Shown piece by piece: positions 1 to 64,000 of a stretch of 64,000 nucleotides of DNA. The stretch lies in the NCBI GenBank assembly GCA_041484665.1, contig JBGPIA010000010.1, positions 32,001 to 96,000 of the forward strand, in the 5' to 3' direction. The notes beneath the pieces are model-generated. The model was not told the DNA's origin and did no database searches. It saw only the letters and a list, made by a program, of their open reading frames with translations. Every line of letters starts with the position of its first letter. Positions within the stretch are counted from its first letter, which is position 1. A program made the position numbers and the translations under genes. This DNA is from Candidatus Krumholzibacteriia bacterium (GTDB lineage Bacteria > Krumholzibacteriota > Krumholzibacteriia > JAJRXK01).

Positions 1-261
1 GAAGATCTCCTTGCCCTCGGGCGACTTGGTGTTGAGCGTCACCGACTTCTTGTTGGCGTTCTGGGCCAGGAAGCTCGTCCCCATCAGTTGGTCATTGAGC
101 TCGGGCACGCAGCCGAGCTTGCGGGCCAGGTCACCGTCCTTGGGATTCTCGATCTTGATCACCTCGGCGCCCAACAACGCCAGATGCAGGGTCGCGAACG
201 GCCCCGCCAGGACGTTGGTGAGATCGAGGACCCGGACGCCGGAGAGGATGGGCTTGCTCAC
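1..261 (-). CDS. CaiB/BaiF (family III) CoA-transferase, 5' part only; runs off the window edge
   Basis: Own translation: (V)SKPILSGVRVLDLTNVLAGPFATLHLALLGAEVIKIENPKDGDLAR...NANKKSVTLN, the typical family III N-terminus. GTG start overlaps the upstream gene's TGA (GTGA). Confidence 0.92.
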   Translation of the reverse strand, partial: MSKPILSGVRVLDLTNVLAGPFATLHLALLGAEVIKIENPKDGDLARKLGCVPELNDQLMGTSFLAQNANKKSVTLNTKSPEGKEIF

Positions 262-1169
262 GCGAGCTCCTTCGTCGGGATGGGGCCGGACTTGTACACG
301 AAGCCCGGCAGCTCGCGTCCGAAGTACGTGGCCACGTCGCGGGCCACCCCAAGGATCGCATCGAGGTCTACATCCGCGCGCAGGTCCTGCAGGTACAGGG
401 CGTGGACGAAGTCCTCGGTTGCCACGTTTCCGGCGGCGACCTTGGTGAAGGGGCAGCCGCCCAGGCCGGCGAACGACGTCTCGTAGGAGGTCACGCCCAC
501 GCGCAGGGCGGCGAAGATATTGGCCATGCCCAGGCCGTAGGTATTGTGGAAGTGGCAGGCGCAATCGACCGCAGGATCCAGGCGGAGGATCGCGCCGAAC
601 AGCCGCTCGACCTGGCCCGGGTGGGCGTGCCCTGCGGTATCGGCCAGGCTGATGTTGCGCAGGCCCGCCTCGAGATAGGCGCGCACCATGTCCAGCACGC
701 GCTCCTGCGGGATCGGGCCTTCAAACCCGCAGCCGAAGGCCGACTGCACCGAGACCTGTACCTTCTTCCCCGCCGCCACGGCCTGTCCCGCGGCGCCGAT
801 GATGCGACCGGTGGCCTCCTCGGTGCCCATGCCGGTATTCTTGCGGCTGTGGGTCTCGCTGGCCGAGGCCCCCATGCAGAACAGCTCGACGCCGCACTGC
901 AGGCCGCGCTCGAGGCCCTTCTCGTTGAGCACGAGCCCCGACAGCATCGCGGACGGTTTCCGCTCCGCCATCAGCCGCCGAAACAGCGCGTCGGTGTCGG
1001 CCATCTGCGGGACCTTGTCCGGGTGGACGAAGGAGCCCACCTGGACGATGTCCACCCCGGACTCCGCGATACCGCGGATCCAGGCCTCCTTTCGCTCGAT
1101 GGAAACGACCTGCTTCTCCATCTGGAGGCCGTCCCGCGGACCGACCTCGTGGATGATGATGCGCGTCAT
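258..1169 (-). CDS. Hydroxymethylglutaryl-CoA lyase family protein (DRE-TIM metallolyase)
   Basis: MTRIIIHEVGPRDGLQ, HFHNTYG and GLGGCPF...GNVATED motifs. Start is the internal ATG of ORF 258..1964. Confidence 0.92.
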   Translation of the reverse strand: MTRIIIHEVGPRDGLQMEKQVVSIERKEAWIRGIAESGVDIVQVGSFVHPDKVPQMADTDALFRRLMAERKPSAMLSGLVLNEKGLERGLQCGVELFCMGASASETHSRKNTGMGTEEATGRIIGAAGQAVAAGKKVQVSVQSAFGCGFEGPIPQERVLDMVRAYLEAGLRNISLADTAGHAHPGQVERLFGAILRLDPAVDCACHFHNTYGLGMANIFAALRVGVTSYETSFAGLGGCPFTKVAAGNVATEDFVHALYLQDLRADVDLDAILGVARDVATYFGRELPGFVYKSGPIPTKELA

Positions 1170-1231
1170 GGATCGCTTCCCTTGCCTTCTGCTGGCGCAT
1201 GGGTGACGTCCCAGCGCCGGACGGCTCCCGA

Positions 1232-1325
1232 GCGCCCAACGACTGCTTGGCGCCAAGCGACCCGCCGGCGGCCGACGACTTCCTGGCGCCAAGCGACCCG
1301 CCAGCGCCCAACGACTGCTTGGCGC
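1232..1325. repeat. Intergenic 36-bp tandem repeat, about 2.6 copies, no spacers
   Basis: GCGCCCAACGACTGCTTGGCGCCAAGCGACCCGCCG / GCGGCCGACGACTTCCTGGCGCCAAGCGACCCGCCA / GCGCCCAACGACTGCTTGGCGC. Confidence 0.9.
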
Positions 1326-1354
1326 GCAAGGACTCGCCGGCGGCCTCCCACTCC

Positions 1355-2497
1355 CTAGCGCCGTGCCGCCACGCCCGCGCCGAGCTTCGCCGCAATCGCC
1401 TCGGCCATCTCGAGCGTTTTCGCGCTGCCGCCCATGTCGTAGGTGCGCACCTTTCCCTCGCGCACGACCTCCGCAACGGCGGCCTGCAGGCGCGCCGCCT
1501 TGTCGGCCTCGCCGAGCCAGTCGAGCATCATTTTGGCGGCGAGGATGGTGGCGATCGGGTTCACCTTGTACTGGCCGGCATACTTGGGCGCCGAGCCGTG
1601 GGTGGGCTCGAACACCGCCAGCGCATCGCCGATGTTGCCGGAGCAACCGAAGCCCAGCCCGCCCACCATCTGCGCGCAGAGGTCGGAGATGATGTCGCCG
1701 TAGAGATTCGGCGCCACCAGCACGTCGTAGTTGAAGGGGTTCTTGAGCAGCCACATCGTGATGGCGTCGATGTTGGCGTCGTCCATGGCGATGCCGGGAA
1801 ACTCCCGCGCCACCCGGCGCGCGGCCTCGAGGAACAGCCCGTCGGTGGCGCGCACCACGTTGGCCTTGTGCACCACGGTGACTTTCCTGCGGCCATGCGT
1901 GCGCGCAAACTCGAACGCCGCGCGGACGATCCGCTCCGAGCCCATCTTGGTATTGACCTTGCACGAGATGGCGTACTCGTCGCTCTTCAGCCCGGCGAAC
2001 GGCTTGAACGCCGGCGCCAGCTCCGTCAGCGTGTCACGCAGCCGGTCGGGCACCGTGTTGAACTCAACGCCCGCGTAGAGATCCTCGGTGTTCTCGCGGA
2101 ACACGACGAGGTCGATGCCTTCCTTGTAGTTCAAGGGGTTCTCCGCGTAGGCCTTGCACGGGCGCAGGCAGACGTAGAGGTCGAACAGCTGCCGCATGCG
2201 GACGATCGGCGAGCGATAGACGAGCGCTTTGCCCTGCAGGCCCGCCGCCAGCTCCAGCTGCGCCTCCTTGACCGGCTTGGAGGTGATCGCCCCGAACATG
2301 GCGGCGTCCACGTTGCGCAACAGCTCGATCGTGCGCTTGGGGAAGGCGTCCCCTTCCTGGCGCCAGTACTCCCAACCGATGTCGCCGTGCAGGTAGTCGG
2401 CCTCGAGGCCCAACCGGTCGAGCACGATCCTGGCTGCCTCCATCACCTCGCCGCCGATCCCGTCCCCCGGCAGCCACGCGATCCTGTACTTCGTCAT
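1355..2497 (-). CDS. Isocitrate/isopropylmalate dehydrogenase family protein
   Basis: MTKYRIAWLPGDGIGGEV, RENTEDLY, HKANV, NLYGDIISD and FEPTHGSAP motifs. GGAGG RBS upstream. Confidence 0.93.
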   Translation of the reverse strand: MTKYRIAWLPGDGIGGEVMEAARIVLDRLGLEADYLHGDIGWEYWRQEGDAFPKRTIELLRNVDAAMFGAITSKPVKEAQLELAAGLQGKALVYRSPIVRMRQLFDLYVCLRPCKAYAENPLNYKEGIDLVVFRENTEDLYAGVEFNTVPDRLRDTLTELAPAFKPFAGLKSDEYAISCKVNTKMGSERIVRAAFEFARTHGRRKVTVVHKANVVRATDGLFLEAARRVAREFPGIAMDDANIDAITMWLLKNPFNYDVLVAPNLYGDIISDLCAQMVGGLGFGCSGNIGDALAVFEPTHGSAPKYAGQYKVNPIATILAAKMMLDWLGEADKAARLQAAVAEVVREGKVRTYDMGGSAKTLEMAEAIAAKLGAGVAARR

Positions 2498-2748
2498 TGC
2501 GGACGTCCTCCTGATCGGAGCGTTGACGTTCGAGAGGGTCGGCGTGTTGGAGCCCAGCCCTGCCCCAAAGCCGGTGGGGCACGTGGCGGGCCCACGCGCG
2601 TGGAGCCACGCGGCCCGCGCGCGGCCCGCGCCGCCTGCGGCAACGCTAGGTAAGCAGGAAGGGCCGCACAAGCGGATCGGGGGCGTTGGGCGGGGCCCGG
2701 GATCACACAATCAGAGCGTGAACGCGGGAGGTGCCCGCGCGGCGCGGC

Positions 2749-4464
2749 TCAGCGCAGGCCGTGGAGCGAGTCCGGCCGCGCGTCGGGGCGCAGCTGCGGT
2801 TGAGTGTGCGGCCGCAACTCGGGGCGCAGCTCGGGCTGTGTCTCGCGCTGCAGCTCGGGCTGCGCCTCGACCCGGACAAGCACCGTGCCGCCGACCTGGT
2901 GGGGGCTCAGCCGCAGCGTCGCCGGCGCCTGGGACCGCAGGCCGTTCCAGTCGCGCTCGCGCATCACGCAGATCGCTGAGCCACTTTCGTGAACGAGATC
3001 CACGAGCCCCGCGACGCCCAGGACTACGGGCAGCGGATGTGGTGTGAAGAAAGGTCGGGGATTGCCCGACAGGACGCTGACGGGTACCCGCGTATAATAG
3101 TGGACTCCGCGCGCCAGGGGCGGACTCGTCACAACGGGCTCTCGGCCGCTGCGTTCGCTCAGGACCCTGGCAGCCGCCTCCCGGACCGATGTCATCGCCT
3201 CCACGGTCGTCGCGGCGGTCGTCGTCGCCAGGAAATTCAGGAGCACCGTGCTGGAGGCCGTCATCAGCACCCAGCCGCGCGAAGGCCGCACCCGCCCGAG
3301 CACGAATGCCATCCCCCAGACGGCGGCCATGGCGATCGCCGGAATGGAGAACGGTCGCAGGCTCGTGACGGCGAGCACGCAGAGCGCGGCAGCCGCCTGC
3401 GCAAGCCCCAGCCCCAGGATCAGCCAGCGCTCAACGCGGCTGCGCCAGCCCTCGGCCAAGAGCGAGTCGAGCGTGCTGCCCATCAACAGGGCGAGCGGAA
3501 CGAAAAGGAACAGCGCGTAGGTCGGCAGCTTGGACTGCGCGGCGGTCAGGAACAGGAGGCTCGAGAGGATCCAGCACCACAGATAAAGGCCGGCGCCATC
3601 CCGCGCGGCCCGGCGCACGCGCCACAGCGAGGCCACGAGCAGGGGTGTCCAGGGCAAGGAGCCGATCGCCAGCACCTCGAGGTAGTACTCGATCCGGTTG
3701 TTGGAGGCGTGCTCGGCCCGCAGGAACCGCGTGATGTTCTCGTGCACGAAGAAGGCGTCGACGTAGCCCCACCCGAACTTGGCCAGCATGCTCGCGTACC
3801 AGGGCGCCGCGATCAGCGCGTAGATCGCCAGTCCCGCCCAGAGCCCCGGCCCGCGCAACGGCGACCGCCGTCTCGCGACGATGAGGTAGGTTGCCGCCGC
3901 GAGCGCCGGGATGAGTGAGCCAAGCGGCCCCTTGGTCAGCACCGCCAGAGCGGAGCACGCGAAGGAGAGCGCCACCCAGCGGTCGCGCCGGCGATCTTTC
4001 GCCACCGCCATCCAGAAGCTGAACGCAGCGCCACACACGAAGAGAGAAAAGACCATGTCGGTCAGCATGAACCGGGCGGTGACGATGAACTCGATCCCGG
4101 TGGCGAGCACCAGTGCCGACAGGAACCCGGCCCTGCGTCCCCACCGCCGCGCGCCGAAGCCGTAGACGAGCGCCACGAGCAGCGTCGCCGCGACGGCCGC
4201 CGGCACGCGCCCGGCGAGCTCGCTCTCGCCCAGCAGGCGGTACGAGCCCATGACGAGCCAGTAGTAGAGGATCGGCTTCTCGAACTGGGGCGCGCCGAAA
4301 ATCCGGGGAGTGACCCAGTCGTGCTGCGCCAGCATCTCGCGGGCGGTTTGCGCGTAGAACGGCTCGTCGGGATCGAAGAGTCCCAGGCGGCCGAGGCGCC
4401 ACCAGAAGGCGGCGGCGCAGACGAGCAGCAGAATGAAGACGTCGCGCTTTGCGCTTGCGAACAT
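2749..4464 (-). CDS. ArnT/GT39-type membrane glycosyltransferase
   Basis: DPDEPFYAQTAREM, FEKPILYYW, LTKGPLG and SKLPTY motifs with many TM segments. C-terminal 12-bp-period QPEL repeats. Confidence 0.9.
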   Translation of the reverse strand: MFASAKRDVFILLLVCAAAFWWRLGRLGLFDPDEPFYAQTAREMLAQHDWVTPRIFGAPQFEKPILYYWLVMGSYRLLGESELAGRVPAAVAATLLVALVYGFGARRWGRRAGFLSALVLATGIEFIVTARFMLTDMVFSLFVCGAAFSFWMAVAKDRRRDRWVALSFACSALAVLTKGPLGSLIPALAAATYLIVARRRSPLRGPGLWAGLAIYALIAAPWYASMLAKFGWGYVDAFFVHENITRFLRAEHASNNRIEYYLEVLAIGSLPWTPLLVASLWRVRRAARDGAGLYLWCWILSSLLFLTAAQSKLPTYALFLFVPLALLMGSTLDSLLAEGWRSRVERWLILGLGLAQAAAALCVLAVTSLRPFSIPAIAMAAVWGMAFVLGRVRPSRGWVLMTASSTVLLNFLATTTAATTVEAMTSVREAAARVLSERSGREPVVTSPPLARGVHYYTRVPVSVLSGNPRPFFTPHPLPVVLGVAGLVDLVHESGSAICVMRERDWNGLRSQAPATLRLSPHQVGGTVLVRVEAQPELQRETQPELRPELRPHTQPQLRPDARPDSLHGLR

Positions 4465-4859
4465 GGTCCGTCGCCGGCAAGGAGCGCCACTACGGGGAGC
4501 CGGTCGCATGGACTCGCGCACAGCGGCGCGGGCGACCCCGGCTCCCATCGGATCGCGGAGCAGGGACACTAGCACGATCCGACCGCAAGGGCATCCGTCC
4601 ACGGGCATGCGTCCACGGAGAAGAGTGGCTCCGGGAGCCTCGTCACCCGAGCTTGCGGCGTTGTTGCAGCGCCGGCGGACGCCCGACCCGCGTGCGCTGG
4701 AGGCTCCTGGGGGGATACCCTTGGCTCCTTCAGGCTGACAGGCGCCGGTCACTCGCGTTTTCCCTGGATCTTCGCCTCGGACCCCCGCTGTCAGTCCGTC
4801 CTGGCGGCGAGCCGAGGGGAGGCCTCGCCCGGAATCCGGGCGCGGAACCCGTGAAACAG

Positions 4860-4889
4860 TTGCCGTCGCGCCCGCGGCGATGCTACGAT
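4860..4889 (+). promoter_or_regulatory. Putative sigma70 promoter for the 4932 gene
   Basis: TTGCCG-N18-TACGAT with a TG extended -10. Confidence 0.4.
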
Positions 4890-4931
4890 CCGCGTGCTTG
4901 CTCGCCTTACCCAGTCCCATTGGAGGCAACC

Positions 4932-5429
4932 ATGAGAAGGACGTCCCGCCCCGCAAGGGGTAGGAAGGGCACTTTCGTACTCATCACGGCCACCGCACTC
5001 CTCGCCCTCGGCGTGGGTGCAGTGGTCCTCGCGGACAACTCCGCCAAGCCCGCGCCCGCCAGCAAAGAGGTCACGGTGCCGGTCGCTGGAGTGATGGTCA
5101 GCGTCGATCCGCAGACCGGCCAGATCCGGCAGCCCTCCCCCGAGGAAATCAAAGCCCTGACGGAGGGCCTGCAGAAGCAGTTCGGGAGCCCGACTCCCGT
5201 CAAGGTGGTCGAGTATCCCAACGGCATGGTGTCCGTTGAGCTCCCGGACGACTACATGCAGTACACGGTGCTCCAGGTGAATCCCGACGGAACCAGGACG
5301 GTTGAGTGTGTCACCGGCGCGACCGCGGCCGATGCGCTCCTCAACGCGGATGGATCCGCGCCCGCCGGGGATCACTCTGGGTGCCAGGATGCGACGCAGC
5401 CCGCCGACCCCAACGCTGGTAAGGAGTAG
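4932..5429 (+). CDS. Secreted protein resembling the 'post-PEP-CTERM-1' domain family
   Basis: GGAGG RBS and signal peptide. VSVDPQTGQIRQPSPEE...PNGMVSVELPDDYMQYTV...PDG...ECV pattern. Confidence 0.7.
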   Translation: MRRTSRPARGRKGTFVLITATALLALGVGAVVLADNSAKPAPASKEVTVPVAGVMVSVDPQTGQIRQPSPEEIKALTEGLQKQFGSPTPVKVVEYPNGMVSVELPDDYMQYTVLQVNPDGTRTVECVTGATAADALLNADGSAPAGDHSGCQDATQPADPNAGKE

Positions 5430-5433
5430 TGCC

Positions 5434-7479
5434 ATGAAGAGAATTGTTACTGGCATGCTCCTGCTGGCCTTCGGGGTCGTGGCAGGCAGCATTTCGTTCG
5501 CGCCGCGCCCGGCATCCGCCGCCGCGGTCGTCACCATCATCAACAACGACGGTGCGGGCGAAGGCTTCAACGACGCCACCGCCGCAGTCCCGGTTGGCGG
5601 CAACGCTGGCGTCACGATCGGGCAGCAGAGGCTCATCGCCTTCCAGTTCGCGGCCAATGTCTGGGGCGCCACCCTCGACAGCAACGTGCCGATCCTGGTG
5701 CAGGCCAATTTCGACCCGCTGAGCTGCACGGCGACGGCGGCCGTGCTCGGATCGGCCGGCGCGACCTTCATTTTTACGAACTACGTCCCCATCCCGCCTT
5801 GGCCGGGCCCGGAGTTTCTCGCGACCTGGTATTGCTCGGCCCTGGCTGACAAGCGCGCCGGACAGGAGCTCAATCCTGGTTTTCCGGACATCGCGGCCCG
5901 GTTCAACAGCAACCTCGGCAACGCGGGTTGCTTGACGGGCATCTTCTGGTACTACGGGCTGGACGGAAACCACGGCGCCAACATCGACCTCGTCACGGTC
6001 CTGCTGCACGAGCTGGGCCATGGCCTGGGGTTCCAGCAATTCGCCAGCGTGACGACTGGCTTGCAGTGTTGCGCACTACCGGCCCCCCGGCAGACGGACG
6101 TCTACGCCCGGCATCTCCTGGACACCACCACCGGGAAGACCTGGGACCAGATGATCGATGCCGAGCGCGTCGCTTCCGCGATCAACACCCAGAGAGTCGT
6201 ATGGAACGGGGCCGTGGTGGGAGCCAAGGTCCCGCTCGTGCTGGCTTCCGGGACACCTCTGGTGCGCGTCAATTCCCCGGCTGTGATCGCGGGAAACTAC
6301 CCCGTGGGGACCGCGGCCTTCGGCCCGGCGCTCTCCAGCCCCGGCGTCACGGGCGACCTCGAGCTCGTGAATGACGGGGCCGGTGCTTCGACGTCGGATG
6401 CTTGCGAGCCCTTGGTCGGGTTTACCCCCGGCCACATCGCGATCCTCGATCGTGGCACCTGCACGTTCGTCGTCAAAGTGAAGGTCGCTCAAGATGCCGG
6501 GGCGATCGCCGCCATCGTCGTCGACAACGTGGCTGGATCGCCTCCTGCGGGCCTGGGCGGCACGGATCCGACCATCACCATCCCAGCGGTCAGGGTGAGC
6601 CTGGCGGATGGAAACGCCATCAAGGCGCAGCTGGGAGGCGGCGTGAACGTCACGCTCGGTGTCGACCTGACGATTCGCGCTGGCGCCAACCCGGCGGGCT
6701 TGGCGATGTTGTACACACCGGTGCCGGTGGCCTCGGGCTCGACCATCTCGCACTGGGACACGAGCGCGTTCCCCAACCAGTTGATGGAGCCCGCCATCAA
6801 CGCGGACCTCACGCACAGCCTCATCCCGCCCCAAGACTTGACGCTGGCTCTGATGCGCGACATCGGCTGGTTCGTGGATCAGGACCTCGACGGCATTCCG
6901 GACGCGGGTGATCCCGTCGCAATCGCACAGATCCGCCTGACGGTGGACCGCCTGGTGGATGGCGCCGCCGTTGTGCGCTGGGACCCGGTGGCGATGCAGA
7001 GCTTCGCTGGCTTCCGCGTCTACCGCCAGGTGCCTGGCAGCGAGCGCGTGGAGATCAGCAACGGCACGCTCAGCAGCGCCTCGTACCTCCAGTTCAAGGA
7101 CCCGTCGGCACCGGCCGGCGGAGCCGACTACTGGCTGGCCGGGGTGGCGGAGAGCGGCGTGGAGACTTGGTTCGGACCGGTGACGCTCGGCTCGACCGTG
7201 CGCCCGGGTGTCCGGCTCGCCGTGAACTCGAATCCGTTCCGGCCGGGCAGCTCGATCTCGTTCGCGCTGCCGGACAGCCGGCCCGCCGAGTTGGCCGTGT
7301 ACAACGTCGCCGGACGTCAGGTCGCGACCCTGGCGAGTGGCGCGCCCGGCATCGGCGAGCACATCGTCCGCTGGGACGGCCGCAACCAACACGGACAGGA
7401 CGTGGCTGCCGGGATGTACGTCTTGCAGCTGCGCGCCGGCACCGTGACCCGCACCGAGAAGCTGGTACTGATCAGGTAG
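5434..7479 (+). CDS. Secreted zinc metallopeptidase with PA domain and C-terminal FlgD-Ig/T9SS-like domain
   Basis: Signal peptide, HELGHGLG zincin motif, PA domain (ILDRGTCTFVVKVKVAQDAGA), SHWD..LMEP, and C-terminus SNPF...VYNVAGRQV..WDGRN..GMYVLQL..KLVLIR. Confidence 0.88.
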   Translation: MKRIVTGMLLLAFGVVAGSISFAPRPASAAAVVTIINNDGAGEGFNDATAAVPVGGNAGVTIGQQRLIAFQFAANVWGATLDSNVPILVQANFDPLSCTATAAVLGSAGATFIFTNYVPIPPWPGPEFLATWYCSALADKRAGQELNPGFPDIAARFNSNLGNAGCLTGIFWYYGLDGNHGANIDLVTVLLHELGHGLGFQQFASVTTGLQCCALPAPRQTDVYARHLLDTTTGKTWDQMIDAERVASAINTQRVVWNGAVVGAKVPLVLASGTPLVRVNSPAVIAGNYPVGTAAFGPALSSPGVTGDLELVNDGAGASTSDACEPLVGFTPGHIAILDRGTCTFVVKVKVAQDAGAIAAIVVDNVAGSPPAGLGGTDPTITIPAVRVSLADGNAIKAQLGGGVNVTLGVDLTIRAGANPAGLAMLYTPVPVASGSTISHWDTSAFPNQLMEPAINADLTHSLIPPQDLTLALMRDIGWFVDQDLDGIPDAGDPVAIAQIRLTVDRLVDGAAVVRWDPVAMQSFAGFRVYRQVPGSERVEISNGTLSSASYLQFKDPSAPAGGADYWLAGVAESGVETWFGPVTLGSTVRPGVRLAVNSNPFRPGSSISFALPDSRPAELAVYNVAGRQVATLASGAPGIGEHIVRWDGRNQHGQDVAAGMYVLQLRAGTVTRTEKLVLIR

Positions 7480-7545
7480 GTTTCGTCGAACGCGAACGCG
7501 TGCGTCCAGGGCCGTCTCCAACGACCTGGTCCTCGGACGAACCTT

Positions 7546-7582
7546 GGCCCGGCTGTCGAGCTGATGCCTCGACAGCCGGGCC
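7546..7582. terminator. Perfect 15-bp hairpin between convergent genes; likely terminator
   Basis: GGCCCGGCTGTCGAG-CTGATGC-CTCGACAGCCGGGCC. No clear U-tract. Confidence 0.55.
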
Positions 7583-7684
7583 GTAGCTCCACCTCGCATC
7601 CGACCTCTGCGCGCCGTCGGGGCCAACCGCTTCCCTCTGCGACCGGCGTTGGGCCGGTTCGTCGACGGCCGGCGTGGGGATCCT

Positions 7685-8608
7685 TCAGAGGATCCAGAAC
7701 TCCACACCCTGCTGTTGCAAGAACTCTTCCGCGCGGGGCCCCTTCAGGTAGGCAAGAGTGGAGAGCGTCCCGGCCTCCAGGCAGGTTCGACCCAGGACCG
7801 TGACCGCTCGCGGAGCACCCTCCACCGGCCACCCCGTCTTGGGATCGAGGATGTGGCCGAGCCGCTTCCCCCTCCACAGGACGAAGCGCCGGGCGTCCCC
7901 GCTCGTGGCAAGACCGCCGCGCGACAAATCGATGCGATAGACCGCCGACTCCCCCGTTCGTGCCGGATCGTCGACCCCCACACCCCAGGGACGGTCGCCG
8001 TAACGGCATCCGCTGGCGTAGAGATCTCCGCCGAAATTCACCACGAACGCGCGGCGGGTCCTGGTCGCAATGAGCGCCGCAGCGCGATCCACCGCATACT
8101 CCTTGCCCAGCCCGCCGAGGTCGATCTCCATCCCTTCCGGCATCGATAACGCGGGCTTCGCCCACGTCACGCGGTGCCACCCGACGTGCCGCAGCACGTC
8201 CTGCACCGCCGACTCCGCCGGGACGCGATCGCTCCCATCGAACCGCCAGACGCGGCGCAGCACTCCCGAGGTGATGTCGAACATGCCGTCCGACATCTCG
8301 TAGCACGTCACCGCGTAGTCGATGAGCAGGGCGGTCTCCTCATCGACCTCAACTGGCCGCCCACCCGCGTGGTTGATCAGATCGATGAGATTGTTGGGCC
8401 GGTAGCGGCTGAACTTGCGCTCGATCCGCCGTGCTTCGCGCTCCGCGATCGCGAGCAGCGCTTTCGCCTCGCTACGGTCGGAGCTGTCGACCAGGACCTC
8501 GCACGGACCCGCCATCGCGGTAAACCTGCCGCAGAAATAGTCCTCGATTCGCGCCAGAGAGGGTCGGCCGGTGTCGCGCGCGGGGGCGGGTCGCAGCGAA
8601 CCGGACAC
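7685..8608 (-). CDS. apbE: FAD:protein FMN transferase ApbE
   Basis: FDITSG, IDLGGLGKEYAVD, VNFGGD, LATSG and GHILDPKTGWP motifs. Start uncertain. Confidence 0.93.
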   Translation of the reverse strand: MSGSLRPAPARDTGRPSLARIEDYFCGRFTAMAGPCEVLVDSSDRSEAKALLAIAEREARRIERKFSRYRPNNLIDLINHAGGRPVEVDEETALLIDYAVTCYEMSDGMFDITSGVLRRVWRFDGSDRVPAESAVQDVLRHVGWHRVTWAKPALSMPEGMEIDLGGLGKEYAVDRAAALIATRTRRAFVVNFGGDLYASGCRYGDRPWGVGVDDPARTGESAVYRIDLSRGGLATSGDARRFVLWRGKRLGHILDPKTGWPVEGAPRAVTVLGRTCLEAGTLSTLAYLKGPRAEEFLQQQGVEFWIL

Positions 8609-8616
8609 GCGGGGCC

Positions 8617-9882
8617 TCAGAACTGGACGGAGTAGCCGACGATCAGCGAGCCGATGTCCAGCGCGGGGAACAGGTCAATGTCGCGCTGCACACCCACCGC
8701 GTCGGGAGGGTGACCGTTGCCCCACTGACGCATGTACTCGGCGCGAACGCTGAACTCGCCGGGATAGTCCGCGAGGTGGAAGCCGTAGGTCGCTCCCAGC
8801 GTCATCGTCCGCAGCGGCCCCAGCCGGAAATCACTCGTCGCGATGTCCGGAACCGCGGCGCCCTGGATCAGGCCGAAGGTGAAGAAGTCGGCGGCGGACT
8901 GGCGGTAGAAGCGCAGATGCGGTTGCAGGAACGTGTGGTCCTGCAGCTCTCGGCGGTACTTCAGGTCGACGGTGTTGGATCGCACTCCCCAGTCATCCCA
9001 GTAGTACCGATAGGACAGGTAGAGGACGTCCTGCGTCAGGTGATAGATGGAGCTCACCAACACATCCGCGCGGTCGCGTGTGGCGGGGCGCTGCTCCGTC
9101 AGCTGTCCCACCGTCACACCGCTGTTCGCGTCCAGCAGACTCACCACCTTGTAGGGCTCGGTGAGGTAACCGCGCTCGAAGGCGCGCGACGCGTTCACGG
9201 CCATCATCCACCGGCGCGTGAGGATGCGCGACACGCCAGCCATGGCGCTCGCCACGCGCTTCGGGTTCGAGCCCGTCCCGAGCAGAATGCTCCCATCCGA
9301 CAATCCGACCGGGGTCCCCCCCACGGGAAACACGCCGTCCCGGTTGAATCCGGCGCCCACGGTCAGGGTGGTCAGGCGTTGCATGAGATCGGCCGTGAGT
9401 TTCGCGTTCGCTCCCAGCGACTGGTAGTCCTTCTCTCTGGAGGCGTGCGCGCCGGTCGTGGAGGTGAGCCGGCCCCAGAACGGCTTCTGCCACTCGAGAT
9501 CGAGCGCGCCCCGGATGTCCTTGAAGGAGCTCAACGGGATCTGACCGGCGGGGAGCCGGGTGACGTGGCCCGACGGCGTCGTGGTCGTCTGGATGCGGCC
9601 CGACGGCATGGCGCCGCTGGGCGACGCCCCGGTGATTACGTCGATTCCGAGCTGGGCGGAGAGCGATTGGCCGTCGGGGTAGAGGCGCGTGACCCGGGCG
9701 GTGGGCTCGAACACCTGCGCGCGGCTCTTCTCGCCATAGATGAGCACCGATCCGTCGAACTGCGAGGTCGCGCCCGTCTGCGCGTGCGCCGCGGCCGGCA
9801 TGCCTGAAGCCAGCAGCAGGCACGCCACCGCGCTCAACCGGCTGCGCAGGGCTGATGGCCGGCTGGGAGCCTCTAGTTGCAT
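8617..9882 (-). CDS. DUF3570-family outer-membrane beta-barrel protein
   Basis: Signal peptide, DVITGASP, SREKDYQS, GYLTEPY, YRYYWDDWGV and RFYRQSAADFF; terminal Phe; typical gene context. Confidence 0.85.
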   Translation of the reverse strand: MQLEAPSRPSALRSRLSAVACLLLASGMPAAAHAQTGATSQFDGSVLIYGEKSRAQVFEPTARVTRLYPDGQSLSAQLGIDVITGASPSGAMPSGRIQTTTTPSGHVTRLPAGQIPLSSFKDIRGALDLEWQKPFWGRLTSTTGAHASREKDYQSLGANAKLTADLMQRLTTLTVGAGFNRDGVFPVGGTPVGLSDGSILLGTGSNPKRVASAMAGVSRILTRRWMMAVNASRAFERGYLTEPYKVVSLLDANSGVTVGQLTEQRPATRDRADVLVSSIYHLTQDVLYLSYRYYWDDWGVRSNTVDLKYRRELQDHTFLQPHLRFYRQSAADFFTFGLIQGAAVPDIATSDFRLGPLRTMTLGATYGFHLADYPGEFSVRAEYMRQWGNGHPPDAVGVQRDIDLFPALDIGSLIVGYSVQF

Positions 9883-10109
9883 CCGCAGCCGCCGCCTGCG
9901 ACATCCTGGCCGCCGGTCGAGCCTTCCTTGCTGAAATAGATGTGCTGGTCCACGGCGTACTCCATGGGCGATGGAATGAAGCGCATCGTCTTCTCGGCCA
10001 GCAGGTCCCTGTCCCAGGGGTGTACGGCCGTTGCGGCGCAGCCGCTGGCCAGAGCAGGCAGGACGATGAAGAGCACGGCGTGAACGAGCCGTCTCGCCCG
10101 TGGCGTCAT
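9873..10109 (-). CDS. DUF4266-family small lipoprotein
   Basis: Lipobox ASGC, VHPWDRDLLA and C-terminal SKEGSTGG...GGGCGCN. ATGA overlap with the upstream gene. Confidence 0.9.
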   Translation of the reverse strand: MTPRARRLVHAVLFIVLPALASGCAATAVHPWDRDLLAEKTMRFIPSPMEYAVDQHIYFSKEGSTGGQDVAGGGCGCN

Positions 10110-10699
10110 CGGGGACATGCCTCCTTGATCAGGGTCTCGATCGCATCGGTCCTCTTGGGATCGAAGCCGGCGTGGGAATAGAGGATCGCGCCTGCAGGGC
10201 TGATGATGTAGCTCGACGGCATGGCCGCTACCTTGAATGCCTCCGCTGTCTTGCCGGAGGGATCGAACGCAATGCAGAACGGAGCGGGATGCTTCTGCAA
10301 GAATGCGTCCGCCGCAGCTCGATCCTTGTCGAGATTGATCGCGACGACCGCCAGTCCTTTCGCGGCGTAGCGTTCTTGCAACGCGCACAGCCACGGGAAT
10401 GACCGCTGGCAGGGCTCGCACCAGGAGGCCCAGAAGTCCACGAGCACGACCTTTCCCCGCAGGGAATCCAGCGATACCGTGCCGCGGCGTGCGGGGAGGT
10501 TGAAGCTGGGGGCGGGCCGAAAGCCCGCAGCACTCCCGGGCGCCGCCGTCGCGAGCGCCGGGAGCACCAGAGCAAGCAGCAGGGCGATCAGCGCCTGGGG
10601 CCGGGCGGATTGCCGGAATGGGTGGGCTGGCGCCTTGGAGCGCTGCGCAGGGACTGGGTGACAGTCCGTGGAGAGACGGAAATCGGCCACCAGACGCAA
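10106..10699 (-). CDS. TlpA-family thiol-disulfide oxidoreductase
   Basis: GKVVLVDFWASWCEPC and MPSSY motifs. Start uncertain. Confidence 0.92.
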   Translation of the reverse strand: MRLVADFRLSTDCHPVPAQRSKAPAHPFRQSARPQALIALLLALVLPALATAAPGSAAGFRPAPSFNLPARRGTVSLDSLRGKVVLVDFWASWCEPCQRSFPWLCALQERYAAKGLAVVAINLDKDRAAADAFLQKHPAPFCIAFDPSGKTAEAFKVAAMPSSYIISPAGAILYSHAGFDPKRTDAIETLIKEACPR

Positions 10700-11010
10700 G
10701 ACTCTGCCGCCCGTCGATCACGAGGCTGAGATTGCCGTCAGGGGCCAGATCACGAGGCAATCGCGGGTGCTGGGGGCTCCCCTGGGGAGTCGCGGGAGCG
10801 CTGGCCGTGCGGACGTCGCCGCCGCGGCATCCCTCGCGCCCCGATCGCCCTTCGTATCGTCCTCTCGTACACCGTGCAAGGCGTCCGGTTCCACTCCAGC
10901 CCGGAGCCTGCCGCGTGGGATGGCAAAGGGCGCGGGGGCGGGCTGAAGGGAGCGGTCTGGGAGGAGCGGGCGCGCAGCACGAGGTGTGGCCGGTCGCCCG
11001 CGCCGCGCGG

Positions 11011-11019
11011 TGGTATACT
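11011..11019 (+). promoter_or_regulatory. Extended -10 element upstream of the sulfatase-like gene
   Basis: TGG-TATACT about 75 nt before ATG 11093. Confidence 0.45.
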
Positions 11020-11092
11020 CACGTTCTTTGGGAGCGAGCCTCGTGGAAGCCAGCCTCGCACGCAGCCAGCCTCGCAAGCACGCAACGACGCG

Positions 11093-13024
11093 ATGAAGCC
11101 GCCCGCTCTCCTGATGGCCCTGCGCGTGGCCGTCCGCGACGGCCTGGTGGGAGGCTTGCTGATGGGCGCCGTCCACACCGGCCTGCTGGCCGTCGCCGGG
11201 CTCTACGCGACCGCTGGCCCAAGTCGGATCCTCGCCTCTCTGCTGCGTTGGATGGGTCTCTTGGGCCTGCTGGGCGGGTTGGCGGCGGCTGCCGGGCTCG
11301 TGCTGCGCGGACTGTTGCCCAGGCTCGACGCCCCGCAACGCCGCGAGCGACGACAGCTGGGGCTCATCCCCGCTGCCCTGTACTTGGGGGCATGGGCGGT
11401 CGTGTTGGGGCACGGCGCGCTCCCGCCTGGGGCGGACGGTCGGGAAGCGTTGATAGCCGCGGCCGCGGCTACGGGGCTGGCCGCGCTGGGCTCGCTGCTG
11501 TTGGCCGCTGGGCTCCTCCCACTGCCGCGTCCGCCGTGGCCACCCACGCCGCAGCTGCACGAGGGCGAGCGCTCGGGCGCGGGCGGCATCGCCACACTGC
11601 TGTGGACGGTCCTCGCCGTGCTTTTCGTGGTCGCGCCTGGCTTGCTGCCCGCTCCCAGGCCGGCGATCGGCGACCACGAGCTGCAGAGGCCATCGTCGCC
11701 CGCCCTGGAGGCCGCAGCCGAAGAAGCTTTCGCAGGCCCCAGGCGCAATCTGCTCCTGATCACCGTGGACACCCTGCGTGCCGACCACCTTGGCTGCTAC
11801 GGTTATCAACGCGACACCAGCCCAGCCATCGACGGTCTGGCGAGGCGGGGCGTGCGGATGGACCAGGCGATCTGCCCGCGCCCCACCACCAGCCCGAGCT
11901 TCGCCACGTTCTTCACGGGGGCTTACCCGATGCGGCACGGTGTCAATTTCACTCAGCAGGTGCTGGCTCCCGAAAACTTGACACTGGCGGAGATCCTCAA
12001 GGACGCTGGCTACGCCACCGCGGCGGTCATCACCAACCCCAATCTCTTCCCGGCGTTCGGTTTCGACCAGGGCTTCACGACCTACGTGCATGGCCACACC
12101 CGGGCGGGCGAAGGCCGCCAGCGCGCTCTCGACTGGCTGGAGAACGACAGGCCCGACGATCGTCCGTGGTTCTTCTGGTTCCACAGCACCGATCCGCACT
12201 ATCCGTACAATCCGCTCCCGCCCTACAACGCCATGTTCTCCCAGTCCGACACCACCGGGTCGGTCCAGCGCCAGATCGAGCTCTACGATGGGGAGATCCG
12301 CTATACGGACGATGAGCTAGCGCAGGTTCTGCAGTACTTCTACGATCGGCCGGCGCTGTGGGCCAACACCCTCACCGTCTTCGCCGCGGACCACGGCGAG
12401 AGCCTCGACGAGCACGATTACTACTTCCAGCACGGCGAGCTGCCCTACGAGCAGACGGCCCGCATTCCGCTCCTCTTCGTGGCACCGGGTGTTCTGCCTG
12501 CGGGTGCGGTTTCCCCTGCGCTGGTCACGGGCGCCGATCTCTTGCCCACGTTGCTCTCGGCTCTCCAGGTTTCGATTCCCGGGGGAATCCACGGAGTCAG
12601 CTGTCTGCCCGTGCTGCTGGGGCTCGACGATCGCGGGCCGCACGATTTCGTCTTCCTCGAAGCCGGATTCGGCGAGCATATCCGGCTCGGGCGCACGCGG
12701 TCGCTGCGCCGGGTCGACACCAAGTACGTGCAGCGTCTCACCCGCTGGGCGCAGTTGCCCGACTCGCCGTCGAGTCTGCCGTGGTCGATCAACGCTTGGC
12801 TCGAGGGAGGGCTGCAGCCGGACGAGTTCTACGATCTCACCACCGATCCGCAGGAGGCGGTGAACCTGCTGGGGCGGGACCCGGCGCGCGACGCCCGGGA
12901 GCGGGCCTTGCTCGAAGCCTTCCAGCGGCGGCTGGCCGCGTCCGGGCAGATCCGCGCGGGACAGAAGGCCGAGCTGGATCCGGCGACCTTGGAGTCGCTG
13001 AGGAGCCTCGGCTACATCCAGTAG
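11093..13024 (+). CDS. Membrane-anchored sulfatase-like hydrolase/transferase (alkaline phosphatase superfamily)
   Basis: N-terminal TM helices; LLITVDTLRADHL, PTTSPSFATFFTG, DPHYPY, YDGEI, ADHGE and LRSLGYI motifs. Confidence 0.88.
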   Translation: MKPPALLMALRVAVRDGLVGGLLMGAVHTGLLAVAGLYATAGPSRILASLLRWMGLLGLLGGLAAAAGLVLRGLLPRLDAPQRRERRQLGLIPAALYLGAWAVVLGHGALPPGADGREALIAAAAATGLAALGSLLLAAGLLPLPRPPWPPTPQLHEGERSGAGGIATLLWTVLAVLFVVAPGLLPAPRPAIGDHELQRPSSPALEAAAEEAFAGPRRNLLLITVDTLRADHLGCYGYQRDTSPAIDGLARRGVRMDQAICPRPTTSPSFATFFTGAYPMRHGVNFTQQVLAPENLTLAEILKDAGYATAAVITNPNLFPAFGFDQGFTTYVHGHTRAGEGRQRALDWLENDRPDDRPWFFWFHSTDPHYPYNPLPPYNAMFSQSDTTGSVQRQIELYDGEIRYTDDELAQVLQYFYDRPALWANTLTVFAADHGESLDEHDYYFQHGELPYEQTARIPLLFVAPGVLPAGAVSPALVTGADLLPTLLSALQVSIPGGIHGVSCLPVLLGLDDRGPHDFVFLEAGFGEHIRLGRTRSLRRVDTKYVQRLTRWAQLPDSPSSLPWSINAWLEGGLQPDEFYDLTTDPQEAVNLLGRDPARDARERALLEAFQRRLAASGQIRAGQKAELDPATLESLRSLGYIQ

Positions 13025-13079
13025 CGTCGACCCCTGCCGGCAGCAGCAACCGTTCCTGCGGGCGCGCGCGTCCGGGAAC

Positions 13080-13388
13080 TCAAGCCGCGGAACCGCCGCT
13101 CCCCGCGATCCGGTCGATCGCCCGCGCCAGATCGACATCCTTGCGGGTGATCCCGCCGGCGTCGTGGGTCATGAGGTCGATGGTGACTTTGCTGTAACCA
13201 TTCGACCAGTCGGGGTGGTGATCCATGCGCTCGGCGACCAGCGCGACGCGCGTCATGAAGGCGAACGCCTCGCTGAAGTCCGCGAAGCGCAGCTCGCGAT
13301 GGAGCTTGCCGTCCTTGAGGCGCCAATGGGTGAGCGTTCCGAGGATGTCGTCGATCTGATCTTCGTTGAGTCTCACGGCCTTTTCCAT
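13080..13388 (-). CDS. phhB: Pterin-4a-carbinolamine dehydratase
   Basis: AERMDHHPDW...LMTHDAGGITRKD motif. Confidence 0.92.
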   Translation of the reverse strand: MEKAVRLNEDQIDDILGTLTHWRLKDGKLHRELRFADFSEAFAFMTRVALVAERMDHHPDWSNGYSKVTIDLMTHDAGGITRKDVDLARAIDRIAGSGGSAA

Positions 13389-14017
13389 GGGTCCTGATCC
13401 TTTCCGCCCTGGCTCGCGCCCGGCGGCTGTTGCGTCCACTGCGGTTGCGGGACCTTGCGCCCGTCTTGCTGCTGCGCCTGTCGCATCGCGACCATCCCCT
13501 GCAGGACCGACTCTTTCCTCAGGATGGAGCCGATCTGGGGGTCGTAGACTTCCCAGGCGAGCCACTCCGCGGCCATGAACACCAGCGCGAACACCTGGGC
13601 GCCCTGGCGCAGGGCCCACGGGCGCGGGATCGCGATCTGCACCTCGCGCGAGAGCACTTCCAGGGTCATCACGCCGTCGGCGTCGCGCGCGCCGAACTCG
13701 AATCGGCCCGGGGAGACCTCGGCAATCCCCGGAACCCGCAGCAGGCGAGCCCTCACTCCGGCGCTATCAGCCGACGCGGGTCGCGCGGGAGCCCCGTGCT
13801 CGGCGCGGGGCGCCTGCGCGGTCGGCGCGGCCTCCGGCGGTGCCGGTTGGCCTGCCAACCCCGCTTGCTCTGTGATCCCCGGCTGGATGACCAGCCGGTA
13901 CGGACCCGCCGGAGGCTGCGGTGTGGCCGCCGGGTCGGCGGGCGGCTGTGCAGCGCCCGTGGAATCGGCCGGCGGGTGCGGCGCACCTGCTGCTTCGCGC
14001 GGCGTGTCGGCGCTCAC
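13373..14017 (-). CDS. Hypothetical protein with Pro/Ala-rich N-terminus
   Basis: GTGA overlap with the upstream stop and overlap with the downstream start. Globular-looking C-half (WEVYDPQIG). Confidence 0.6.
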   Translation of the reverse strand: MSADTPREAAGAPHPPADSTGAAQPPADPAATPQPPAGPYRLVIQPGITEQAGLAGQPAPPEAAPTAQAPRAEHGAPARPASADSAGVRARLLRVPGIAEVSPGRFEFGARDADGVMTLEVLSREVQIAIPRPWALRQGAQVFALVFMAAEWLAWEVYDPQIGSILRKESVLQGMVAMRQAQQQDGRKVPQPQWTQQPPGASQGGKDQDPWKRP

Positions 14018-16014
14018 TTCAAGATCACCAGTTTCCCGCGCTGGCGCTCCCCCGTGCGCAGGTCCTCGACCACAAACACGTACAAGCCGGGCGCGATGGC
14101 CCGCGTGTGCTCGCTGAGCATGTCCCAGGCGACCTGCCCGGTGCTGGTCTCGTGGCGCTCGAGCTGGTCGATGAGCGTGCCGCTCAGGTTGAACACTTCG
14201 ATGCGCGCATCAGCCGGCACGTTCGTGAAGTACACGGTGCGGCCCAGCTCGGCCGGCTCGCCGCCGGGCAGCCGGCGATCGAAGAGGCCCGCCGCCCGGT
14301 ACGGATTGGGATAGACGCCGACGGGCGGCGATTGCGGCGTTCCGCCCGGTGCCGAACCAGGGGTGATCTTCAGCGAGTTCTCATTGAACCCGCTCTCCAG
14401 CTCGGGCAGCCCCAGCTGCGGATTGCGCGAGGCGTAGCTGGTCACGGCGTAGTAGTAGGGAAAGCCGTTGAGCACGTCGGTGTCCACGTACTCGCGCTCG
14501 CCGCCGGCGTTGAGCGGCGGCATGCCGACGTTGAATCCCACGCTGTCCACCACGTCGAACTGGGCGAGCAGGGAGGCCTGTTCGCGCGGATCGCCCGAGA
14601 TCGAGGCGGCCTGCAGCCGGTAGATGCGGTAGCCCTGGAAGTCATGGTCGAGCGTGAACTGATTGCGGTGGTACTCCGGCGACGCGAGCACCGGGTCGTA
14701 GCTCTCGGGCGGCGTGTCCACGCCCGGCTTCCAGCGCAGGATTACGGCGTTGTCCGCCGTGGAGACGCCCAGGAGCGGGCTGGGCGGTCCCGACGCCAGC
14801 TTGAAGCCCTGGTTGAAGGTCGTTTGCGCCACCTGGCTGTTCTGGAGCATCAGCAGACTGTCCAGCCCGCAGACGACGGCCACCGTGAAACTCGCCGTGT
14901 CGCCCGGGTCGAAGCGGTGCCAGGGGCCGAAGCCCATCATCTGGATCCAGTTGCGCGGCACGGTGAAGTCGATGATCTGCCCTTGCGGCCCTTCCTTCTG
15001 CCCCACGTCGATGGCGCCCGACGCCATGAACGCGTACTTGTCCGGGTCGAACTGCGGATACTGAGTACGGTAGGGCCACTGCCGGTAGCTGAAGATACTG
15101 TAGGGCTCGTTGGTGCCCAACAGGCGCACGCCGACCCACGAGGGTGCCAACCCGCGCTCCCCGTCGTCGTCGCGGGCGTACATCAGGTGGATGTCCGGAT
15201 CCCCGGAGATCGTGGCAGGGCCGATGAAGCTCTTGTAGTCGTCTTGGAACGTCCAGGGGCTGGAGTCGCTGCCCGGGATCGTGATCGTCGTGTTGCCCAC
15301 GGTCAGCTCGGAGTACCAGGCCATGAACAGGTCGGTGATCTCACGACCGCTGATGTTCACCACGTCGAACTTCAGGATCACGAAATCGTCGGCGTAGCCG
15401 GGGGCATAGGCCAGGGCGTTGACGTTGACCTCCACTCCCAAGGGGACGTGGGGATTCAGCGGATCGTCCCCCGGGGTGGGCGCATCGTAGTCGTCGAAGC
15501 GGATGATGAACTGCTGGTCGGCCAGCGCGTCGAGAGCGAACTGTGGGCTGAGGGGATTGCTGCTGATCAGCTGCATCGTGTCCTGCGGCCGCGGCCCGAA
15601 CTCCTGGTGGGGCGCGTTCGAGCCCGAGGGGGTATCCTCGGCTCCGGCCGACACGAGGGTGCGCCCCTCGCTGTCGATGCCGCCGACCCACAGCCCGCCC
15701 ACGAACATGTGCTCGACGTGGCTGTGCAGGGGATACTCGCACGACGGCCACGTCGAAGAAGGATTCAACAGGTTGCCGAAGTAGCCCAGGTTGGTGAGCG
15801 CCAGCCCGATGTTCCCGACGGAGGTGTAGCGGCTGGTGACCACGGTCTGCGGCCGCGCGGCGGGTGGGGGCTGTGCGCGCCGCGGTTTTCCCGGGTCGGG
15901 GGGGCCGCCGATCGCCGGCGAGCTCGTGACCAGCGCGGCGCAGAGCCATCCCGCCCAGGCAGGGCCGCGGATCGAGGCGCGCAGGATGAGTCGGCAAGCA
16001 GGAAGCAGCTGCAC
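14014..16014 (-). CDS. Large secreted protein with FN3-like and C-terminal FlgD/T9SS-like domain
   Basis: VGNIGLALTNLGYFG, SCEYP..LWVGG and FQGYRIYR; C-terminus VYPNPY..IEVFNLSG..WDM..GLYVFVV..GKLVILK. Start uncertain. Confidence 0.8.
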   Translation of the reverse strand: MQLLPACRLILRASIRGPAWAGWLCAALVTSSPAIGGPPDPGKPRRAQPPPAARPQTVVTSRYTSVGNIGLALTNLGYFGNLLNPSSTWPSCEYPLHSHVEHMFVGGLWVGGIDSEGRTLVSAGAEDTPSGSNAPHQEFGPRPQDTMQLISSNPLSPQFALDALADQQFIIRFDDYDAPTPGDDPLNPHVPLGVEVNVNALAYAPGYADDFVILKFDVVNISGREITDLFMAWYSELTVGNTTITIPGSDSSPWTFQDDYKSFIGPATISGDPDIHLMYARDDDGERGLAPSWVGVRLLGTNEPYSIFSYRQWPYRTQYPQFDPDKYAFMASGAIDVGQKEGPQGQIIDFTVPRNWIQMMGFGPWHRFDPGDTASFTVAVVCGLDSLLMLQNSQVAQTTFNQGFKLASGPPSPLLGVSTADNAVILRWKPGVDTPPESYDPVLASPEYHRNQFTLDHDFQGYRIYRLQAASISGDPREQASLLAQFDVVDSVGFNVGMPPLNAGGEREYVDTDVLNGFPYYYAVTSYASRNPQLGLPELESGFNENSLKITPGSAPGGTPQSPPVGVYPNPYRAAGLFDRRLPGGEPAELGRTVYFTNVPADARIEVFNLSGTLIDQLERHETSTGQVAWDMLSEHTRAIAPGLYVFVVEDLRTGERQRGKLVILK

Positions 16015-16243
16015 GGGAGTTTCCACGATCAGGAAGGAGCGCACTGCTCCAAGTGAGGGTGGCGCAAGAGTACTCAGTACGCAAGAGCGGGTCAACTGCA
16101 CGGGGCCGTCGCGCCGGGTTCTGGCCAAGGCAGCATCCGCCGAGGCAACCTGCGGTTGCGACGCCACCGGAAGCCGGCGAGTATGACAGCGCGAGCGGCC
16201 CGCCGGGCCGTTTCCCAACGGACGTCCTACCCCGGTCACCGCC

Positions 16244-17641
16244 TTGAGCGAGGCGACCTTGCGAGTCTCCATCCCACATCCCACCGCCAGGGCGGCCGCG
16301 GGGCATCGGGCCCTGACCCGCTCGATCGCCTGGCTCGTCGCGGTCGCCGCGAGCTCGTGGATGGCGCCGCTGGCAGCCTGCAGGGACCACTCCGCTGCTT
16401 CGGCGCGGCCGGCCTCGGTCCAGCCCGGTTCCAGGCAGCCCGCGTCCACCCGGCCGGGCTCGACTCAGCCCGCTTCCACTCAGCCGGGCTCCACTCAGCC
16501 CGCCCCCGCGCCGTCGGTTGCTACGGAGACCGCCACTCGCGCAAGCGTGCTGCTCGACCTGATCGCGGGGCGCGCCTTCGTCGCCACGCAGGCGGGCCTG
16601 GACAGCGTGGCGCTGACAGCGCCGGACCTGCCGCGACGCCTGGCGGAATTCCGCGCCGCCTTGGCGGCGGACCAACAGACGCCCTGGTCGCCTTCGACCG
16701 CGCAGCAGGCGCGCGCGCTCGGGCGCGACCTGCTCGGGCCGCTCGCGCCTGCGTTGCAGGCGGCCACGGCGTGGGAGATCGCGCCGCTTCAGGCGGCGCC
16801 GCTGGGCGCGCTGATCCCTCCGTGGTCTGCGGCCGATGAGCCGGTACAGGCCGCGGTGACGGTGTGGTACCGACCCGCCAGCACGCGGCCCGCGGGCGCG
16901 CCAGGCGCTGCGGAGCGCAGCGCGTGCGTGCCATCGCCAGAGCAGCAGGCCAGCATGCCGCGCAACGAGGGCGTCCTGGCCATTGCGCCGTTCACGCCCG
17001 GCGCGCAGCCAGGCCGCGACGACCCCGACACACTCGTGTGGGCCATGCGCAAGGCGGCGCGCACCGTCGATCTCGTGCCGCGCAACGACAGCGGGCCCGA
17101 TGCGATCCAGGGCGCATTCGCCGAGCGCAAGTACGGGGTGACCTGGCTGCGGGCGGACCCGCAGGAGGCGCACGCGCTGCTGCCGGCGCTCGATCGCGGT
17201 CCACTCTTGCTGTGGTGGAGCCTGCCGGTCGCCTTGACCGCCGCCAAAGCCAGTGCCTCGGGTGGCGCGGGTGCGGGCACGCCGGAAGGCGCCCCGTTCG
17301 GCGGCGGCGTGCCGGTCACGCTGGCTCCCCCCAGTGCGCCCGCAGGGTGGGAGTTCGCCCGAGACTGGGCCGCTGGCGTCAAGGGACTGGCGATGGATCT
17401 CTGGCCGCGGCCGCACCAGGCCAGCAGCGCCGGCGCGACCGCGTTCCTCGAGGCATTGCAGCAAGGCTCCGGTGCGGCCGACGCGCTGCGCGCCGGGTGT
17501 GAGGCGCTGCGCCGCGCGGGCGCGCCCGCGGCGCAATGGGCCGGGTGGATCTACGTGGGGAACCCCGACCTCACCGCGCAGATCGACCGCCCCGGCTGGC
17601 TGCAACGAGCGATCCAGAGCAAGCCCGGCGCGCAGCGGTAA
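16244..17641 (+). CDS. Putative lipoprotein with degenerate CHAT-like domain and QP[G/A]ST repeats
   Basis: LAAC lipobox-like; C-terminal DLWP...ADALRAG...AQWAGWIYVGNP resembles the CHAT end. Start uncertain. Confidence 0.5.
   Translation: MSEATLRVSIPHPTARAAAGHRALTRSIAWLVAVAASSWMAPLAACRDHSAASARPASVQPGSRQPASTRPGSTQPASTQPGSTQPAPAPSVATETATRASVLLDLIAGRAFVATQAGLDSVALTAPDLPRRLAEFRAALAADQQTPWSPSTAQQARALGRDLLGPLAPALQAATAWEIAPLQAAPLGALIPPWSAADEPVQAAVTVWYRPASTRPAGAPGAAERSACVPSPEQQASMPRNEGVLAIAPFTPGAQPGRDDPDTLVWAMRKAARTVDLVPRNDSGPDAIQGAFAERKYGVTWLRADPQEAHALLPALDRGPLLLWWSLPVALTAAKASASGGAGAGTPEGAPFGGGVPVTLAPPSAPAGWEFARDWAAGVKGLAMDLWPRPHQASSAGATAFLEALQQGSGAADALRAGCEALRRAGAPAAQWAGWIYVGNPDLTAQIDRPGWLQRAIQSKPGAQR
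16406..16504 (+). repeat. 15-bp coding tandem repeat, about 6.5 copies (QPGST/QPAST)
   Basis: CAGCCCGCTTCCACT / CAGCCGGGCTCCACT and variants. Confidence 0.85.
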
Positions 17642-17690
17642 CGCGCTGCCGCCGTAGCGCGCGGCCTCAGCCCTTCCATCGCCCGGCCCG

Positions 17691-18113
17691 CTACGCTGGC
17701 CGCCGCTTCAACAGGTCGCGGATCTCCGTCAATAGCACGACGTCCGCCGGCGGGACGGCCGGGGCGGCCGGTGCCGCCTCCTGCTTCTTCTTGAGCTGGT
17801 TCATGGTGCGCACCAGCATGAAGATCGCGAGCGCCACGATGATGAAATCCAGCAGGGTGTTGAGAAATACGCCGTAGTTGATGGTCGGCGCCCCGGCTGC
17901 CTTGGCCGCCGTCAGGCTCGGGTAGCTCGTTCCCGACAAGTTCAGGAATAGGTTCGAGAAATCGACGTTGCCCAGCACCAGGCCCAGCGGCGGCATGATG
18001 ACGTCGCCGACCAGCGAAGTGATGATCTTGCCGAACGCGGCGCCGATGATGATGCCCACGGCCATGTCGACCACGTTCCCGCGCATGGCGAATTCGCGGA
18101 ATTCCTTCAGCAT
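17691..18113 (-). CDS. mscL: Large-conductance mechanosensitive channel
   Basis: [24 protein letters not shown]...[17 protein letters not shown]. Confidence 0.97.
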
Positions 18114-18194
18114 GGGGGTCCCTCCCGTTCTATAGGGGTTGCGCCGGCTGCCCACGCAGCCCGCGCCGCTCGGCGCGCGGCTGCGAACCGTCGG

Positions 18195-19247
18195 TCACAG
18201 CAGCTTGTAGGTCAGGCTGAGGGCCAGCGTCTGCTTGAACTGACCGGCCTTGCGTACGCCGCCGTCCACTTCGGCGATCAACTGTGCTGCGGGCTGCGCG
18301 GTGTCGATCATGGTAGCGGCGTCGAACTTGTCGTAGATCCACTGCACGTAGAGATTGACGGAGAGGACCTTGGTGATCTGCGCCGTGAACGTGTTCTGGA
18401 AGTTCACGTCCGGGGTCTTCCAGAAATCCGCGACCCGCTCCCGCGCCGGATCGACGCCCAGGGCGATCTGGTCGAAATCCTTCAGCGCGCTCGACTTGCT
18501 GAAGAACACCGGCCAGAACACCAACAGTTTTCCCTGGTAGAGCACGCGCTTGCCCAGCATCGGTTGCGTGGAGGTCATCTGGTACTCGAAGCCACCGTCG
18601 TTGGTACTGAAGCTGCCGGTCTTGTCGCCGGTAGAATCCACGAATGTGCGCGCGAAGGTCTGGCGGAATCCGAAGCCAAGCCGGGTGATCAGCTCGCTGT
18701 CCTGCGTCTTGAGCAGCACGCGCGCCACGCCCGCGGTCTCGGTGAGCTTGACTGGATTGAAATGGAGCTTGCCACGTGCGTCGCTCTGGTCGACGAACTG
18801 CGAATCCAGCCGCAGCGACACGTACGGATCGACGAAGGTGCGCAGCGTGAAACGCTCGACGTTCTCGAACAGGATGAGGTCGGTCGTCTTGTCGGGGCTG
18901 CGCCAGCGACGGCGGCTCGGGTCGGCGGGGTCCGTCTCCTGCTGGCTGGTCTGCCCGTAGGCCAGCTGCAGCTGGTTGGAGGTGTTGAGCGCGCGGGAGA
19001 TCTGCCGGTCGGCCTTGGCGTTGGTCGTGAACACCCAGACGAACGAGCCCTTGTCACCGCCGGCCCAGTTGCTGCTGAAGCTGCTCTGCGACAGGTTGAG
19101 CCCCAGCGTGACCGTTGGCTGCCAGGGTCCCGGGGGCTGCGGGCCCTTGCTCTCCGCCGGTACCTGGTCTTGCGCCCATGCCATGCACGGCATCGCCGCG
19201 CACGCCAAGACAGCCAGGCCGAACTGCCCGATCCCTGCTCTGGACAT
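18195..19247 (-). CDS. DUF3078-like outer-membrane beta-barrel protein
   Basis: Signal peptide; GLNLSQSSFSSNWAGG, LAYGQ and QFKQTLALSLTYKLL. Confidence 0.75.
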   Translation of the reverse strand: MSRAGIGQFGLAVLACAAMPCMAWAQDQVPAESKGPQPPGPWQPTVTLGLNLSQSSFSSNWAGGDKGSFVWVFTTNAKADRQISRALNTSNQLQLAYGQTSQQETDPADPSRRRWRSPDKTTDLILFENVERFTLRTFVDPYVSLRLDSQFVDQSDARGKLHFNPVKLTETAGVARVLLKTQDSELITRLGFGFRQTFARTFVDSTGDKTGSFSTNDGGFEYQMTSTQPMLGKRVLYQGKLLVFWPVFFSKSSALKDFDQIALGVDPARERVADFWKTPDVNFQNTFTAQITKVLSVNLYVQWIYDKFDAATMIDTAQPAAQLIAEVDGGVRKAGQFKQTLALSLTYKLL

Positions 19248-19360
19248 CGTGCCTCCTGCCGTTGGAGACGGGCGTGGGAGGCACAGGGTAGCGCCCGGCC
19301 CCGGGGCGGCCAAGCGCTGAGTTCAGCAGGATCGGACTGCGCTCGCCCGACGGCGGAGGG

Positions 19361-20419
19361 TCACATGCGCGAGCCCAGGAAGCCGGACAGCACCACCAGC
19401 TCGTCCTCCCCCGCGTCGGCGCCGGAGCCGCCCTTGCCCTGCGCGGAGTGCTCGGGCTGCACTTCGCGCACGAGATCCGCGGATGTGATATTCGCCGGGT
19501 CGATCGGCTTGAAGGCGAAGCGGCCGTTGACCGGCTTGGACGACTCGGTGGCGGGCTTGGATGAGCCGCTCGCGGGCTTGGACGACCCGTTGGCCGGCAG
19601 CGCCGCCCCGCTCCGGGTACGGCCGGCGGCGGGTTGCGGCCGCGCGGGCTCGTCCACCACCGGCGTGAAGACCCTCGACGGCGTCTCGCGCGCGCCCGAC
19701 AGCAACGCGTCGAGCGTCCGCTGGCGCAGCTGCATCGCCGCATCGACGAAAGCCTGCAGGTCCCCGCGGTACGCCGGGCGCAGCGAGTGCACGATCGCCT
19801 TCTGGCGGTGCAGCTCCAGGTGGAGCTGGACACCCGGACTGGAGGGGGTCACCGCGGCGACGTGGGAGAGCAGCTGTGGCGCCAGCGCCGCGGCGCGAGC
19901 GTCCATGCGCGTGGGGTTGACCTCCCACGTCAGGCGCAGGCGGCGCGGAGGGCGCGGGCGGCCGCGCATCGCTGCAAAGACCGACCCGACGCGACGCAGC
20001 AGCGCGCCGAAGCCTCGCGCATCGTCGTCGTCGATGTCGCCGGCAGCCCGGCGCACGGGCTCGATCCGGCAGTCTTCCAGCCCCTGGATGCGCGTCTCGA
20101 AGAGCAGCGCGTGATGCCGGGTCCCGGCCACCCTGCGCATGCAGATGTAATACGTTCCGTGCGGGTCGCTGCCCAGCAGCAGGTCCTCCAGCTGCACGCG
20201 GTGCTCCTCGCCGCGGTACACGCGCGCGATCTCCCCGGCCCGCTCTGGCACGTGATCGGACAAGAGCGTGAAGCCGCGCTTGGCGGCGAACATGCGCAAC
20301 GCAATCGTTCGCGCAGCCGCCTGCTTCGCGCGGCGCGCGGCGATTACGTTGCGCACGATGATGAGGAACGCTCCGACAGCGACGCCGAACGCGATTCCCG
20401 TCAAGAGGGTCGCGGACAT
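19361..20419 (-). CDS. Hypothetical protein with N-terminal membrane anchor
   Basis: GGAGAG RBS, hydrophobic N-terminus and globular core. Three 21-bp SSKP repeats at 19531-19593. Confidence 0.65.
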   Translation of the reverse strand: MSATLLTGIAFGVAVGAFLIIVRNVIAARRAKQAAARTIALRMFAAKRGFTLLSDHVPERAGEIARVYRGEEHRVQLEDLLLGSDPHGTYYICMRRVAGTRHHALLFETRIQGLEDCRIEPVRRAAGDIDDDDARGFGALLRRVGSVFAAMRGRPRPPRRLRLTWEVNPTRMDARAAALAPQLLSHVAAVTPSSPGVQLHLELHRQKAIVHSLRPAYRGDLQAFVDAAMQLRQRTLDALLSGARETPSRVFTPVVDEPARPQPAAGRTRSGAALPANGSSKPASGSSKPATESSKPVNGRFAFKPIDPANITSADLVREVQPEHSAQGKGGSGADAGEDELVVLSGFLGSRM

Positions 20420-20762
20420 GGATGGTGCTCTCCAGAAACGACTCGGCTTCCGTCCCTGGCTGTCCACGGCACGTGCAAGAGGCGTGCGCGGTCGCCGCAG
20501 CCGCACGGCCCTCTGCGCGGTGGGCCGCAAACAGCCGGCGCGTGGCCCGCAATGCCTCGGGCGTCGCTGCGGCGCCATACCGCAACGCGGCCGGTCCGGG
20601 TGCCGGCAAGGACGAGCGCGCGGTGGAACCAACGGCGCCGTTCTTCCGCCGCGCGCAGCGGTGCGGGCGAACGCGGCACCGTCCGGGCGCGGCGCCAGCG
20701 CGTTTCGTTCGCAAAACGCCGTCAGGGACCGCCCGCGCCCGCGCGCAGGCGGCGTGCTGCAG

Positions 20763-21028
20763 GCCCCTTGGCCGGTGGAGCCCCGCCCGACGTCCTCGCC
20801 CCACGGCATCCTGCTGGTTGCAGCACAACGCTGACAGCCCCCGGCTCCACGCGCTCTCCGAGCGACTCTCCGCAGCCCGCCGGCCGATTCCTGGGTTCAT
20901 CGGCCGGCGGGCGAGGACTGTCGCGAGGGGAGCGCGTGGAGGCCGGGGGCCTGTGCAGGTCATGCTGCTTCAAAGCGGTGGCTGCGGGGCTGCGGAGTGT
21001 CTCGCGGGGGCTCCACCGGCCAAGGGGC
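20763..21028. other. Long intergenic rod-like inverted repeat; candidate structured ncRNA or hairpin element
   Basis: Perfect stems 20763-20784/21007-21028 (22 bp), 20845-20856/20930-20941 (12 bp) and 20875-20888/20899-20912 (14 bp), plus shorter stems, all on one axis. Confidence 0.8.
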
Positions 21029-21237
21029 GCGGTCACGAGCGCTGCTCGGATCGCTGGCCGCCCGGGCGCGCTGCCCTGCGCGGCGCTCGTGGCTGCGCTG
21101 CAAGCGCGGATTCGGCGGCGAAAAGCGCTGCGGCCGAGATGCCGCTTTACAGCGCGCGCGCGCCGGGGTATTCCATCCACGGGCCTGATCCGACCGCGGG
21201 CCGCTCGCCATTCCACCCTGCCGCCGTTGGAGCCGCC

Positions 21238-21465
21238 ATGGAGACCGTCCGCCACCAGATGGCTGCCAGTGTCGAGCCGTTTGCTGCCATCGATGCCGAC
21301 AGCTCGCCCGTGCCCTCCGGGATCCTCGCGGCCTCCTGCCGCCCGACGCACAGCGCGGACTTCAAGCGCACGTGCCCGAATTGCGGGACGGCGCTGTTCG
21401 ACCGGCAGTGCAAGAGCCGCTGCCCGCGCTGCCACTACTTCAGCGACTGCTCGGATCCCTGGTAG
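21238..21465 (+). CDS. Small CPxCG-type zinc-finger protein
   Basis: GGAG RBS; CPNCG...CKSRCPRCHYFSDCSD. Confidence 0.7.
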   Translation: METVRHQMAASVEPFAAIDADSSPVPSGILAASCRPTHSADFKRTCPNCGTALFDRQCKSRCPRCHYFSDCSDPW

Positions 21466-21507
21466 TCGCCCGGCTGGGCTGGGCCCGTCGCGGCGCGGCG
21501 CGGGCAC

Positions 21508-22218
21508 TCATGCATCCAGCTCGTACGCCGCCTTCAGCCACCGCTTCACCTCGTCGTCGATGTCCGCGAGCGCGGTGATCGGGATCCGGTGGGTGATGCG
21601 GTCCTTCTTCTGATAGCCACCGGTGTCGATCAAGCGCCCCTTCGCCTTCGTCGCCCCCAGGGCGAACCCCAGATCGATGCGCGTTCGGGTCGCGGGCTTG
21701 ATCTGGGCGAAGACGTGGTTGCGGTAGAGCGGCACGATCGTCTAGCACGGGCACACCCGGACGTCCTTGCCCTGCGCGCGACCCAGGCGCAGCAGCGCGC
21801 CGTAGAGCGGCCGCAGGCCCGCTTTCGATCCAGCGAACATCGCCTCGACGTGCTTCGCAGCGGCTGCCAGATAGGCCTGCGGATCACCGTCCTCCAGGCC
21901 TTTGCCCTCCGCCCGCGCGGCGAGCCACCCGGCGGCATTCGTGCCTAGCCCGTGCTCCCGCTTGAGCCAGTCGCGGCGCGCTGGCGCCGTGGACGGCCCG
22001 TGCTTGCGCACGAGCTCGAGCCACTGCGCAAGGCTGCGACCCGTCCGCTCCGGAAGGGTCGCGACCCAGTCCTGCACCATGGCCACGCTGGGATGGACAT
22101 CGTAGGAAGCGGGCTTCGCGGCAGAACTGGAGTTCGAGGCAGAGCGGGGGTTCACGGCCGCCCTGGAGGCGGCCTTGGTCGTGGGTGCAGCGGCTGCCTT
22201 GGACGCTCTCTTGGGCAT
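21508..22218 (-). pseudogene. DUF4287/DUF5655-like protein interrupted by one in-frame TAG at 21742-21744 (nonsense allele, sequencing error or readthrough)
   Basis: ORFs 21742..22230 and 21508..21735 are in the same frame: ...LPERTGRSLAQW...DVRVCPC*TIVPLYRNHVFAQIKP..RIDLGFAL...WLKAAYE. Confidence 0.75.
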
Positions 22219-22269
22219 GACTCGGGACACGATAAGACCTCCTGGAGTTGCAGGGGAGGGCCGGCGACC

Positions 22270-22938
22270 TTAGCTGCCCAGGGGCCGCGCGCGGCGTCGG
22301 GCGCTGTGCCGAGCGCTTCGTGCGGGGGCGCGGACCGTGCCACGGCCTGTGACCTTTGCGGCGAGCTGGCGATAGCGGAAGCAGCCGATCTCGTGGTCGT
22401 TGACCATGCCCACCGCCTGCATGAACGCGTAGCAGATGGTCGGGCCCACGAAGCGGAACCCACGCTGCTTGAGCGCCTTGCTGATCGTGCGGGCGAGCGG
22501 GGTCTCGGGCGGAGCCTGCTTGTAGGATGCCCAGGCGTTGTGGAGGGGCCCTTCGCCGACCATCCCCCACAGATAGGCCGCCAGGCTGCCGTGCTCCCGC
22601 TGCACGGCGATCACCGCCTGCGCATTGGTGATGGCGGACTCGATCTTCAGCCGGTTGCGCACGATGCCGGGATCGCGCAGCAGACGCGCGACCGTGCGGC
22701 GGTCGAAGCGAGCGACCTTGCGTGGGTCGAAACCGGCGAAGGCCAAGCGGTAGCCCTGCCGCTTCTTGAGGATCGTGGACCAGCTCAGGCCGGCCTGGGC
22801 CCCTTCGAGCACCAGCATCTCGAACAGGTGGCGGTCGTCGCGCGAGGGCGCGCCCCACTCGGTGTCGTGGTAGGCGCGCATGAGGGGGTCCTCCCCGGCC
22901 CAGCCGCAGCGGAGCTTGCTCGCGCGCAAAGCAGCCAT
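22270..22938 (-). CDS. tag: DNA-3-methyladenine glycosylase I
   Basis: RCGW, YHDTEWG, LEGAQAGLSW, FVGPTICYAFMQAVGMVNDH..C. Confidence 0.96.
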   Translation of the reverse strand: MAALRASKLRCGWAGEDPLMRAYHDTEWGAPSRDDRHLFEMLVLEGAQAGLSWSTILKKRQGYRLAFAGFDPRKVARFDRRTVARLLRDPGIVRNRLKIESAITNAQAVIAVQREHGSLAAYLWGMVGEGPLHNAWASYKQAPPETPLARTISKALKQRGFRFVGPTICYAFMQAVGMVNDHEIGCFRYRQLAAKVTGRGTVRAPARSARHSARRRARPLGS

Positions 22939-22968
22939 GGCCTCAGCAGATCACCGGCCGTGGTGCTC

Positions 22969-23637
22969 TCATGGTGCCGCCTCGATCAGATGGAACACGC
23001 CCAGCACGTGACGGCTGTGCGCGACGATTCGCAAGCCCGCCCCCCGTACGAGCGCGAGCGGCTCGCGGTTCCAGATGCACCCCGCCACGCGCGCATGGAG
23101 CCCCGCAGTGCGATCCTGCAGCCTGGCCAACACCCCCACGCTGGTGCGTCCGTGCTCCAGCAACAGGATCCGCCCGTCTGGTGCGCAGACGCGCGCCATC
23201 TCGCGCAGGGCGCGCTGCGAATCGGGGATCGTGCAGAGGCTCAGCGTGGATGCGACGGTGTCGAAGGCACCGTCGGGCAGATCCAGGTGCTCGGCATCCA
23301 TCTCGGCCAGGGTCACCGCGCGTCCCAGGCGCTGCGCGTGGCTGCGGGCTCGCGCTAGCATGGCGCTGCTGAGGTCGACGCCCGTCAACTCGACGTCGGG
23401 CGGATAGCAGCCGAGGTTCTTGCCGGTCCCGACCGCGACCTCCAGCGTCTTGCCGCGCGCGCGCGACAACAGCCGCCGGCGCAGCCGGCCCAGGCGCAGC
23501 AGCGCCTCGCCGAACGCCTCCTGGCCGTCGTAGGACGCGGCGAGCTCCTCGTACCTCGCGCGGATCTCGTGCGTGGTGAAGGCCAGCACCGTCGCGGGAT
23601 CTCCCCCGGCGGCGTCCGCTGCGGGCCGGCTCACCAT
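22969..23637 (-). CDS. Class I SAM-dependent methyltransferase (PmtA/UbiE-like)
   Basis: LEVAVGTG, GVDLSSAM, FDTV and LLLEHG motifs. Confidence 0.88.
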   Translation of the reverse strand: MVSRPAADAAGGDPATVLAFTTHEIRARYEELAASYDGQEAFGEALLRLGRLRRRLLSRARGKTLEVAVGTGKNLGCYPPDVELTGVDLSSAMLARARSHAQRLGRAVTLAEMDAEHLDLPDGAFDTVASTLSLCTIPDSQRALREMARVCAPDGRILLLEHGRTSVGVLARLQDRTAGLHARVAGCIWNREPLALVRGAGLRIVAHSRHVLGVFHLIEAAP

Positions 23638-24647
23638 CGGATCAGAGCGGACGCCCAGGTGAAGCCGCTGCCGAAGGCCGCGCACGCCACCAGCATCCCC
23701 GGCTGCAGCCGGCCCGCCTTGACCGCCTCGTCCAGCCCCAGCGGGATGGTGGCGGCCGTGGTGTTGGCGAAGCGCTGGATGGTGTTGAACATCTTGTCCT
23801 CGGACACCTCCAGGTGGCGGGCCACCTGCTCGATGATGCGCAGGTTGGCCTGGTGCAGCACGAACAGGTCCACGTCGGCGATCGAGAGCCCGTTGGCCCG
23901 CAGCGCCTCGTGGATCGCCTCGGGCATGCGGCGCACCGCATGGGTGAAGACCGACTTGCCGTTCATGCCCGGAAAGTGCTCACCCCGCTCGAGGATCTCG
24001 TGGGTGATGCGCGGGCCGTCATAGGTCTGCGACGGCGCCTTCGCCCATAGCTCCTTGGCGAACCGTCCGTCGGCGTGAAGGTGGGTGGACAGGACGTGGG
24101 AGTCGTGGGCGGGATCCTCGACCGTGCACGCCTCCAGCACGGCCGCGCCCGCGCCGTCGCCGAACAGCACGGCCAGGTCGCGCCCGCGGGTCGTGAGATC
24201 CAGCCCCTTGGAGTGGATCTCGGCGCCTACCAAGAGGACGCGCTTGTAGACACCGTTGCGGATGTATTGGTCGGCGATCGACAAACCGTAGACGAAGCCC
24301 GTGCACTGCTGGCGCACATCGAGCGCCGCGATGCCGGGCACCTCCAGCTTGGCCTGCAGGAAGCACGCCGTGCCCGGGAACTCGTGGTCGGGGCTGAGCG
24401 TGGCCAGCAGGAGCATGTCCAGGTCCTCTTTGCGCACGCTCGCGGCGGCGAGAGCCCGCTGGGCGGCTTCCAGCGCGAGATCGGAGGTCGTGGTCGTCCC
24501 GGAGACCCAGTGGCGTTCCCGGATGCCGGTGCGCTGCTGGATCCACTCATCGGAGGTGTCCATCCACTGGCGGAACTCGTCGTTGGTCACGACGCGCGGC
24601 GGGACGTAGCTACCGGTGCCGACGATCCGGGAGCGCAGCTGGGCCAT
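23631..24647 (-). CDS. fabH: Beta-ketoacyl-ACP synthase III
   Basis: DTSDEWIQQRTGI; catalytic C (QQCTG), H (HQAN) and N (ANT); FGDGAGA. Confidence 0.94.
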   Translation of the reverse strand: MAQLRSRIVGTGSYVPPRVVTNDEFRQWMDTSDEWIQQRTGIRERHWVSGTTTTSDLALEAAQRALAAASVRKEDLDMLLLATLSPDHEFPGTACFLQAKLEVPGIAALDVRQQCTGFVYGLSIADQYIRNGVYKRVLLVGAEIHSKGLDLTTRGRDLAVLFGDGAGAAVLEACTVEDPAHDSHVLSTHLHADGRFAKELWAKAPSQTYDGPRITHEILERGEHFPGMNGKSVFTHAVRRMPEAIHEALRANGLSIADVDLFVLHQANLRIIEQVARHLEVSEDKMFNTIQRFANTTAATIPLGLDEAVKAGRLQPGMLVACAAFGSGFTWASALIRW

Positions 24648-24764
24648 GATCTCACCCCAAGCGCGAGCGCGCGGGCCGGCGGCGCGCGCAACGGGCGCGG
24701 TCCGCGGCCGGCCGGCCGGGGAAGAGGATGCCGGGGGCGGCCATCATACGCAATCGCCCCCCGG

Positions 24765-24807
24765 ATAAACAATCGCCCCCCGGGGCGGCTGACGGCCCCG
24801 GGGGGCG
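24765..24807 (-). terminator. Intrinsic terminator after the 24870-26819 gene
   Basis: 13-bp stem CGCCCCCCGGGGC/GCCCCGGGGGGCG (24774-24807) followed by ATTGTTTA on the minus strand. Confidence 0.65.
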
Positions 24808-24869
24808 GAAACGCTGCGTCACGCTGGGTGCGGGCCCGCGATCGCGGGAGCCGTCCCCGGCGAGGCCGC

Positions 24870-26819
24870 CTACTTCACGAGGCTCAACTTGACCACCTCG
24901 GGCTCCTGTGTGGCGAAGCGCAGGCGTGCGTAGTACACGCCGCTGCCCACCGCGTGCCCTGAGGCATCGAAGCCGTCCCACACAGCCTCGTGCTTGCCGG
25001 GGTCGAGCATCTCCCGCACCAGCGTGCGCAAGCGCTCGCCGCGTTGGTTGTAGATCGCCAACTCCACGGGGCCCTTGGTCGAGACGACGTAGGCCACCTT
25101 GGTCCTGGGGTTGAACGGATTGGGAGAGACGCCGACGATGTAGGCACCGCGACGCGATGCCGGAGTACCGCCCGGCTGATCGCCCGTGAAGATATTGATC
25201 TGGTCGTCGGAGACGGGCTCGATGGAGTTGCGGCCGAAGCGTCCGTCGAGCATCCCCTCCACGATCTGATTCTGACCGACCGCCCCCACGATGGTGACCC
25301 CGGGAGCGGGGAAGACCACCACCGAGGAGTCGCTCGTGTCCTTGATGCTCCACGAGTTGACGCCGATCGTGTCCATCACCGTCGTCACGAAGGTGCGGAC
25401 GATGACGTTCTCGAGGGCCTCGCTCGTATCCAGGATCGTGGTCGAGTAGCGATCCACCGGCGGCAGCGGATTGCCGAAGCTCACCAGCTCCACCGCGTCG
25501 CCGCGCAGCGGCTGGATCTGCGTGGTGCCGCTGAACTCGGCGATGTGGCCCGAGATGCGGACGCGGTCGCCCACGAACAACGTGTTGAAGCCGCTGCCCT
25601 CGAACACGAACAGCCCGCTCCAGTCGCCGCCCGCTGGATCCTCGACGAGATACTGGCTCTTGATGCCGGTCTGCAGCTGCCCGGGAGACACCGTAATGAT
25701 GCCCTCGACATTCACCAGGCTGTCCCGTGCCGCGAACAGGCTACCCGTCGTGCCGGGAGCCAGCGTCGACTGGATGGTGGTGATGGGCGTCGTGCCCACC
25801 GCCACCTGCAGGAAGGTCGTCGGAGCGCCGCCGGGCAGGCGCGTCACGGTGGCGGAGTTGTCGGTGCCCTCGACGTAGTAATCGATGTGGCCGCTGGTGT
25901 GGGGCGCCGGAACCGTGGCCGACCAGCTATTGCCCCCTCCGTGCGTCATCGCCACGTAGGAGAAGCCCAGCGCTCCAGCATTGCGGTAGTACAGCCGCGC
26001 GCTGGCGATGAACCCGTTGGGGTCGACGATGTCAGCGCTCACGCCCATCGGCGTGCCGGACAAGGGCGTCCACGGATGCGGAGTGACGAGGCTGATGAGC
26101 GGATTGCCGTTGACCAGGTCCGTCTGGCGCCGTGGCTTGAGCTCGAGCAACGCATTGAACGCCGTCATCGGCCCGATGAGGGTGAATTGCGCGCCCTCCG
26201 TGAGCCCAGAGGTGTCGATGTGTGTGTCGCGGTCGAAAAAGACCACCAGGGTGTCGGGGGCGGTCACCAGGTTGATCGTGCCCTGCCCACCCAGCGCCGG
26301 GTTGGGGGGCGGCAGTCCGCCCAGCGCGACACTGCCCGTGACCCCGACCAACCTCCCGACGAGCTCGTAGTCGCCGGCACTGCGCGTCCCGCTGCCGTCG
26401 AAGTCCTTGGCCTGGTGGACGGTCAAAGCCAGCGGCGTGATCTCGGGCCCCGAATTGATGAAGGTCGTCGAAACGGGCGCGCCAAGCTGCAGCTCGCCGC
26501 TGAACGCGCTCACCGTGCCGGTGACCTCGACCGTATCGCCGTAGGCGAGGGTGGGGGCCGCCGTGTTGAAGAATTGGATGCCGCCGGTGGAGTCCTCGAC
26601 GTAGAAGGTGCCGCTGTTGTAGGTCCCCTTGAGCGTAGAGAGTGCACCACGGACCGTCACCACTTGGGCGTTGAACGGCGACGCGGGCACGCCCGCGCTC
26701 GTGTAGACTTGAATATCGGTCATGGGTGTGATCACGGCCCAAGCCGCGGATGCCATGGAGCATACGACTGCCAGCAGAACGAGGGCGGCGAGGGTTCGGA
26801 TCCTGGACGTTTGCAACAT
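24870..26819 (-). CDS. Secreted protein with repeated OB-fold-like modules and C-terminal FlgD-Ig/T9SS-like domain
   Basis: Signal peptide; VTVRG..FYVEDSTGGI..GDTVEVTGTV and a similar later module; C-terminus SPNPFNP..IYNQRGE..WDG..GVYYARL..KLSLVK. Confidence 0.8.
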   Translation of the reverse strand: MLQTSRIRTLAALVLLAVVCSMASAAWAVITPMTDIQVYTSAGVPASPFNAQVVTVRGALSTLKGTYNSGTFYVEDSTGGIQFFNTAAPTLAYGDTVEVTGTVSAFSGELQLGAPVSTTFINSGPEITPLALTVHQAKDFDGSGTRSAGDYELVGRLVGVTGSVALGGLPPPNPALGGQGTINLVTAPDTLVVFFDRDTHIDTSGLTEGAQFTLIGPMTAFNALLELKPRRQTDLVNGNPLISLVTPHPWTPLSGTPMGVSADIVDPNGFIASARLYYRNAGALGFSYVAMTHGGGNSWSATVPAPHTSGHIDYYVEGTDNSATVTRLPGGAPTTFLQVAVGTTPITTIQSTLAPGTTGSLFAARDSLVNVEGIITVSPGQLQTGIKSQYLVEDPAGGDWSGLFVFEGSGFNTLFVGDRVRISGHIAEFSGTTQIQPLRGDAVELVSFGNPLPPVDRYSTTILDTSEALENVIVRTFVTTVMDTIGVNSWSIKDTSDSSVVVFPAPGVTIVGAVGQNQIVEGMLDGRFGRNSIEPVSDDQINIFTGDQPGGTPASRRGAYIVGVSPNPFNPRTKVAYVVSTKGPVELAIYNQRGERLRTLVREMLDPGKHEAVWDGFDASGHAVGSGVYYARLRFATQEPEVVKLSLVK

Positions 26820-26964
26820 GCTGGAGAAGCCTCCTCTCACGGTGGACCGAAGTGGATCCGCTCGTCGGCAATGAGGCGCGAATCCATTGCTGCGCTGTCG
26901 GTCGATGATCGCGATCAGTCTGTGTTCCCGGTCAAGGTCTAAGATCCCAGGGAATTCAACGCGC

Positions 26965-26992
26965 AGTATACCACGCCACGCAGACACCTCAA
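26965..26992 (-). promoter_or_regulatory. Putative sigma70 promoter for the 26819 gene
   Basis: TTGAGG-N16-TATACT with a TG extended -10. Confidence 0.55.
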
Positions 26993-27798
26993 AGCACCCC
27001 GGTATCGCCCCCGTACCGATTGTGTGACCTTCTCCGCCACAGTCCGCCTCGCCCCGGCAGCGCGTAGCGTCCCAGGATCGAAAGGATCGTGAGAGAGGCA
27101 CTCAGGGTTCCGCGCAGCGTTCCGGTGATCTTGCTGCGCCCCACGCGCTTACGGTAGCGGACGGGGACCTCGGTGCAGCGCAGCCCCCCTCCGGCAGCCT
27201 TGAGCTGCATCTCGACGGTCCAGCCGAAGGCGGGCTCCTGCATGCCGAGGGCCTCGAGCGCCCCCCACGCGATCGCGCGGAAGGGCCCCAGGTCGGTGAA
27301 CCGCACCCCGGTCGTCCAGCGGATCAGGCGGCCCGCCAGCCAATTGCCCAGGCGCGCCTGCGGCAGCAGAGCCCCCGGCTCACGCTCGCCGAGCACCCGC
27401 GACCCGATCACCAGGTCAGCCTCCCCCGCCAGCACCGGGCCGGCGACCGCGGGGAGCTCGAGCGGGTCGTCGCTCCAATCGGCGTCGAGGAACACGACGA
27501 CGTCGCACGGGTCCGGCCGCCGGCGGCGGATCTCCGCCAGCGCCGCCAAGCACGCGCGCCCGTAGCCGCGCGCCGGCTCGCGGACGACCACCGCTCCGCG
27601 CGCTTGCGCGACGGAGGCGGTCGCGTCGCGGCTTCCGTTGTCGGCCACGACCACGGTGATGCCCGGGGCGCGCGGCAGCGCGTCGAGAACCAGGCCGATG
27701 GATGCCTCCTCGTCGAGCGCGGGGATCACGATCCAGAGCGGGCGCGCTGGGCCCGCGCCCTCAGCGCCCGCGTGCTCAGTGCCCGCGCGCGAGCTCAC
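26989..27798 (-). CDS. Glycosyltransferase family 2 (DPM-synthase-like)
   Basis: VIPALDEE, ADNGSRD, FLDADWSD, TDLGPFRAI and GWTVEMQ. Confidence 0.92.
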   Translation of the reverse strand: MSSRAGTEHAGAEGAGPARPLWIVIPALDEEASIGLVLDALPRAPGITVVVADNGSRDATASVAQARGAVVVREPARGYGRACLAALAEIRRRRPDPCDVVVFLDADWSDDPLELPAVAGPVLAGEADLVIGSRVLGEREPGALLPQARLGNWLAGRLIRWTTGVRFTDLGPFRAIAWGALEALGMQEPAFGWTVEMQLKAAGGGLRCTEVPVRYRKRVGRSKITGTLRGTLSASLTILSILGRYALPGRGGLWRRRSHNRYGGDTGVL

Positions 27799-28492
27799 GC
27801 AGGCCCTCGATGTTGGGCAGCACGAAGAAGCGGCCCTCGGTCTCGAGCAGTCCGTCGCGTCGGAAGCGGTTGAGCAGCGACGTGGTGGTCTCGCGCGTGG
27901 AGGCGATCAGGTTCGCCAGCTCCTGGTGCGTCACGCGCAGGTGGATGCGCACCTTGCCCGAGGTCTCATGGTGCCCGTGGCGCTCCGCCAGCTGCACGAG
28001 GGCTCCCGCCAGGCGCTGTGGCACGTCATGGAAGGCCAGCGCCTCGATCTGGGAGCGTGCGCCGAGCAGCCGTTCACTCATCTGGCGTGCCACCGCCAAT
28101 GCCACGTCGGGGTTCTCGGCGAGGATGTGCTCGAAGTCCGTGCGGCTGACCTGGCAGACGAGGCATTCGTCCACCGCCTCGGCATAGCCATTGCCGCGCT
28201 CCCCGTGCGCGAGGGCCTCCTCGCCGAAGAACTCGCCCTCCTCGAGGATCGCCAGCGTGATCTCCTTGCCCCGGTCGTCGAAGCGGCTCAGCTTGACCCG
28301 CCCGCCGCGCAGCACGTAGATCGTGTCGCCCGGATCGTCGGGCCCCAGGATCACCTGTCCGCGCTGGTAGGTGGTCTCGACCGCTAGGTTGCAGAGCTTT
28401 TCGAGCGTCTCTTCCTTGAAGCTGTGGAACAGGTTGATACGCTTGAGGTACCAGACCCTGTCGCTGGTCGTCCGGTCGCCGGGAGCCGCCAC
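27776..28492 (-). CDS. Crp/Fnr family transcriptional regulator
   Basis: cNMP-type domain (GEFFGEEAL) and HTH THQELANLIASTRETTT. Confidence 0.93.
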   Translation of the reverse strand: MAAPGDRTTSDRVWYLKRINLFHSFKEETLEKLCNLAVETTYQRGQVILGPDDPGDTIYVLRGGRVKLSRFDDRGKEITLAILEEGEFFGEEALAHGERGNGYAEAVDECLVCQVSRTDFEHILAENPDVALAVARQMSERLLGARSQIEALAFHDVPQRLAGALVQLAERHGHHETSGKVRIHLRVTHQELANLIASTRETTTSLLNRFRRDGLLETEGRFFVLPNIEGLRELARGH

Positions 28493-28671
28493 GGGGTCCT
28501 CCTGCAGGAAGCGGGCACGCGTTGCCGAAGCGGCACCGGCGCGTCCATGGCCGGCGAAGCGTGGGAGCCGCCCCGCCCCAGCGCGTCGCGGAGCGCCCGC
28601 CCGACAGCCTGTCTGATGATCCGGCGCGCACCGGTTGCTTGTCGAGCGGCGCCTTCTGAAGAAGGAGGAGC

Positions 28672-29373
28672 GTGGTGAGCCTGGGTATCTTCCTCAAGGC
28701 GCCGCTGCCGGGCCAGGTGAAGACGCGCCTGTGCCCCCCGCTCTCCGCCGTGGACGCCGCGAGCCTGTATACGTCGTTCCTGGCCGATACGCTCCAGGCC
28801 GCGGCCGCCTGCGCTGGCCAGGAGGTTCTCTTGTTCTACGAGGGAGCCCACCCTACCAGCTACCTGGCGCCGACCCTGACCGCAGCGTTGCTCCCCAGTG
28901 TGGTCGAGATCGCACAGCGCGGCAGCGATCTGGGGGAGCGCTTGGAGGCCGCAGTCGGCGACGCGGCCGAGCGCGGCAGCCTCCCGCTGCTGATCCTCGG
29001 CAGCGACAGCCCAGACCTGCCCGCCGGGCACTTGACGGCGGCGCTCGCCGCACTTCCCGCATATGATCTCGTGCTGGGACCCGCATCCGATGGCGGGGTC
29101 TGGTGCATCGGCGTGCGGCGCGCGCTGCCCGGGCTGCTGCTGGGCATCGCCTGGAGCCGGCCAACCGTCGCCGTGGAGTTGCGGGCCCGGGCCGCCGCGC
29201 GGGGGCTGCGCGTGGGCGACGCGGACGCTTGGTACGACGTGGACACGATCGGCGACTTGTACGCCCTCGGCGCGCGTCTGGCCGGGGGTGGGGCGGGCGC
29301 GGCCTACACGGCGCGCTGGCTGGCACGGTATCAGGAGCGCCAGCGAACCGACGGCGAAACGGAGCGGCGGTGA
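28672..29373 (+). CDS. TIGR04282/DUF2064-family transferase
   Basis: KAPLPGQVKTRL, QRGSDLGERL, GSDSPDL, VLGPASDGG and WYDVDT; AGGAGG RBS. Confidence 0.9.
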   Translation: MVSLGIFLKAPLPGQVKTRLCPPLSAVDAASLYTSFLADTLQAAAACAGQEVLLFYEGAHPTSYLAPTLTAALLPSVVEIAQRGSDLGERLEAAVGDAAERGSLPLLILGSDSPDLPAGHLTAALAALPAYDLVLGPASDGGVWCIGVRRALPGLLLGIAWSRPTVAVELRARAAARGLRVGDADAWYDVDTIGDLYALGARLAGGGAGAAYTARWLARYQERQRTDGETERR

Positions 29374-30023
29374 GAGGGAACCACGAGCGGAGCGCTTCCG
29401 GTGCAGCGGTGCGCAGCCTTGCCATCGCTCTGCTCGTGGTAAGCAGCGGGCTCGCCATGACCCTGGGCAACACAGCCGCCACACCCCCCGGGAGTGGGCA
29501 GAGCCATCCGGGGCCCAAAGCCTCCGACCTACCGGCGATCCCAGGGCATTACACCATCGGCCTGTACGCCGATGCGCAGGGCACCACCAGATCGCTGGAG
29601 CTCCAGGCCGACCAGTCGGAGTTCGATGCGTTCGTCGGCGTCACCGGCGACTCGGCGCGCACGTTCAGCGCCTGCGCCTTCACGCTGCGGCTGCCCGAGG
29701 GCGTCACCCTCGAAGGAGCGATCCACTGGCGGAACATCCCGGGCCTGCAGCACTGGGGTAATCCAGCGCTCGAGGGCGTGCGCGTCGAGTACGCCGACAG
29801 CTGCCAGGCCCAGCGCGGCACCGCGCCCGTGATCCTGGGGCGCGTCCCCATGAAGGCGCAGCCGACGTTCCGCGGCGGCCACATCGAGGTCGCCGGGCAC
29901 AAGCGGTTCGGCTGCGCGGTGGAGCTGTGCGTCCCCGGGTACCCCAAGCCCCTTGCGGACGGGCTGGCCCTGACCGTCGAGCGCAAGCGGTCGCTGTGGC
30001 GCCGCCTGCGCGATCTGTTCTGA
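29370..30023 (+). CDS. Hypothetical secreted protein
   Basis: GTGA overlap with the upstream stop; signal-like segment; beta-rich domain starting YTIGLYAD. Confidence 0.6.
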   Translation: MRGNHERSASGAAVRSLAIALLVVSSGLAMTLGNTAATPPGSGQSHPGPKASDLPAIPGHYTIGLYADAQGTTRSLELQADQSEFDAFVGVTGDSARTFSACAFTLRLPEGVTLEGAIHWRNIPGLQHWGNPALEGVRVEYADSCQAQRGTAPVILGRVPMKAQPTFRGGHIEVAGHKRFGCAVELCVPGYPKPLADGLALTVERKRSLWRRLRDLF

Positions 30024-30049
30024 GCGCGTAGGCGCGAGGGCGGCGCGTC

Positions 30050-30799
30050 GTGTTCCTTCCGCTGCACGACCACATTCCCACGCGGCGCACGGCGGTGGTG
30101 ACGATCGGGCTGATCGCCGCCAACATCCTCGTCTTCCTTTTCGAGGTCGGCCACGGGACGCAGATGAGCGCGCTGATCGCGCGCTGGGGAGCGATTCCGT
30201 GGGAGCTGACGCATGGGCGAGCGATCGTCCTTCCCGACACCGGGCTGCCGGAGGCCGAACTTCCAGCCGCCTACCCGACCGCCCCCGGGTTTCCCTGGGT
30301 GACAGCGCTCTCGTCGATGTTCATGCACGGCGGCTGGGCGCATCTGCTCTTCAACATGCTCTACCTGTGGATCTTCGGAAACAACGTCGAGGACGTGCTC
30401 GGACGGGTACGGTTCATTGTCTTCTATCTCTCCGCCGGGCTGTGCGCTCTGCTCGCGCACGTCCTCAGCAATCCCGGCTCCACGGTCCCCGTGGTGGGCG
30501 CCAGCGGCGCGATCGGCGGGGTCCTGGGCGCCTATCTCTTCCTGTTTCCCCATGCGCGCGTCACGTCGCTCTTGTTCTTGGGCTTCTTCATTCGCCTGGT
30601 CGAGGTTCCCGCCGTCCTGCTGCTGGGCTTCTGGGTCCTGCTGCAGCTGCTGGGCGGATGCGTATCGCTGGCGTGGTCGGGCGCAGCAGGCGTCGCCTAC
30701 TGGGCCCACATCGGCGGCTTCGCCGCCGGGTGGCTGGGCGTTCGCCTCCTGCTCCCCGTGCGCATGCGTTGGAAGGACCCCGACCTCCCGGTCTCCTGA
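30050..30799 (+). CDS. Rhomboid family intramembrane serine protease
   Basis: SMFMHGGWAHLLFNM, GASGA and AHIGGF. Confidence 0.95.
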   Translation: MFLPLHDHIPTRRTAVVTIGLIAANILVFLFEVGHGTQMSALIARWGAIPWELTHGRAIVLPDTGLPEAELPAAYPTAPGFPWVTALSSMFMHGGWAHLLFNMLYLWIFGNNVEDVLGRVRFIVFYLSAGLCALLAHVLSNPGSTVPVVGASGAIGGVLGAYLFLFPHARVTSLLFLGFFIRLVEVPAVLLLGFWVLLQLLGGCVSLAWSGAAGVAYWAHIGGFAAGWLGVRLLLPVRMRWKDPDLPVS

Positions 30800-30826
30800 G
30801 GAGGCACGCCGCTGTAAGCAGCGCGC

Positions 30827-31480
30827 TCACTTCACGCCCAGCACGCAGACGGCCGACACCGGGCGCAGCGCCTTGCGCTCTGTGCGCACCTGCGTGAGCC
30901 CCGCCTCCTCGAGCGCGGCCGCGAGCGCGCGCCCGGTGTCCTGCGCGCTGCGCTCGTCGGCGCCCCGCCAGCGCGGCTGCACCGTGACGGCGAGCACCCC
31001 GCCAGGGCGCAGCACGCGCAACTGCTCGCGCAGCGCCGGCCTCGGGTCCCCCCAGAACTGGGCGCAGTTGATGGAGAACACCTTGTCGAATGCCGCAGCG
31101 GGATAGGGCAAGGAGATGGCTTGCCCGAGCTGGACCTCCACGCGCCCCGCGCGCACCGCACGCCGGTTGCGCCGGCGCGCGTGCCGCACCATCAGCTCCG
31201 AGTGGTCGACGCCCGCCACGAACCCGTCGCGGGCGAGCCGTGCCACGCGGCAGATGTCGGCGCCGGGACCGAACCCGATCTCGAGGATCCGATCCGCCGG
31301 CCGCACCTGCAGCAGGGCGATCACCCAGCGGCTGCGAGCCCGGTTCTTCATCGCCATCAGATGGCCGACCAACCGGCCCAAGAGGCCCGTGGGCTTCTCG
31401 AATTGATGGGTCCAGCCTGTGCGGGCGCCACCGTGGGGGAGTTGGCATCCGCACCCGAGGGCTGACGTCGTCGCTTCCAT
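30827..31480 (-). CDS. Class I SAM-dependent methyltransferase
   Basis: ILEIGFGPG, GVDHS, FDKV and LRPGG; GGAGG RBS. Confidence 0.9.
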   Translation of the reverse strand: MEATTSALGCGCQLPHGGARTGWTHQFEKPTGLLGRLVGHLMAMKNRARSRWVIALLQVRPADRILEIGFGPGADICRVARLARDGFVAGVDHSELMVRHARRRNRRAVRAGRVEVQLGQAISLPYPAAAFDKVFSINCAQFWGDPRPALREQLRVLRPGGVLAVTVQPRWRGADERSAQDTGRALAAALEEAGLTQVRTERKALRPVSAVCVLGVK

Positions 31481-31499
31481 GATCTTTCCTCCTGGGTTG

Positions 31500-31521
31500 T
31501 GATCACGGCCGGCCGTGATCA
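31500..31521. promoter_or_regulatory. Perfect 22-bp palindrome between the MarR and methyltransferase genes
   Basis: TGATCACGGCCGGCCGTGATCA. Confidence 0.55.
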
Positions 31522-31530
31522 GGTCCACGC

Positions 31531-32178
31531 TTACGATCGTCCAGCGTTGTCCCTGCTCTTGCGCCCGCTCTTGCGGCGGCGCGCCGCGCGGGCGCGGGGC
31601 CGGCGGGCAGCGGGGCGGCGGGCATCGAAACGGCGTGCCCGCGGGGTTGCGGCGTCGGCGCGGGGCGAGCCGGACCTCCTCGATCCGCCGGGCGGCCGCA
31701 GCGACTCCGCCAGCAGCGCCCACGGCGGGCCCGTCAGCGCCTCGCGCAGACCGCGCACCACCGCGCTGGCCGCCCGCAGCTGCGACGCCGAGAACGCGAA
31801 CCGCAGCTGCGCGAAGGCGGCTGCCTCCCGCTGGCGCATCTGCTCCAGCGCCTGCTCGCCTTGCGCGGTCAGGCGGACCAGACGCGAGCGGCGATGGGCC
31901 GGGTTGTCCACGAGCTCCACATATCCGTCGCCGGCCAGAGAGTTGACATGGGTCTGCATGTGTTGCCGCGAGACGGGCCGCATCCGGGCCAGCTGTGGGA
32001 CCGTCCGGGGCCCCTGGTTGTGCAGGCTCAGCAATACTCCGCGCCGACCGGCGCTCAGCTCTCCCTCCTGGTGGAGCTGCTGCGCCGCGAAGGTCAGCCG
32101 GTGCATGAGCGCCACGTGGGCCGCGAGCAGCTCCTGCAGGGCCTCGACTGTGTCCGCGCGACGGGACCGGAGGGCCAT
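31531..32178 (-). CDS. MarR family transcriptional regulator
   Basis: GPRTVPQLAR..VSRQHMQ..NPAHRRSRLVRLT..G; AAGGAG RBS. Confidence 0.9.
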   Translation of the reverse strand: MALRSRRADTVEALQELLAAHVALMHRLTFAAQQLHQEGELSAGRRGVLLSLHNQGPRTVPQLARMRPVSRQHMQTHVNSLAGDGYVELVDNPAHRRSRLVRLTAQGEQALEQMRQREAAAFAQLRFAFSASQLRAASAVVRGLREALTGPPWALLAESLRPPGGSRRSGSPRADAATPRARRFDARRPAARRPRARAARRRKSGRKSRDNAGRS

Positions 32179-32211
32179 CGCAGACTCCTTTCTCCGGAGC
32201 GCCGGTGCATC

Positions 32212-32296
32212 ACCGGGACTGGGACTGGGACCGGAACCGGAACCCGGTTCGGGACCGGGCTCGGGATCGCCACCGGGACCGGGACCGCCGCCGGGT
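32212..32296. repeat. Degenerate hexamer (GGGACC-like) tandem repeat upstream of the MarR gene
   Basis: ACCGGGACTGGGACTGGGACCGGAACCGGAACC...ACCGGGACCGGGACC. Confidence 0.75.
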
Positions 32297-32305
32297 CCAC
32301 AATAT

Positions 32306-32342
32306 TGACAATAGACTTGTCATAATGACAACACACCTGTCG
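32306..32342. promoter_or_regulatory. Tandem inverted-repeat operator boxes, probably MarR autoregulation
   Basis: TGACAA-TAGAC-TTGTCA (32306-32322) and TGACAA-CACAC-CTGTCG (32326-32342) in an AT-rich patch. Confidence 0.65.
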
Positions 32343-32437
32343 TTTGACGGAAGTTGTTACGGAACTGCAAAGAAAGGACGTGGGCCGGGTCTGGACGCGT
32401 GGCGGCCGGCCTCGCGCGACGGGGCAGACAGCGGGAG

Positions 32438-33874
32438 TTACGCCGGGCGGCGCAGCCAGCCGGCGAGCCAGGCCAGGTCCTGGCGGCGCAGGGCGCGCGT
32501 CAGCGGCAGCGCCGCCAGCCAGGCACCGATCATGGCGGCGCTGCGGGCAGCCGGCGGAGCGTGGCGCGCCGCGACGGCGGCCAGCCCGGCGGCCAGCAGC
32601 GCCAGCGCAGGCCCCAGGAACGCCGTGGGCAGCGGGATGCGATAGCCGCGGCGGGCGGCAAAGCCGTAGTACAGCAGCAGCGTCACGCCGTAGCTGACGA
32701 CGGTGGCCCAGGCGGCGCCCTCGATGCCCAGGCGCGGGATCCACCAGAGATTCAGCGTCACGCTGCAGACGATGCCCAAGGCGCCAATGCGCAGGAAGTC
32801 GATCTCACGGTCGATGGCGTAGAGCAGGCGCGCCAGCATGTGGTCGCCGGCCTGCAGCACGATTCCCCACGACAACAGGCGCAGCGCGCCAGTGGCGGGC
32901 AAGAACGCCGGCCCCGGGATGACACGCAGCGCGAGCGGCGCCAACACCCACACCGCCAGGCCGATTCCCGAGCAGAGCACCAGCGCCACGCGGGTGCTCT
33001 GCGCCATCAGCGCCACCGTGGGCGCGACCCCGCCGCTCTCCCGTGAGCGCCGCACCGCTGGGTACACCGCCGTGGCGAGGATGCGCGGTGCGAGCACGAC
33101 CACGTCGATCACGCGGATGGCGGCGCCGTAGAGCCCCACCTGCTCCTGCGGGAGCATCTTGCCCAGCATCAGCAGATCCACGCGGTGGAACAGCAGGGTG
33201 ATCAAGGTCGAGCCCAGCAGCGGCGCGCCCGCGTGTGCCAGGCGACGTACCTCGGCCGCCCGCACCTCGCGCAGATGCAGGTCGGCGAATTGGTGGCGGA
33301 CGGCGGCGGTGACCATCAGCCAGCGTGCGATGTATCCGGCCACCATCGCGCCGACGAAGCCGAGCAGCCCCAGCCCACCCCGCAGCGCCAGAGCGCCGGT
33401 CACGAACAGCACGAGCCCAGCCACAGCCAGGGCGCGCGCGGTGTACTCCATGCGCTCGCGTCCCTGCAGCACCGCGTCGCCGATGTCGCTGAGGTTCTCG
33501 AAGAACAGCGCGCTGCCCAGCACCAGCACCACCGGCAACACCCCCGGCGGGTAGCGCAGGAGCACGACCAGGCCGGCCAGCACGACGTAGGCCAGCGCGC
33601 CCGTGACCAGCTTCACCGCCGCAGCGGCGCTGGCCACGCGGGAGGCCGAGTCGGGATCGGTGGCCACCTCGCGCGTCACCAGGTAGTCGAGGCCGGAGTT
33701 GGCGAAGATGCGCGCGACCTCCACCAGGGTGGAGCCCGTGGCGTAGATACCGTAGCCAGCGGTGCCCAGCACGCGCCCCGCGATCGCGGTCAGCCCGACG
33801 CTGCACACCTTCGAGGCGCCGTGGGCCAGTGTCAGGAAATAGGTGTTGCGCGCGATGACGCGCCCGTCGCCCAT
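32438..33874 (-). CDS. Wzx/MOP-family polysaccharide flippase
   Basis: IARNTYFL, LGTAGYGIY, RVDLLMLG..VGLYGAA and GIEGAAWAT; multi-TM. Confidence 0.9.
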   Translation of the reverse strand: MGDGRVIARNTYFLTLAHGASKVCSVGLTAIAGRVLGTAGYGIYATGSTLVEVARIFANSGLDYLVTREVATDPDSASRVASAAAAVKLVTGALAYVVLAGLVVLLRYPPGVLPVVLVLGSALFFENLSDIGDAVLQGRERMEYTARALAVAGLVLFVTGALALRGGLGLLGFVGAMVAGYIARWLMVTAAVRHQFADLHLREVRAAEVRRLAHAGAPLLGSTLITLLFHRVDLLMLGKMLPQEQVGLYGAAIRVIDVVVLAPRILATAVYPAVRRSRESGGVAPTVALMAQSTRVALVLCSGIGLAVWVLAPLALRVIPGPAFLPATGALRLLSWGIVLQAGDHMLARLLYAIDREIDFLRIGALGIVCSVTLNLWWIPRLGIEGAAWATVVSYGVTLLLYYGFAARRGYRIPLPTAFLGPALALLAAGLAAVAARHAPPAARSAAMIGAWLAALPLTRALRRQDLAWLAGWLRRPA

Positions 33875-33916
33875 GGGAACCGCCTCGCCTTCCCGATCGG
33901 GCCGACTGTCGCGGGT

Positions 33917-35611
33917 CTAGAACACCTGGCCCATGCCCAGGCTCAGCACCGGTGCTGGCCGGTCTCCTTCGTACAGCACCGGCCACGCCAGGTCCACGCG
34001 GATCGGCTCATTCACCGCCGCCCGGCTGAGCCCGATGCGCGCGCCGAACCCCACCGCGCCCCGGAAACTGTGCCAGGTCACGTCGGTCTCGTTCTCGAAC
34101 CAGGCGGTGCCGACGTCGAAGAAGGCGGCGATGCCCGGCGTCACCAGGTCCGCCAGGCCTGGACGATAGACCCAGCGTGCCTCGAGATTGCCCCTCACCA
34201 GCCGGTCGCCGGCGAACTCCTGGAAGCGCGCCGCCCGCAGCCCGCTGTCGATCCCCAGCAGGAAGGGGGCGTGCCGGTCGAGGTTGTTGCCGACTGCTCC
34301 CAGCGCGCCGGCGGCGAGGGTGAAGCCGTCGCCGACCTTCCAGTACCCGCCCGCTTGGCCAACGGAGCGAACGTCGAGGCTACGGTCGACCTGGTAGTAC
34401 CCGCTGACGCTCAGGTGCGAGCGCATGATCAGGTGGCGGCTGGTCACGATCCAGACGTCGCGCAGGCGGTAGGCGAGGGCGGTGTCGGAGCTGCCCAGCA
34501 ACCGCGTGACCCACCCCACCGCGAGCTCCCCCTCATGCCCCAGCGGGAGGTCCTCCACCCGCCCCATCTCGAACAGGAAGCGCTCGCGGCCGTACCGGGT
34601 GGTGTGATGGTCCAGGGCGAAGTCGAAGCTGTTGAAGCTGCGGTCCTCGGGCAGCCCGGCAGCGATGCTGGTGGCCGTGCCCAGGGAGCCCACGGCATCG
34701 TGCAGCTCCAGGCCTTCCTCCGGGTTGAATCCCTGGCTCCGCACGGTCAGGCCCAGCCCGACACGCCACACGCCGCCGGAGTAGGTGCGGACGCGCCGCC
34801 GCACCTCCACGCCCAGGTCCGTCACGTCGGAGTGGGGCCGCACGTAGCGTCGCCCGTCGACGTAGTAGCGCGGGCGCTGGCCCGCGTGGACATAGCGTGC
34901 CCCCAGGCCCCAGTCGGACGCGAGACTGAAGAATGGCCGTTCCAGGCTCCAGGCGGTCGTGCTGCCGTCGCTGGTGTCGCCCCGCAGGATGCGCGCGCGC
35001 GATTGACCGTCGAGGATCTGCCGCAGGCCCAGGCCGAGGGTACCCGTGCGGCGGTCGAGATCCTCGCTGAGCCCGAACGACACCGAGTTCCCGGTGCCCA
35101 GCAGGTTGTGCTCGTCGACGGCCAGCGACCAGATCGGCCGGCTCTCGAACCGCTCGTAGCGGAAATCGAGCGTCGTGGTCCAGACCTCGCGCGTGCGCAC
35201 GAGCACGTCGACGGTGTCGGCAGCGACCGTGACCGCGGAAATGTCGGTCTCGGCCAGGAACCCTGTCGCGCGCAGCTTGCGCTCACTCTCCTCCAGCCGC
35301 GCCAGATCCAGGCAGTCACCCTCGTGGATGACGAGCTCGTGGCGGATCACGCGCGCGCGGGTGTCCACGTGGAGCCAGTCCACCGCGCGCAACGGGAGCC
35401 AGGGCAAGCGAGCGCGGTCCTCGGCCGTGAAGATGGGCTGGCGGTCGACCAGGATGCGCCGGATCACGGTGCACCCCCCGTCGGCCCTTGCGAGCGCCAG
35501 CGGGATCACTGGCGCCAGCAGCATACACGCGATCGATCGGGCCAGCAGCCCGCGCGTCTGGGATCTAGCGCGTAACGCAGGCGTGGGCCGACGTCGGCCA
35601 AAACCTGACAT
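33917..35611 (-). CDS. Omp85 (BamA/TamA-like) outer-membrane protein
   Basis: POTRA motif TRARVIRHEL..ESERKLR..FL, EHNLLGTG, GLR, FFDVGTAW and terminal F. Start uncertain (35638, 35611 or 35524). Confidence 0.82.
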   Translation of the reverse strand: MSGFGRRRPTPALRARSQTRGLLARSIACMLLAPVIPLALARADGGCTVIRRILVDRQPIFTAEDRARLPWLPLRAVDWLHVDTRARVIRHELVIHEGDCLDLARLEESERKLRATGFLAETDISAVTVAADTVDVLVRTREVWTTTLDFRYERFESRPIWSLAVDEHNLLGTGNSVSFGLSEDLDRRTGTLGLGLRQILDGQSRARILRGDTSDGSTTAWSLERPFFSLASDWGLGARYVHAGQRPRYYVDGRRYVRPHSDVTDLGVEVRRRVRTYSGGVWRVGLGLTVRSQGFNPEEGLELHDAVGSLGTATSIAAGLPEDRSFNSFDFALDHHTTRYGRERFLFEMGRVEDLPLGHEGELAVGWVTRLLGSSDTALAYRLRDVWIVTSRHLIMRSHLSVSGYYQVDRSLDVRSVGQAGGYWKVGDGFTLAAGALGAVGNNLDRHAPFLLGIDSGLRAARFQEFAGDRLVRGNLEARWVYRPGLADLVTPGIAAFFDVGTAWFENETDVTWHSFRGAVGFGARIGLSRAAVNEPIRVDLAWPVLYEGDRPAPVLSLGMGQVF

Positions 35612-35631
35612 CTGACAGCGGATGCGGAGCC

Positions 35632-35656
35632 CAATCATGTCACGTTGTCATGATTG
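35632..35656. promoter_or_regulatory. Inverted repeat, candidate regulator-binding site
   Basis: CAATCATG-N9-CATGATTG. Confidence 0.5.
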
Positions 35657-35771
35657 CTGGGACGCTGGTGTCACGTTTCTGGAATCGCGCGGTGGGGAGA
35701 GGCGGGGGATGATGGTGCATAAGCGTCTATACGTCAATCCATTAGCTTAGCGCAACCCCGAAGGTGCACGG

Positions 35772-35798
35772 CTGGCACTCCACTTGAAGTTGTGCAAC
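35772..35798 (+). promoter_or_regulatory. Sigma54-like promoter or degenerate CIRCE upstream of hsp20
   Basis: CTGGCACTCCACTTGAAGTTGTGCAAC fits TGGCAC-N5-TTG(A) and also GCAC..N9..GTGC. Confidence 0.5.
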
Positions 35799-35946
35799 GT
35801 CGGCACGCCCGCGAGGACTGGGCGCCGGGAGCCTCCGGCGCAGGGTCGCGGACGGCCGAGGCCACGGCGCACAACGCGCAGCGGCCCGGGGCCACGCGAG
35901 CCCGGCAGCGAGCGGTGGCCCGCACGTACCCTGAGGAGGGAATCCC

Positions 35947-36372
35947 ATGACGACCCTGATGACCCCCTTCACGACGTTCGAGACGCTGTGGAGCCGGCTG
36001 AACGCTCTCGCTCCGTCCACGCAGACCGGCGGCGAAGGCGACCCGATGGTCGCGCTCCGGCCGCACGTCGACATCTTTGAGAGCGCCTCTGAATTCGTGA
36101 TCGAGACCGACCTGCCTGGCGTGTCGAAGGACGCGCTCAAGGTCGAGGTCGAGAAGGACCGTCTGACGATTCGTGCCACGCGCGAGCCGCAAGCGCACGA
36201 GCATGAGCCGATCCACATCGAGCGCTACGCACGCGCGACGTTGGAACGGACATTCACCTTGGGCACCGATCTCGACGCGAGCGCGATCAAGGCCCAGCTC
36301 AAGGACGGCGTCCTGCGGCTGACGCTCCCCAAGGCTGAGCGGGCACTGCCCAAGCGCATCGCGGTCGAGTAG
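35947..36372 (+). CDS. Hsp20/alpha-crystallin small heat-shock protein
   Basis: PHVDIFE, DLPGVSK, ERTFTL and IKAQLKDGVLRLTLPK; GAGGAGG RBS. Confidence 0.96.
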   Translation: MTTLMTPFTTFETLWSRLNALAPSTQTGGEGDPMVALRPHVDIFESASEFVIETDLPGVSKDALKVEVEKDRLTIRATREPQAHEHEPIHIERYARATLERTFTLGTDLDASAIKAQLKDGVLRLTLPKAERALPKRIAVE

Positions 36373-36503
36373 TCAGCGTAGCGCGCTTGCAGACGGCCAC
36401 GCTCACGGGTTCTTCCGTGGCATGGTCCGCCGGGCAGGAACGGGCGGCCGCAACTCGGGCTCGCGGCCGCCCCTCTCCCAAAGCGACTTCGAAGAGCGGT
36501 GAA

Positions 36504-36533
36504 GGCCCACGGGAAACCGTGGGCCCTTTCATT
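36504..36533 (+). terminator. Intrinsic terminator downstream of hsp20
   Basis: GGCCCACGG-GAAA-CCGTGGGCC followed by CTTTCATT. Confidence 0.65.
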
Positions 36534-36679
36534 GGGTCAATTCCTGCCGGGCTGCGCGTATACGGACGTGACTGCCCTTCGTCGCCACCGCTGGAACGGA
36601 CCTTGCCTTTGGGAGGTGGAGGGGGCAAAGACCCCGCCAGGACACGATCGGTCACGCACTGCAGCTGTGAGGAAGCCCC

Positions 36680-37234
36680 ATGACCGATAGAGCCGCGATG
36701 GTCGCGCCACGCCTTGTTGACCTGATCCGGGCGCTGCCCGAGTACGAAGCCTACGGCGACGCTGACACGGCCTACCACAGTGAGTCCCCCTACCGGTTGG
36801 CGATCGGGCGGCTCCTGAAGGACTGGGGCGATCGTCTCCTGGACATCGCCGAGTTCCAGGGGCGCTTCCTTTCCGCCGAGCAGGCCCGCGCTATCGATGC
36901 GCTCGTACAGAGGATCAGCGACGTCTTCCGGCTGCTCAACTGCAGCGGCCACATCGCCCTGGATACCCGCGACCGGGAGCTGCTGCGCGAGCTGCGCGGC
37001 ACGGACGCCCGGCTGCTGCGCCTCCTGGAGGAGAGCTCCGAGCTGACGGGGGAGCTGCGGCGCTCCGATATGTCGGTGGAATGGCTGCGCACGACCGCGG
37101 GGCCGCTCTACCGCCGCCTGCGCCGCATCCGCCGCCAGGCGCAGCTGCGCAACGAGCTGCTGGGGCTGACACCCGAGCCCTTGGCCAAGCCCGCACAGCG
37201 CGTCGCACAGCCGCAACGCGAGCAGCGCCGCTAG
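36680..37234 (+). CDS. Hypothetical alpha-helical protein
   Basis: GAGGA RBS; amphipathic helical pattern; 2 nt from the next gene. Confidence 0.7.
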   Translation: MTDRAAMVAPRLVDLIRALPEYEAYGDADTAYHSESPYRLAIGRLLKDWGDRLLDIAEFQGRFLSAEQARAIDALVQRISDVFRLLNCSGHIALDTRDRELLRELRGTDARLLRLLEESSELTGELRRSDMSVEWLRTTAGPLYRRLRRIRRQAQLRNELLGLTPEPLAKPAQRVAQPQREQRR

Positions 37235-37236
37235 CC

Positions 37237-38082
37237 ATGGCAGCCAGTCCGGCACCGGGCGCTGCGGGCGCCGTCCACTCGCTCGCGGTCACGGCCGCGG
37301 GGGGACGTCGCGTCGTGGAGTGGAGTGCGCGGGAAGGCATGCTGGCCAGCCAGCCGCTCAGCCTTGCGCCGTATCACGGCACGGATCTGGAGCTGGTCGT
37401 GCGCGAAGGGCAGGTTGCCCTCCTGCTGGACGACCACCGCGTGGTCGGCGTGTTTCTGCCCCAGGTGCACGCCGTGGAGGTCGCGGGCGCGCAAGCGGGC
37501 GGGCCGCCGGCGCCGCGCCGCACCGACCTCCACCCCCGCTTCCTGCAGCTGTCGCCGCGGCACGTGCTGCTCATGGTGGCGGTCGATTCGCCGCTCACGC
37601 TGGCGCTCGACGCGTGCCGTACGAGCCCCACGACCGACGGCCGCCCGGCCGCGCCCACGCAGCCGCAGGGCACCGCAACCGTCGAGATCGGCGATCCTGT
37701 GCGCTTCTACAACAGCTTCTTGCGCCGCACCGAGGACCTGGGCGCCGAGCAGCTGGAGCGCGTGCTGCGCGCGCTGCTGCAGGGCCAGGCCGCGGCTGCG
37801 ACCCGGCCTTTTGCGGCGGGCGGCACCGCCGACCCGCAGCGGGGCAGCGGACGCGGCAACGGCGTCGCACGCGGCACCGACGTCGCGCGCGGCACCGACC
37901 TGGCCGGCGGTACCCGCGAGCCGGGCACCAGCCGCCGCCAGCGACGCGGGGCGTTACGGCGCAATCTGGCCGCCGTGGGCCTGCGCCTGCGGGAGCTGCG
38001 CATCGTACCGGAGCCGGCCACGCCCGACCCGGCCGGCGCGCTCCCACCCCTTCCGGCGAGCCTGCCCTCGACGCAGATCTGA
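37237..38082 (+). CDS. Divergent SPFH/Band-7 (YdjI-like) domain protein
   Basis: LVVREGQVALL...VGVFLP, GTATVEIGDPVRF and LAAVGLRLRELRI resemble YdjI-type SPFH segments. Confidence 0.45.
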   Translation: MAASPAPGAAGAVHSLAVTAAGGRRVVEWSAREGMLASQPLSLAPYHGTDLELVVREGQVALLLDDHRVVGVFLPQVHAVEVAGAQAGGPPAPRRTDLHPRFLQLSPRHVLLMVAVDSPLTLALDACRTSPTTDGRPAAPTQPQGTATVEIGDPVRFYNSFLRRTEDLGAEQLERVLRALLQGQAAAATRPFAAGGTADPQRGSGRGNGVARGTDVARGTDLAGGTREPGTSRRQRRGALRRNLAAVGLRLRELRIVPEPATPDPAGALPPLPASLPSTQI

Positions 38083-38136
38083 CCGCCGCCGCGGCCGTTC
38101 TGGCCGTGGCTCCCGCGGCTGACTAGAATGCCAGCC

Positions 38137-38841
38137 ATGCTCGAGCTGCGCGGACTTAGCAAGCGCTTCGGACGGCATGAGGCGCTGCGGGATGTAAGCC
38201 TCACCGTGCGGCCCGGCGAGATCTACGGGCTGCTCGGGCCCAACGGCTCGGGCAAGTCGACCACCCTCAAGATCGCGACCGGCCTGGTCTTCCCCGACCG
38301 CGGCGATGTGCGCATCGGCGGTGTGGACCTGGCGCAGGACCGCCTTGCCGCATTGCGGCAGATCGGCGCGCAGATCGAGGCGCCGGCGTTTCCAGCGCAC
38401 CTGAGCGGGCGGCGCAACCTGCAGCTCTTGGCCGACGTCCAGCAGGCTCCGCGCCCGCAAGCCGATGCGCTGCTGGAGCAGGTCGGCCTGGGGCAGGCCG
38501 CGGACCGCCGCGTCGAGGGCTACTCGACCGGGATGAGACAGCGCCTCGGTTTGGCGGCCGCGCTGCTCGGCAGGCCCGCGGTGCTCATCCTCGACGAGCC
38601 GACCAGCGGCCTGGATCCCGAGGGACGCGAGGAGATGCTCGCCTTGATCGCTGCCTTGGCCCGCGATGGCGCGCTGGCCGTGCTCTTCACCAGCCACGTC
38701 TTCGATGAGGTGGCGCGTCTGTGCCAGCGCATCGGCATCCTGCAGGCCGGGGCGTTGGTGCACGAGGGCCCGGTGCAGGACGCCGACCGCCTGCGCCAGC
38801 TGTACTTCGGCGGCGCCGCGCCGCGAGAGGCCGTCTTGTGA
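38137..38841 (+). CDS. ABC transporter ATP-binding protein (ABC-2/BcrA-like)
   Basis: GPNGSGKS, YSTGMRQR, ILDEP and TSH. Alternative start 38128. Confidence 0.95.
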   Translation: MLELRGLSKRFGRHEALRDVSLTVRPGEIYGLLGPNGSGKSTTLKIATGLVFPDRGDVRIGGVDLAQDRLAALRQIGAQIEAPAFPAHLSGRRNLQLLADVQQAPRPQADALLEQVGLGQAADRRVEGYSTGMRQRLGLAAALLGRPAVLILDEPTSGLDPEGREEMLALIAALARDGALAVLFTSHVFDEVARLCQRIGILQAGALVHEGPVQDADRLRQLYFGGAAPREAVL

Positions 38842-39647
38842 TCGGACGCGCTCTGCGCCTGGAGTGGGGGCGGTTCCGCGCGCGCCGCGAGACGCGCGCA
38901 GCCGCGCTCTTCCTGCTCTTGGGCACGGTCGGCTACGGACTGCTGCTGCGTGCGGTGGGCGGCTCGGGCCTGCCGGGCGCGGCGCTGGTGGGCGCGGAGC
39001 CCAGCGGCTTCCACCTCGCCTACAAGACCGCGCGGGGCATCGTGCCGCTGTTGGCACTGTTCCTGTTGCTGTGGAGCGCGGGCAGCATCGCCTCGGAGCT
39101 GGAGTCGGGTACCTTGCGCGCCCCGTTGCTGCGCCTGCCGCGCCCGGCGGTGGCGCTGGGCAAGGCCGCCCTCTACGTGGCGGCGGCGGCCGTGCTGCTG
39201 GGCGTCATCTTCGCGTTAGGCCTCGCGCTGGGCGCGCTCACCTTCGGGCTGCACGCAGTGACCGCGGACAGCATCGTGCTGCACACTGCGGGGGCGCTGC
39301 TTGGCTCGGGCCTGCTGGGCGCGTTGCTGACGCTCTTGCCTTTGGCCTCGGTCGTGGCGCTGGGGATCTGCGCCTCGTGCCTCACGCGCACGGCGCACGC
39401 CGCGCTGACGCTGGCGCTGATCGTGGCCTGCGTGTTGTGGGCGGCAACGCTGTTGCCCGTAGCCGAACGCGTGGTGTTCCCGGCGACGTTGGGTCGGCCG
39501 CTGGCGGTCGCGCTCAGCCGTGCCGAGGGGCTCAAGACCGAGAGCTTTCGGGACGGGCTGCTCCAGCACCTGCTCGTCAACGCGCTGTGGACCGCGGGGC
39601 TGCTGGGGCTGGGCGTGGCGCGCTTCCGTCGGCGGGATCTGCCGTGA
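38838..39647 (+). CDS. ABC-2 type permease
   Basis: GTGA overlaps at both ends; IASELESGTLR..GK; about 6 TM; terminal RFRRRDL. Confidence 0.88.
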   Translation: MIGRALRLEWGRFRARRETRAAALFLLLGTVGYGLLLRAVGGSGLPGAALVGAEPSGFHLAYKTARGIVPLLALFLLLWSAGSIASELESGTLRAPLLRLPRPAVALGKAALYVAAAAVLLGVIFALGLALGALTFGLHAVTADSIVLHTAGALLGSGLLGALLTLLPLASVVALGICASCLTRTAHAALTLALIVACVLWAATLLPVAERVVFPATLGRPLAVALSRAEGLKTESFRDGLLQHLLVNALWTAGLLGLGVARFRRRDLP

Positions 39648-41461
39648 CGCGGGCCTGGCACGGGTGGGGGCGGGTGACGCCGATGACGCCGGGGGCAGCA
39701 GCCCTGCCGTCTTGGGCGGCGCTCCTGCGTGTCGGGGCGCTGCTGCTCGCGGCGGCGCCCGGGGCGCGTTCCGCCCCCGTCGAGGTGGAGGGACCGCTCG
39801 CGTTCAACAGCTACCTGCTCGAGCTGCCCGGCAAGGTCCGCTTCACTTACTATGAGGACATCGACCGCGACGGGCTCACCGATGTGCTCGCGGTCTACGG
39901 GAACTCGGACCCGAAGCGGCCACCGCGTGATCTGGCGGTCTTCTTCCAGCGCAAGGACGGCTTTGCGCCGCGGCCCGACCTGCGCTTGCGCATCCCCGAC
40001 GAGGTCGCGGTCATCGACCTGGGTGATGTCGAGGAAAGCGTGCCGGGGGAAGAGCTGCTGCTGCTCGACGGCACCGGCGTCGACTGGTTCCCGCTCGTGC
40101 GGCCGCAGCCCGGGACGGCAGCCGGGAGCGCTGCGGCAAATGCTGCGGCAGGCACGGCGGCAGGCACGGCGGCGGACACGGCGGCAGACACGGCGGTGGA
40201 CACGGCGGCAGACACGGCGGTGGGCGCACCCACGGACGCAGGGCGGGATGTCGCGGCGGACACAGTGGTGAGCGCCGCAGCAGACTCGGCTGCCGGCGGG
40301 CCGATCCTGGCACGAGGCACGCGGCTGGTGGCCGTGGACGGCCTGCTGGCCGCCTCCGACCCCGAGAACCTGCGCAAGTACGACTTCGCGCGCCCGTTGG
40401 ACGCTGCGACGCGCGCCACGCTGTTCATTCCGCGCACGGAGGGCTACCGCGTCTTCTACCCCGCCGACGACTATGCCGTCGGGCAGGACATCCCGGTGCG
40501 CCACGTCCACCGCATCGGCGCGAATTCCGAACGCAGCGACCGCGACCAGATGGAGTACCGCGTGCGCCCCGCGGTCATCCAGCTGGTCGATTTCGACGGC
40601 GACGGCCGCCAGGATTTCGCCGTCGCCCACCTCGACGAGGTCGCCGTGCACCGCCAGGTGGACGGGCGCTTCACCACCGCAGCCGATCTGGACCTGTCCC
40701 TGGGGATCCTCACCAACGTGGACCGCGAGTCGGCCCAGGGAGTGGACTCGCTCATCGATTTCAAGCTGGCGGACTTCGACGGCGACAAGCTCGCCGATGT
40801 GTTCGTATGGAAGACCGTGGTCCAGAAGAAGGCCGTCATCAACGACAAGCAGCAGTACCAGCTCTACCGCAATCGCGGCTTCCGGTTCGAGCCGGTGCCC
40901 GACCAGGCATTCGTGCTTAAGAGCTTCGACGCCGCCACCATTGCCGATCTCGACGGCAACGGCAAGCTGGACCTGGTCACCGGCTACTTCGAGTTCAGCG
41001 TCGCCAACATCATCAAGGCGCTGCTCTCCAAGAAGTTCGCCATCGACCTGAGCTTCTTCCTGGCCGATGAGCACGGCTTCCCCGACCGCCCGGCGGAGAC
41101 ACGTGAGTTCAAGATCCGGTTCAGCCTCTCCAATCTGGACGAGACGTTCGCGCCGGCGGTCGACGTGGAGGACGACTTCGACGGCAACGGCGTGGTGGAC
41201 TTCCTGCTGCAGACCGACGACCAGCGCGTGGACATCTTCCTGGGATCGGCAGGGGGGCCCCACCTGTTCGAGCAGAAGGCCTCGGTAAGGCTCCAGACGC
41301 CGGCCTGCGAGCGCCATCACGCCGCCGACATGAACGGCGACGGCCGGGCCGATCTCGCGTTCGACTCGTTTCCCGACCGCGCTCCGTTCAAACCGGGCTG
41401 GATCAACATCGTGCTCAGCAGCGGAGCGCCGGCGCGGCCGCCTGTCCCGCAGCCGCGTTAG
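39644..41461 (+). CDS. Secreted FG-GAP/VCBS repeat protein
   Basis: Repeated DxDGDGxxD motifs (DIDRDGLTD, DFDGDGRQD, DFDGDKLAD, DLDGNGKLD, DFDGNGVVD, DMNGDGRAD). Start uncertain. Confidence 0.88.
   Translation: MTRAWHGWGRVTPMTPGAAALPSWAALLRVGALLLAAAPGARSAPVEVEGPLAFNSYLLELPGKVRFTYYEDIDRDGLTDVLAVYGNSDPKRPPRDLAVFFQRKDGFAPRPDLRLRIPDEVAVIDLGDVEESVPGEELLLLDGTGVDWFPLVRPQPGTAAGSAAANAAAGTAAGTAADTAADTAVDTAADTAVGAPTDAGRDVAADTVVSAAADSAAGGPILARGTRLVAVDGLLAASDPENLRKYDFARPLDAATRATLFIPRTEGYRVFYPADDYAVGQDIPVRHVHRIGANSERSDRDQMEYRVRPAVIQLVDFDGDGRQDFAVAHLDEVAVHRQVDGRFTTAADLDLSLGILTNVDRESAQGVDSLIDFKLADFDGDKLADVFVWKTVVQKKAVINDKQQYQLYRNRGFRFEPVPDQAFVLKSFDAATIADLDGNGKLDLVTGYFEFSVANIIKALLSKKFAIDLSFFLADEHGFPDRPAETREFKIRFSLSNLDETFAPAVDVEDDFDGNGVVDFLLQTDDQRVDIFLGSAGGPHLFEQKASVRLQTPACERHHAADMNGDGRADLAFDSFPDRAPFKPGWINIVLSSGAPARPPVPQPR
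40133..40228 (+). repeat. 12-bp coding tandem repeat x8 (AADT/AAGT)
   Basis: GCGGCAGACACG-type units. Confidence 0.9.
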
Positions 41462-41515
41462 GAGCGCCGCGGATGGCGCTTTCCCATGACCGAGGGGCGT
41501 TGTAGGGTGTCGGCC

Positions 41516-42811
41516 ATGCGCACTTGGAGAACGCTTGCGGCGCGCGGGGGTGCTCCCGCGCTGGCGGTGGCGGTGGCGCTGTCGCTGTGGCCCGCGGTGG
41601 CCCCGGATGCGCCGCGCGCGCAGAACCCGTTCCTGCAGCAGCGCGACGCCAAGCGCATCCAGCAGATCTCCATCTTCGGCAATCGCGTCACCAAGGAGTA
41701 TGTGATCCGGCGCGAGTTGCGCTTCCACGAGGGGGACGTGTACGACGCAGAGGCCGTCGCCTCCGCGTGGGAGCGCCTGGAGAAGCTCGACTTCATCTCC
41801 TACGTGGACATCCAGGAGAAGCAGCCATCGCCCGGCGAGGTGATCCTGGTCATCCAGGTGGAGGAGGAAGGCCGCCTGTCCTTCATTCCGGGCACGTCCT
41901 ACGACGATCGCTACGGCGGCGTGAGCCTGGAGGCGCGGGCGCTCTATCGCAATTTCCGCGGGCACGGCGAGGTGGTGGAGCTGGACGCCTCCTGGCTCAA
42001 GCTACACGCCTTCCGCCTGGGTTGGACCAACCCCTGGATCCTGGGGCGGGCACACCTGGGCGTATCGCTGGACGGGGAGTGGAAGCGCTACGACTTCCGC
42101 TACGAGCCCTTCCACTTCGAGGAGCCCAGCGGCCAGATCGCCGTCTGGCGCGACCTGGGCCGGTGGGCGCGGGCGACCACCTCGTTCGCGTATCGCAACG
42201 AGCGCATCGACGACAGCGAGCAGCCCGCGGCCTTCCCCGACCACACGATCGTCGACCCGGTGCTCGCGCTGCGTCTGGAGCACGACAGCCGCGACCTGCG
42301 CTACTACCCGCGCAAGGGCGTCCACGCGGTGGCCGAGGTGCGTTACGGCGCGCTGGGCCAGGGGCGCCCGTACACCACCTACGAGGGGCTGTTGGCCGGC
42401 TTCTACGCGGTGCCGGTGGCTGGCATCCTCGCCGGCCGCATCGACTACCACGCCAGCAGTACGGCGTTGCCATTCTACGAACGGGCCTACCTCGGCGGCG
42501 CGGAGAACCTGCGCGGCGTCGACTTCGGCCGCGTGCGCGGCGACGAGAGTTGGCTGGCCACCGTGGAGCTGCGCAAGCCCCTGTTCCTGCTGCCCCTGCG
42601 CGAGGGGCGCACGGTGGGGCTCGGCCTGCATGCCTTCCATGACTGGGGCAAGGCCTGGGCGCACGGCGCGGGCTTCGACAGCGCGCCGGTGCGTTGGTCC
42701 TGGGGCGCGGGCGCCCACCTGAACGTCAACATCGCCAATCTGCGCTTCGAGTGGGTGCGCAACGACCTGGGCGTGGATTCGTTCGTCTTCGAGGACCGCT
42801 TTACCTTCTAG
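41516..42811 (+). CDS. Omp85-family protein with a single POTRA domain
   Basis: IFGNRVTKEYVIRREL, RNFRGHG, GGAENLRG, FHDWGKAW and terminal F. Confidence 0.88.
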   Translation: MRTWRTLAARGGAPALAVAVALSLWPAVAPDAPRAQNPFLQQRDAKRIQQISIFGNRVTKEYVIRRELRFHEGDVYDAEAVASAWERLEKLDFISYVDIQEKQPSPGEVILVIQVEEEGRLSFIPGTSYDDRYGGVSLEARALYRNFRGHGEVVELDASWLKLHAFRLGWTNPWILGRAHLGVSLDGEWKRYDFRYEPFHFEEPSGQIAVWRDLGRWARATTSFAYRNERIDDSEQPAAFPDHTIVDPVLALRLEHDSRDLRYYPRKGVHAVAEVRYGALGQGRPYTTYEGLLAGFYAVPVAGILAGRIDYHASSTALPFYERAYLGGAENLRGVDFGRVRGDESWLATVELRKPLFLLPLREGRTVGLGLHAFHDWGKAWAHGAGFDSAPVRWSWGAGAHLNVNIANLRFEWVRNDLGVDSFVFEDRFTF

Positions 42812-42915
42812 GCGACGCAGGCGCGCAGCCTGCCCGCCGGCGGCCGGCTCCGCCGGCGAGCCGCTCGCCGTGCGCGCCGGGCCGGCGCCCCCGAACGTGG
42901 AAGGAGGTGAGCGCG

Positions 42916-43974
42916 ATGAGCCCAGCGGAACGCATCCGCCTGACGCAGTACGCGAGCGCGGCCGGCTGAGCCGCCAAGCTGAGTCCGGAGGACTTGGCTC
43001 GCATCCTCGACGGCCTGCCCACGGCGCAGGACGACCCCAACGTCCTGGTCGGGCTGGAGCGTCCCGATGACGCCGGCGTCGTGCGCATCGCCGGCGATCG
43101 GGCCATCGTGCTCACCGTCGACATCATCACGCCGCTGGTGGACGACCCGCGCGCGTTTGGCAGCATCGCCGCCGCCAACTCCATCAGCGATCTCTACGCG
43201 ATGGGCGCGCGTCCGATCGCGGCGCTGAACATTGCGTGCTTCGTGCCCAGCCTCCCGGCGGAGGTCTACCGGGCGATCCTGTCGGGCGCCGCCGAGACCG
43301 CCCGGGCGGCCGGCTGCCCCATCGTCGGCGGGCACACCATCAAGGACACCGAGATCAAGTTCGGGCTGGCGGCCGTCGGCGAGGTGCACCCGCAGCGCAT
43401 CCTCACCAAGGGTGGCGCGCTGCCGGGTGACGCGCTGGTGTTGACCAAGCCGCTGGGCACCTCGGCGCTGGCCACCGCGCTCAAGCGCGGCGTCTTGTCC
43501 GAGGGCGAATCCGCCTACGAGCGCCTGATCGCCTCCATGACGACGCTCAACGCCGATGCCGCGGACGTAGCCCTGCGCTACGGCGCGCACGCGCTCACCG
43601 ACATCACGGGCTTCGGCCTCTCGGGGCACTCCCTGGAAATGGCCCAGGCCAGCGGGGTGACACTCGAGATCCAGCTGGGCGAGCTGCCCGTGCTCCCGCG
43701 CGCCCTCGAGCTGCTCGCGGCCGGGCACACCTGCGGGGGAACCGCAGCCAACCGCGCGCGGGCTCAGGCCTCCCTGGAAATCTGCGGGGCGCCGGGCGAG
43801 GCACTGCTCGCCCTGCTTCACGATCCACAGACCTCCGGGCCGCTGCTCATGGCGCTGCCCCCCGCGGCCGCCGACGCGGCTGTCGCCGAGCTGCGCCGGC
43901 GCGGGCACGCCGACACGCGGCGGATCGGCCGCGCGCTACCCCAGGCTACCGCTGCGCTGCGCGTCGTGGCCTGA
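42916..43974 (+). CDS. selD: Selenide, water dikinase (selenophosphate synthetase); selenoprotein with Sec at TGA 42967-42969
   Basis: AGGAGG RBS; MSPAERIRLTQYASAAG-TGA-AAKLSP continues in frame into DDAGV, AAANSISDLYAMG, GGHT, LTKPLG, TDITGFGL and DPQTSG. Confidence 0.95.
42977..42999 (+). promoter_or_regulatory. Putative bacterial SECIS hairpin
   Basis: AGCTGAGTCC-GGA-GGACTTGGCT: 10-bp stem with two G-U pairs; G-rich loop starts 18 nt after the UGA. Confidence 0.75.
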
Positions 43975-44339
43975 GCGGGTCCGCGACGCGGGATCCGGCG
44001 TCCTGCGGCCGCCGCGCGACGGCACCCCCCCCGACCCATCCGACGCCCCCGCGAGCGCCCGCCGCGCGACCCCCCCGCCGCGCGACCCCCCCGCACGCGC
44101 TCCGCGCGGTCACGCTGCGCGCGGGGCCGCCCCTGCTTGCGCCGGGCGCCAGGCCGGGTTATCTACCCGAGTGCCGCGCCGGGCCCGGCTCCACCGGAGC
44201 GGCACCCATGCAGATCCCATGCAGCAGGGGAATCGAGTGAGTCATACGCACGACGTCGGGATCGCCCTGGCACGGAACGGCGCCCTTCGTCCATCCGATC
44301 CGACAGATGCAGTGAAGACATCATCCACTGGAGTGGGGA

Positions 44340-45341
44340 ATGGCAGAGAAGATCGCCGTCTACGTGGACGGTGCCAATGCGTATTTCGCCCAGAAGGAGG
44401 CGCTGGGTTGGTGGATCGACTGGCCCAGCTTCCTCAGCGTCATGAAGGAAGGGCGCGAGCTGGTGAGCGTGCGCTGGTACCAGGCGTACCGCGGAACTCC
44501 CGAGCCCGAGCAGGATCGGTTCCTCCACCATCTGACCCTGATCGGCTTCGCCGTCCGCAAGAAGATCCTCAAGAACATCTTCGACAAGATCACTGGAGAG
44601 ACAACGGTGAAGGGCAATCTCGACGTCGAGCTGACGATCGATGCCCTCACCGAGGCGAATCACTACGACACGGCCATCCTGGTCACGGGCGACAGCGACT
44701 TCGTGTCGCTGGTGGAAGCGCTGCGTTCCCGGGGCAAGCGCGTGTGGGTGGTGGCCACGCAGCAAAACGTCGCCGTCGAACTGCGGCAGGCCGTAGGGGT
44801 CAACTACATCGATCTGCGCGACCTGCGTCATCGCATCGAGAGCGCCAAGCGCGCTCCCGAGCCGCGCAACGACCGCGCCGAGCGTGCCGATCGTCCCGAA
44901 CGTCCTGACCGTCTCGATCGTGCCGAACGTGCCGAGCGCCCCGAGCGACCCGAACGACCGGAGCCCGTGCCGCGCAACGGCGGGCCGCGGGAGCGCGTCG
45001 AGGAGGCTGGCGCCCCGGTCAACGGCGACGAGATCCGGGAGGACGACCCCGAAGCCGGCCTCGTGCCGGCGCCACCGCGGGAGGACATCGCCCTTCCCCA
45101 GGAGGGCGAGATCGTCCGCTGCCACGTCCAGGCCGTGAAGCGTTACGGCGTGTTCCTCGATCTGCACGAGAGCGTCAAGACGCTGCTGCACGTCAAGGAC
45201 ATGAACCGCGGCTTCGTGGGGGACGCGGCCGAGTTCTACCGCGTGGGCGACCAGATCACCGTGCAGATCGTCTCGATCGACTGGTCGCGCACCCCGCCCG
45301 AGGTACGCGTGCAGGTGACGACACCGGAGATGGAGTACTGA
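44340..45341 (+). CDS. NYN (LabA/DUF88) domain protein fused to a C-terminal S1 RNA-binding domain
   Basis: VYVDGAN, KGNLDVELTID and LVTGDSDF; charged linker; EGEIVRCHVQAVKRYGVFLDL..LLHVKDM..VGDQITVQI (S1). Confidence 0.9.
   Translation: MAEKIAVYVDGANAYFAQKEALGWWIDWPSFLSVMKEGRELVSVRWYQAYRGTPEPEQDRFLHHLTLIGFAVRKKILKNIFDKITGETTVKGNLDVELTIDALTEANHYDTAILVTGDSDFVSLVEALRSRGKRVWVVATQQNVAVELRQAVGVNYIDLRDLRHRIESAKRAPEPRNDRAERADRPERPDRLDRAERAERPERPERPEPVPRNGGPRERVEEAGAPVNGDEIREDDPEAGLVPAPPREDIALPQEGEIVRCHVQAVKRYGVFLDLHESVKTLLHVKDMNRGFVGDAAEFYRVGDQITVQIVSIDWSRTPPEVRVQVTTPEMEY
44871..44960 (+). repeat. 9-bp coding tandem repeat x10 ([D/E]R[A/P/L])
   Basis: DRA ERA DRP ERP DRL DRA ERA ERP ERP ERP. Confidence 0.9.
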
Positions 45342-45372
45342 CAGCAGGGTCCGCGGCGCCGCGGGCGCGCCG

Positions 45373-46305
45373 TCATGTGCGTGAAGGAAGGGGCTCGCGG
45401 CCGGTCTTCTCCCGGAAGAAGCGGTAGCTGAGGATCTTCACCGCCAGCTTGGCGGCCACCAGCTCGTTGACCTGCGACTGGAGCTGCGGAACCGTCTCGG
45501 TGATGTCGGCGCCAATCACCAGGGCCTTGCTGTCCAGCAGCAGCCAGCGCGCCACGCGCAGGGCCTCGCTCCAGCTCAGGCCTCCGGGCTGCGGGGTGCC
45601 CGTGCCGGGACACAGGTGCACTTCGAGGCCGTCGATGTCCACGGTGAAGTAGACCGGCCCCGTGAGGCTGGTCAGCTGCTCGCGCAGGCGGTCCCACACC
45701 CGGGGCTCCTCGAGCTGGTGGGACCAATATGTATGGATGCGCTCGTCGCCTCGGATGAGCTCGAACTCTTCCTGGCAGGCGCTGCGGATGCCGATGGCGA
45801 TGAGCTGGGCGGCCCCCATCTCCAGCAGCCGGCGCATGGCACAGGCGTGGTTGTGGATGGTGCCGCCGTACTCGGTGCGCAGGTCGGCGTGGGCGTCGAT
45901 CTGAACGATGGTTAGCTCGCGGGGGTTCTTGCACACCCCGGCCAGGATCGCCGGCGTGACCGAATGCTCACCGCCCAGCCCCAGGGGGAACGGCGGGGCC
46001 AGCCCGTAGCCGGCGCAGGCCTTCTTCAGTCGCGCCAGGTACGCCTCTGGGCGCTCGGCCGGATCGCACTCCACCGGCGGAAGGGTCGCGATCTTGAGGC
46101 CGGTCATCAAGTCCCAGCCGAGCTCCTCATCGAAGGTCTCGACCTGCTCGCTGGCCGCGAGGATCGCCGCCGGCCCCTGACCGGTCCCCCGCCCGTAGCT
46201 CACGGTCCCCTCGAAGGGAGCGGAGATCACCGCCACGTCGGCGTCATCCAGGCCAGCGTTGGGAACGCCCAGGAAGCTCTGTTGCGGTGAAGCCTTCTCG
46301 GCCAT
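45373..46305 (-). CDS. speB: Agmatinase (ureohydrolase family)
   Basis: GGEHS, DAHAD, DID and PGTGTPQPGG. Confidence 0.9.
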   Translation of the reverse strand: MAEKASPQQSFLGVPNAGLDDADVAVISAPFEGTVSYGRGTGQGPAAILAASEQVETFDEELGWDLMTGLKIATLPPVECDPAERPEAYLARLKKACAGYGLAPPFPLGLGGEHSVTPAILAGVCKNPRELTIVQIDAHADLRTEYGGTIHNHACAMRRLLEMGAAQLIAIGIRSACQEEFELIRGDERIHTYWSHQLEEPRVWDRLREQLTSLTGPVYFTVDIDGLEVHLCPGTGTPQPGGLSWSEALRVARWLLLDSKALVIGADITETVPQLQSQVNELVAAKLAVKILSYRFFREKTGREPLPSRT

Positions 46306-46549
46306 GATCGCACCTCGCCGGCCCGCGCCGGCAGCCCGGATCCCGGGCGCCCTGGATCCACCCGTGACAAGCGGGCCACCCGGTGTTACAGTACTGGGGT
46401 CGACGACGGCGCGCGCCTGGAGGATCCCAGAGGTCGCGGCCGTTCGGGCGCCTCGGACACCTGTACCTTCCCTCCCGGTCCGAGCCGAAGCGAACAGTCT
46501 AGCAGAATCGTTCGGCTTGGGTAGACCGCTTCCCAGAAGGAGTGTGCCG

Positions 46550-48064
46550 ATGCCACGTCCGTCCACCATCAAGCTCCTGCCCTTCCTGCTGCTCGCGATC
46601 GCCGCCCTATGGGGCTGCTCGAACGATCCTTCCCAGCCCACGCCACCTGTCAACGAGCCGCAAAACGGCGTGCTGCAGGCGATCGACCTCCACGGCGCGG
46701 GCGCGGACTTCGAGGTCCAGACCAACACCTCGGGCGATCCGTTGCATCCGCGTCAGGGGCCTTTCGCGGTCCGCGGTAGCAACCTCCATTACGACACCGA
46801 CCTGCACGCATTGGTGGTCGACCTCACGGCCATCAACCGCGGCCAGCGCCAGTTCCCCGAGCCCGTGACGCTCACGTTCGTGGCGCTGCTGCCCCCGGGC
46901 GTTACCGTACAGAATGCCGACAACGGCGAGACCGGAGCCGGAGCCCAGATCCAGTTCGCCTTCGCCAATGACGACAATCTCTGGAGCCCCGGCGAGGAAA
47001 GCCTCCCCAAGACGGTGAGGTTCGGGGTGGATGCCGGCGTCTCGATGGCCTTCGTCGGCCGCATCGACGTCGGGATCGCCGCCGGGTCGGGCGCCATCGG
47101 CGGGGTCGTCTGGAACGATGCGAACCGCGACGGGGTCGTGAATACCGACGAGGGTGGGATCGGCGGGGCGAAGGTGCGCCTGACCGCCGAGGGCATGGAG
47201 GCGCGCACCGCCACGACGCAGGATGACGGCGGCTACCGCTTCGATAACCTGCCGGCCGGCATGTACGTCGTGCAGAAGGTGCCGATGGCCGGGCTGGAGC
47301 CCACCACGCCCACCTCGATCACCGTACTGCTCGTGGAGCAGGACGGCACGGTGAGCGACTTCCTCATGGCCAATTTCGGCTGTGTGCGCCATCCGGTCGA
47401 CACACCGCCTACGATCGACGTGGGCGATGCCGTGAATGTCAGCGGGAAGTACTCCGGGCCCGCCACTGACCCCGCGACCGACGCTCACCGCATCGTGGCC
47501 GACGAGATCGTGGTCCGCAAGCACCGTCGCGACGCGAGCAGCTCGGCTCCGCCGACCGCAACCCCCTTCCATCCCGATCCCATCAGGTGGCTCGAGAATG
47601 GATGGCTCGCGGGCCCGGTGACCGACATCAACCTCGAGCGCAACGCGCTGCAGGTGATGGGCACATGGATCCACTTCGCCGCTGAAGACTCCAACGCAGT
47701 CTGGGAACCCGGCGGACCGTCTGGCATGCCCGGAATGCCGCCCGCGCTGAATGACGATCCGACCGACACTCCCGATTTCCCCCGCGGCGTGGATCTGAAG
47801 CTCGCGGACGTGCACGTGGGTGACCGCGTGGCGGTGCGCGTGTCCGGCGTGGTCTGTCCGGTGTGCGAAATGCCGACCATGCCGCTGAGGGGTTTGCACA
47901 TCCGTGCGTGGAAGGGCGAGCCCGAGAAGGCGGTGGGCCGCGCCGAGGTCGTCCTGCAGGAGCCCGACACCAATGGCGGACAGCGCCTGCTGGGGCTGAT
48001 CGTGCTACAGACCCACATCCAGATCACCAAGAACACGGTGATCCACGTCATCCCGGCGAAGTGA
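46550..48064 (+). CDS. Lipoprotein with SdrD-B-like domain and C-terminal DUF5666-like beta modules
   Basis: AAGGAG RBS; LWGC lipobox; IGGVVWNDANRDG..E.GIGG..V.L..T..DGGYRFDNLPAG.Y. Confidence 0.8.
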   Translation: MPRPSTIKLLPFLLLAIAALWGCSNDPSQPTPPVNEPQNGVLQAIDLHGAGADFEVQTNTSGDPLHPRQGPFAVRGSNLHYDTDLHALVVDLTAINRGQRQFPEPVTLTFVALLPPGVTVQNADNGETGAGAQIQFAFANDDNLWSPGEESLPKTVRFGVDAGVSMAFVGRIDVGIAAGSGAIGGVVWNDANRDGVVNTDEGGIGGAKVRLTAEGMEARTATTQDDGGYRFDNLPAGMYVVQKVPMAGLEPTTPTSITVLLVEQDGTVSDFLMANFGCVRHPVDTPPTIDVGDAVNVSGKYSGPATDPATDAHRIVADEIVVRKHRRDASSSAPPTATPFHPDPIRWLENGWLAGPVTDINLERNALQVMGTWIHFAAEDSNAVWEPGGPSGMPGMPPALNDDPTDTPDFPRGVDLKLADVHVGDRVAVRVSGVVCPVCEMPTMPLRGLHIRAWKGEPEKAVGRAEVVLQEPDTNGGQRLLGLIVLQTHIQITKNTVIHVIPAK

Positions 48065-48240
48065 AGGGAGACGCAGGAGACGATTCCGACGAAATGCCTG
48101 GGGGGATTGCTTCACGACGCGCTCCGCATCCCCTCCAGGCCCGGCGGGTCCGGCGCTCACGCGTCGGCCCGTCTGCCGCGGCTGGTCGCGCGACGCCTTA
48201 TCACCGTAGCCCCACACCGGACCGGCCGCGGCCCTTTCGC

Positions 48241-48279
48241 AGCGCCCCCCGCCCCACGGCGGGGGGCGCTTTGTGTGTT
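48241..48279 (+). terminator. Intrinsic terminator
   Basis: AGCGCCCCCCGCC-CCAC-GGCGGGGGGCGCT followed by TTGTGTGTT. Confidence 0.75.
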
Positions 48280-50246
48280 CAGCCCGGTACCAGCTCGTCG
48301 AGCGTGCGCAGGAAGTCGGACACCAACCCATCGAGTTCGCGTTGCGCTCGGGCCAGCGCCGCGCTGAGCGGCTCCCCCGCGGCGATCGCCTCGGAGAGCT
48401 CGAAGTAGTACTTGATCTTGGGCTCGGTGCCGCTGGGGCGCAGGAGCACGCTGGCACCACCGGCGAGCGTGAGCGCGATCACGTTGCTGCGGGGCAACTC
48501 GAGCCTCGCCGGCGCGCCGGCCGCGGCCCCCATCCCCCCCTGCACCGCCCGACTGCCGGACGCGCCGGGCGAGAGCGTGCGCAGCGTGCCCAGCGAGTAG
48601 TCGGCCACCTGCACCACCGCCCGGTCTGCGCCGATGCGTTGCGGTGTGTGGGCGCGGAAGGACTCCATGATCGCGGCGATGCGCGAGGAGCCCATCGCGC
48701 CCGGCAGCGTGACGCTGTGCTGGCGCGTGAGGAACAGCCCGAAGCGGCGGTAGATGCTCTCAAGGTACTGCAGCACGCTGAGCCCGCGCTGGCGGCACAC
48801 GGCGGCGAGCTCCACGAACATCAGGGCCGCGCCGATGCCGTCCTTGTCTGGCGTGACCTCCCCCACCGAGTAGCCGAGCGCCTCCTCGTAGCCCAGCAGC
48901 AAGCGCGCGTCCTCGCGAGCGGCGAGCTGCTGGGCGCGGTTGGCGATCCACTTGAAGCCGGTAAGCGTCTCGTCGTACCGGGCGCCCAGCTCGCGGGCCA
49001 TCTTCGAGAGCAGCCGCGAGCTGACGATGGTGGTCATCACCAGGGGCTTCGCGCCGGCCGGAAGCGCCGCTCCCAGGCGCTCGGTCAGCAGGTAGTAGCC
49101 CAGCACCGTTCCGATCTGGTCGCCGGTGAGCATCCGGTAGCGCGGCGCGGCGGCGGCTGGCATGGCCGCGGCGCTCGAGCGGCCGGCGACCGCGCCCGGC
49201 ACGCTTGCCGGACCGCCGGCCGTGGAGCCGCCCCGGTTACCGTCCCGGGCACCGTCCTGCGCGCCGTCCTGCGGCACTGCGACCGCGAGGCGGTCGGCGT
49301 CGGGATCGTTGGCCAGGACCAGGTCCGCGCGCACTTGCGCTGCCAGCGCCAGGGCCAGGTCCATGGCCCCCTTCTCCTCAGGGTTGGGAAACCGCACGGT
49401 GGGGAACTCGCCGTCCGGCTCGGCCTGCTGGGGTACGACGCTCAGCCGCGCGACCCCGTCGCGATCGAGTGCCGCACGCACGAGCTTGCCGCCCACACCG
49501 TGCATGGGCGTGTAGACGACCGTCAGCGCGCGCGGGACTTCGGGATGGCGGCGCAGCGCGGCGATGGCGTCGAGGTAGTCGGAAATCAACTGCGCGGGGA
49601 CCGGGCGGATCAGGCCAGCGCGGCGGGCGTCGTCCAGTCCGGCCAGAGGTACCTCGGCCAGGCCTTGGACCGACTCGATCGCGGCGCTGATGCCCTGGTC
49701 GTGCGGTGGGATGATCTGCGCGCCGTTGCTCCAATAGACCTTGAAGCCGTTGTACTCGGGCGGGTTGTGGCTGGCCGTGACGACGACGCCGGCCGCCGTG
49801 CGCAGGTGCTTGACGGCGAAGGCCACCAGCGGCGTCGGCGCGTACTCGGTGAAGGCGAGCACGGGGATGCCGGCGCCGGCGAGCACGCGCGCGGTGTCCT
49901 CGGCCAGCTCCCGCGACAGTCGCCGCCCGTCGTAGCCGACCACGACGCCGCGCGGCGCATCGGCCGCCGCCACGCGCAGCAGGTAGCGCGCGAGGCCCGC
50001 CGTCACGCGCCGCACCAGCGCGCGGTTCATGCGGTTGGGTCCTGGCCCCAGCACGCCGCGCAACCCGGCGGTGCCGAACTCCAGGCGCTGGCCGAAGGCG
50101 TCCTGCAGCTCGGCGAGCGCGCCCGCGTCGCCGCGCTGCGCGCCGTCGATCGTCGCTTTGAGCGCGGCACGCGCCGCGGGATCGGGGTCCTCGGCCAGCC
50201 ACGCCTGCGCGGCTGCCAGCAGGCCGCGCCGATCGTAAGGCGTCAC
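48279..50246 (-). CDS. Phosphoglucomutase/phosphomannomutase family protein
   Basis: FGTAGLRG, TASHNP, DPDADR, GYEEA and RPSGTEPKIK; GTGA overlap with the upstream gene. Confidence 0.95.
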   Translation of the reverse strand: MTPYDRRGLLAAAQAWLAEDPDPAARAALKATIDGAQRGDAGALAELQDAFGQRLEFGTAGLRGVLGPGPNRMNRALVRRVTAGLARYLLRVAAADAPRGVVVGYDGRRLSRELAEDTARVLAGAGIPVLAFTEYAPTPLVAFAVKHLRTAAGVVVTASHNPPEYNGFKVYWSNGAQIIPPHDQGISAAIESVQGLAEVPLAGLDDARRAGLIRPVPAQLISDYLDAIAALRRHPEVPRALTVVYTPMHGVGGKLVRAALDRDGVARLSVVPQQAEPDGEFPTVRFPNPEEKGAMDLALALAAQVRADLVLANDPDADRLAVAVPQDGAQDGARDGNRGGSTAGGPASVPGAVAGRSSAAAMPAAAAPRYRMLTGDQIGTVLGYYLLTERLGAALPAGAKPLVMTTIVSSRLLSKMARELGARYDETLTGFKWIANRAQQLAAREDARLLLGYEEALGYSVGEVTPDKDGIGAALMFVELAAVCRQRGLSVLQYLESIYRRFGLFLTRQHSVTLPGAMGSSRIAAIMESFRAHTPQRIGADRAVVQVADYSLGTLRTLSPGASGSRAVQGGMGAAAGAPARLELPRSNVIALTLAGGASVLLRPSGTEPKIKYYFELSEAIAAGEPLSAALARAQRELDGLVSDFLRTLDELVPG

Positions 50247-51160
50247 GGCGCCCTGCGCAGCCGCAGGCCGGGCAGGAGCTTTTCGCGCACGAGCGCCTCG
50301 GTCTCGTCGCGCAGCGCGCGACGCGCCACGTCCTCGATCGGCAAGAGCGGCCGGCGCACGTCGCCCCCGTGCAAGCCGCGCAGGTCCATCGCCGCCTTGA
50401 CCCCGGCGATCCCGAAGTCGGAGACGGCCAGCTTGGCCGCCGGGCGCATGCGCTCGTGCATGCGGCGGGCGTCGTCGGTGCGGCCTTCGCGCATCGCCCG
50501 CGCGATGGCGAGCATCGGCTCGGGGTAGACGTCGGCAGCCGCGAGGATCCCACCTGCCGCGCCGGCCTCCAGCGCCGGCTGGAAGATCGCGGCGTTGCCG
50601 CACAAGACCTGGAAGCTGCGCGGTACGCGCGCCAGCACCTCGCGCAGGTGGGCGAGATCGCCGCCGCTGTCCTTGAGCCCGGCGATGTTGGGATGCGCGC
50701 TCAGCTTCGCGATGGCCTCGCTCGACAGGACCATCCCCGTGCAGAACGGCATGTCGTACAGCAGCACCGGCCTGCGCGCGGCGTCGGCCACCGCAGTGAA
50801 GAAGGCGATCTGCGCCGCATTCCCCAGGTGCGTCTTGAAGTAATGCGGGGTCAAAACGAGCAACAGGCTCGCTCCGCAGTCCGCGGCGGCGTGGGCCAGC
50901 CGGATGGTCGCCGCGGTGGACTCGAGCCCCACGCCCGCGAGCAGGGGCTTGGCCGGCGGGATCACGCTGCGTGCGGCGCGCAGCAGCGCCAGCTTCTCCT
51001 CGTCCTCGAGCAACACCGCCTCGGCCGTGGTGCCCAGAATGAGATAGCCATCCACGCCCGCCTCTTCGTAACGCGCGATGTTCTCGACCAGGAGCTCGGG
51101 GGCGATGCGCTCGCCGCGGTACGGCGTAGTGAGCGGGAGCAGGACGCCGGAAAGCTGCAT
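50243..51160 (-). CDS. Dihydrodipicolinate synthase family aldolase
   Basis: GTTAE, LLYDMP and GLKDSGGD (Schiff-base Lys); GGAGG RBS. Confidence 0.92.
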   Translation of the reverse strand: MQLSGVLLPLTTPYRGERIAPELLVENIARYEEAGVDGYLILGTTAEAVLLEDEEKLALLRAARSVIPPAKPLLAGVGLESTAATIRLAHAAADCGASLLLVLTPHYFKTHLGNAAQIAFFTAVADAARRPVLLYDMPFCTGMVLSSEAIAKLSAHPNIAGLKDSGGDLAHLREVLARVPRSFQVLCGNAAIFQPALEAGAAGGILAAADVYPEPMLAIARAMREGRTDDARRMHERMRPAAKLAVSDFGIAGVKAAMDLRGLHGGDVRRPLLPIEDVARRALRDETEALVREKLLPGLRLRRAP

Positions 51161-51360
51161 GCGTGACCCTCCTCGAACGCGCTATGGGGGCGCCCGGCCG
51201 CCCCATTGTGGGCGCTGCGCGTGACCGCGTCCAGTGGGCGCGGCCGGCGTGCGGGGCTGTTGGCGGACTGTGTTGCGGGCTTGGATGCCCGCCGCCTCCC
51301 GGCGTAGCATCGGCGGGCCGCCGGCACCCGCGTCCCGCGCCGGCGTCACCCGCAGGGAGG

Positions 51361-52878
51361 ATGAACCTGGTGGAGACCACCACGCCCCAAGGCGCTATCG
51401 CGCCCGACCCCACCCTCACCAACCCGGACATCGCGCCGATCGCGCCGGCCCAGCGCACCTGGAACTGGTGGCACTACTGCTCGTTGTGGATCGGCATGTG
51501 CGTGTGCATCACCACGTACACGCTCGCCTCCGGGCTGATCGACTCTGGCATGTCATGGTCGCAGGCGCTGTGGACGATCTTCCTGGGTAATTGCATCGTG
51601 CTGCTGCCCATGCTGCTCAACGCCCACGCCGGGACGCGTTACGGGATCCCCTTCCCCGTATTCGCCCGGGCCTCGTTCGGCGTGCTGGGCAGCAACGTGC
51701 CGGCGCTGCTGCGCGCGCTGGTGGCGTGCGGCTGGTTCGGAATCCAGACCTGGATCGGCGGCGCGGCGATCTACCAGCTCACGCGCTTGCTGTGGCCGGG
51801 CGTGGCGCACCTGCCCAATGTGGTGCCGGCCTTCGTCGGCATCTCCACGGGGGAGTTCGCCGCCTTCCTGCTCTTCTGGGCCATCAACGTCTGGTTCATC
51901 TGGCACGGGACCGAGTCGATCAAGTGGCTGGAGTCGGTGTCGGCGCCGTTCTTGATCCTGGTGGGGCTCTCGCTCTTGGCCTGGGCCTACGTCAAGGGCG
52001 GCGGCTTTGGGCCGATCCTGGCCCGACCCGCGCGCTTCGCCACCCAGGGTGAGTTCCTGCGGGTGTTCTTCCCATCGCTGACCGCCATGGTCGGCTATTG
52101 GGCCACGCTTTCGCTGAACATCCCCGACTTCACGCGCTACGCGCGCAGCCAGCGCGATCAGATGGTGGGCCAGGCGCTGGGCCTGCCTGCCACCATGACG
52201 CTGTTCGCGTTCATCGGCGTGGCGGTCACTAGCGCGACGGCGATCATCTTCGGGACCGACCACGTGATCTGGGACCCGGTCGAGCTCCTGGGACGCATCG
52301 GCGGGCCGCTGTCGGTGCTGCTGTCGATGCTGGCGCTCTCGGTGGCGACACTCACCACCAACCTCGCGGCAAACGTGGTTTCGCCGGCCAACGACTTCAG
52401 CAATCTGGCGCCGCGTAGGATCTCGTTTCGCACCGGTGGCATGATCACCGCGGCGGTGGGCGTGGTGATCATGCCGTGGAAGCTGCTGCAAACTTCCCAC
52501 GGGTACATCTTCACGTGGCTGATCGGCTACTCGGCGCTGCTGGGACCGGTCGGCGGCATCTTGATCGCCGACTACTTCGTGCTGCGGCGCCAGCATCTGG
52601 TGCTCGCGGATCTCTACCGGCGCGGCGGACAGTACGAATACCGGCGCGGCGTGAACGGCGCGGCGCTGGCAGCGTTGGCGGCCGGCGTGGCACCCAACGT
52701 CCCCGGCTTCTTGAGCCAGGCCTTCCCCGTCCGATTCGGCGGCATCCCGGGCGCGCTCAAAGGGGTCTACTCGTATGCATGGTTCGTCGGGTTCGCCATC
52801 GCAGGGGCCGTATACCTAGCACTGATGGCCCGGCACCGGCGCGAGCTGGCGGCGGCGGCGGCCGCCTCTCATCCCTGA
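51361..52878 (+). CDS. NCS1 nucleobase:cation symporter-1
   Basis: GTRYGIPFPV, GWFGIQTW, LNIPDFTRY and NLAANVVSPAND; GGGAGG RBS. Confidence 0.95.
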   Translation: MNLVETTTPQGAIAPDPTLTNPDIAPIAPAQRTWNWWHYCSLWIGMCVCITTYTLASGLIDSGMSWSQALWTIFLGNCIVLLPMLLNAHAGTRYGIPFPVFARASFGVLGSNVPALLRALVACGWFGIQTWIGGAAIYQLTRLLWPGVAHLPNVVPAFVGISTGEFAAFLLFWAINVWFIWHGTESIKWLESVSAPFLILVGLSLLAWAYVKGGGFGPILARPARFATQGEFLRVFFPSLTAMVGYWATLSLNIPDFTRYARSQRDQMVGQALGLPATMTLFAFIGVAVTSATAIIFGTDHVIWDPVELLGRIGGPLSVLLSMLALSVATLTTNLAANVVSPANDFSNLAPRRISFRTGGMITAAVGVVIMPWKLLQTSHGYIFTWLIGYSALLGPVGGILIADYFVLRRQHLVLADLYRRGGQYEYRRGVNGAALAALAAGVAPNVPGFLSQAFPVRFGGIPGALKGVYSYAWFVGFAIAGAVYLALMARHRRELAAAAAASHP

Positions 52879-53438
52879 GCGGGCGGCCCCTGGCCCGTGA
52901 CCCGAGCACGGGGCGCCGCGCCCGCCCAAAGCGCCTGCTCCTCCACGCGGATGCGCGCGCGCAGCACCAGCGCGTTCGCGGTTCCCAGCACGAGCGCCGT
53001 CAGCCACGCGGTGTGGATCAGCGGCAGCGCGGGGACCTCCAGCAGGACGGCGGCGTAGTTCGGGTGGCGTAGCCACCGGTAGGGCCCGTGGCGCACTAAC
53101 GGAACACCGGGGAGCACGAGCACACCCAGCGTCCAGCGCTCGCGCAGTGTGGCGATCACCCAGTAGCGCACCGCCATGGTGCAAGTCAGAGCCACAAGCC
53201 CCGCAGCAGCGAGCCACGGCAGCAACGGCCGGCGCAGCAGCCAGACCTCCGCGGGGCAGGCCACCAGCCACGCCGTGTGCAGGCCGACGATCCACGCGAG
53301 CTGCCCGCTGCCGGCGCAAAGCGCTCCGCGCGCGCGCAACCAGCGCTCGTGGCGCAGCGATACCGCCACCTCCAGCACGCGCTCGGCGGCAACGACAGCG
53401 ACCAGGATGGTGTAGAGCATCCGCGTGTCGGTGATCAC
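52869..53438 (-). CDS. Isoprenylcysteine carboxyl methyltransferase family protein (SrsB/BpsB-like)
   Basis: AERVLE, LHTAWL, GPYRWLRHPNY and RIRVEEQAL; downstream of a type III PKS. Confidence 0.9.
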   Translation of the reverse strand: MITDTRMLYTILVAVVAAERVLEVAVSLRHERWLRARGALCAGSGQLAWIVGLHTAWLVACPAEVWLLRRPLLPWLAAAGLVALTCTMAVRYWVIATLRERWTLGVLVLPGVPLVRHGPYRWLRHPNYAAVLLEVPALPLIHTAWLTALVLGTANALVLRARIRVEEQALWAGAAPRARVTGQGPPAQG

Positions 53439-53525
53439 GATGGGCTCACGTTCGTGCGAGGCGCTGGTCGTGCCACGGGCACGATCCGCCGTAGCGCGGC
53501 TCGCGCCTTCGCAGCCCCGGCGCGG

Positions 53526-54626
53526 CTACCACTGCAGCAGCAGCAGCTCGGTACAGAAGCCCGGGCCCATGGCCAGGAGCACGCCGAGGCTGCCCGGCGG
53601 CGGCCGGCGCTGGTCGATCGTGTCGCCGAGCACGAGCAGCACGGAGGCCGACGACATGTTGCCCATCTGTCGCAGGCTCTCCCAGGCCAGACCCAGCTCG
53701 CCCTGTGTCAGCTCCAGGGCCTCCTCGACCGCCTCCAGCACCCGCGGCCCGCCCGGATGGCAGACCCAGCTCGCAATGTCGCGACGGCTCAGCCCCTGCT
53801 CGGCCAGGAATGTCTCCACGTCGCTGCGCAGGCACTCGCGAGCGATCTCGGGGATCCTGGGCGACAGCAGGATCTGGAATCCGCGCTCGGAGATCCGCCA
53901 GCCCATCAGGTGCTCGGAATCGGGGTAGAACACGCTGCGCGTGGCGAGGATGCGAGGGCCGCCGTTGGCTCGGGCATCGGCGTGGGCGTTCGCGCGCTCG
54001 GCCTGCTCCGCGCGCTCGGCGCGCTCGGCGCCCAGCAGCACGACCGCCGCGGCGCCATCGCCGAAGAGCCCGGTCGCGATCAGATTCGCCACCGACAGGT
54101 CGTCCTTCTGCACGGTGAGCGAGCACAGCTCGACGGACAGCGCGATCGCAACGCCGCCGGGATGGCCATGCAGGTAATCGGCGGCGCGCGCCAGGGCGGC
54201 CGCCCCTCCGGCACACCCCAGCCCGAACAGCGGCGTGCGCTTGACGCGCGCCGGCAGGCCCAAGCGATTCATGAGGCGGGCGTCCAGCGAGGGCGTGGCC
54301 AGCCCGGTGACCGTGACGAAGACGAAGGCGTCCGCATCGGACAGCGGCACGCCGGCGCGGGTGAAGGCGTCGCGCACGGCAGCCTCCCCCACCTGCTGGG
54401 CGACGCGGATCCATGCGTCGTTGGCCTGTCCGAACGTCTGCAGCTGGTCGTACTCGGCGAGCGGGAGCGCGAGGTAGCGCCCGCCCACCAAGACCTTCTG
54501 GTGCAGCGACTCCAAGCGGTCCAGCGGCACGCCGCCCCGCGCCCAGATGCGGCGCAGCTCGGTGGCGAGCTCGTGCTGGCCGTAATAATGGGGAGGGAAG
54601 GCCCGGCCAACCGCGGCGATCTTCAC
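53526..54626 (-). CDS. Type III polyketide synthase (SrsA/BpsA-like)
   Basis: Catalytic triad GLGCAGG, CHPGGP and GNMSS; FGDGAAA; MGPGF. Confidence 0.95.
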   Translation of the reverse strand: MKIAAVGRAFPPHYYGQHELATELRRIWARGGVPLDRLESLHQKVLVGGRYLALPLAEYDQLQTFGQANDAWIRVAQQVGEAAVRDAFTRAGVPLSDADAFVFVTVTGLATPSLDARLMNRLGLPARVKRTPLFGLGCAGGAAALARAADYLHGHPGGVAIALSVELCSLTVQKDDLSVANLIATGLFGDGAAAVVLLGAERAERAEQAERANAHADARANGGPRILATRSVFYPDSEHLMGWRISERGFQILLSPRIPEIARECLRSDVETFLAEQGLSRRDIASWVCHPGGPRVLEAVEEALELTQGELGLAWESLRQMGNMSSASVLLVLGDTIDQRRPPPGSLGVLLAMGPGFCTELLLLQW

Positions 54627-54688
54627 GGCGGATCCTCGCGTCTGGGGGAGGCGGGCCCTGGTGCGCCCGTGCGCGGCGCACTGGGCCG

Positions 54689-54754
54689 GCCAGCATCCAC
54701 CCGTACCGACGGCCCGCCAGCGCCAGCGCCCACCCGTGCCGACGGCCGCCCGCC
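54689..54754. repeat. Intergenic ~33-bp imperfect tandem duplication
   Basis: GCCAGCATCCACCCGTACCGACGGCC... / GCCAGCGCCCACCCGTGCCGACGGCC... Confidence 0.75.
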
Positions 54755-54936
54755 AGCACCCGCCGGCTCTGGCCAGCGCGGGCAGAAGCCAGCCAGCGGC
54801 GGGTTCTCATGGCGAAGGCGCCGCGCTATCTTTGCCCGCAAGCATCGTAACGTCGCCCCGGTACGGGCGCCACCAGCGCGGCGCCGCCCGGTGCCACGCT
54901 GCGCCGCGTCGCTTCCCCGCGACTTTGAGGCGATCC

Positions 54937-55853
54937 GTGCCCGCGACCATCCTCGAGAGCATCCACGGCGAGGTGTTGCTGCGCGCCTGCGCCACCCACG
55001 CGGGCGACCCGCTGTGGCTGGCGTTCTGGAAGGCCGTCAGCTTCCTGGGCCAGCCCACGTTCTTCACCATCGCCCTGCCCGTGCTGTACGCGCTCTGCTC
55101 GCGCGCGTGGGCCAGCCGTTTCGCCGTGGGGTTTCTCACCTCGGCCTTCGTCAGCGAATGGATGAAGGCGCTGGTGGCGCGGCCGCGTCTCGACCTCCTG
55201 CGCTTCGGGTTGGCCGGGCCGCTGGAGAGCGGCGGTGCCGTCGACAGTTTCGCCTTCCCCAGCGGACACGTGGTGACCGGCATAGTGGTCTGGGGATGGA
55301 TCGCGCTGCGCTCGCCGTCGCGCTTGGTGCGCGCGGCCTGCATCGCGCTCATCGTGCTGCTGGCGGCGAGCCGGGTGGCGCTGTTGCGCCACGACCTGCT
55401 CGACGTGGCGGGCGGGCTGGCCGTGGGAGCGGCGGTGCTCGCGGCGCTGGCCGCCTTCGACCGCCGCCTGGTGCAGCGTTTGGCCGGGCTGCCGTGGGTC
55501 GAGCTGGCCGGTCTGTGGCTGGTGGTGGGCATCGCCGCACAGGCAGCAGCGCAGCTGCGCACGACGGCGATCGTGCTCGGCGGGCTGTGGGGGGTGGGCG
55601 CGGGAGCGGCCTGGTCGGCGGAGCGCGGGCTGGCCGACGCGCCGCCGTCTGCATTGCGCGCGCTGCTCGCGGCGGCGGTGTCGGTGCTGGTGGTGGGAGG
55701 CATCCGGGCAGCGGCGCAGCGCTGGGCACTCGACAGCGCGCCCGGGCTGTTCCTGCTGTTCGGCCTGGCGGGGATCTGGATCGGTGCGCTGGAGCAGCGC
55801 TGGGGCTCGCGCCGCCCCGGGCGCGCCGGTCAGCCCGGCGCCGGACGGACGAC

Positions 55854-55857
<4 letters not shown>
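54937..55857 (+). CDS. PAP2 family membrane phosphatase
   Basis: [13 protein letters not shown] and [13 protein letters not shown]. Confidence 0.9.
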
Positions 55858-58184
<2,327 letters not shown>

Positions 58185-58284
58185 GAGTGCGATCCTCCCG
58201 GGTCGCCCACGGGCGGTGCGAGGAGACGCGGCGCGCCGGAGCTACCCGCCGCGACCGATCCAGCACCCACGAGCGCCTTCTGTG

Positions 58285-58312
58285 GTATCGGCACCCGCCG
58301 GGGGCAGCTTGA
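58285..58312 (-). promoter_or_regulatory. Sigma28 (FliA/SigD)-like promoter upstream of the hybrid kinase
   Basis: TCAA-N16-GCCGATAC on the minus strand, about 100 nt before the start. Confidence 0.5.
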
Positions 58313-58511
58313 TCCGAAGCCCAAAGGTAGCGAGGGACATGCCGGGGCACAGCCGATACCGCAACTGGTTATGGAACAATGGATTGAGTTCGCAGGGGTG
58401 GCAGTACGACGGACGCCGCCGGGCGCGCGGCCCGGCCGCTCACGGCCTGCGGACGGCAACCTGCGGCCGGCCCGCAGCAAAGCCTCGCCGGGGTGCCCAG
58501 GCGGCGGCGCC

Positions 58512-59483
58512 TCAACTGCGCGCCACCACTCCGATCACGTTGGGCACGGGCCAGAAGATCCCGGGGCCGCCACCCGGCTCCGCCTCTTCTCCCTCGCGCC
58601 GGCCGACCTCTTCCAGGCGATGCTGGCCGACCGCCAGATACAGGCAGGCTTGCCGCCCGCCCTCGACGAAGATCGCGCTCGCAAGCGCCAGATCGTCGCT
58701 GGCCAGGCGGGCGTTGAACTCGCGTACCCCCAGCGGCGTCGCGCAGTGCACGAAGACGACCCACCCGCGCCGATCCACCGCGACCGCGGAGATGCCGTAG
58801 CGCTTCTCATCCTTCCAGGTCATGGGCTTGCCGGCGCAGTCGAGCAAGCGATAGCTCTGCACGATCGTGGCATACGACGCGCGCAGGTCGGCCAGATCGA
58901 AGCCGGCGCAATCGCGGCCGCAGATGCGCACGGCGGGCAGGCCGTCACGCTGCGGATGGAACGCCAGGAAACCGCCAAAGCGCCGGTTGTCGCGGCCATT
59001 GTTGACCACATCGCCGTCGACCATCAGTCCAGCGCTGCGCTGGTCGGGCAGATACAGCGAGGCGTTGATCACGGCCGTGAGTTGGAAGGCGCGTGCCCAC
59101 TGCGGCGCGCTGCGGCTGCCCCCGTGGGTGTGGGCGGTGAGCAGGCGCAGGTCCCAGCGCGCGGGGTCGATGCGCAGGAGCGTGATCAGCGTGTCATCGG
59201 GGGCTTGCGCGGGCGACGTGCCGCTGCCCGCGCCCAAGGAGAATGCGACGCGCTCGACCACCAGGCCCGGCGCGACTTCGGTGTGTCCCGGCGTGCGGGC
59301 GACCTCGCCCTGCAGGCGCCCGGTGGGACGCCGGTCATCGCGCGATGCGCGCTCCTCGCGAGCCCTGGCCGCCTGTGTCCCGCCCACCGCGCCACGGTTG
59401 CACCCGGCCGCGGACGCCACCGCGGTAGCACCGGCGCACGCCAGCACGAGAACCCCCGGCCACCGATGTGTGCGAGCACCCAT
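58512..59483 (-). CDS. Phosphodiester glycosidase (NAGPA/DUF2233-like) family protein, probable lipoprotein
   Basis: AAGC lipobox-like; LLRIDP, AVINASLY, IFVEGG and WPVPNVIGV. Confidence 0.7.
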   Translation of the reverse strand: MGARTHRWPGVLVLACAGATAVASAAGCNRGAVGGTQAARAREERASRDDRRPTGRLQGEVARTPGHTEVAPGLVVERVAFSLGAGSGTSPAQAPDDTLITLLRIDPARWDLRLLTAHTHGGSRSAPQWARAFQLTAVINASLYLPDQRSAGLMVDGDVVNNGRDNRRFGGFLAFHPQRDGLPAVRICGRDCAGFDLADLRASYATIVQSYRLLDCAGKPMTWKDEKRYGISAVAVDRRGWVVFVHCATPLGVREFNARLASDDLALASAIFVEGGRQACLYLAVGQHRLEEVGRREGEEAEPGGGPGIFWPVPNVIGVVARS

Positions 59484-59534
59484 GCATCATCCGATCGGCC
59501 AGGGTCAGCCGCCCGACCGCGGGGTCCGAAGTCA

Positions 59535-60932
59535 TCATGCGCCGGGGCGTCCGCCGTACCCCGGCTTGCCCAGCAGACGGAAGAGGTTCGTCTTGTACGC
59601 CTCCACCCCCGGCTGGTCGAAGGGGTTCACCCCGAGCAGCCGGCCGCTCACGGCCACGGCGTACTCGAAGAAATACAGCAGGCTGCCCAACGCCGCTTCT
59701 TCCAGCGCCGGCAGGGTCACCGTCATGCTCGGCACGCCACCGTCACCGTGCGCCTGCGCGACCGCCGCCAGCGCCTGGGCGTTCACCGCACCCACCGGGC
59801 GGCCCGCCAGGTACTCCAGCCCGTCGAGATCCTCGCCCTGCGCCGGGATCGCCGGCCCCTCGGGCGCGCCTCGCACCTCCAGGAACGTCTCCAGCAGGAA
59901 ACGGCGACCTTCCTGCATGTACTGGCCCATCGAGTGCAGGTCGGTCGTGAAATCGAGCGCTGCCGGGAACAGCCCGCGCCCGCGCTTGCCCTCGCTCTCG
60001 CCGAAGAGCTGCTTCCACCACTCCGCGACGTAGTGCAGGGACGGGTGGAAGCTCGCCAGCACCTCGACCGCGAAACCCTGGAGCGACAGCACATAGCGAG
60101 CGGCAGCGTAGCGCACCGCGGGGATCGCAGTGACATCCGCCACATTCGCCGGGTCGGCTCCCGCGCAGCGCTGCGCCTCGGCCGCCGCGCCCGCGAGCAG
60201 CGCGTCCACGTCGACCCCCGCCACAGCCAACGGCAACAGCCCCACCGGTGTGAGCACCGAGAAGCGGCCACCCACGTCGTCGGGCACGATGAACGTCTCG
60301 TAGCCCATGCGTCCCGCGAGGGTGCGCAGCGCGCCTTTGCGCGCGTCGGTCGTGGCCACGATGCGCCCGCGGGCCTTCTGCGGGCCGTACTGCTCTTCCA
60401 GCGCGCGGCGCAGCAGGCGGAAGGCCACCGCCGGCTCGGTGGTCGTGCCGCTCTTGGAGATGACGTTCACCGCGACCTCGCGGCCGCGCAGGCCCTCGAG
60501 CAGGTCGTGGTAATAGCTGCCCTCGAGATGATGGCCCGCCCACACGACGCGCGGGCCCAGTGGCCGCTTGGCGCGCTTGGCGTCGTAGTCGAGGCGGTGT
60601 TGGCTCGCCTCGAGCACTGCGCGGGCACCGAGGTAGCTGCCGCCGATGCCGATCACGACCAGCGTATCGATCTCCCCGCGCAGGCGGCGGGCGCACTCCA
60701 GCAGCCGGCGGTGCTCGTCCTGTTGCTCGCGGGCGCGGTGGTGCGGCAGATCGATCCAGCCCAGCGCATCGGCGCCGGGGCCGGCCCGCTGCCGCAGGCT
60801 CGCGATCGCCGCCGCCAGAGCCGGCTGCAGCGCCGCGAGATCGCCGGGCCGCAATGCCCCACCCAGGCGCTCGGTGGAAAGGCGGATCAGTGAACTGTCG
60901 GCCAAGCTGGCCTTGCTTCTCGGATCAGCCAC
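59535..60932 (-). CDS. pgi: Glucose-6-phosphate isomerase
   Basis: IGIGGSYLG, ISKSGTTTE, VGGRFSV, QLFGESEGK, DLHSMGQ and NPFDQPGVEAYK. Start uncertain. Confidence 0.96.
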   Translation of the reverse strand: MADPRSKASLADSSLIRLSTERLGGALRPGDLAALQPALAAAIASLRQRAGPGADALGWIDLPHHRAREQQDEHRRLLECARRLRGEIDTLVVIGIGGSYLGARAVLEASQHRLDYDAKRAKRPLGPRVVWAGHHLEGSYYHDLLEGLRGREVAVNVISKSGTTTEPAVAFRLLRRALEEQYGPQKARGRIVATTDARKGALRTLAGRMGYETFIVPDDVGGRFSVLTPVGLLPLAVAGVDVDALLAGAAAEAQRCAGADPANVADVTAIPAVRYAAARYVLSLQGFAVEVLASFHPSLHYVAEWWKQLFGESEGKRGRGLFPAALDFTTDLHSMGQYMQEGRRFLLETFLEVRGAPEGPAIPAQGEDLDGLEYLAGRPVGAVNAQALAAVAQAHGDGGVPSMTVTLPALEEAALGSLLYFFEYAVAVSGRLLGVNPFDQPGVEAYKTNLFRLLGKPGYGGRPGA

Positions 60933-61707
60933 GATCGGCCTCCCTGCAGGGTTTCCCCGAGCGCGCGTCGGCGGCCGCCTGCGCCGCGACCTGCGCAAGC
61001 GCTGCCACCCAGGCGTGGAGCTGGTGCTCGACCGCGCGCCGTAAACGGCCGGGGGTCCATCGTACGCCAACGCCGGTCAGCGATTCCCGTGCGCGGATCT
61101 CGCAGCGTCCGGGAAGCTCCACGGCGGCGGCGCCCGCGCCGGTCGCGGCACCGGCAGCGCCCGCGGCATCGGCAGCGGTCGCGGCACCGGCAGCGCCCGT
61201 GCCGGTCGCGGTGGTCGCGCCGGTCGCGGTGGTCGCGGTGGTCGCGGCAGTCGCGCCTTCCGCGATCAACGGCCAGAGCTCCCAGACGTGCGACGCTGCG
61301 ATGCCCGGCGCCCGAGCATCCCATGCCAGCCGCCACGGCGGCTGGATCGTGCGCAGCGTGGAGACGACGGGGAGGCCCGCACAAATCCAGCGGAAGCGCG
61401 CGCCGACGAGGAATGCGCCCTCCAGATCCGCCCGGCGCACGCGCGGGACCCACTGTGGCCAGCGCGGTATGTCGGTCAGCAGCTCCCAAACGAGCTGGGC
61501 GGGCGAGTCGATGACGGCCGCCGCCTGTGCGACGATGGGAGCGGAACGGTCGATGTCGAAGCACGGGCGAGCCAGCTCGCGGGACGCCTGGACGCTGGCG
61601 GGCGGCGGCTGCTGCGATTCGAGGGAGGGACGCGCGCTGCCGGCAACGGACGCTGGCGCCGCGCGCCCGGGGGCGGGCGCTGCGGCGAGCGAGCCGCGAT
61701 CGCTCAC
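60925..61707 (-). CDS. SRPBCC (polyketide cyclase/dehydrase-like) family protein with Ala/Thr/Gly repeat insertion
   Basis: IDSPAQLVWELLTDIPRWPQW..GARFRW..ASHVWEL..RESLTG; GTGA overlap. Confidence 0.75.
   Translation of the reverse strand: MSDRGSLAAAPAPGRAAPASVAGSARPSLESQQPPPASVQASRELARPCFDIDRSAPIVAQAAAVIDSPAQLVWELLTDIPRWPQWVPRVRRADLEGAFLVGARFRWICAGLPVVSTLRTIQPPWRLAWDARAPGIAASHVWELWPLIAEGATAATTATTATGATTATGTGAAGAATAADAAGAAGAATGAGAAAVELPGRCEIRARESLTGVGVRWTPGRLRRAVEHQLHAWVAALAQVAAQAAADARSGKPCREADRG
61122..61255 (-). repeat. 9-bp-period coding repeat (TAT/GAT/GAA units)
   Basis: Repeated GGTCGCGGT / GGTCGCGGC / CCGGCAGCG units. Confidence 0.85.
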
Positions 61708-62501
61708 ACCTGCGTGCCCTGCGGCATGGCGACGTCCGCAGGCCCTTGCTCGGTGAACATGCGCAGCGCGCGCTGCAGCACCTCGCGCTGCTCGGCCGCC
61801 TGTCCCGGTGCGCCGAACAGCGCACCCTCTTGGCCGCCCGTGGCGAGGATGCGCGGCGCGCGCACCGCGCGCACGACCTCACGGAACACGCTCGGGACGA
61901 CCGTGGCGATTCCCGAGCCCTCCAGCATGCGCGCCAGCAGCGCCGCCGTCTGATGGTCGAGGCGCCGCGCGGGAAGGATCAACGCCGCCGTGGCGCCCTG
62001 GCGCTCCACTTCGCGCAGGACGGCAGGGGCGAGCTCCTCGACGACTTTGCAGGCATCAAGAATGCGGCCGTGCAGTGAGATGACCTCCGGAGCCGCCTCC
62101 TCGAAAATCCCCGCGCCGATCATGTCGTCGAGGTGGTAGAGCGGCAGGAGCACCTGTGGGTCGCGGTCAGCCGGCGGGTCGGTGCCCAGCGACGGCGTGA
62201 ACGCGACATCGGACAGATCGACCTCGGCGGGAATCGTGCGCAGCGACAGGTCGCGGCCCGACTCCTCGAACGGCGGCTGCTCCCCCGGGAGATAGGCGCC
62301 GGCCGTGGTGACAACGGCCAGGCGCGTCAGCAGCAGTTGGCGAGGCTGGGCGCAGGGGCAGTTCTCGTTGCGCACGAAGGGATAGCTTTCGAGCGCTTCG
62401 GCCCAGCGGCTGCCGGCGGTCGCCATCCAGGTGCGCAAACGCTCCATCCACGCGGCGGGGTTCTCGAGGATCGCGGGTTGCTGGAGGGGATGGGCCTGCA
62501 T
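61704..62501 (-). CDS. Glycine/sarcosine/betaine reductase selenoprotein B / PrdB-like protein lacking the U/C-x-x-C motif
   Basis: RLAVVTTAG..QPPF..DLSLRTIP..DRDPQVLLPL..LILPA-RRLD-HQT..LARMLEGSGIATV..PR..GAPG...QREVL. Confidence 0.72.
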   Translation of the reverse strand: MQAHPLQQPAILENPAAWMERLRTWMATAGSRWAEALESYPFVRNENCPCAQPRQLLLTRLAVVTTAGAYLPGEQPPFEESGRDLSLRTIPAEVDLSDVAFTPSLGTDPPADRDPQVLLPLYHLDDMIGAGIFEEAAPEVISLHGRILDACKVVEELAPAVLREVERQGATAALILPARRLDHQTAALLARMLEGSGIATVVPSVFREVVRAVRAPRILATGGQEGALFGAPGQAAEQREVLQRALRMFTEQGPADVAMPQGTQV

Positions 62502-62725
62502 CGCTGTCTGATTGTAGCGATTCACGGCGATGCGATCCAGGGCGTTGTTGGGCTGCGGCCGCCGGCGGTGGGCAGGCCAACCTGTTGGAGGGAGCCTGGT
62601 TGCGGAGGCAGCCGGGCGCTCGGTCGGCCCCGCGGAGCGCTTCTCTTGGCACTCGCCGCGAGCGACCGCTCGGGACCCTTCAGCGCTGCTGCATCCAGGC
62701 GAGCGCGGGCCTCCAGGGAACGATG

Positions 62726-63655
62726 TCAGCTTGCGCCGTCGTTTCCCGGTGGCACCGGCCGCAGCCGCCCGCGCAGCGCGGCAGCGACGCCTCCGAGGAT
62801 GAACGTCGCCGACACCACCAGTCGCAGGGTCACGTGCTCGCCGAGGAACGCGACCCCGCCCAGAGCAGCAAGCACCGGAACGGCGAGTTGCACCGTGGCG
62901 GCGCGCGTGGCGGTGAGCCCGGGCAGGGCCGCGTACCAAATCGCATAGCCGAGCCCCGACGTCACCGCTCCCGAGAGCACGGCCAGCAGCGCTCCCCGCG
63001 GCGAGACGTGGAGAGCGCGCAGGCAGAGCAGGCTCACGGCCAGCGCCAACGGCGCGGCGCGCGCGAAGTTTCCCGCAGTGATCGCCAGCGGCCGGCCGGC
63101 CCCACGGCCCCGCAGCGAGTAGACGCCCCACGCCATGCCTGCGACCGCCATCAACAGCGAGCCGGCGGGCGCCGGCGCGCGCAGACCGGGCAAGACGAGC
63201 ACGATGAGTCCGGCAATCGCGATGATCAGCCCCCACCACTCGAGCCGGTGAGGGCGCTCGCCGCCGCGTAACCCGACCGCGATCATGGTGGCCTGCACCG
63301 CCCCGAACAGAATGAGCGCGCCCGTCCCCGCGCTCAGGCTGAGGTAGGCGAATGCGAAGGGCACCGCGTACAGGAAGAGCGCCGCAGCGGAGCGCCAGCT
63401 TCCCGCGGGGCGGACGCGTCGCGCAGGGCCGGCGGTGCGTTCGTCGTCGGGGGCAGGGCCACGGCCGTCGCGGCGGTCACCGCGGCCGCGGCTGACCAGC
63501 GCGAGCAGCGAGAGCAACGCCAGCGCACCGGATGCGAGGCGGATGGTGGCGAAGCTCGCCGCATCGATCGCCCGGCCGCCCAGCGCCAGCCGACACAGGA
63601 CCGAGTTGGCGGCAAACGCCACGAGTGCAGAGAGGGTGAGCAGGACGGTACGCAT
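62726..63655 (-). CDS. DMT/EamA family transporter
   Basis: AFAANSVLCR, GTGALILFGAVQ and SGLGYAIWY..AATVQLAVP. Confidence 0.92.
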   Translation of the reverse strand: MRTVLLTLSALVAFAANSVLCRLALGGRAIDAASFATIRLASGALALLSLLALVSRGRGDRRDGRGPAPDDERTAGPARRVRPAGSWRSAAALFLYAVPFAFAYLSLSAGTGALILFGAVQATMIAVGLRGGERPHRLEWWGLIIAIAGLIVLVLPGLRAPAPAGSLLMAVAGMAWGVYSLRGRGAGRPLAITAGNFARAAPLALAVSLLCLRALHVSPRGALLAVLSGAVTSGLGYAIWYAALPGLTATRAATVQLAVPVLAALGGVAFLGEHVTLRLVVSATFILGGVAAALRGRLRPVPPGNDGAS

Positions 63656-63764
63656 CGTTGGGCGCCAACCGGCTTACGCGTTGGTGGGCCAGCTCTCGTC
63701 GAGAGCCGGCCTTCCACCTCCACAACCGGCTCGTGCGCGGATCACAGCGGGGGAAGCCCGGCAA

Positions 63765-64000
63765 TCACTCCTCTGCCTGCAGCCCGAACCGCACCCCCCG
63801 CAGCCCCTTGAGCACGGCGGCCACGCGCGCGTGCGAGAGGACGATGTCGGGCGAGCGTTGCAACGCGTCGTGGTACTGCAAACGGAAGCCGGTCGGGTCC
63901 GCGTCGGACCCGAGCAGCAGCCTGTCCGCCGTCTCGATGACCGTCTCCGCTTGACCGCTCACGGGCTCGTCGAGGACTTCGTCCAGCGAAGCAATGAGCG
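63765..64000 (-). CDS. Hypothetical protein, 3' end only
   Basis: Frame open to the window edge: LIASLDEVLDEPVSGQAE...YHDALQRSPDIVLSH...AEE*. Confidence 0.55.
   Translation of the reverse strand, partial: LIASLDEVLDEPVSGQAETVIETADRLLLGSDADPTGFRLQYHDALQRSPDIVLSHARVAAVLKGLRGVRFGLQAEE

What the first reader, a model, noticed from the sequence alone, without database searches (positions are those of the whole stretch)
20763..21028. ~270-nt non-coding rod-like inverted repeat in an ~820-bp gene-free gap
Seen: nested stems share one symmetry axis (coordinate sums 41786-41791). They are GCCCCTTGGCCGGTGGAGCCCC / GGGGCTCCACCGGCCAAGGGGC (22 bp perfect), GCAGCA/TGCTGC, GCCCCCGG/CCGGGGGC, CTCCACGCGCTC/GAGCGCGTGGAG, GCGAC/GTCGC and GCCCGCCGGCCGAT/ATCGGCCGGCGGGC, closing a 10-nt loop. 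The stems are separated by roughly symmetric internal loops. It is far too long for a terminator and lies between divergent genes. I cannot match it to SRP, tRNA, tmRNA, RNase P or a riboswitch. Inference: an undescribed long dsRNA-like ncRNA (possibly a 6S-like decoy or an RNase III substrate leader for the downstream Zn-finger gene), a DNA cruciform site, or a MITE with 22-bp terminal repeats.
Basis: partly seen in the sequence, partly recalled or inferred. Interest (0 to 1): 0.75.

Follow-up and report, generated by a model that had tools for sequence, protein, structure and literature searches.

The report
Nested hairpin repeat with self-copied stems
The long hairpin is one of six nested copies in this genome of a small mismatched-hairpin repeat found after genes across the phylum, whose long stems mirror neighbouring DNA (sometimes a gene's end), so it is likely a DNA repeat that copies its own arms rather than a new RNA gene.

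Summary
The rod is real (z about -12; no Rfam family) but not unique. The genome holds six such 270-460-nt rods plus four single units, all intergenic. Each rod nests two oppositely oriented copies of one 'head', TCC-TC-GCSC...GSGC-TGC-GGA, whose mismatch is kept. The stems between heads differ between copies (63% identity) yet pair perfectly (118 of 120 cells Watson-Crick). The head occurs in 53 of 208 phylum genomes (303 matches against 15 for the reversed control; up to 31 per genome), normally as one hairpin just behind a stop codon. There one arm is often an inverted copy of adjacent DNA, including real gene ends (pstB, pgi, ahpC, terB). Equal G-T and A-C counts, GNA-type triloops and orientation flips point to DNA, with arms made or equalised by fold-back copying. 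I found no target duplication, no REP tag, no attC boxes and no linked transposase. Verdict: an undescribed REP/REPIN-like family; its spreading enzyme and any function are untested. The scan already noted this genome's copies (e1-7053359) and similar architectures in other phyla; the phylum-wide range and gene-end mirroring of this family are new here.

The parts
20763..21028 (.). Whole nested double-head rod (one of six in the genome; 77-85% identical to the other five)
20763..20784 (+). Outer perfect stem, left arm (copy-specific sequence)
21007..21028 (+). Outer perfect stem, right arm (exact complement of the left arm)
20793..20802 (+). Outer head, half A (TCC-TC-GCCCC)
20986..20996 (+). 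Outer head, half B' (GGGGC-TGC-GGA); pairs with A leaving the conserved 2x3 mismatch
20808..20836 (+). Left loosely paired junction zone (88% identical between copies; its right partner, about 20951-20980, only 68%)
20837..20856 (+). Middle stem, left arm (partner 20930-20950); co-varies between copies
20930..20950 (+). Middle stem, right arm
20909..20917 (-). Inner head, half A, read on the minus strand (flipped relative to the outer head)
20869..20878 (-). Inner head, half B', read on the minus strand
20875..20912 (.). Apical 14-bp stem and 10-nt loop; left arm 98% identical between copies
19361..20419 (-). Left neighbour, 352-aa ORF, no Pfam or NCBIfam family (context only)
21239..21465 (+). 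Putative 75-aa Cys-rich ORF; no homolog found, may not be a gene (context only)

Best explanation
The rod is a nested, two-headed member of a phylum-wide intergenic repeat family that likely acts as folded single-stranded DNA, REP/REPIN-style, and whose long stems are likely made and kept perfect by one arm being copied from the other. Shown: a conserved mismatched head, copy-specific perfect stems, arms that mirror adjacent host DNA including gene ends, and in this genome a second head set inverted inside the first. Inferred: when the strand is exposed during replication or transcription the head folds, the new strand snaps back or switches template and copies 25-110 nt of flank as an inverted repeat, and later switches overwrite mismatches near the head while the head's own mismatch is kept because a trans-acting protein would read it. 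Inferred: in this lineage one head landed in the loop of another, giving a rod with a correct head on each strand, and that composite then spread as a unit to six sites. The enzyme that spreads heads is not identified. Any effect on neighbouring mRNA ends would be co-option.
For: Multicopy and intergenic: 6 double rods, 4 single heads, 2 half remnants. Outer 20-bp stem: 63% identity between copies, 118 of 120 cells Watson-Crick, 104 of 112 pairwise left-arm differences matched by a Watson-Crick change on the right; 23 of 111 pairs change on both sides, 0 of 500 shuffles as high (kin are not independent). Head in 53 of 208 phylum genomes, 303 matches against 15 for the reversed control, 0-31 per genome (totals summed by hand from its table); the variable head position is paired in 77 of 77 heads counted, 52 G:C and 25 C:G, although the pattern allowed unpaired combinations. 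Mirroring of coding DNA: 11 of 14 chosen gene ends match the far arm with at most 3 of 1000 shuffles as high; 7 of 9 upstream ORFs scanned have a Pfam family. At orthologous sites the head stays while the stem sequence turns over (C, E) or the head is flipped (D). DNA signs: 43 G-T against 43 A-C oppositions among 1835 Watson-Crick pairs in 49 stems; 31 of 40 short loops read C-GNA-G on the opposite strand (the stability of GNA triloops in DNA is recalled, not from a call). Template switching is known to equalise inverted-repeat arms in bacteria (PMC5941160, passages); REPIN spacers differ between copies yet keep pairing (PMC3337134; PMC3116915).
Against: No mobilising gene is linked: Y1_Tnp 0 in the own genome, 20 of 208 genomes, 0 of 27 loci with a head, and only 1 of the 22 genomes with 4 or more heads; DUF222-HNH 1 of 30 loci, the seed itself; IS91 Y2 transposases (12 hits) and two integron integrases are in the genome but not beside a copy. 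No empty site or excision joint was seen in 8 runs. Heads persist at orthologous gene ends across a genus and face with the upstream gene (29 against 8), which fits a host RNA role as well. The window copy itself shows no mirror beyond its 22-bp stem (46 of 200 shuffles as high). Three of the 14 gene ends were not mirrored, and most of the 14 were picked because they looked mirrored.
Confidence: 0.55

Rival explanations
1. Host-maintained mRNA 3'-end element: the head plus long stem works as RNA (stabiliser, factor-dependent terminator or RNase III site); double heads serve two convergent transcripts.
For: A stop codon of a long frame lies within 70 nt on the A side only in 29 heads, on the B' side only in 8, on both in 11, on neither in 18 of 66 (orthologs are not independent). 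Orthologous positions are kept across five species of one genus (C). Four of six double rods lie between convergent genes. TTCG at the apex resembles the RNA UUCG loop (PMC2864571 passage).
Against: G-T equals A-C in stems; full pairing needs a 3-nt loop, not a UUCG tetraloop; heads occur antisense inside a ribosomal operon (L132) and flip between relatives (D); no terminator-like site at the window copy; copy number runs from 0 to 31.
Confidence: 0.25
2. Classical MITE moved by a DDE transposase through terminal inverted repeats.
For: Dispersed, intergenic, 77-91% identical 270-nt copies with inverted ends.
Against: The ends are among the least conserved parts (63%); best flanking direct repeats 0-6 nt, inside the random range; single heads elsewhere have site-specific arms.
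Confidence: 0.06
3. Single-strand initiation or primosome-assembly site used on the chromosome.
For: The ColE1 region near position 1332 shares short words with the purine-rich strand of the head; ssiA is a single-stranded motif read by PriA (PMC3167613, passages).
Against: The ColE1 words pair differently; that this region is ssiA rests on recall; gene-end placement is not explained.
Confidence: 0.05
4. Stand-alone structured ncRNA (6S-like decoy) or leader of the Cys-rich ORF.
For: Very stable rod on either strand.
Against: No Rfam match; no sigma-70-like promoter; the ORF is unsupported; six copies lie beside unrelated genes; the minus strand folds as well as the plus strand.
Confidence: 0.04
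5. attC-like recombination site for the genome's integron integrases.
For: Two integron integrases above cut-off are in the genome; attC also uses fixed unpaired bases on a folded strand (established knowledge); one block in G109 is bracketed by two like-oriented heads (B).
Against: No RYYYAAC/GTTRRRY pair on either strand of 9 regions tested; neighbours are housekeeping genes, not cassette arrays.
Confidence: 0.04

Closest known systems
REPINs (REP doublets forming hairpins; Pseudomonas fluorescens SBW25; PMC3337134, PMC3116915)
   Same: Extragenic, dispersed, long hairpins; copy-specific sequence that keeps pairing; conserved motif pair in inverted arrangement; patchy between relatives.
   Different: The conserved part is a mismatched head at the tip and the variable part is the base (the reverse of REPINs); arms mirror host flanks; tens, not hundreds, of copies; no RAYT found; nested flipped heads.
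REP/BIME, GTAG- and CGTC-tagged repeats and TIRYT-associated TIRs (PMC3733652, PMC6006769, PMC8266576)
   Same: Placement behind stop codons and between convergent genes; a conserved mismatch in the stem, as in E. coli REPs where the bulge is needed for TnpA-REP activity.
   Different: No conserved GT[AG]G at a fixed stem foot; much longer stems; no Y1 transposase beside or co-occurring with heads.
Quasi-palindrome template switching (Ripley model; PMC5941160)
   Same: Explains Watson-Crick-only co-variation and arm equalisation at the DNA level.
   Different: A general mutational process, not a family; it would erase the head mismatch, which is kept here across five families.
Bacterial MITEs (ERIC, Correia, RUP, bcr1; as listed in PMC3733652)
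   Same: 70-300-nt non-coding dispersed stem-loops next to genes.
   Different: No conserved terminal repeats and no target duplication.
Integron attC sites
   Same: Folded single strand with fixed unpaired bases and variable stems, behind stop codons (established knowledge).
   Different: No R boxes; no cassette arrays.

Membership tests
REP / REPIN | Multicopy, extragenic imperfect palindrome | tested here: met
REP / REPIN | Conserved GTAG/GTGG (or CGTC) tag unpaired at the stem foot | tested here: not met
   GT[AG]G positions differ between copies and none is common to the stem feet; CGTC occurs only inside the paired outer half A
REP / REPIN | Cognate RAYT/Y1 transposase flanked by the repeat | tested here: not met
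   0 in own genome (93.65% complete); 0 of 27 Y1 loci carry a head; many of these loci are short contigs
REP / REPIN | Copy-specific sequence with compensatory pairing | tested here: met
REP / REPIN | Excision or transposition seen in a population | tested here: inconclusive
   no skipping joint in 8 contig-only runs; contigs drop rare variants
MITE | Conserved terminal inverted repeats | tested here: not met
   outer stem 63% identical between copies against 93-96% for the heads
MITE | Target-site duplication | tested here: not met
   0-6-nt repeats, within the random range; the ends are ill-defined and no empty site was at hand
attC site | RYYYAAC ... GTTRRRY boxes on one strand | tested here: not met
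   9 regions, both strands
attC site | Integron integrase in the genome | tested here: met
   TIGR02249 above cut-off on C53 and C34; not near any copy
6S RNA / Rfam ncRNA | Match to an Rfam covariance model | tested here: not met
   only generic hairpin hits below gathering
6S RNA / Rfam ncRNA | Discrete transcript | not testable with these tools
   no RNA holder listed
Intrinsic terminator | Short GC stem followed by a T run | tested here: not met
   0 sites in 20300-21600
IS91 end (ori/ter) | Similarity to the ends of the genome's IS91-type elements | tested here: not met
   module HMMs find no hit at Y2 loci at E up to 5

The most novel reading that the evidence does not exclude
A class of bacterial mobile hairpin that carries only a small mismatched head and builds its own stem at each site by fold-back copying of the target (an inverted target duplication instead of a direct one), without any Y1 or DDE transposase. 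The same head duplex also occurs circularly permuted in phage contigs from other lineages, which would fit a closed single-stranded intermediate. The two-headed rod would be a derived form that presents a working head on either strand.
Probability: 0.3. Interest if true: 0.82.

Novelty: new variant of a known kind. Interest (0 to 1): 0.6.

Why it matters
If heads really write their stems by copying the flank backwards, this is a way for non-coding repeats to spread and to create long perfect palindromes behind genes without a known transposase. It would also explain why such hairpins show strong 'covariation' that RNA-discovery screens could mistake for conserved RNA structure. The family gives a concrete, testable substrate (a 20-nt head conserved across five families of one phylum) for finding the protein that reads it.

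Tried and rejected
Exact-pattern scans of whole collections with the own-genome wording found only chance hits inside coding frames or without a stem: viral 1, metagenome 3, genome contigs 3, checked. The wording was too narrow, and the single metagenome and genome scans were thereby spent, so the range outside the phylum is only sampled. BLASTN and a sequence-only model found no full rod in 40 relatives and 9 family members; the structure-aware module model R2 was what reached other families. Hits in families f3 and f6 and in G007 had no stem and are treated as chance. The nested arrangement pattern gave 6 matches in the own genome and 5 single matches elsewhere against 3 for the control; I did not fold those five. 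A loose permuted pattern inside the phylum was at control level. Leading/lagging strand could not be assigned: GC skew is too weak. No RNA holder listed. No empty allele in 8 runs. Flavo-1 is a different motif. The TIRYT motif GGGGWSAS occurs 1336 times in the genome and is uninformative. L114 (two convergent paralogs) was excluded from the mirror evidence. Neighbour genes across the 75 loci clustered showed no recurrent nuclease or transposase apart from one DUF222-HNH family, which then failed the test. Ten literature searches listed no description of this head; most subscription papers and bioRxiv supplements are not searched.

Full report
Observation. The rod folds far better than shuffles as RNA on either strand (z -12.2 and -13.1) and as DNA (z -10.6), with 0 of 200 shuffles as good each time. 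Rfam gives nothing near a gathering score. Logan contigs of two other runs match both arms without differences, so the arms are not an assembly artefact. The right-hand 'Zn-finger gene' has no support in five searches, so the divergent context is uncertain.

It is a repeat. The genome (5.45 Mb, 69.5% GC, 93.65% complete) holds six full rods: the window copy, C2:305555, C6:57915, C22:49347, C5:111999 and C3:109443, 77-91% identical over about 270 nt. It also holds four single units (C2:732.6k, C5:78.55k, C5:78.7k, C5:95.0k) and two half remnants (C14, C15). The nine main loci are intergenic, beside genes that read as dnaK, dnaJ, dtd, lexA and a pitrilysin-like protein (names from my reading of the translations); four of the six rods lie between convergent genes.

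Anatomy. The conserved unit is a 'head': half A (TCC-TC-GCSC) pairs with half B' (GSGC-TGC-GGA) and leaves a fixed 2x3 mismatch. Each rod has an outer head on one strand and an inner head on the other. The longest rods carry a decayed third layer. Heads and apex are 93-96% identical between copies; the outer stem is only 63% identical. Yet 118 of its 120 cells are Watson-Crick, with one G-T and one A-C, and 104 of 112 pairwise left-arm differences have the matching right-arm change. On the whole alignment 23 of 111 pairs change on both sides, with 0 of 500 shuffles as high (six related copies, so not a probability). No target duplication exceeds chance.

The head is phylum-wide. A covariance model of the single module hit 4 of 150 other genomes, in four other families. 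The relaxed head pattern matched 53 of 208 phylum genomes, 303 matches against 15 for the reversed pattern; 22 genomes in five families have 4-31 copies (summed by hand). Single hits in f3, f6 and G007 lack a stem and are chance. In 77 of 77 heads counted the variable position is paired, 52 G:C and 25 C:G. Outside this genome the usual form is one hairpin, a head on a 20-60-bp stem unique to the site. The nested two-head form was found only in this genome (6 matches; 5 single matches elsewhere against 3 controls). The phylum is unnamed in my calls; an earlier scan note calls the organism probably Krumholzibacteriota, which I did not test.

Stems are copied from the flank. Among 52 heads with a scored stem, 42 have a long frame ending on the A side, and in 24 of these the arm alignment runs at least 9 nt into it (unvalidated frames included). 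For 14 gene ends, most chosen because they looked mirrored, the last 48 coding bases match the far arm with 0 of 1000 shuffles as high in 9 cases and 2-3 of 1000 in 2 more; 3 were not mirrored. Pfam places seven of nine scanned upstream ORFs in ABC-transporter (read as pstB), PGI, AhpC, aminotransferase (read as kbl), DMT and TerB families. A conserved protein end cannot derive from the repeat, so the other arm is the copy. The match is perfect near the head and decays outward. Behind ahpC the head is at the same place in five species of one genus while the stem sequence differs each time (C). In G109 the arm matches DNA that in G110 lies on the B' side, so copying can run either way (B). In G183 and G194 the head faces opposite ways in the same spacer (D). 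In this genome three rods (C2a, C22, C5c) have an extra outer mirror that reaches a neighbouring stop codon (0 of 200 shuffles), while the window copy has none (46 of 200). The idea of testing for copied flanks was prompted by scan note e1-1313706.

DNA or RNA. In 49 stems G-T and A-C oppositions are equal, 43 and 43, among 1835 Watson-Crick pairs, so no strand is favoured as RNA selection would predict. Of 78 distinct pattern hits, 40 have short loops, and 31 of these read C-GNA-G on the opposite strand; full pairing needs a 3-nt loop. That GNA triloops and G-A mismatches are stable in DNA is recalled knowledge. Against this, heads face with the upstream gene (29 against 8; 11 both, 18 neither), and UUCG is known as an RNA-stabilising loop (PMC2864571, passage). 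No RNA run holds the stretch, so expression is untested.

Wider range. A related wording with the two halves in the opposite order occurs in three phage contigs (L176, L177, L179), one of them as an inverted dimer forming a long rod. A shorter shared cap sits in an inverted dimer on a Ralstonia megaplasmid. Rfam has no model for these. The link to the family rests on shared words and is a lead only.

Search for the enzyme. Y1 transposases: none in this genome or in five high-copy genomes; 20 of 208 genomes overall, 0 of 27 loci with a head. IS91 Y2 transposases (12 hits), one IS110, two integron integrases and ten tyrosine-recombinase hits are present, none beside a copy. A DUF222-HNH gene is bracketed by two heads in G018, but only that one of 30 loci has a head. 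So the mobiliser is not identified.

Mechanism and membership. The best-supported reading is a REP/REPIN-like DNA repeat whose arms are made and equalised by fold-back or template-switch copying, with the head mismatch preserved. It works like a REPIN, but it is not a REP, REPIN, MITE or attC by the defining features tested. Papers seen: PMC3733652 (part 1 of 8 and passages), PMC3337134 (parts 1-2 of 3), PMC3116915 (passages), PMC6006769 (outline and section 12), PMC8266576 (passages), PMC5941160 (passages), PMC9723704 (passages), PMC2864571 (passages and supplement passages), PMC3167613 (passages). Ten searches listed no paper on this head; the library lacks most subscription journals.

Verdict. 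A real, multicopy, apparently undescribed hairpin family; the window copy is a lineage-specific nested form. New variant of a known kind, interest 0.6. The scan has noted this genome's copies before and similar architectures in other phyla; those notes are unchecked and are not counted as support.

Noticed in passing
window 21508-22218 (-): A DUF4287 gene reads on in frame past a single TAG at 21742-21744 into a plausible C-terminal domain; a Logan contig of run X3 has the same letters. Pseudogene or read-through.
   Followed up: partly
window 21029-21080: A second, smaller hairpin directly abuts the rod's right end; both outer flanks faintly resemble the junction zones, possibly a decayed third layer, but the mirror test is not significant.
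   Followed up: partly
G000 C10:97952-98082, C10:152007, C11:44969, C13:5652, C15:100011, C17:92190, C24:39019, C31:18761, C34:5471: A second dispersed repeat of about 135 nt with an AT-rich central palindrome of 2 x 18 bp, about nine copies; looks like a recombinase binding site.
   Followed up: no
G000 C20:42202-43066: Ten parS-like palindromes within 870 bases (the parS label is recalled).
   Followed up: no
G000 C6, C28, C39 and many contig ends: Heavy load of IS91-type (Y2) elements, 12 hits, many fragmentary; two integron integrases on C53 and C34.
   Followed up: partly
L131 (G109:C26:28279 and 32635) against L130 (G110): Two like-oriented heads with nearly identical stems bracket a 4.3-kb block where the sister genome has one head; possibly integration into, or recombination between, heads (B).
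   Followed up: partly
L133 (G018:C12:59487-60825): A DUF222-HNH gene lies between two like-oriented heads and its last codons are mirrored in the downstream stem; the family is multicopy in many phylum genomes.
   Followed up: yes
L179, L176, L177, L211: Circularly permuted head and a shared cap in phage contigs and a Ralstonia megaplasmid, some as inverted dimers forming rods of about 200 nt; no Rfam model for the phage loci scanned.
   Followed up: partly
L132 (G183:C20:7980 and 14455): Heads inside the ribosomal protein cluster, one after rpsJ in sense and one before rpsH in antisense orientation.
   Followed up: no
G000, 16 copies of a 29-nt repeat: A CRISPR-like direct repeat family among the commonest 22-mers.
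   Followed up: no
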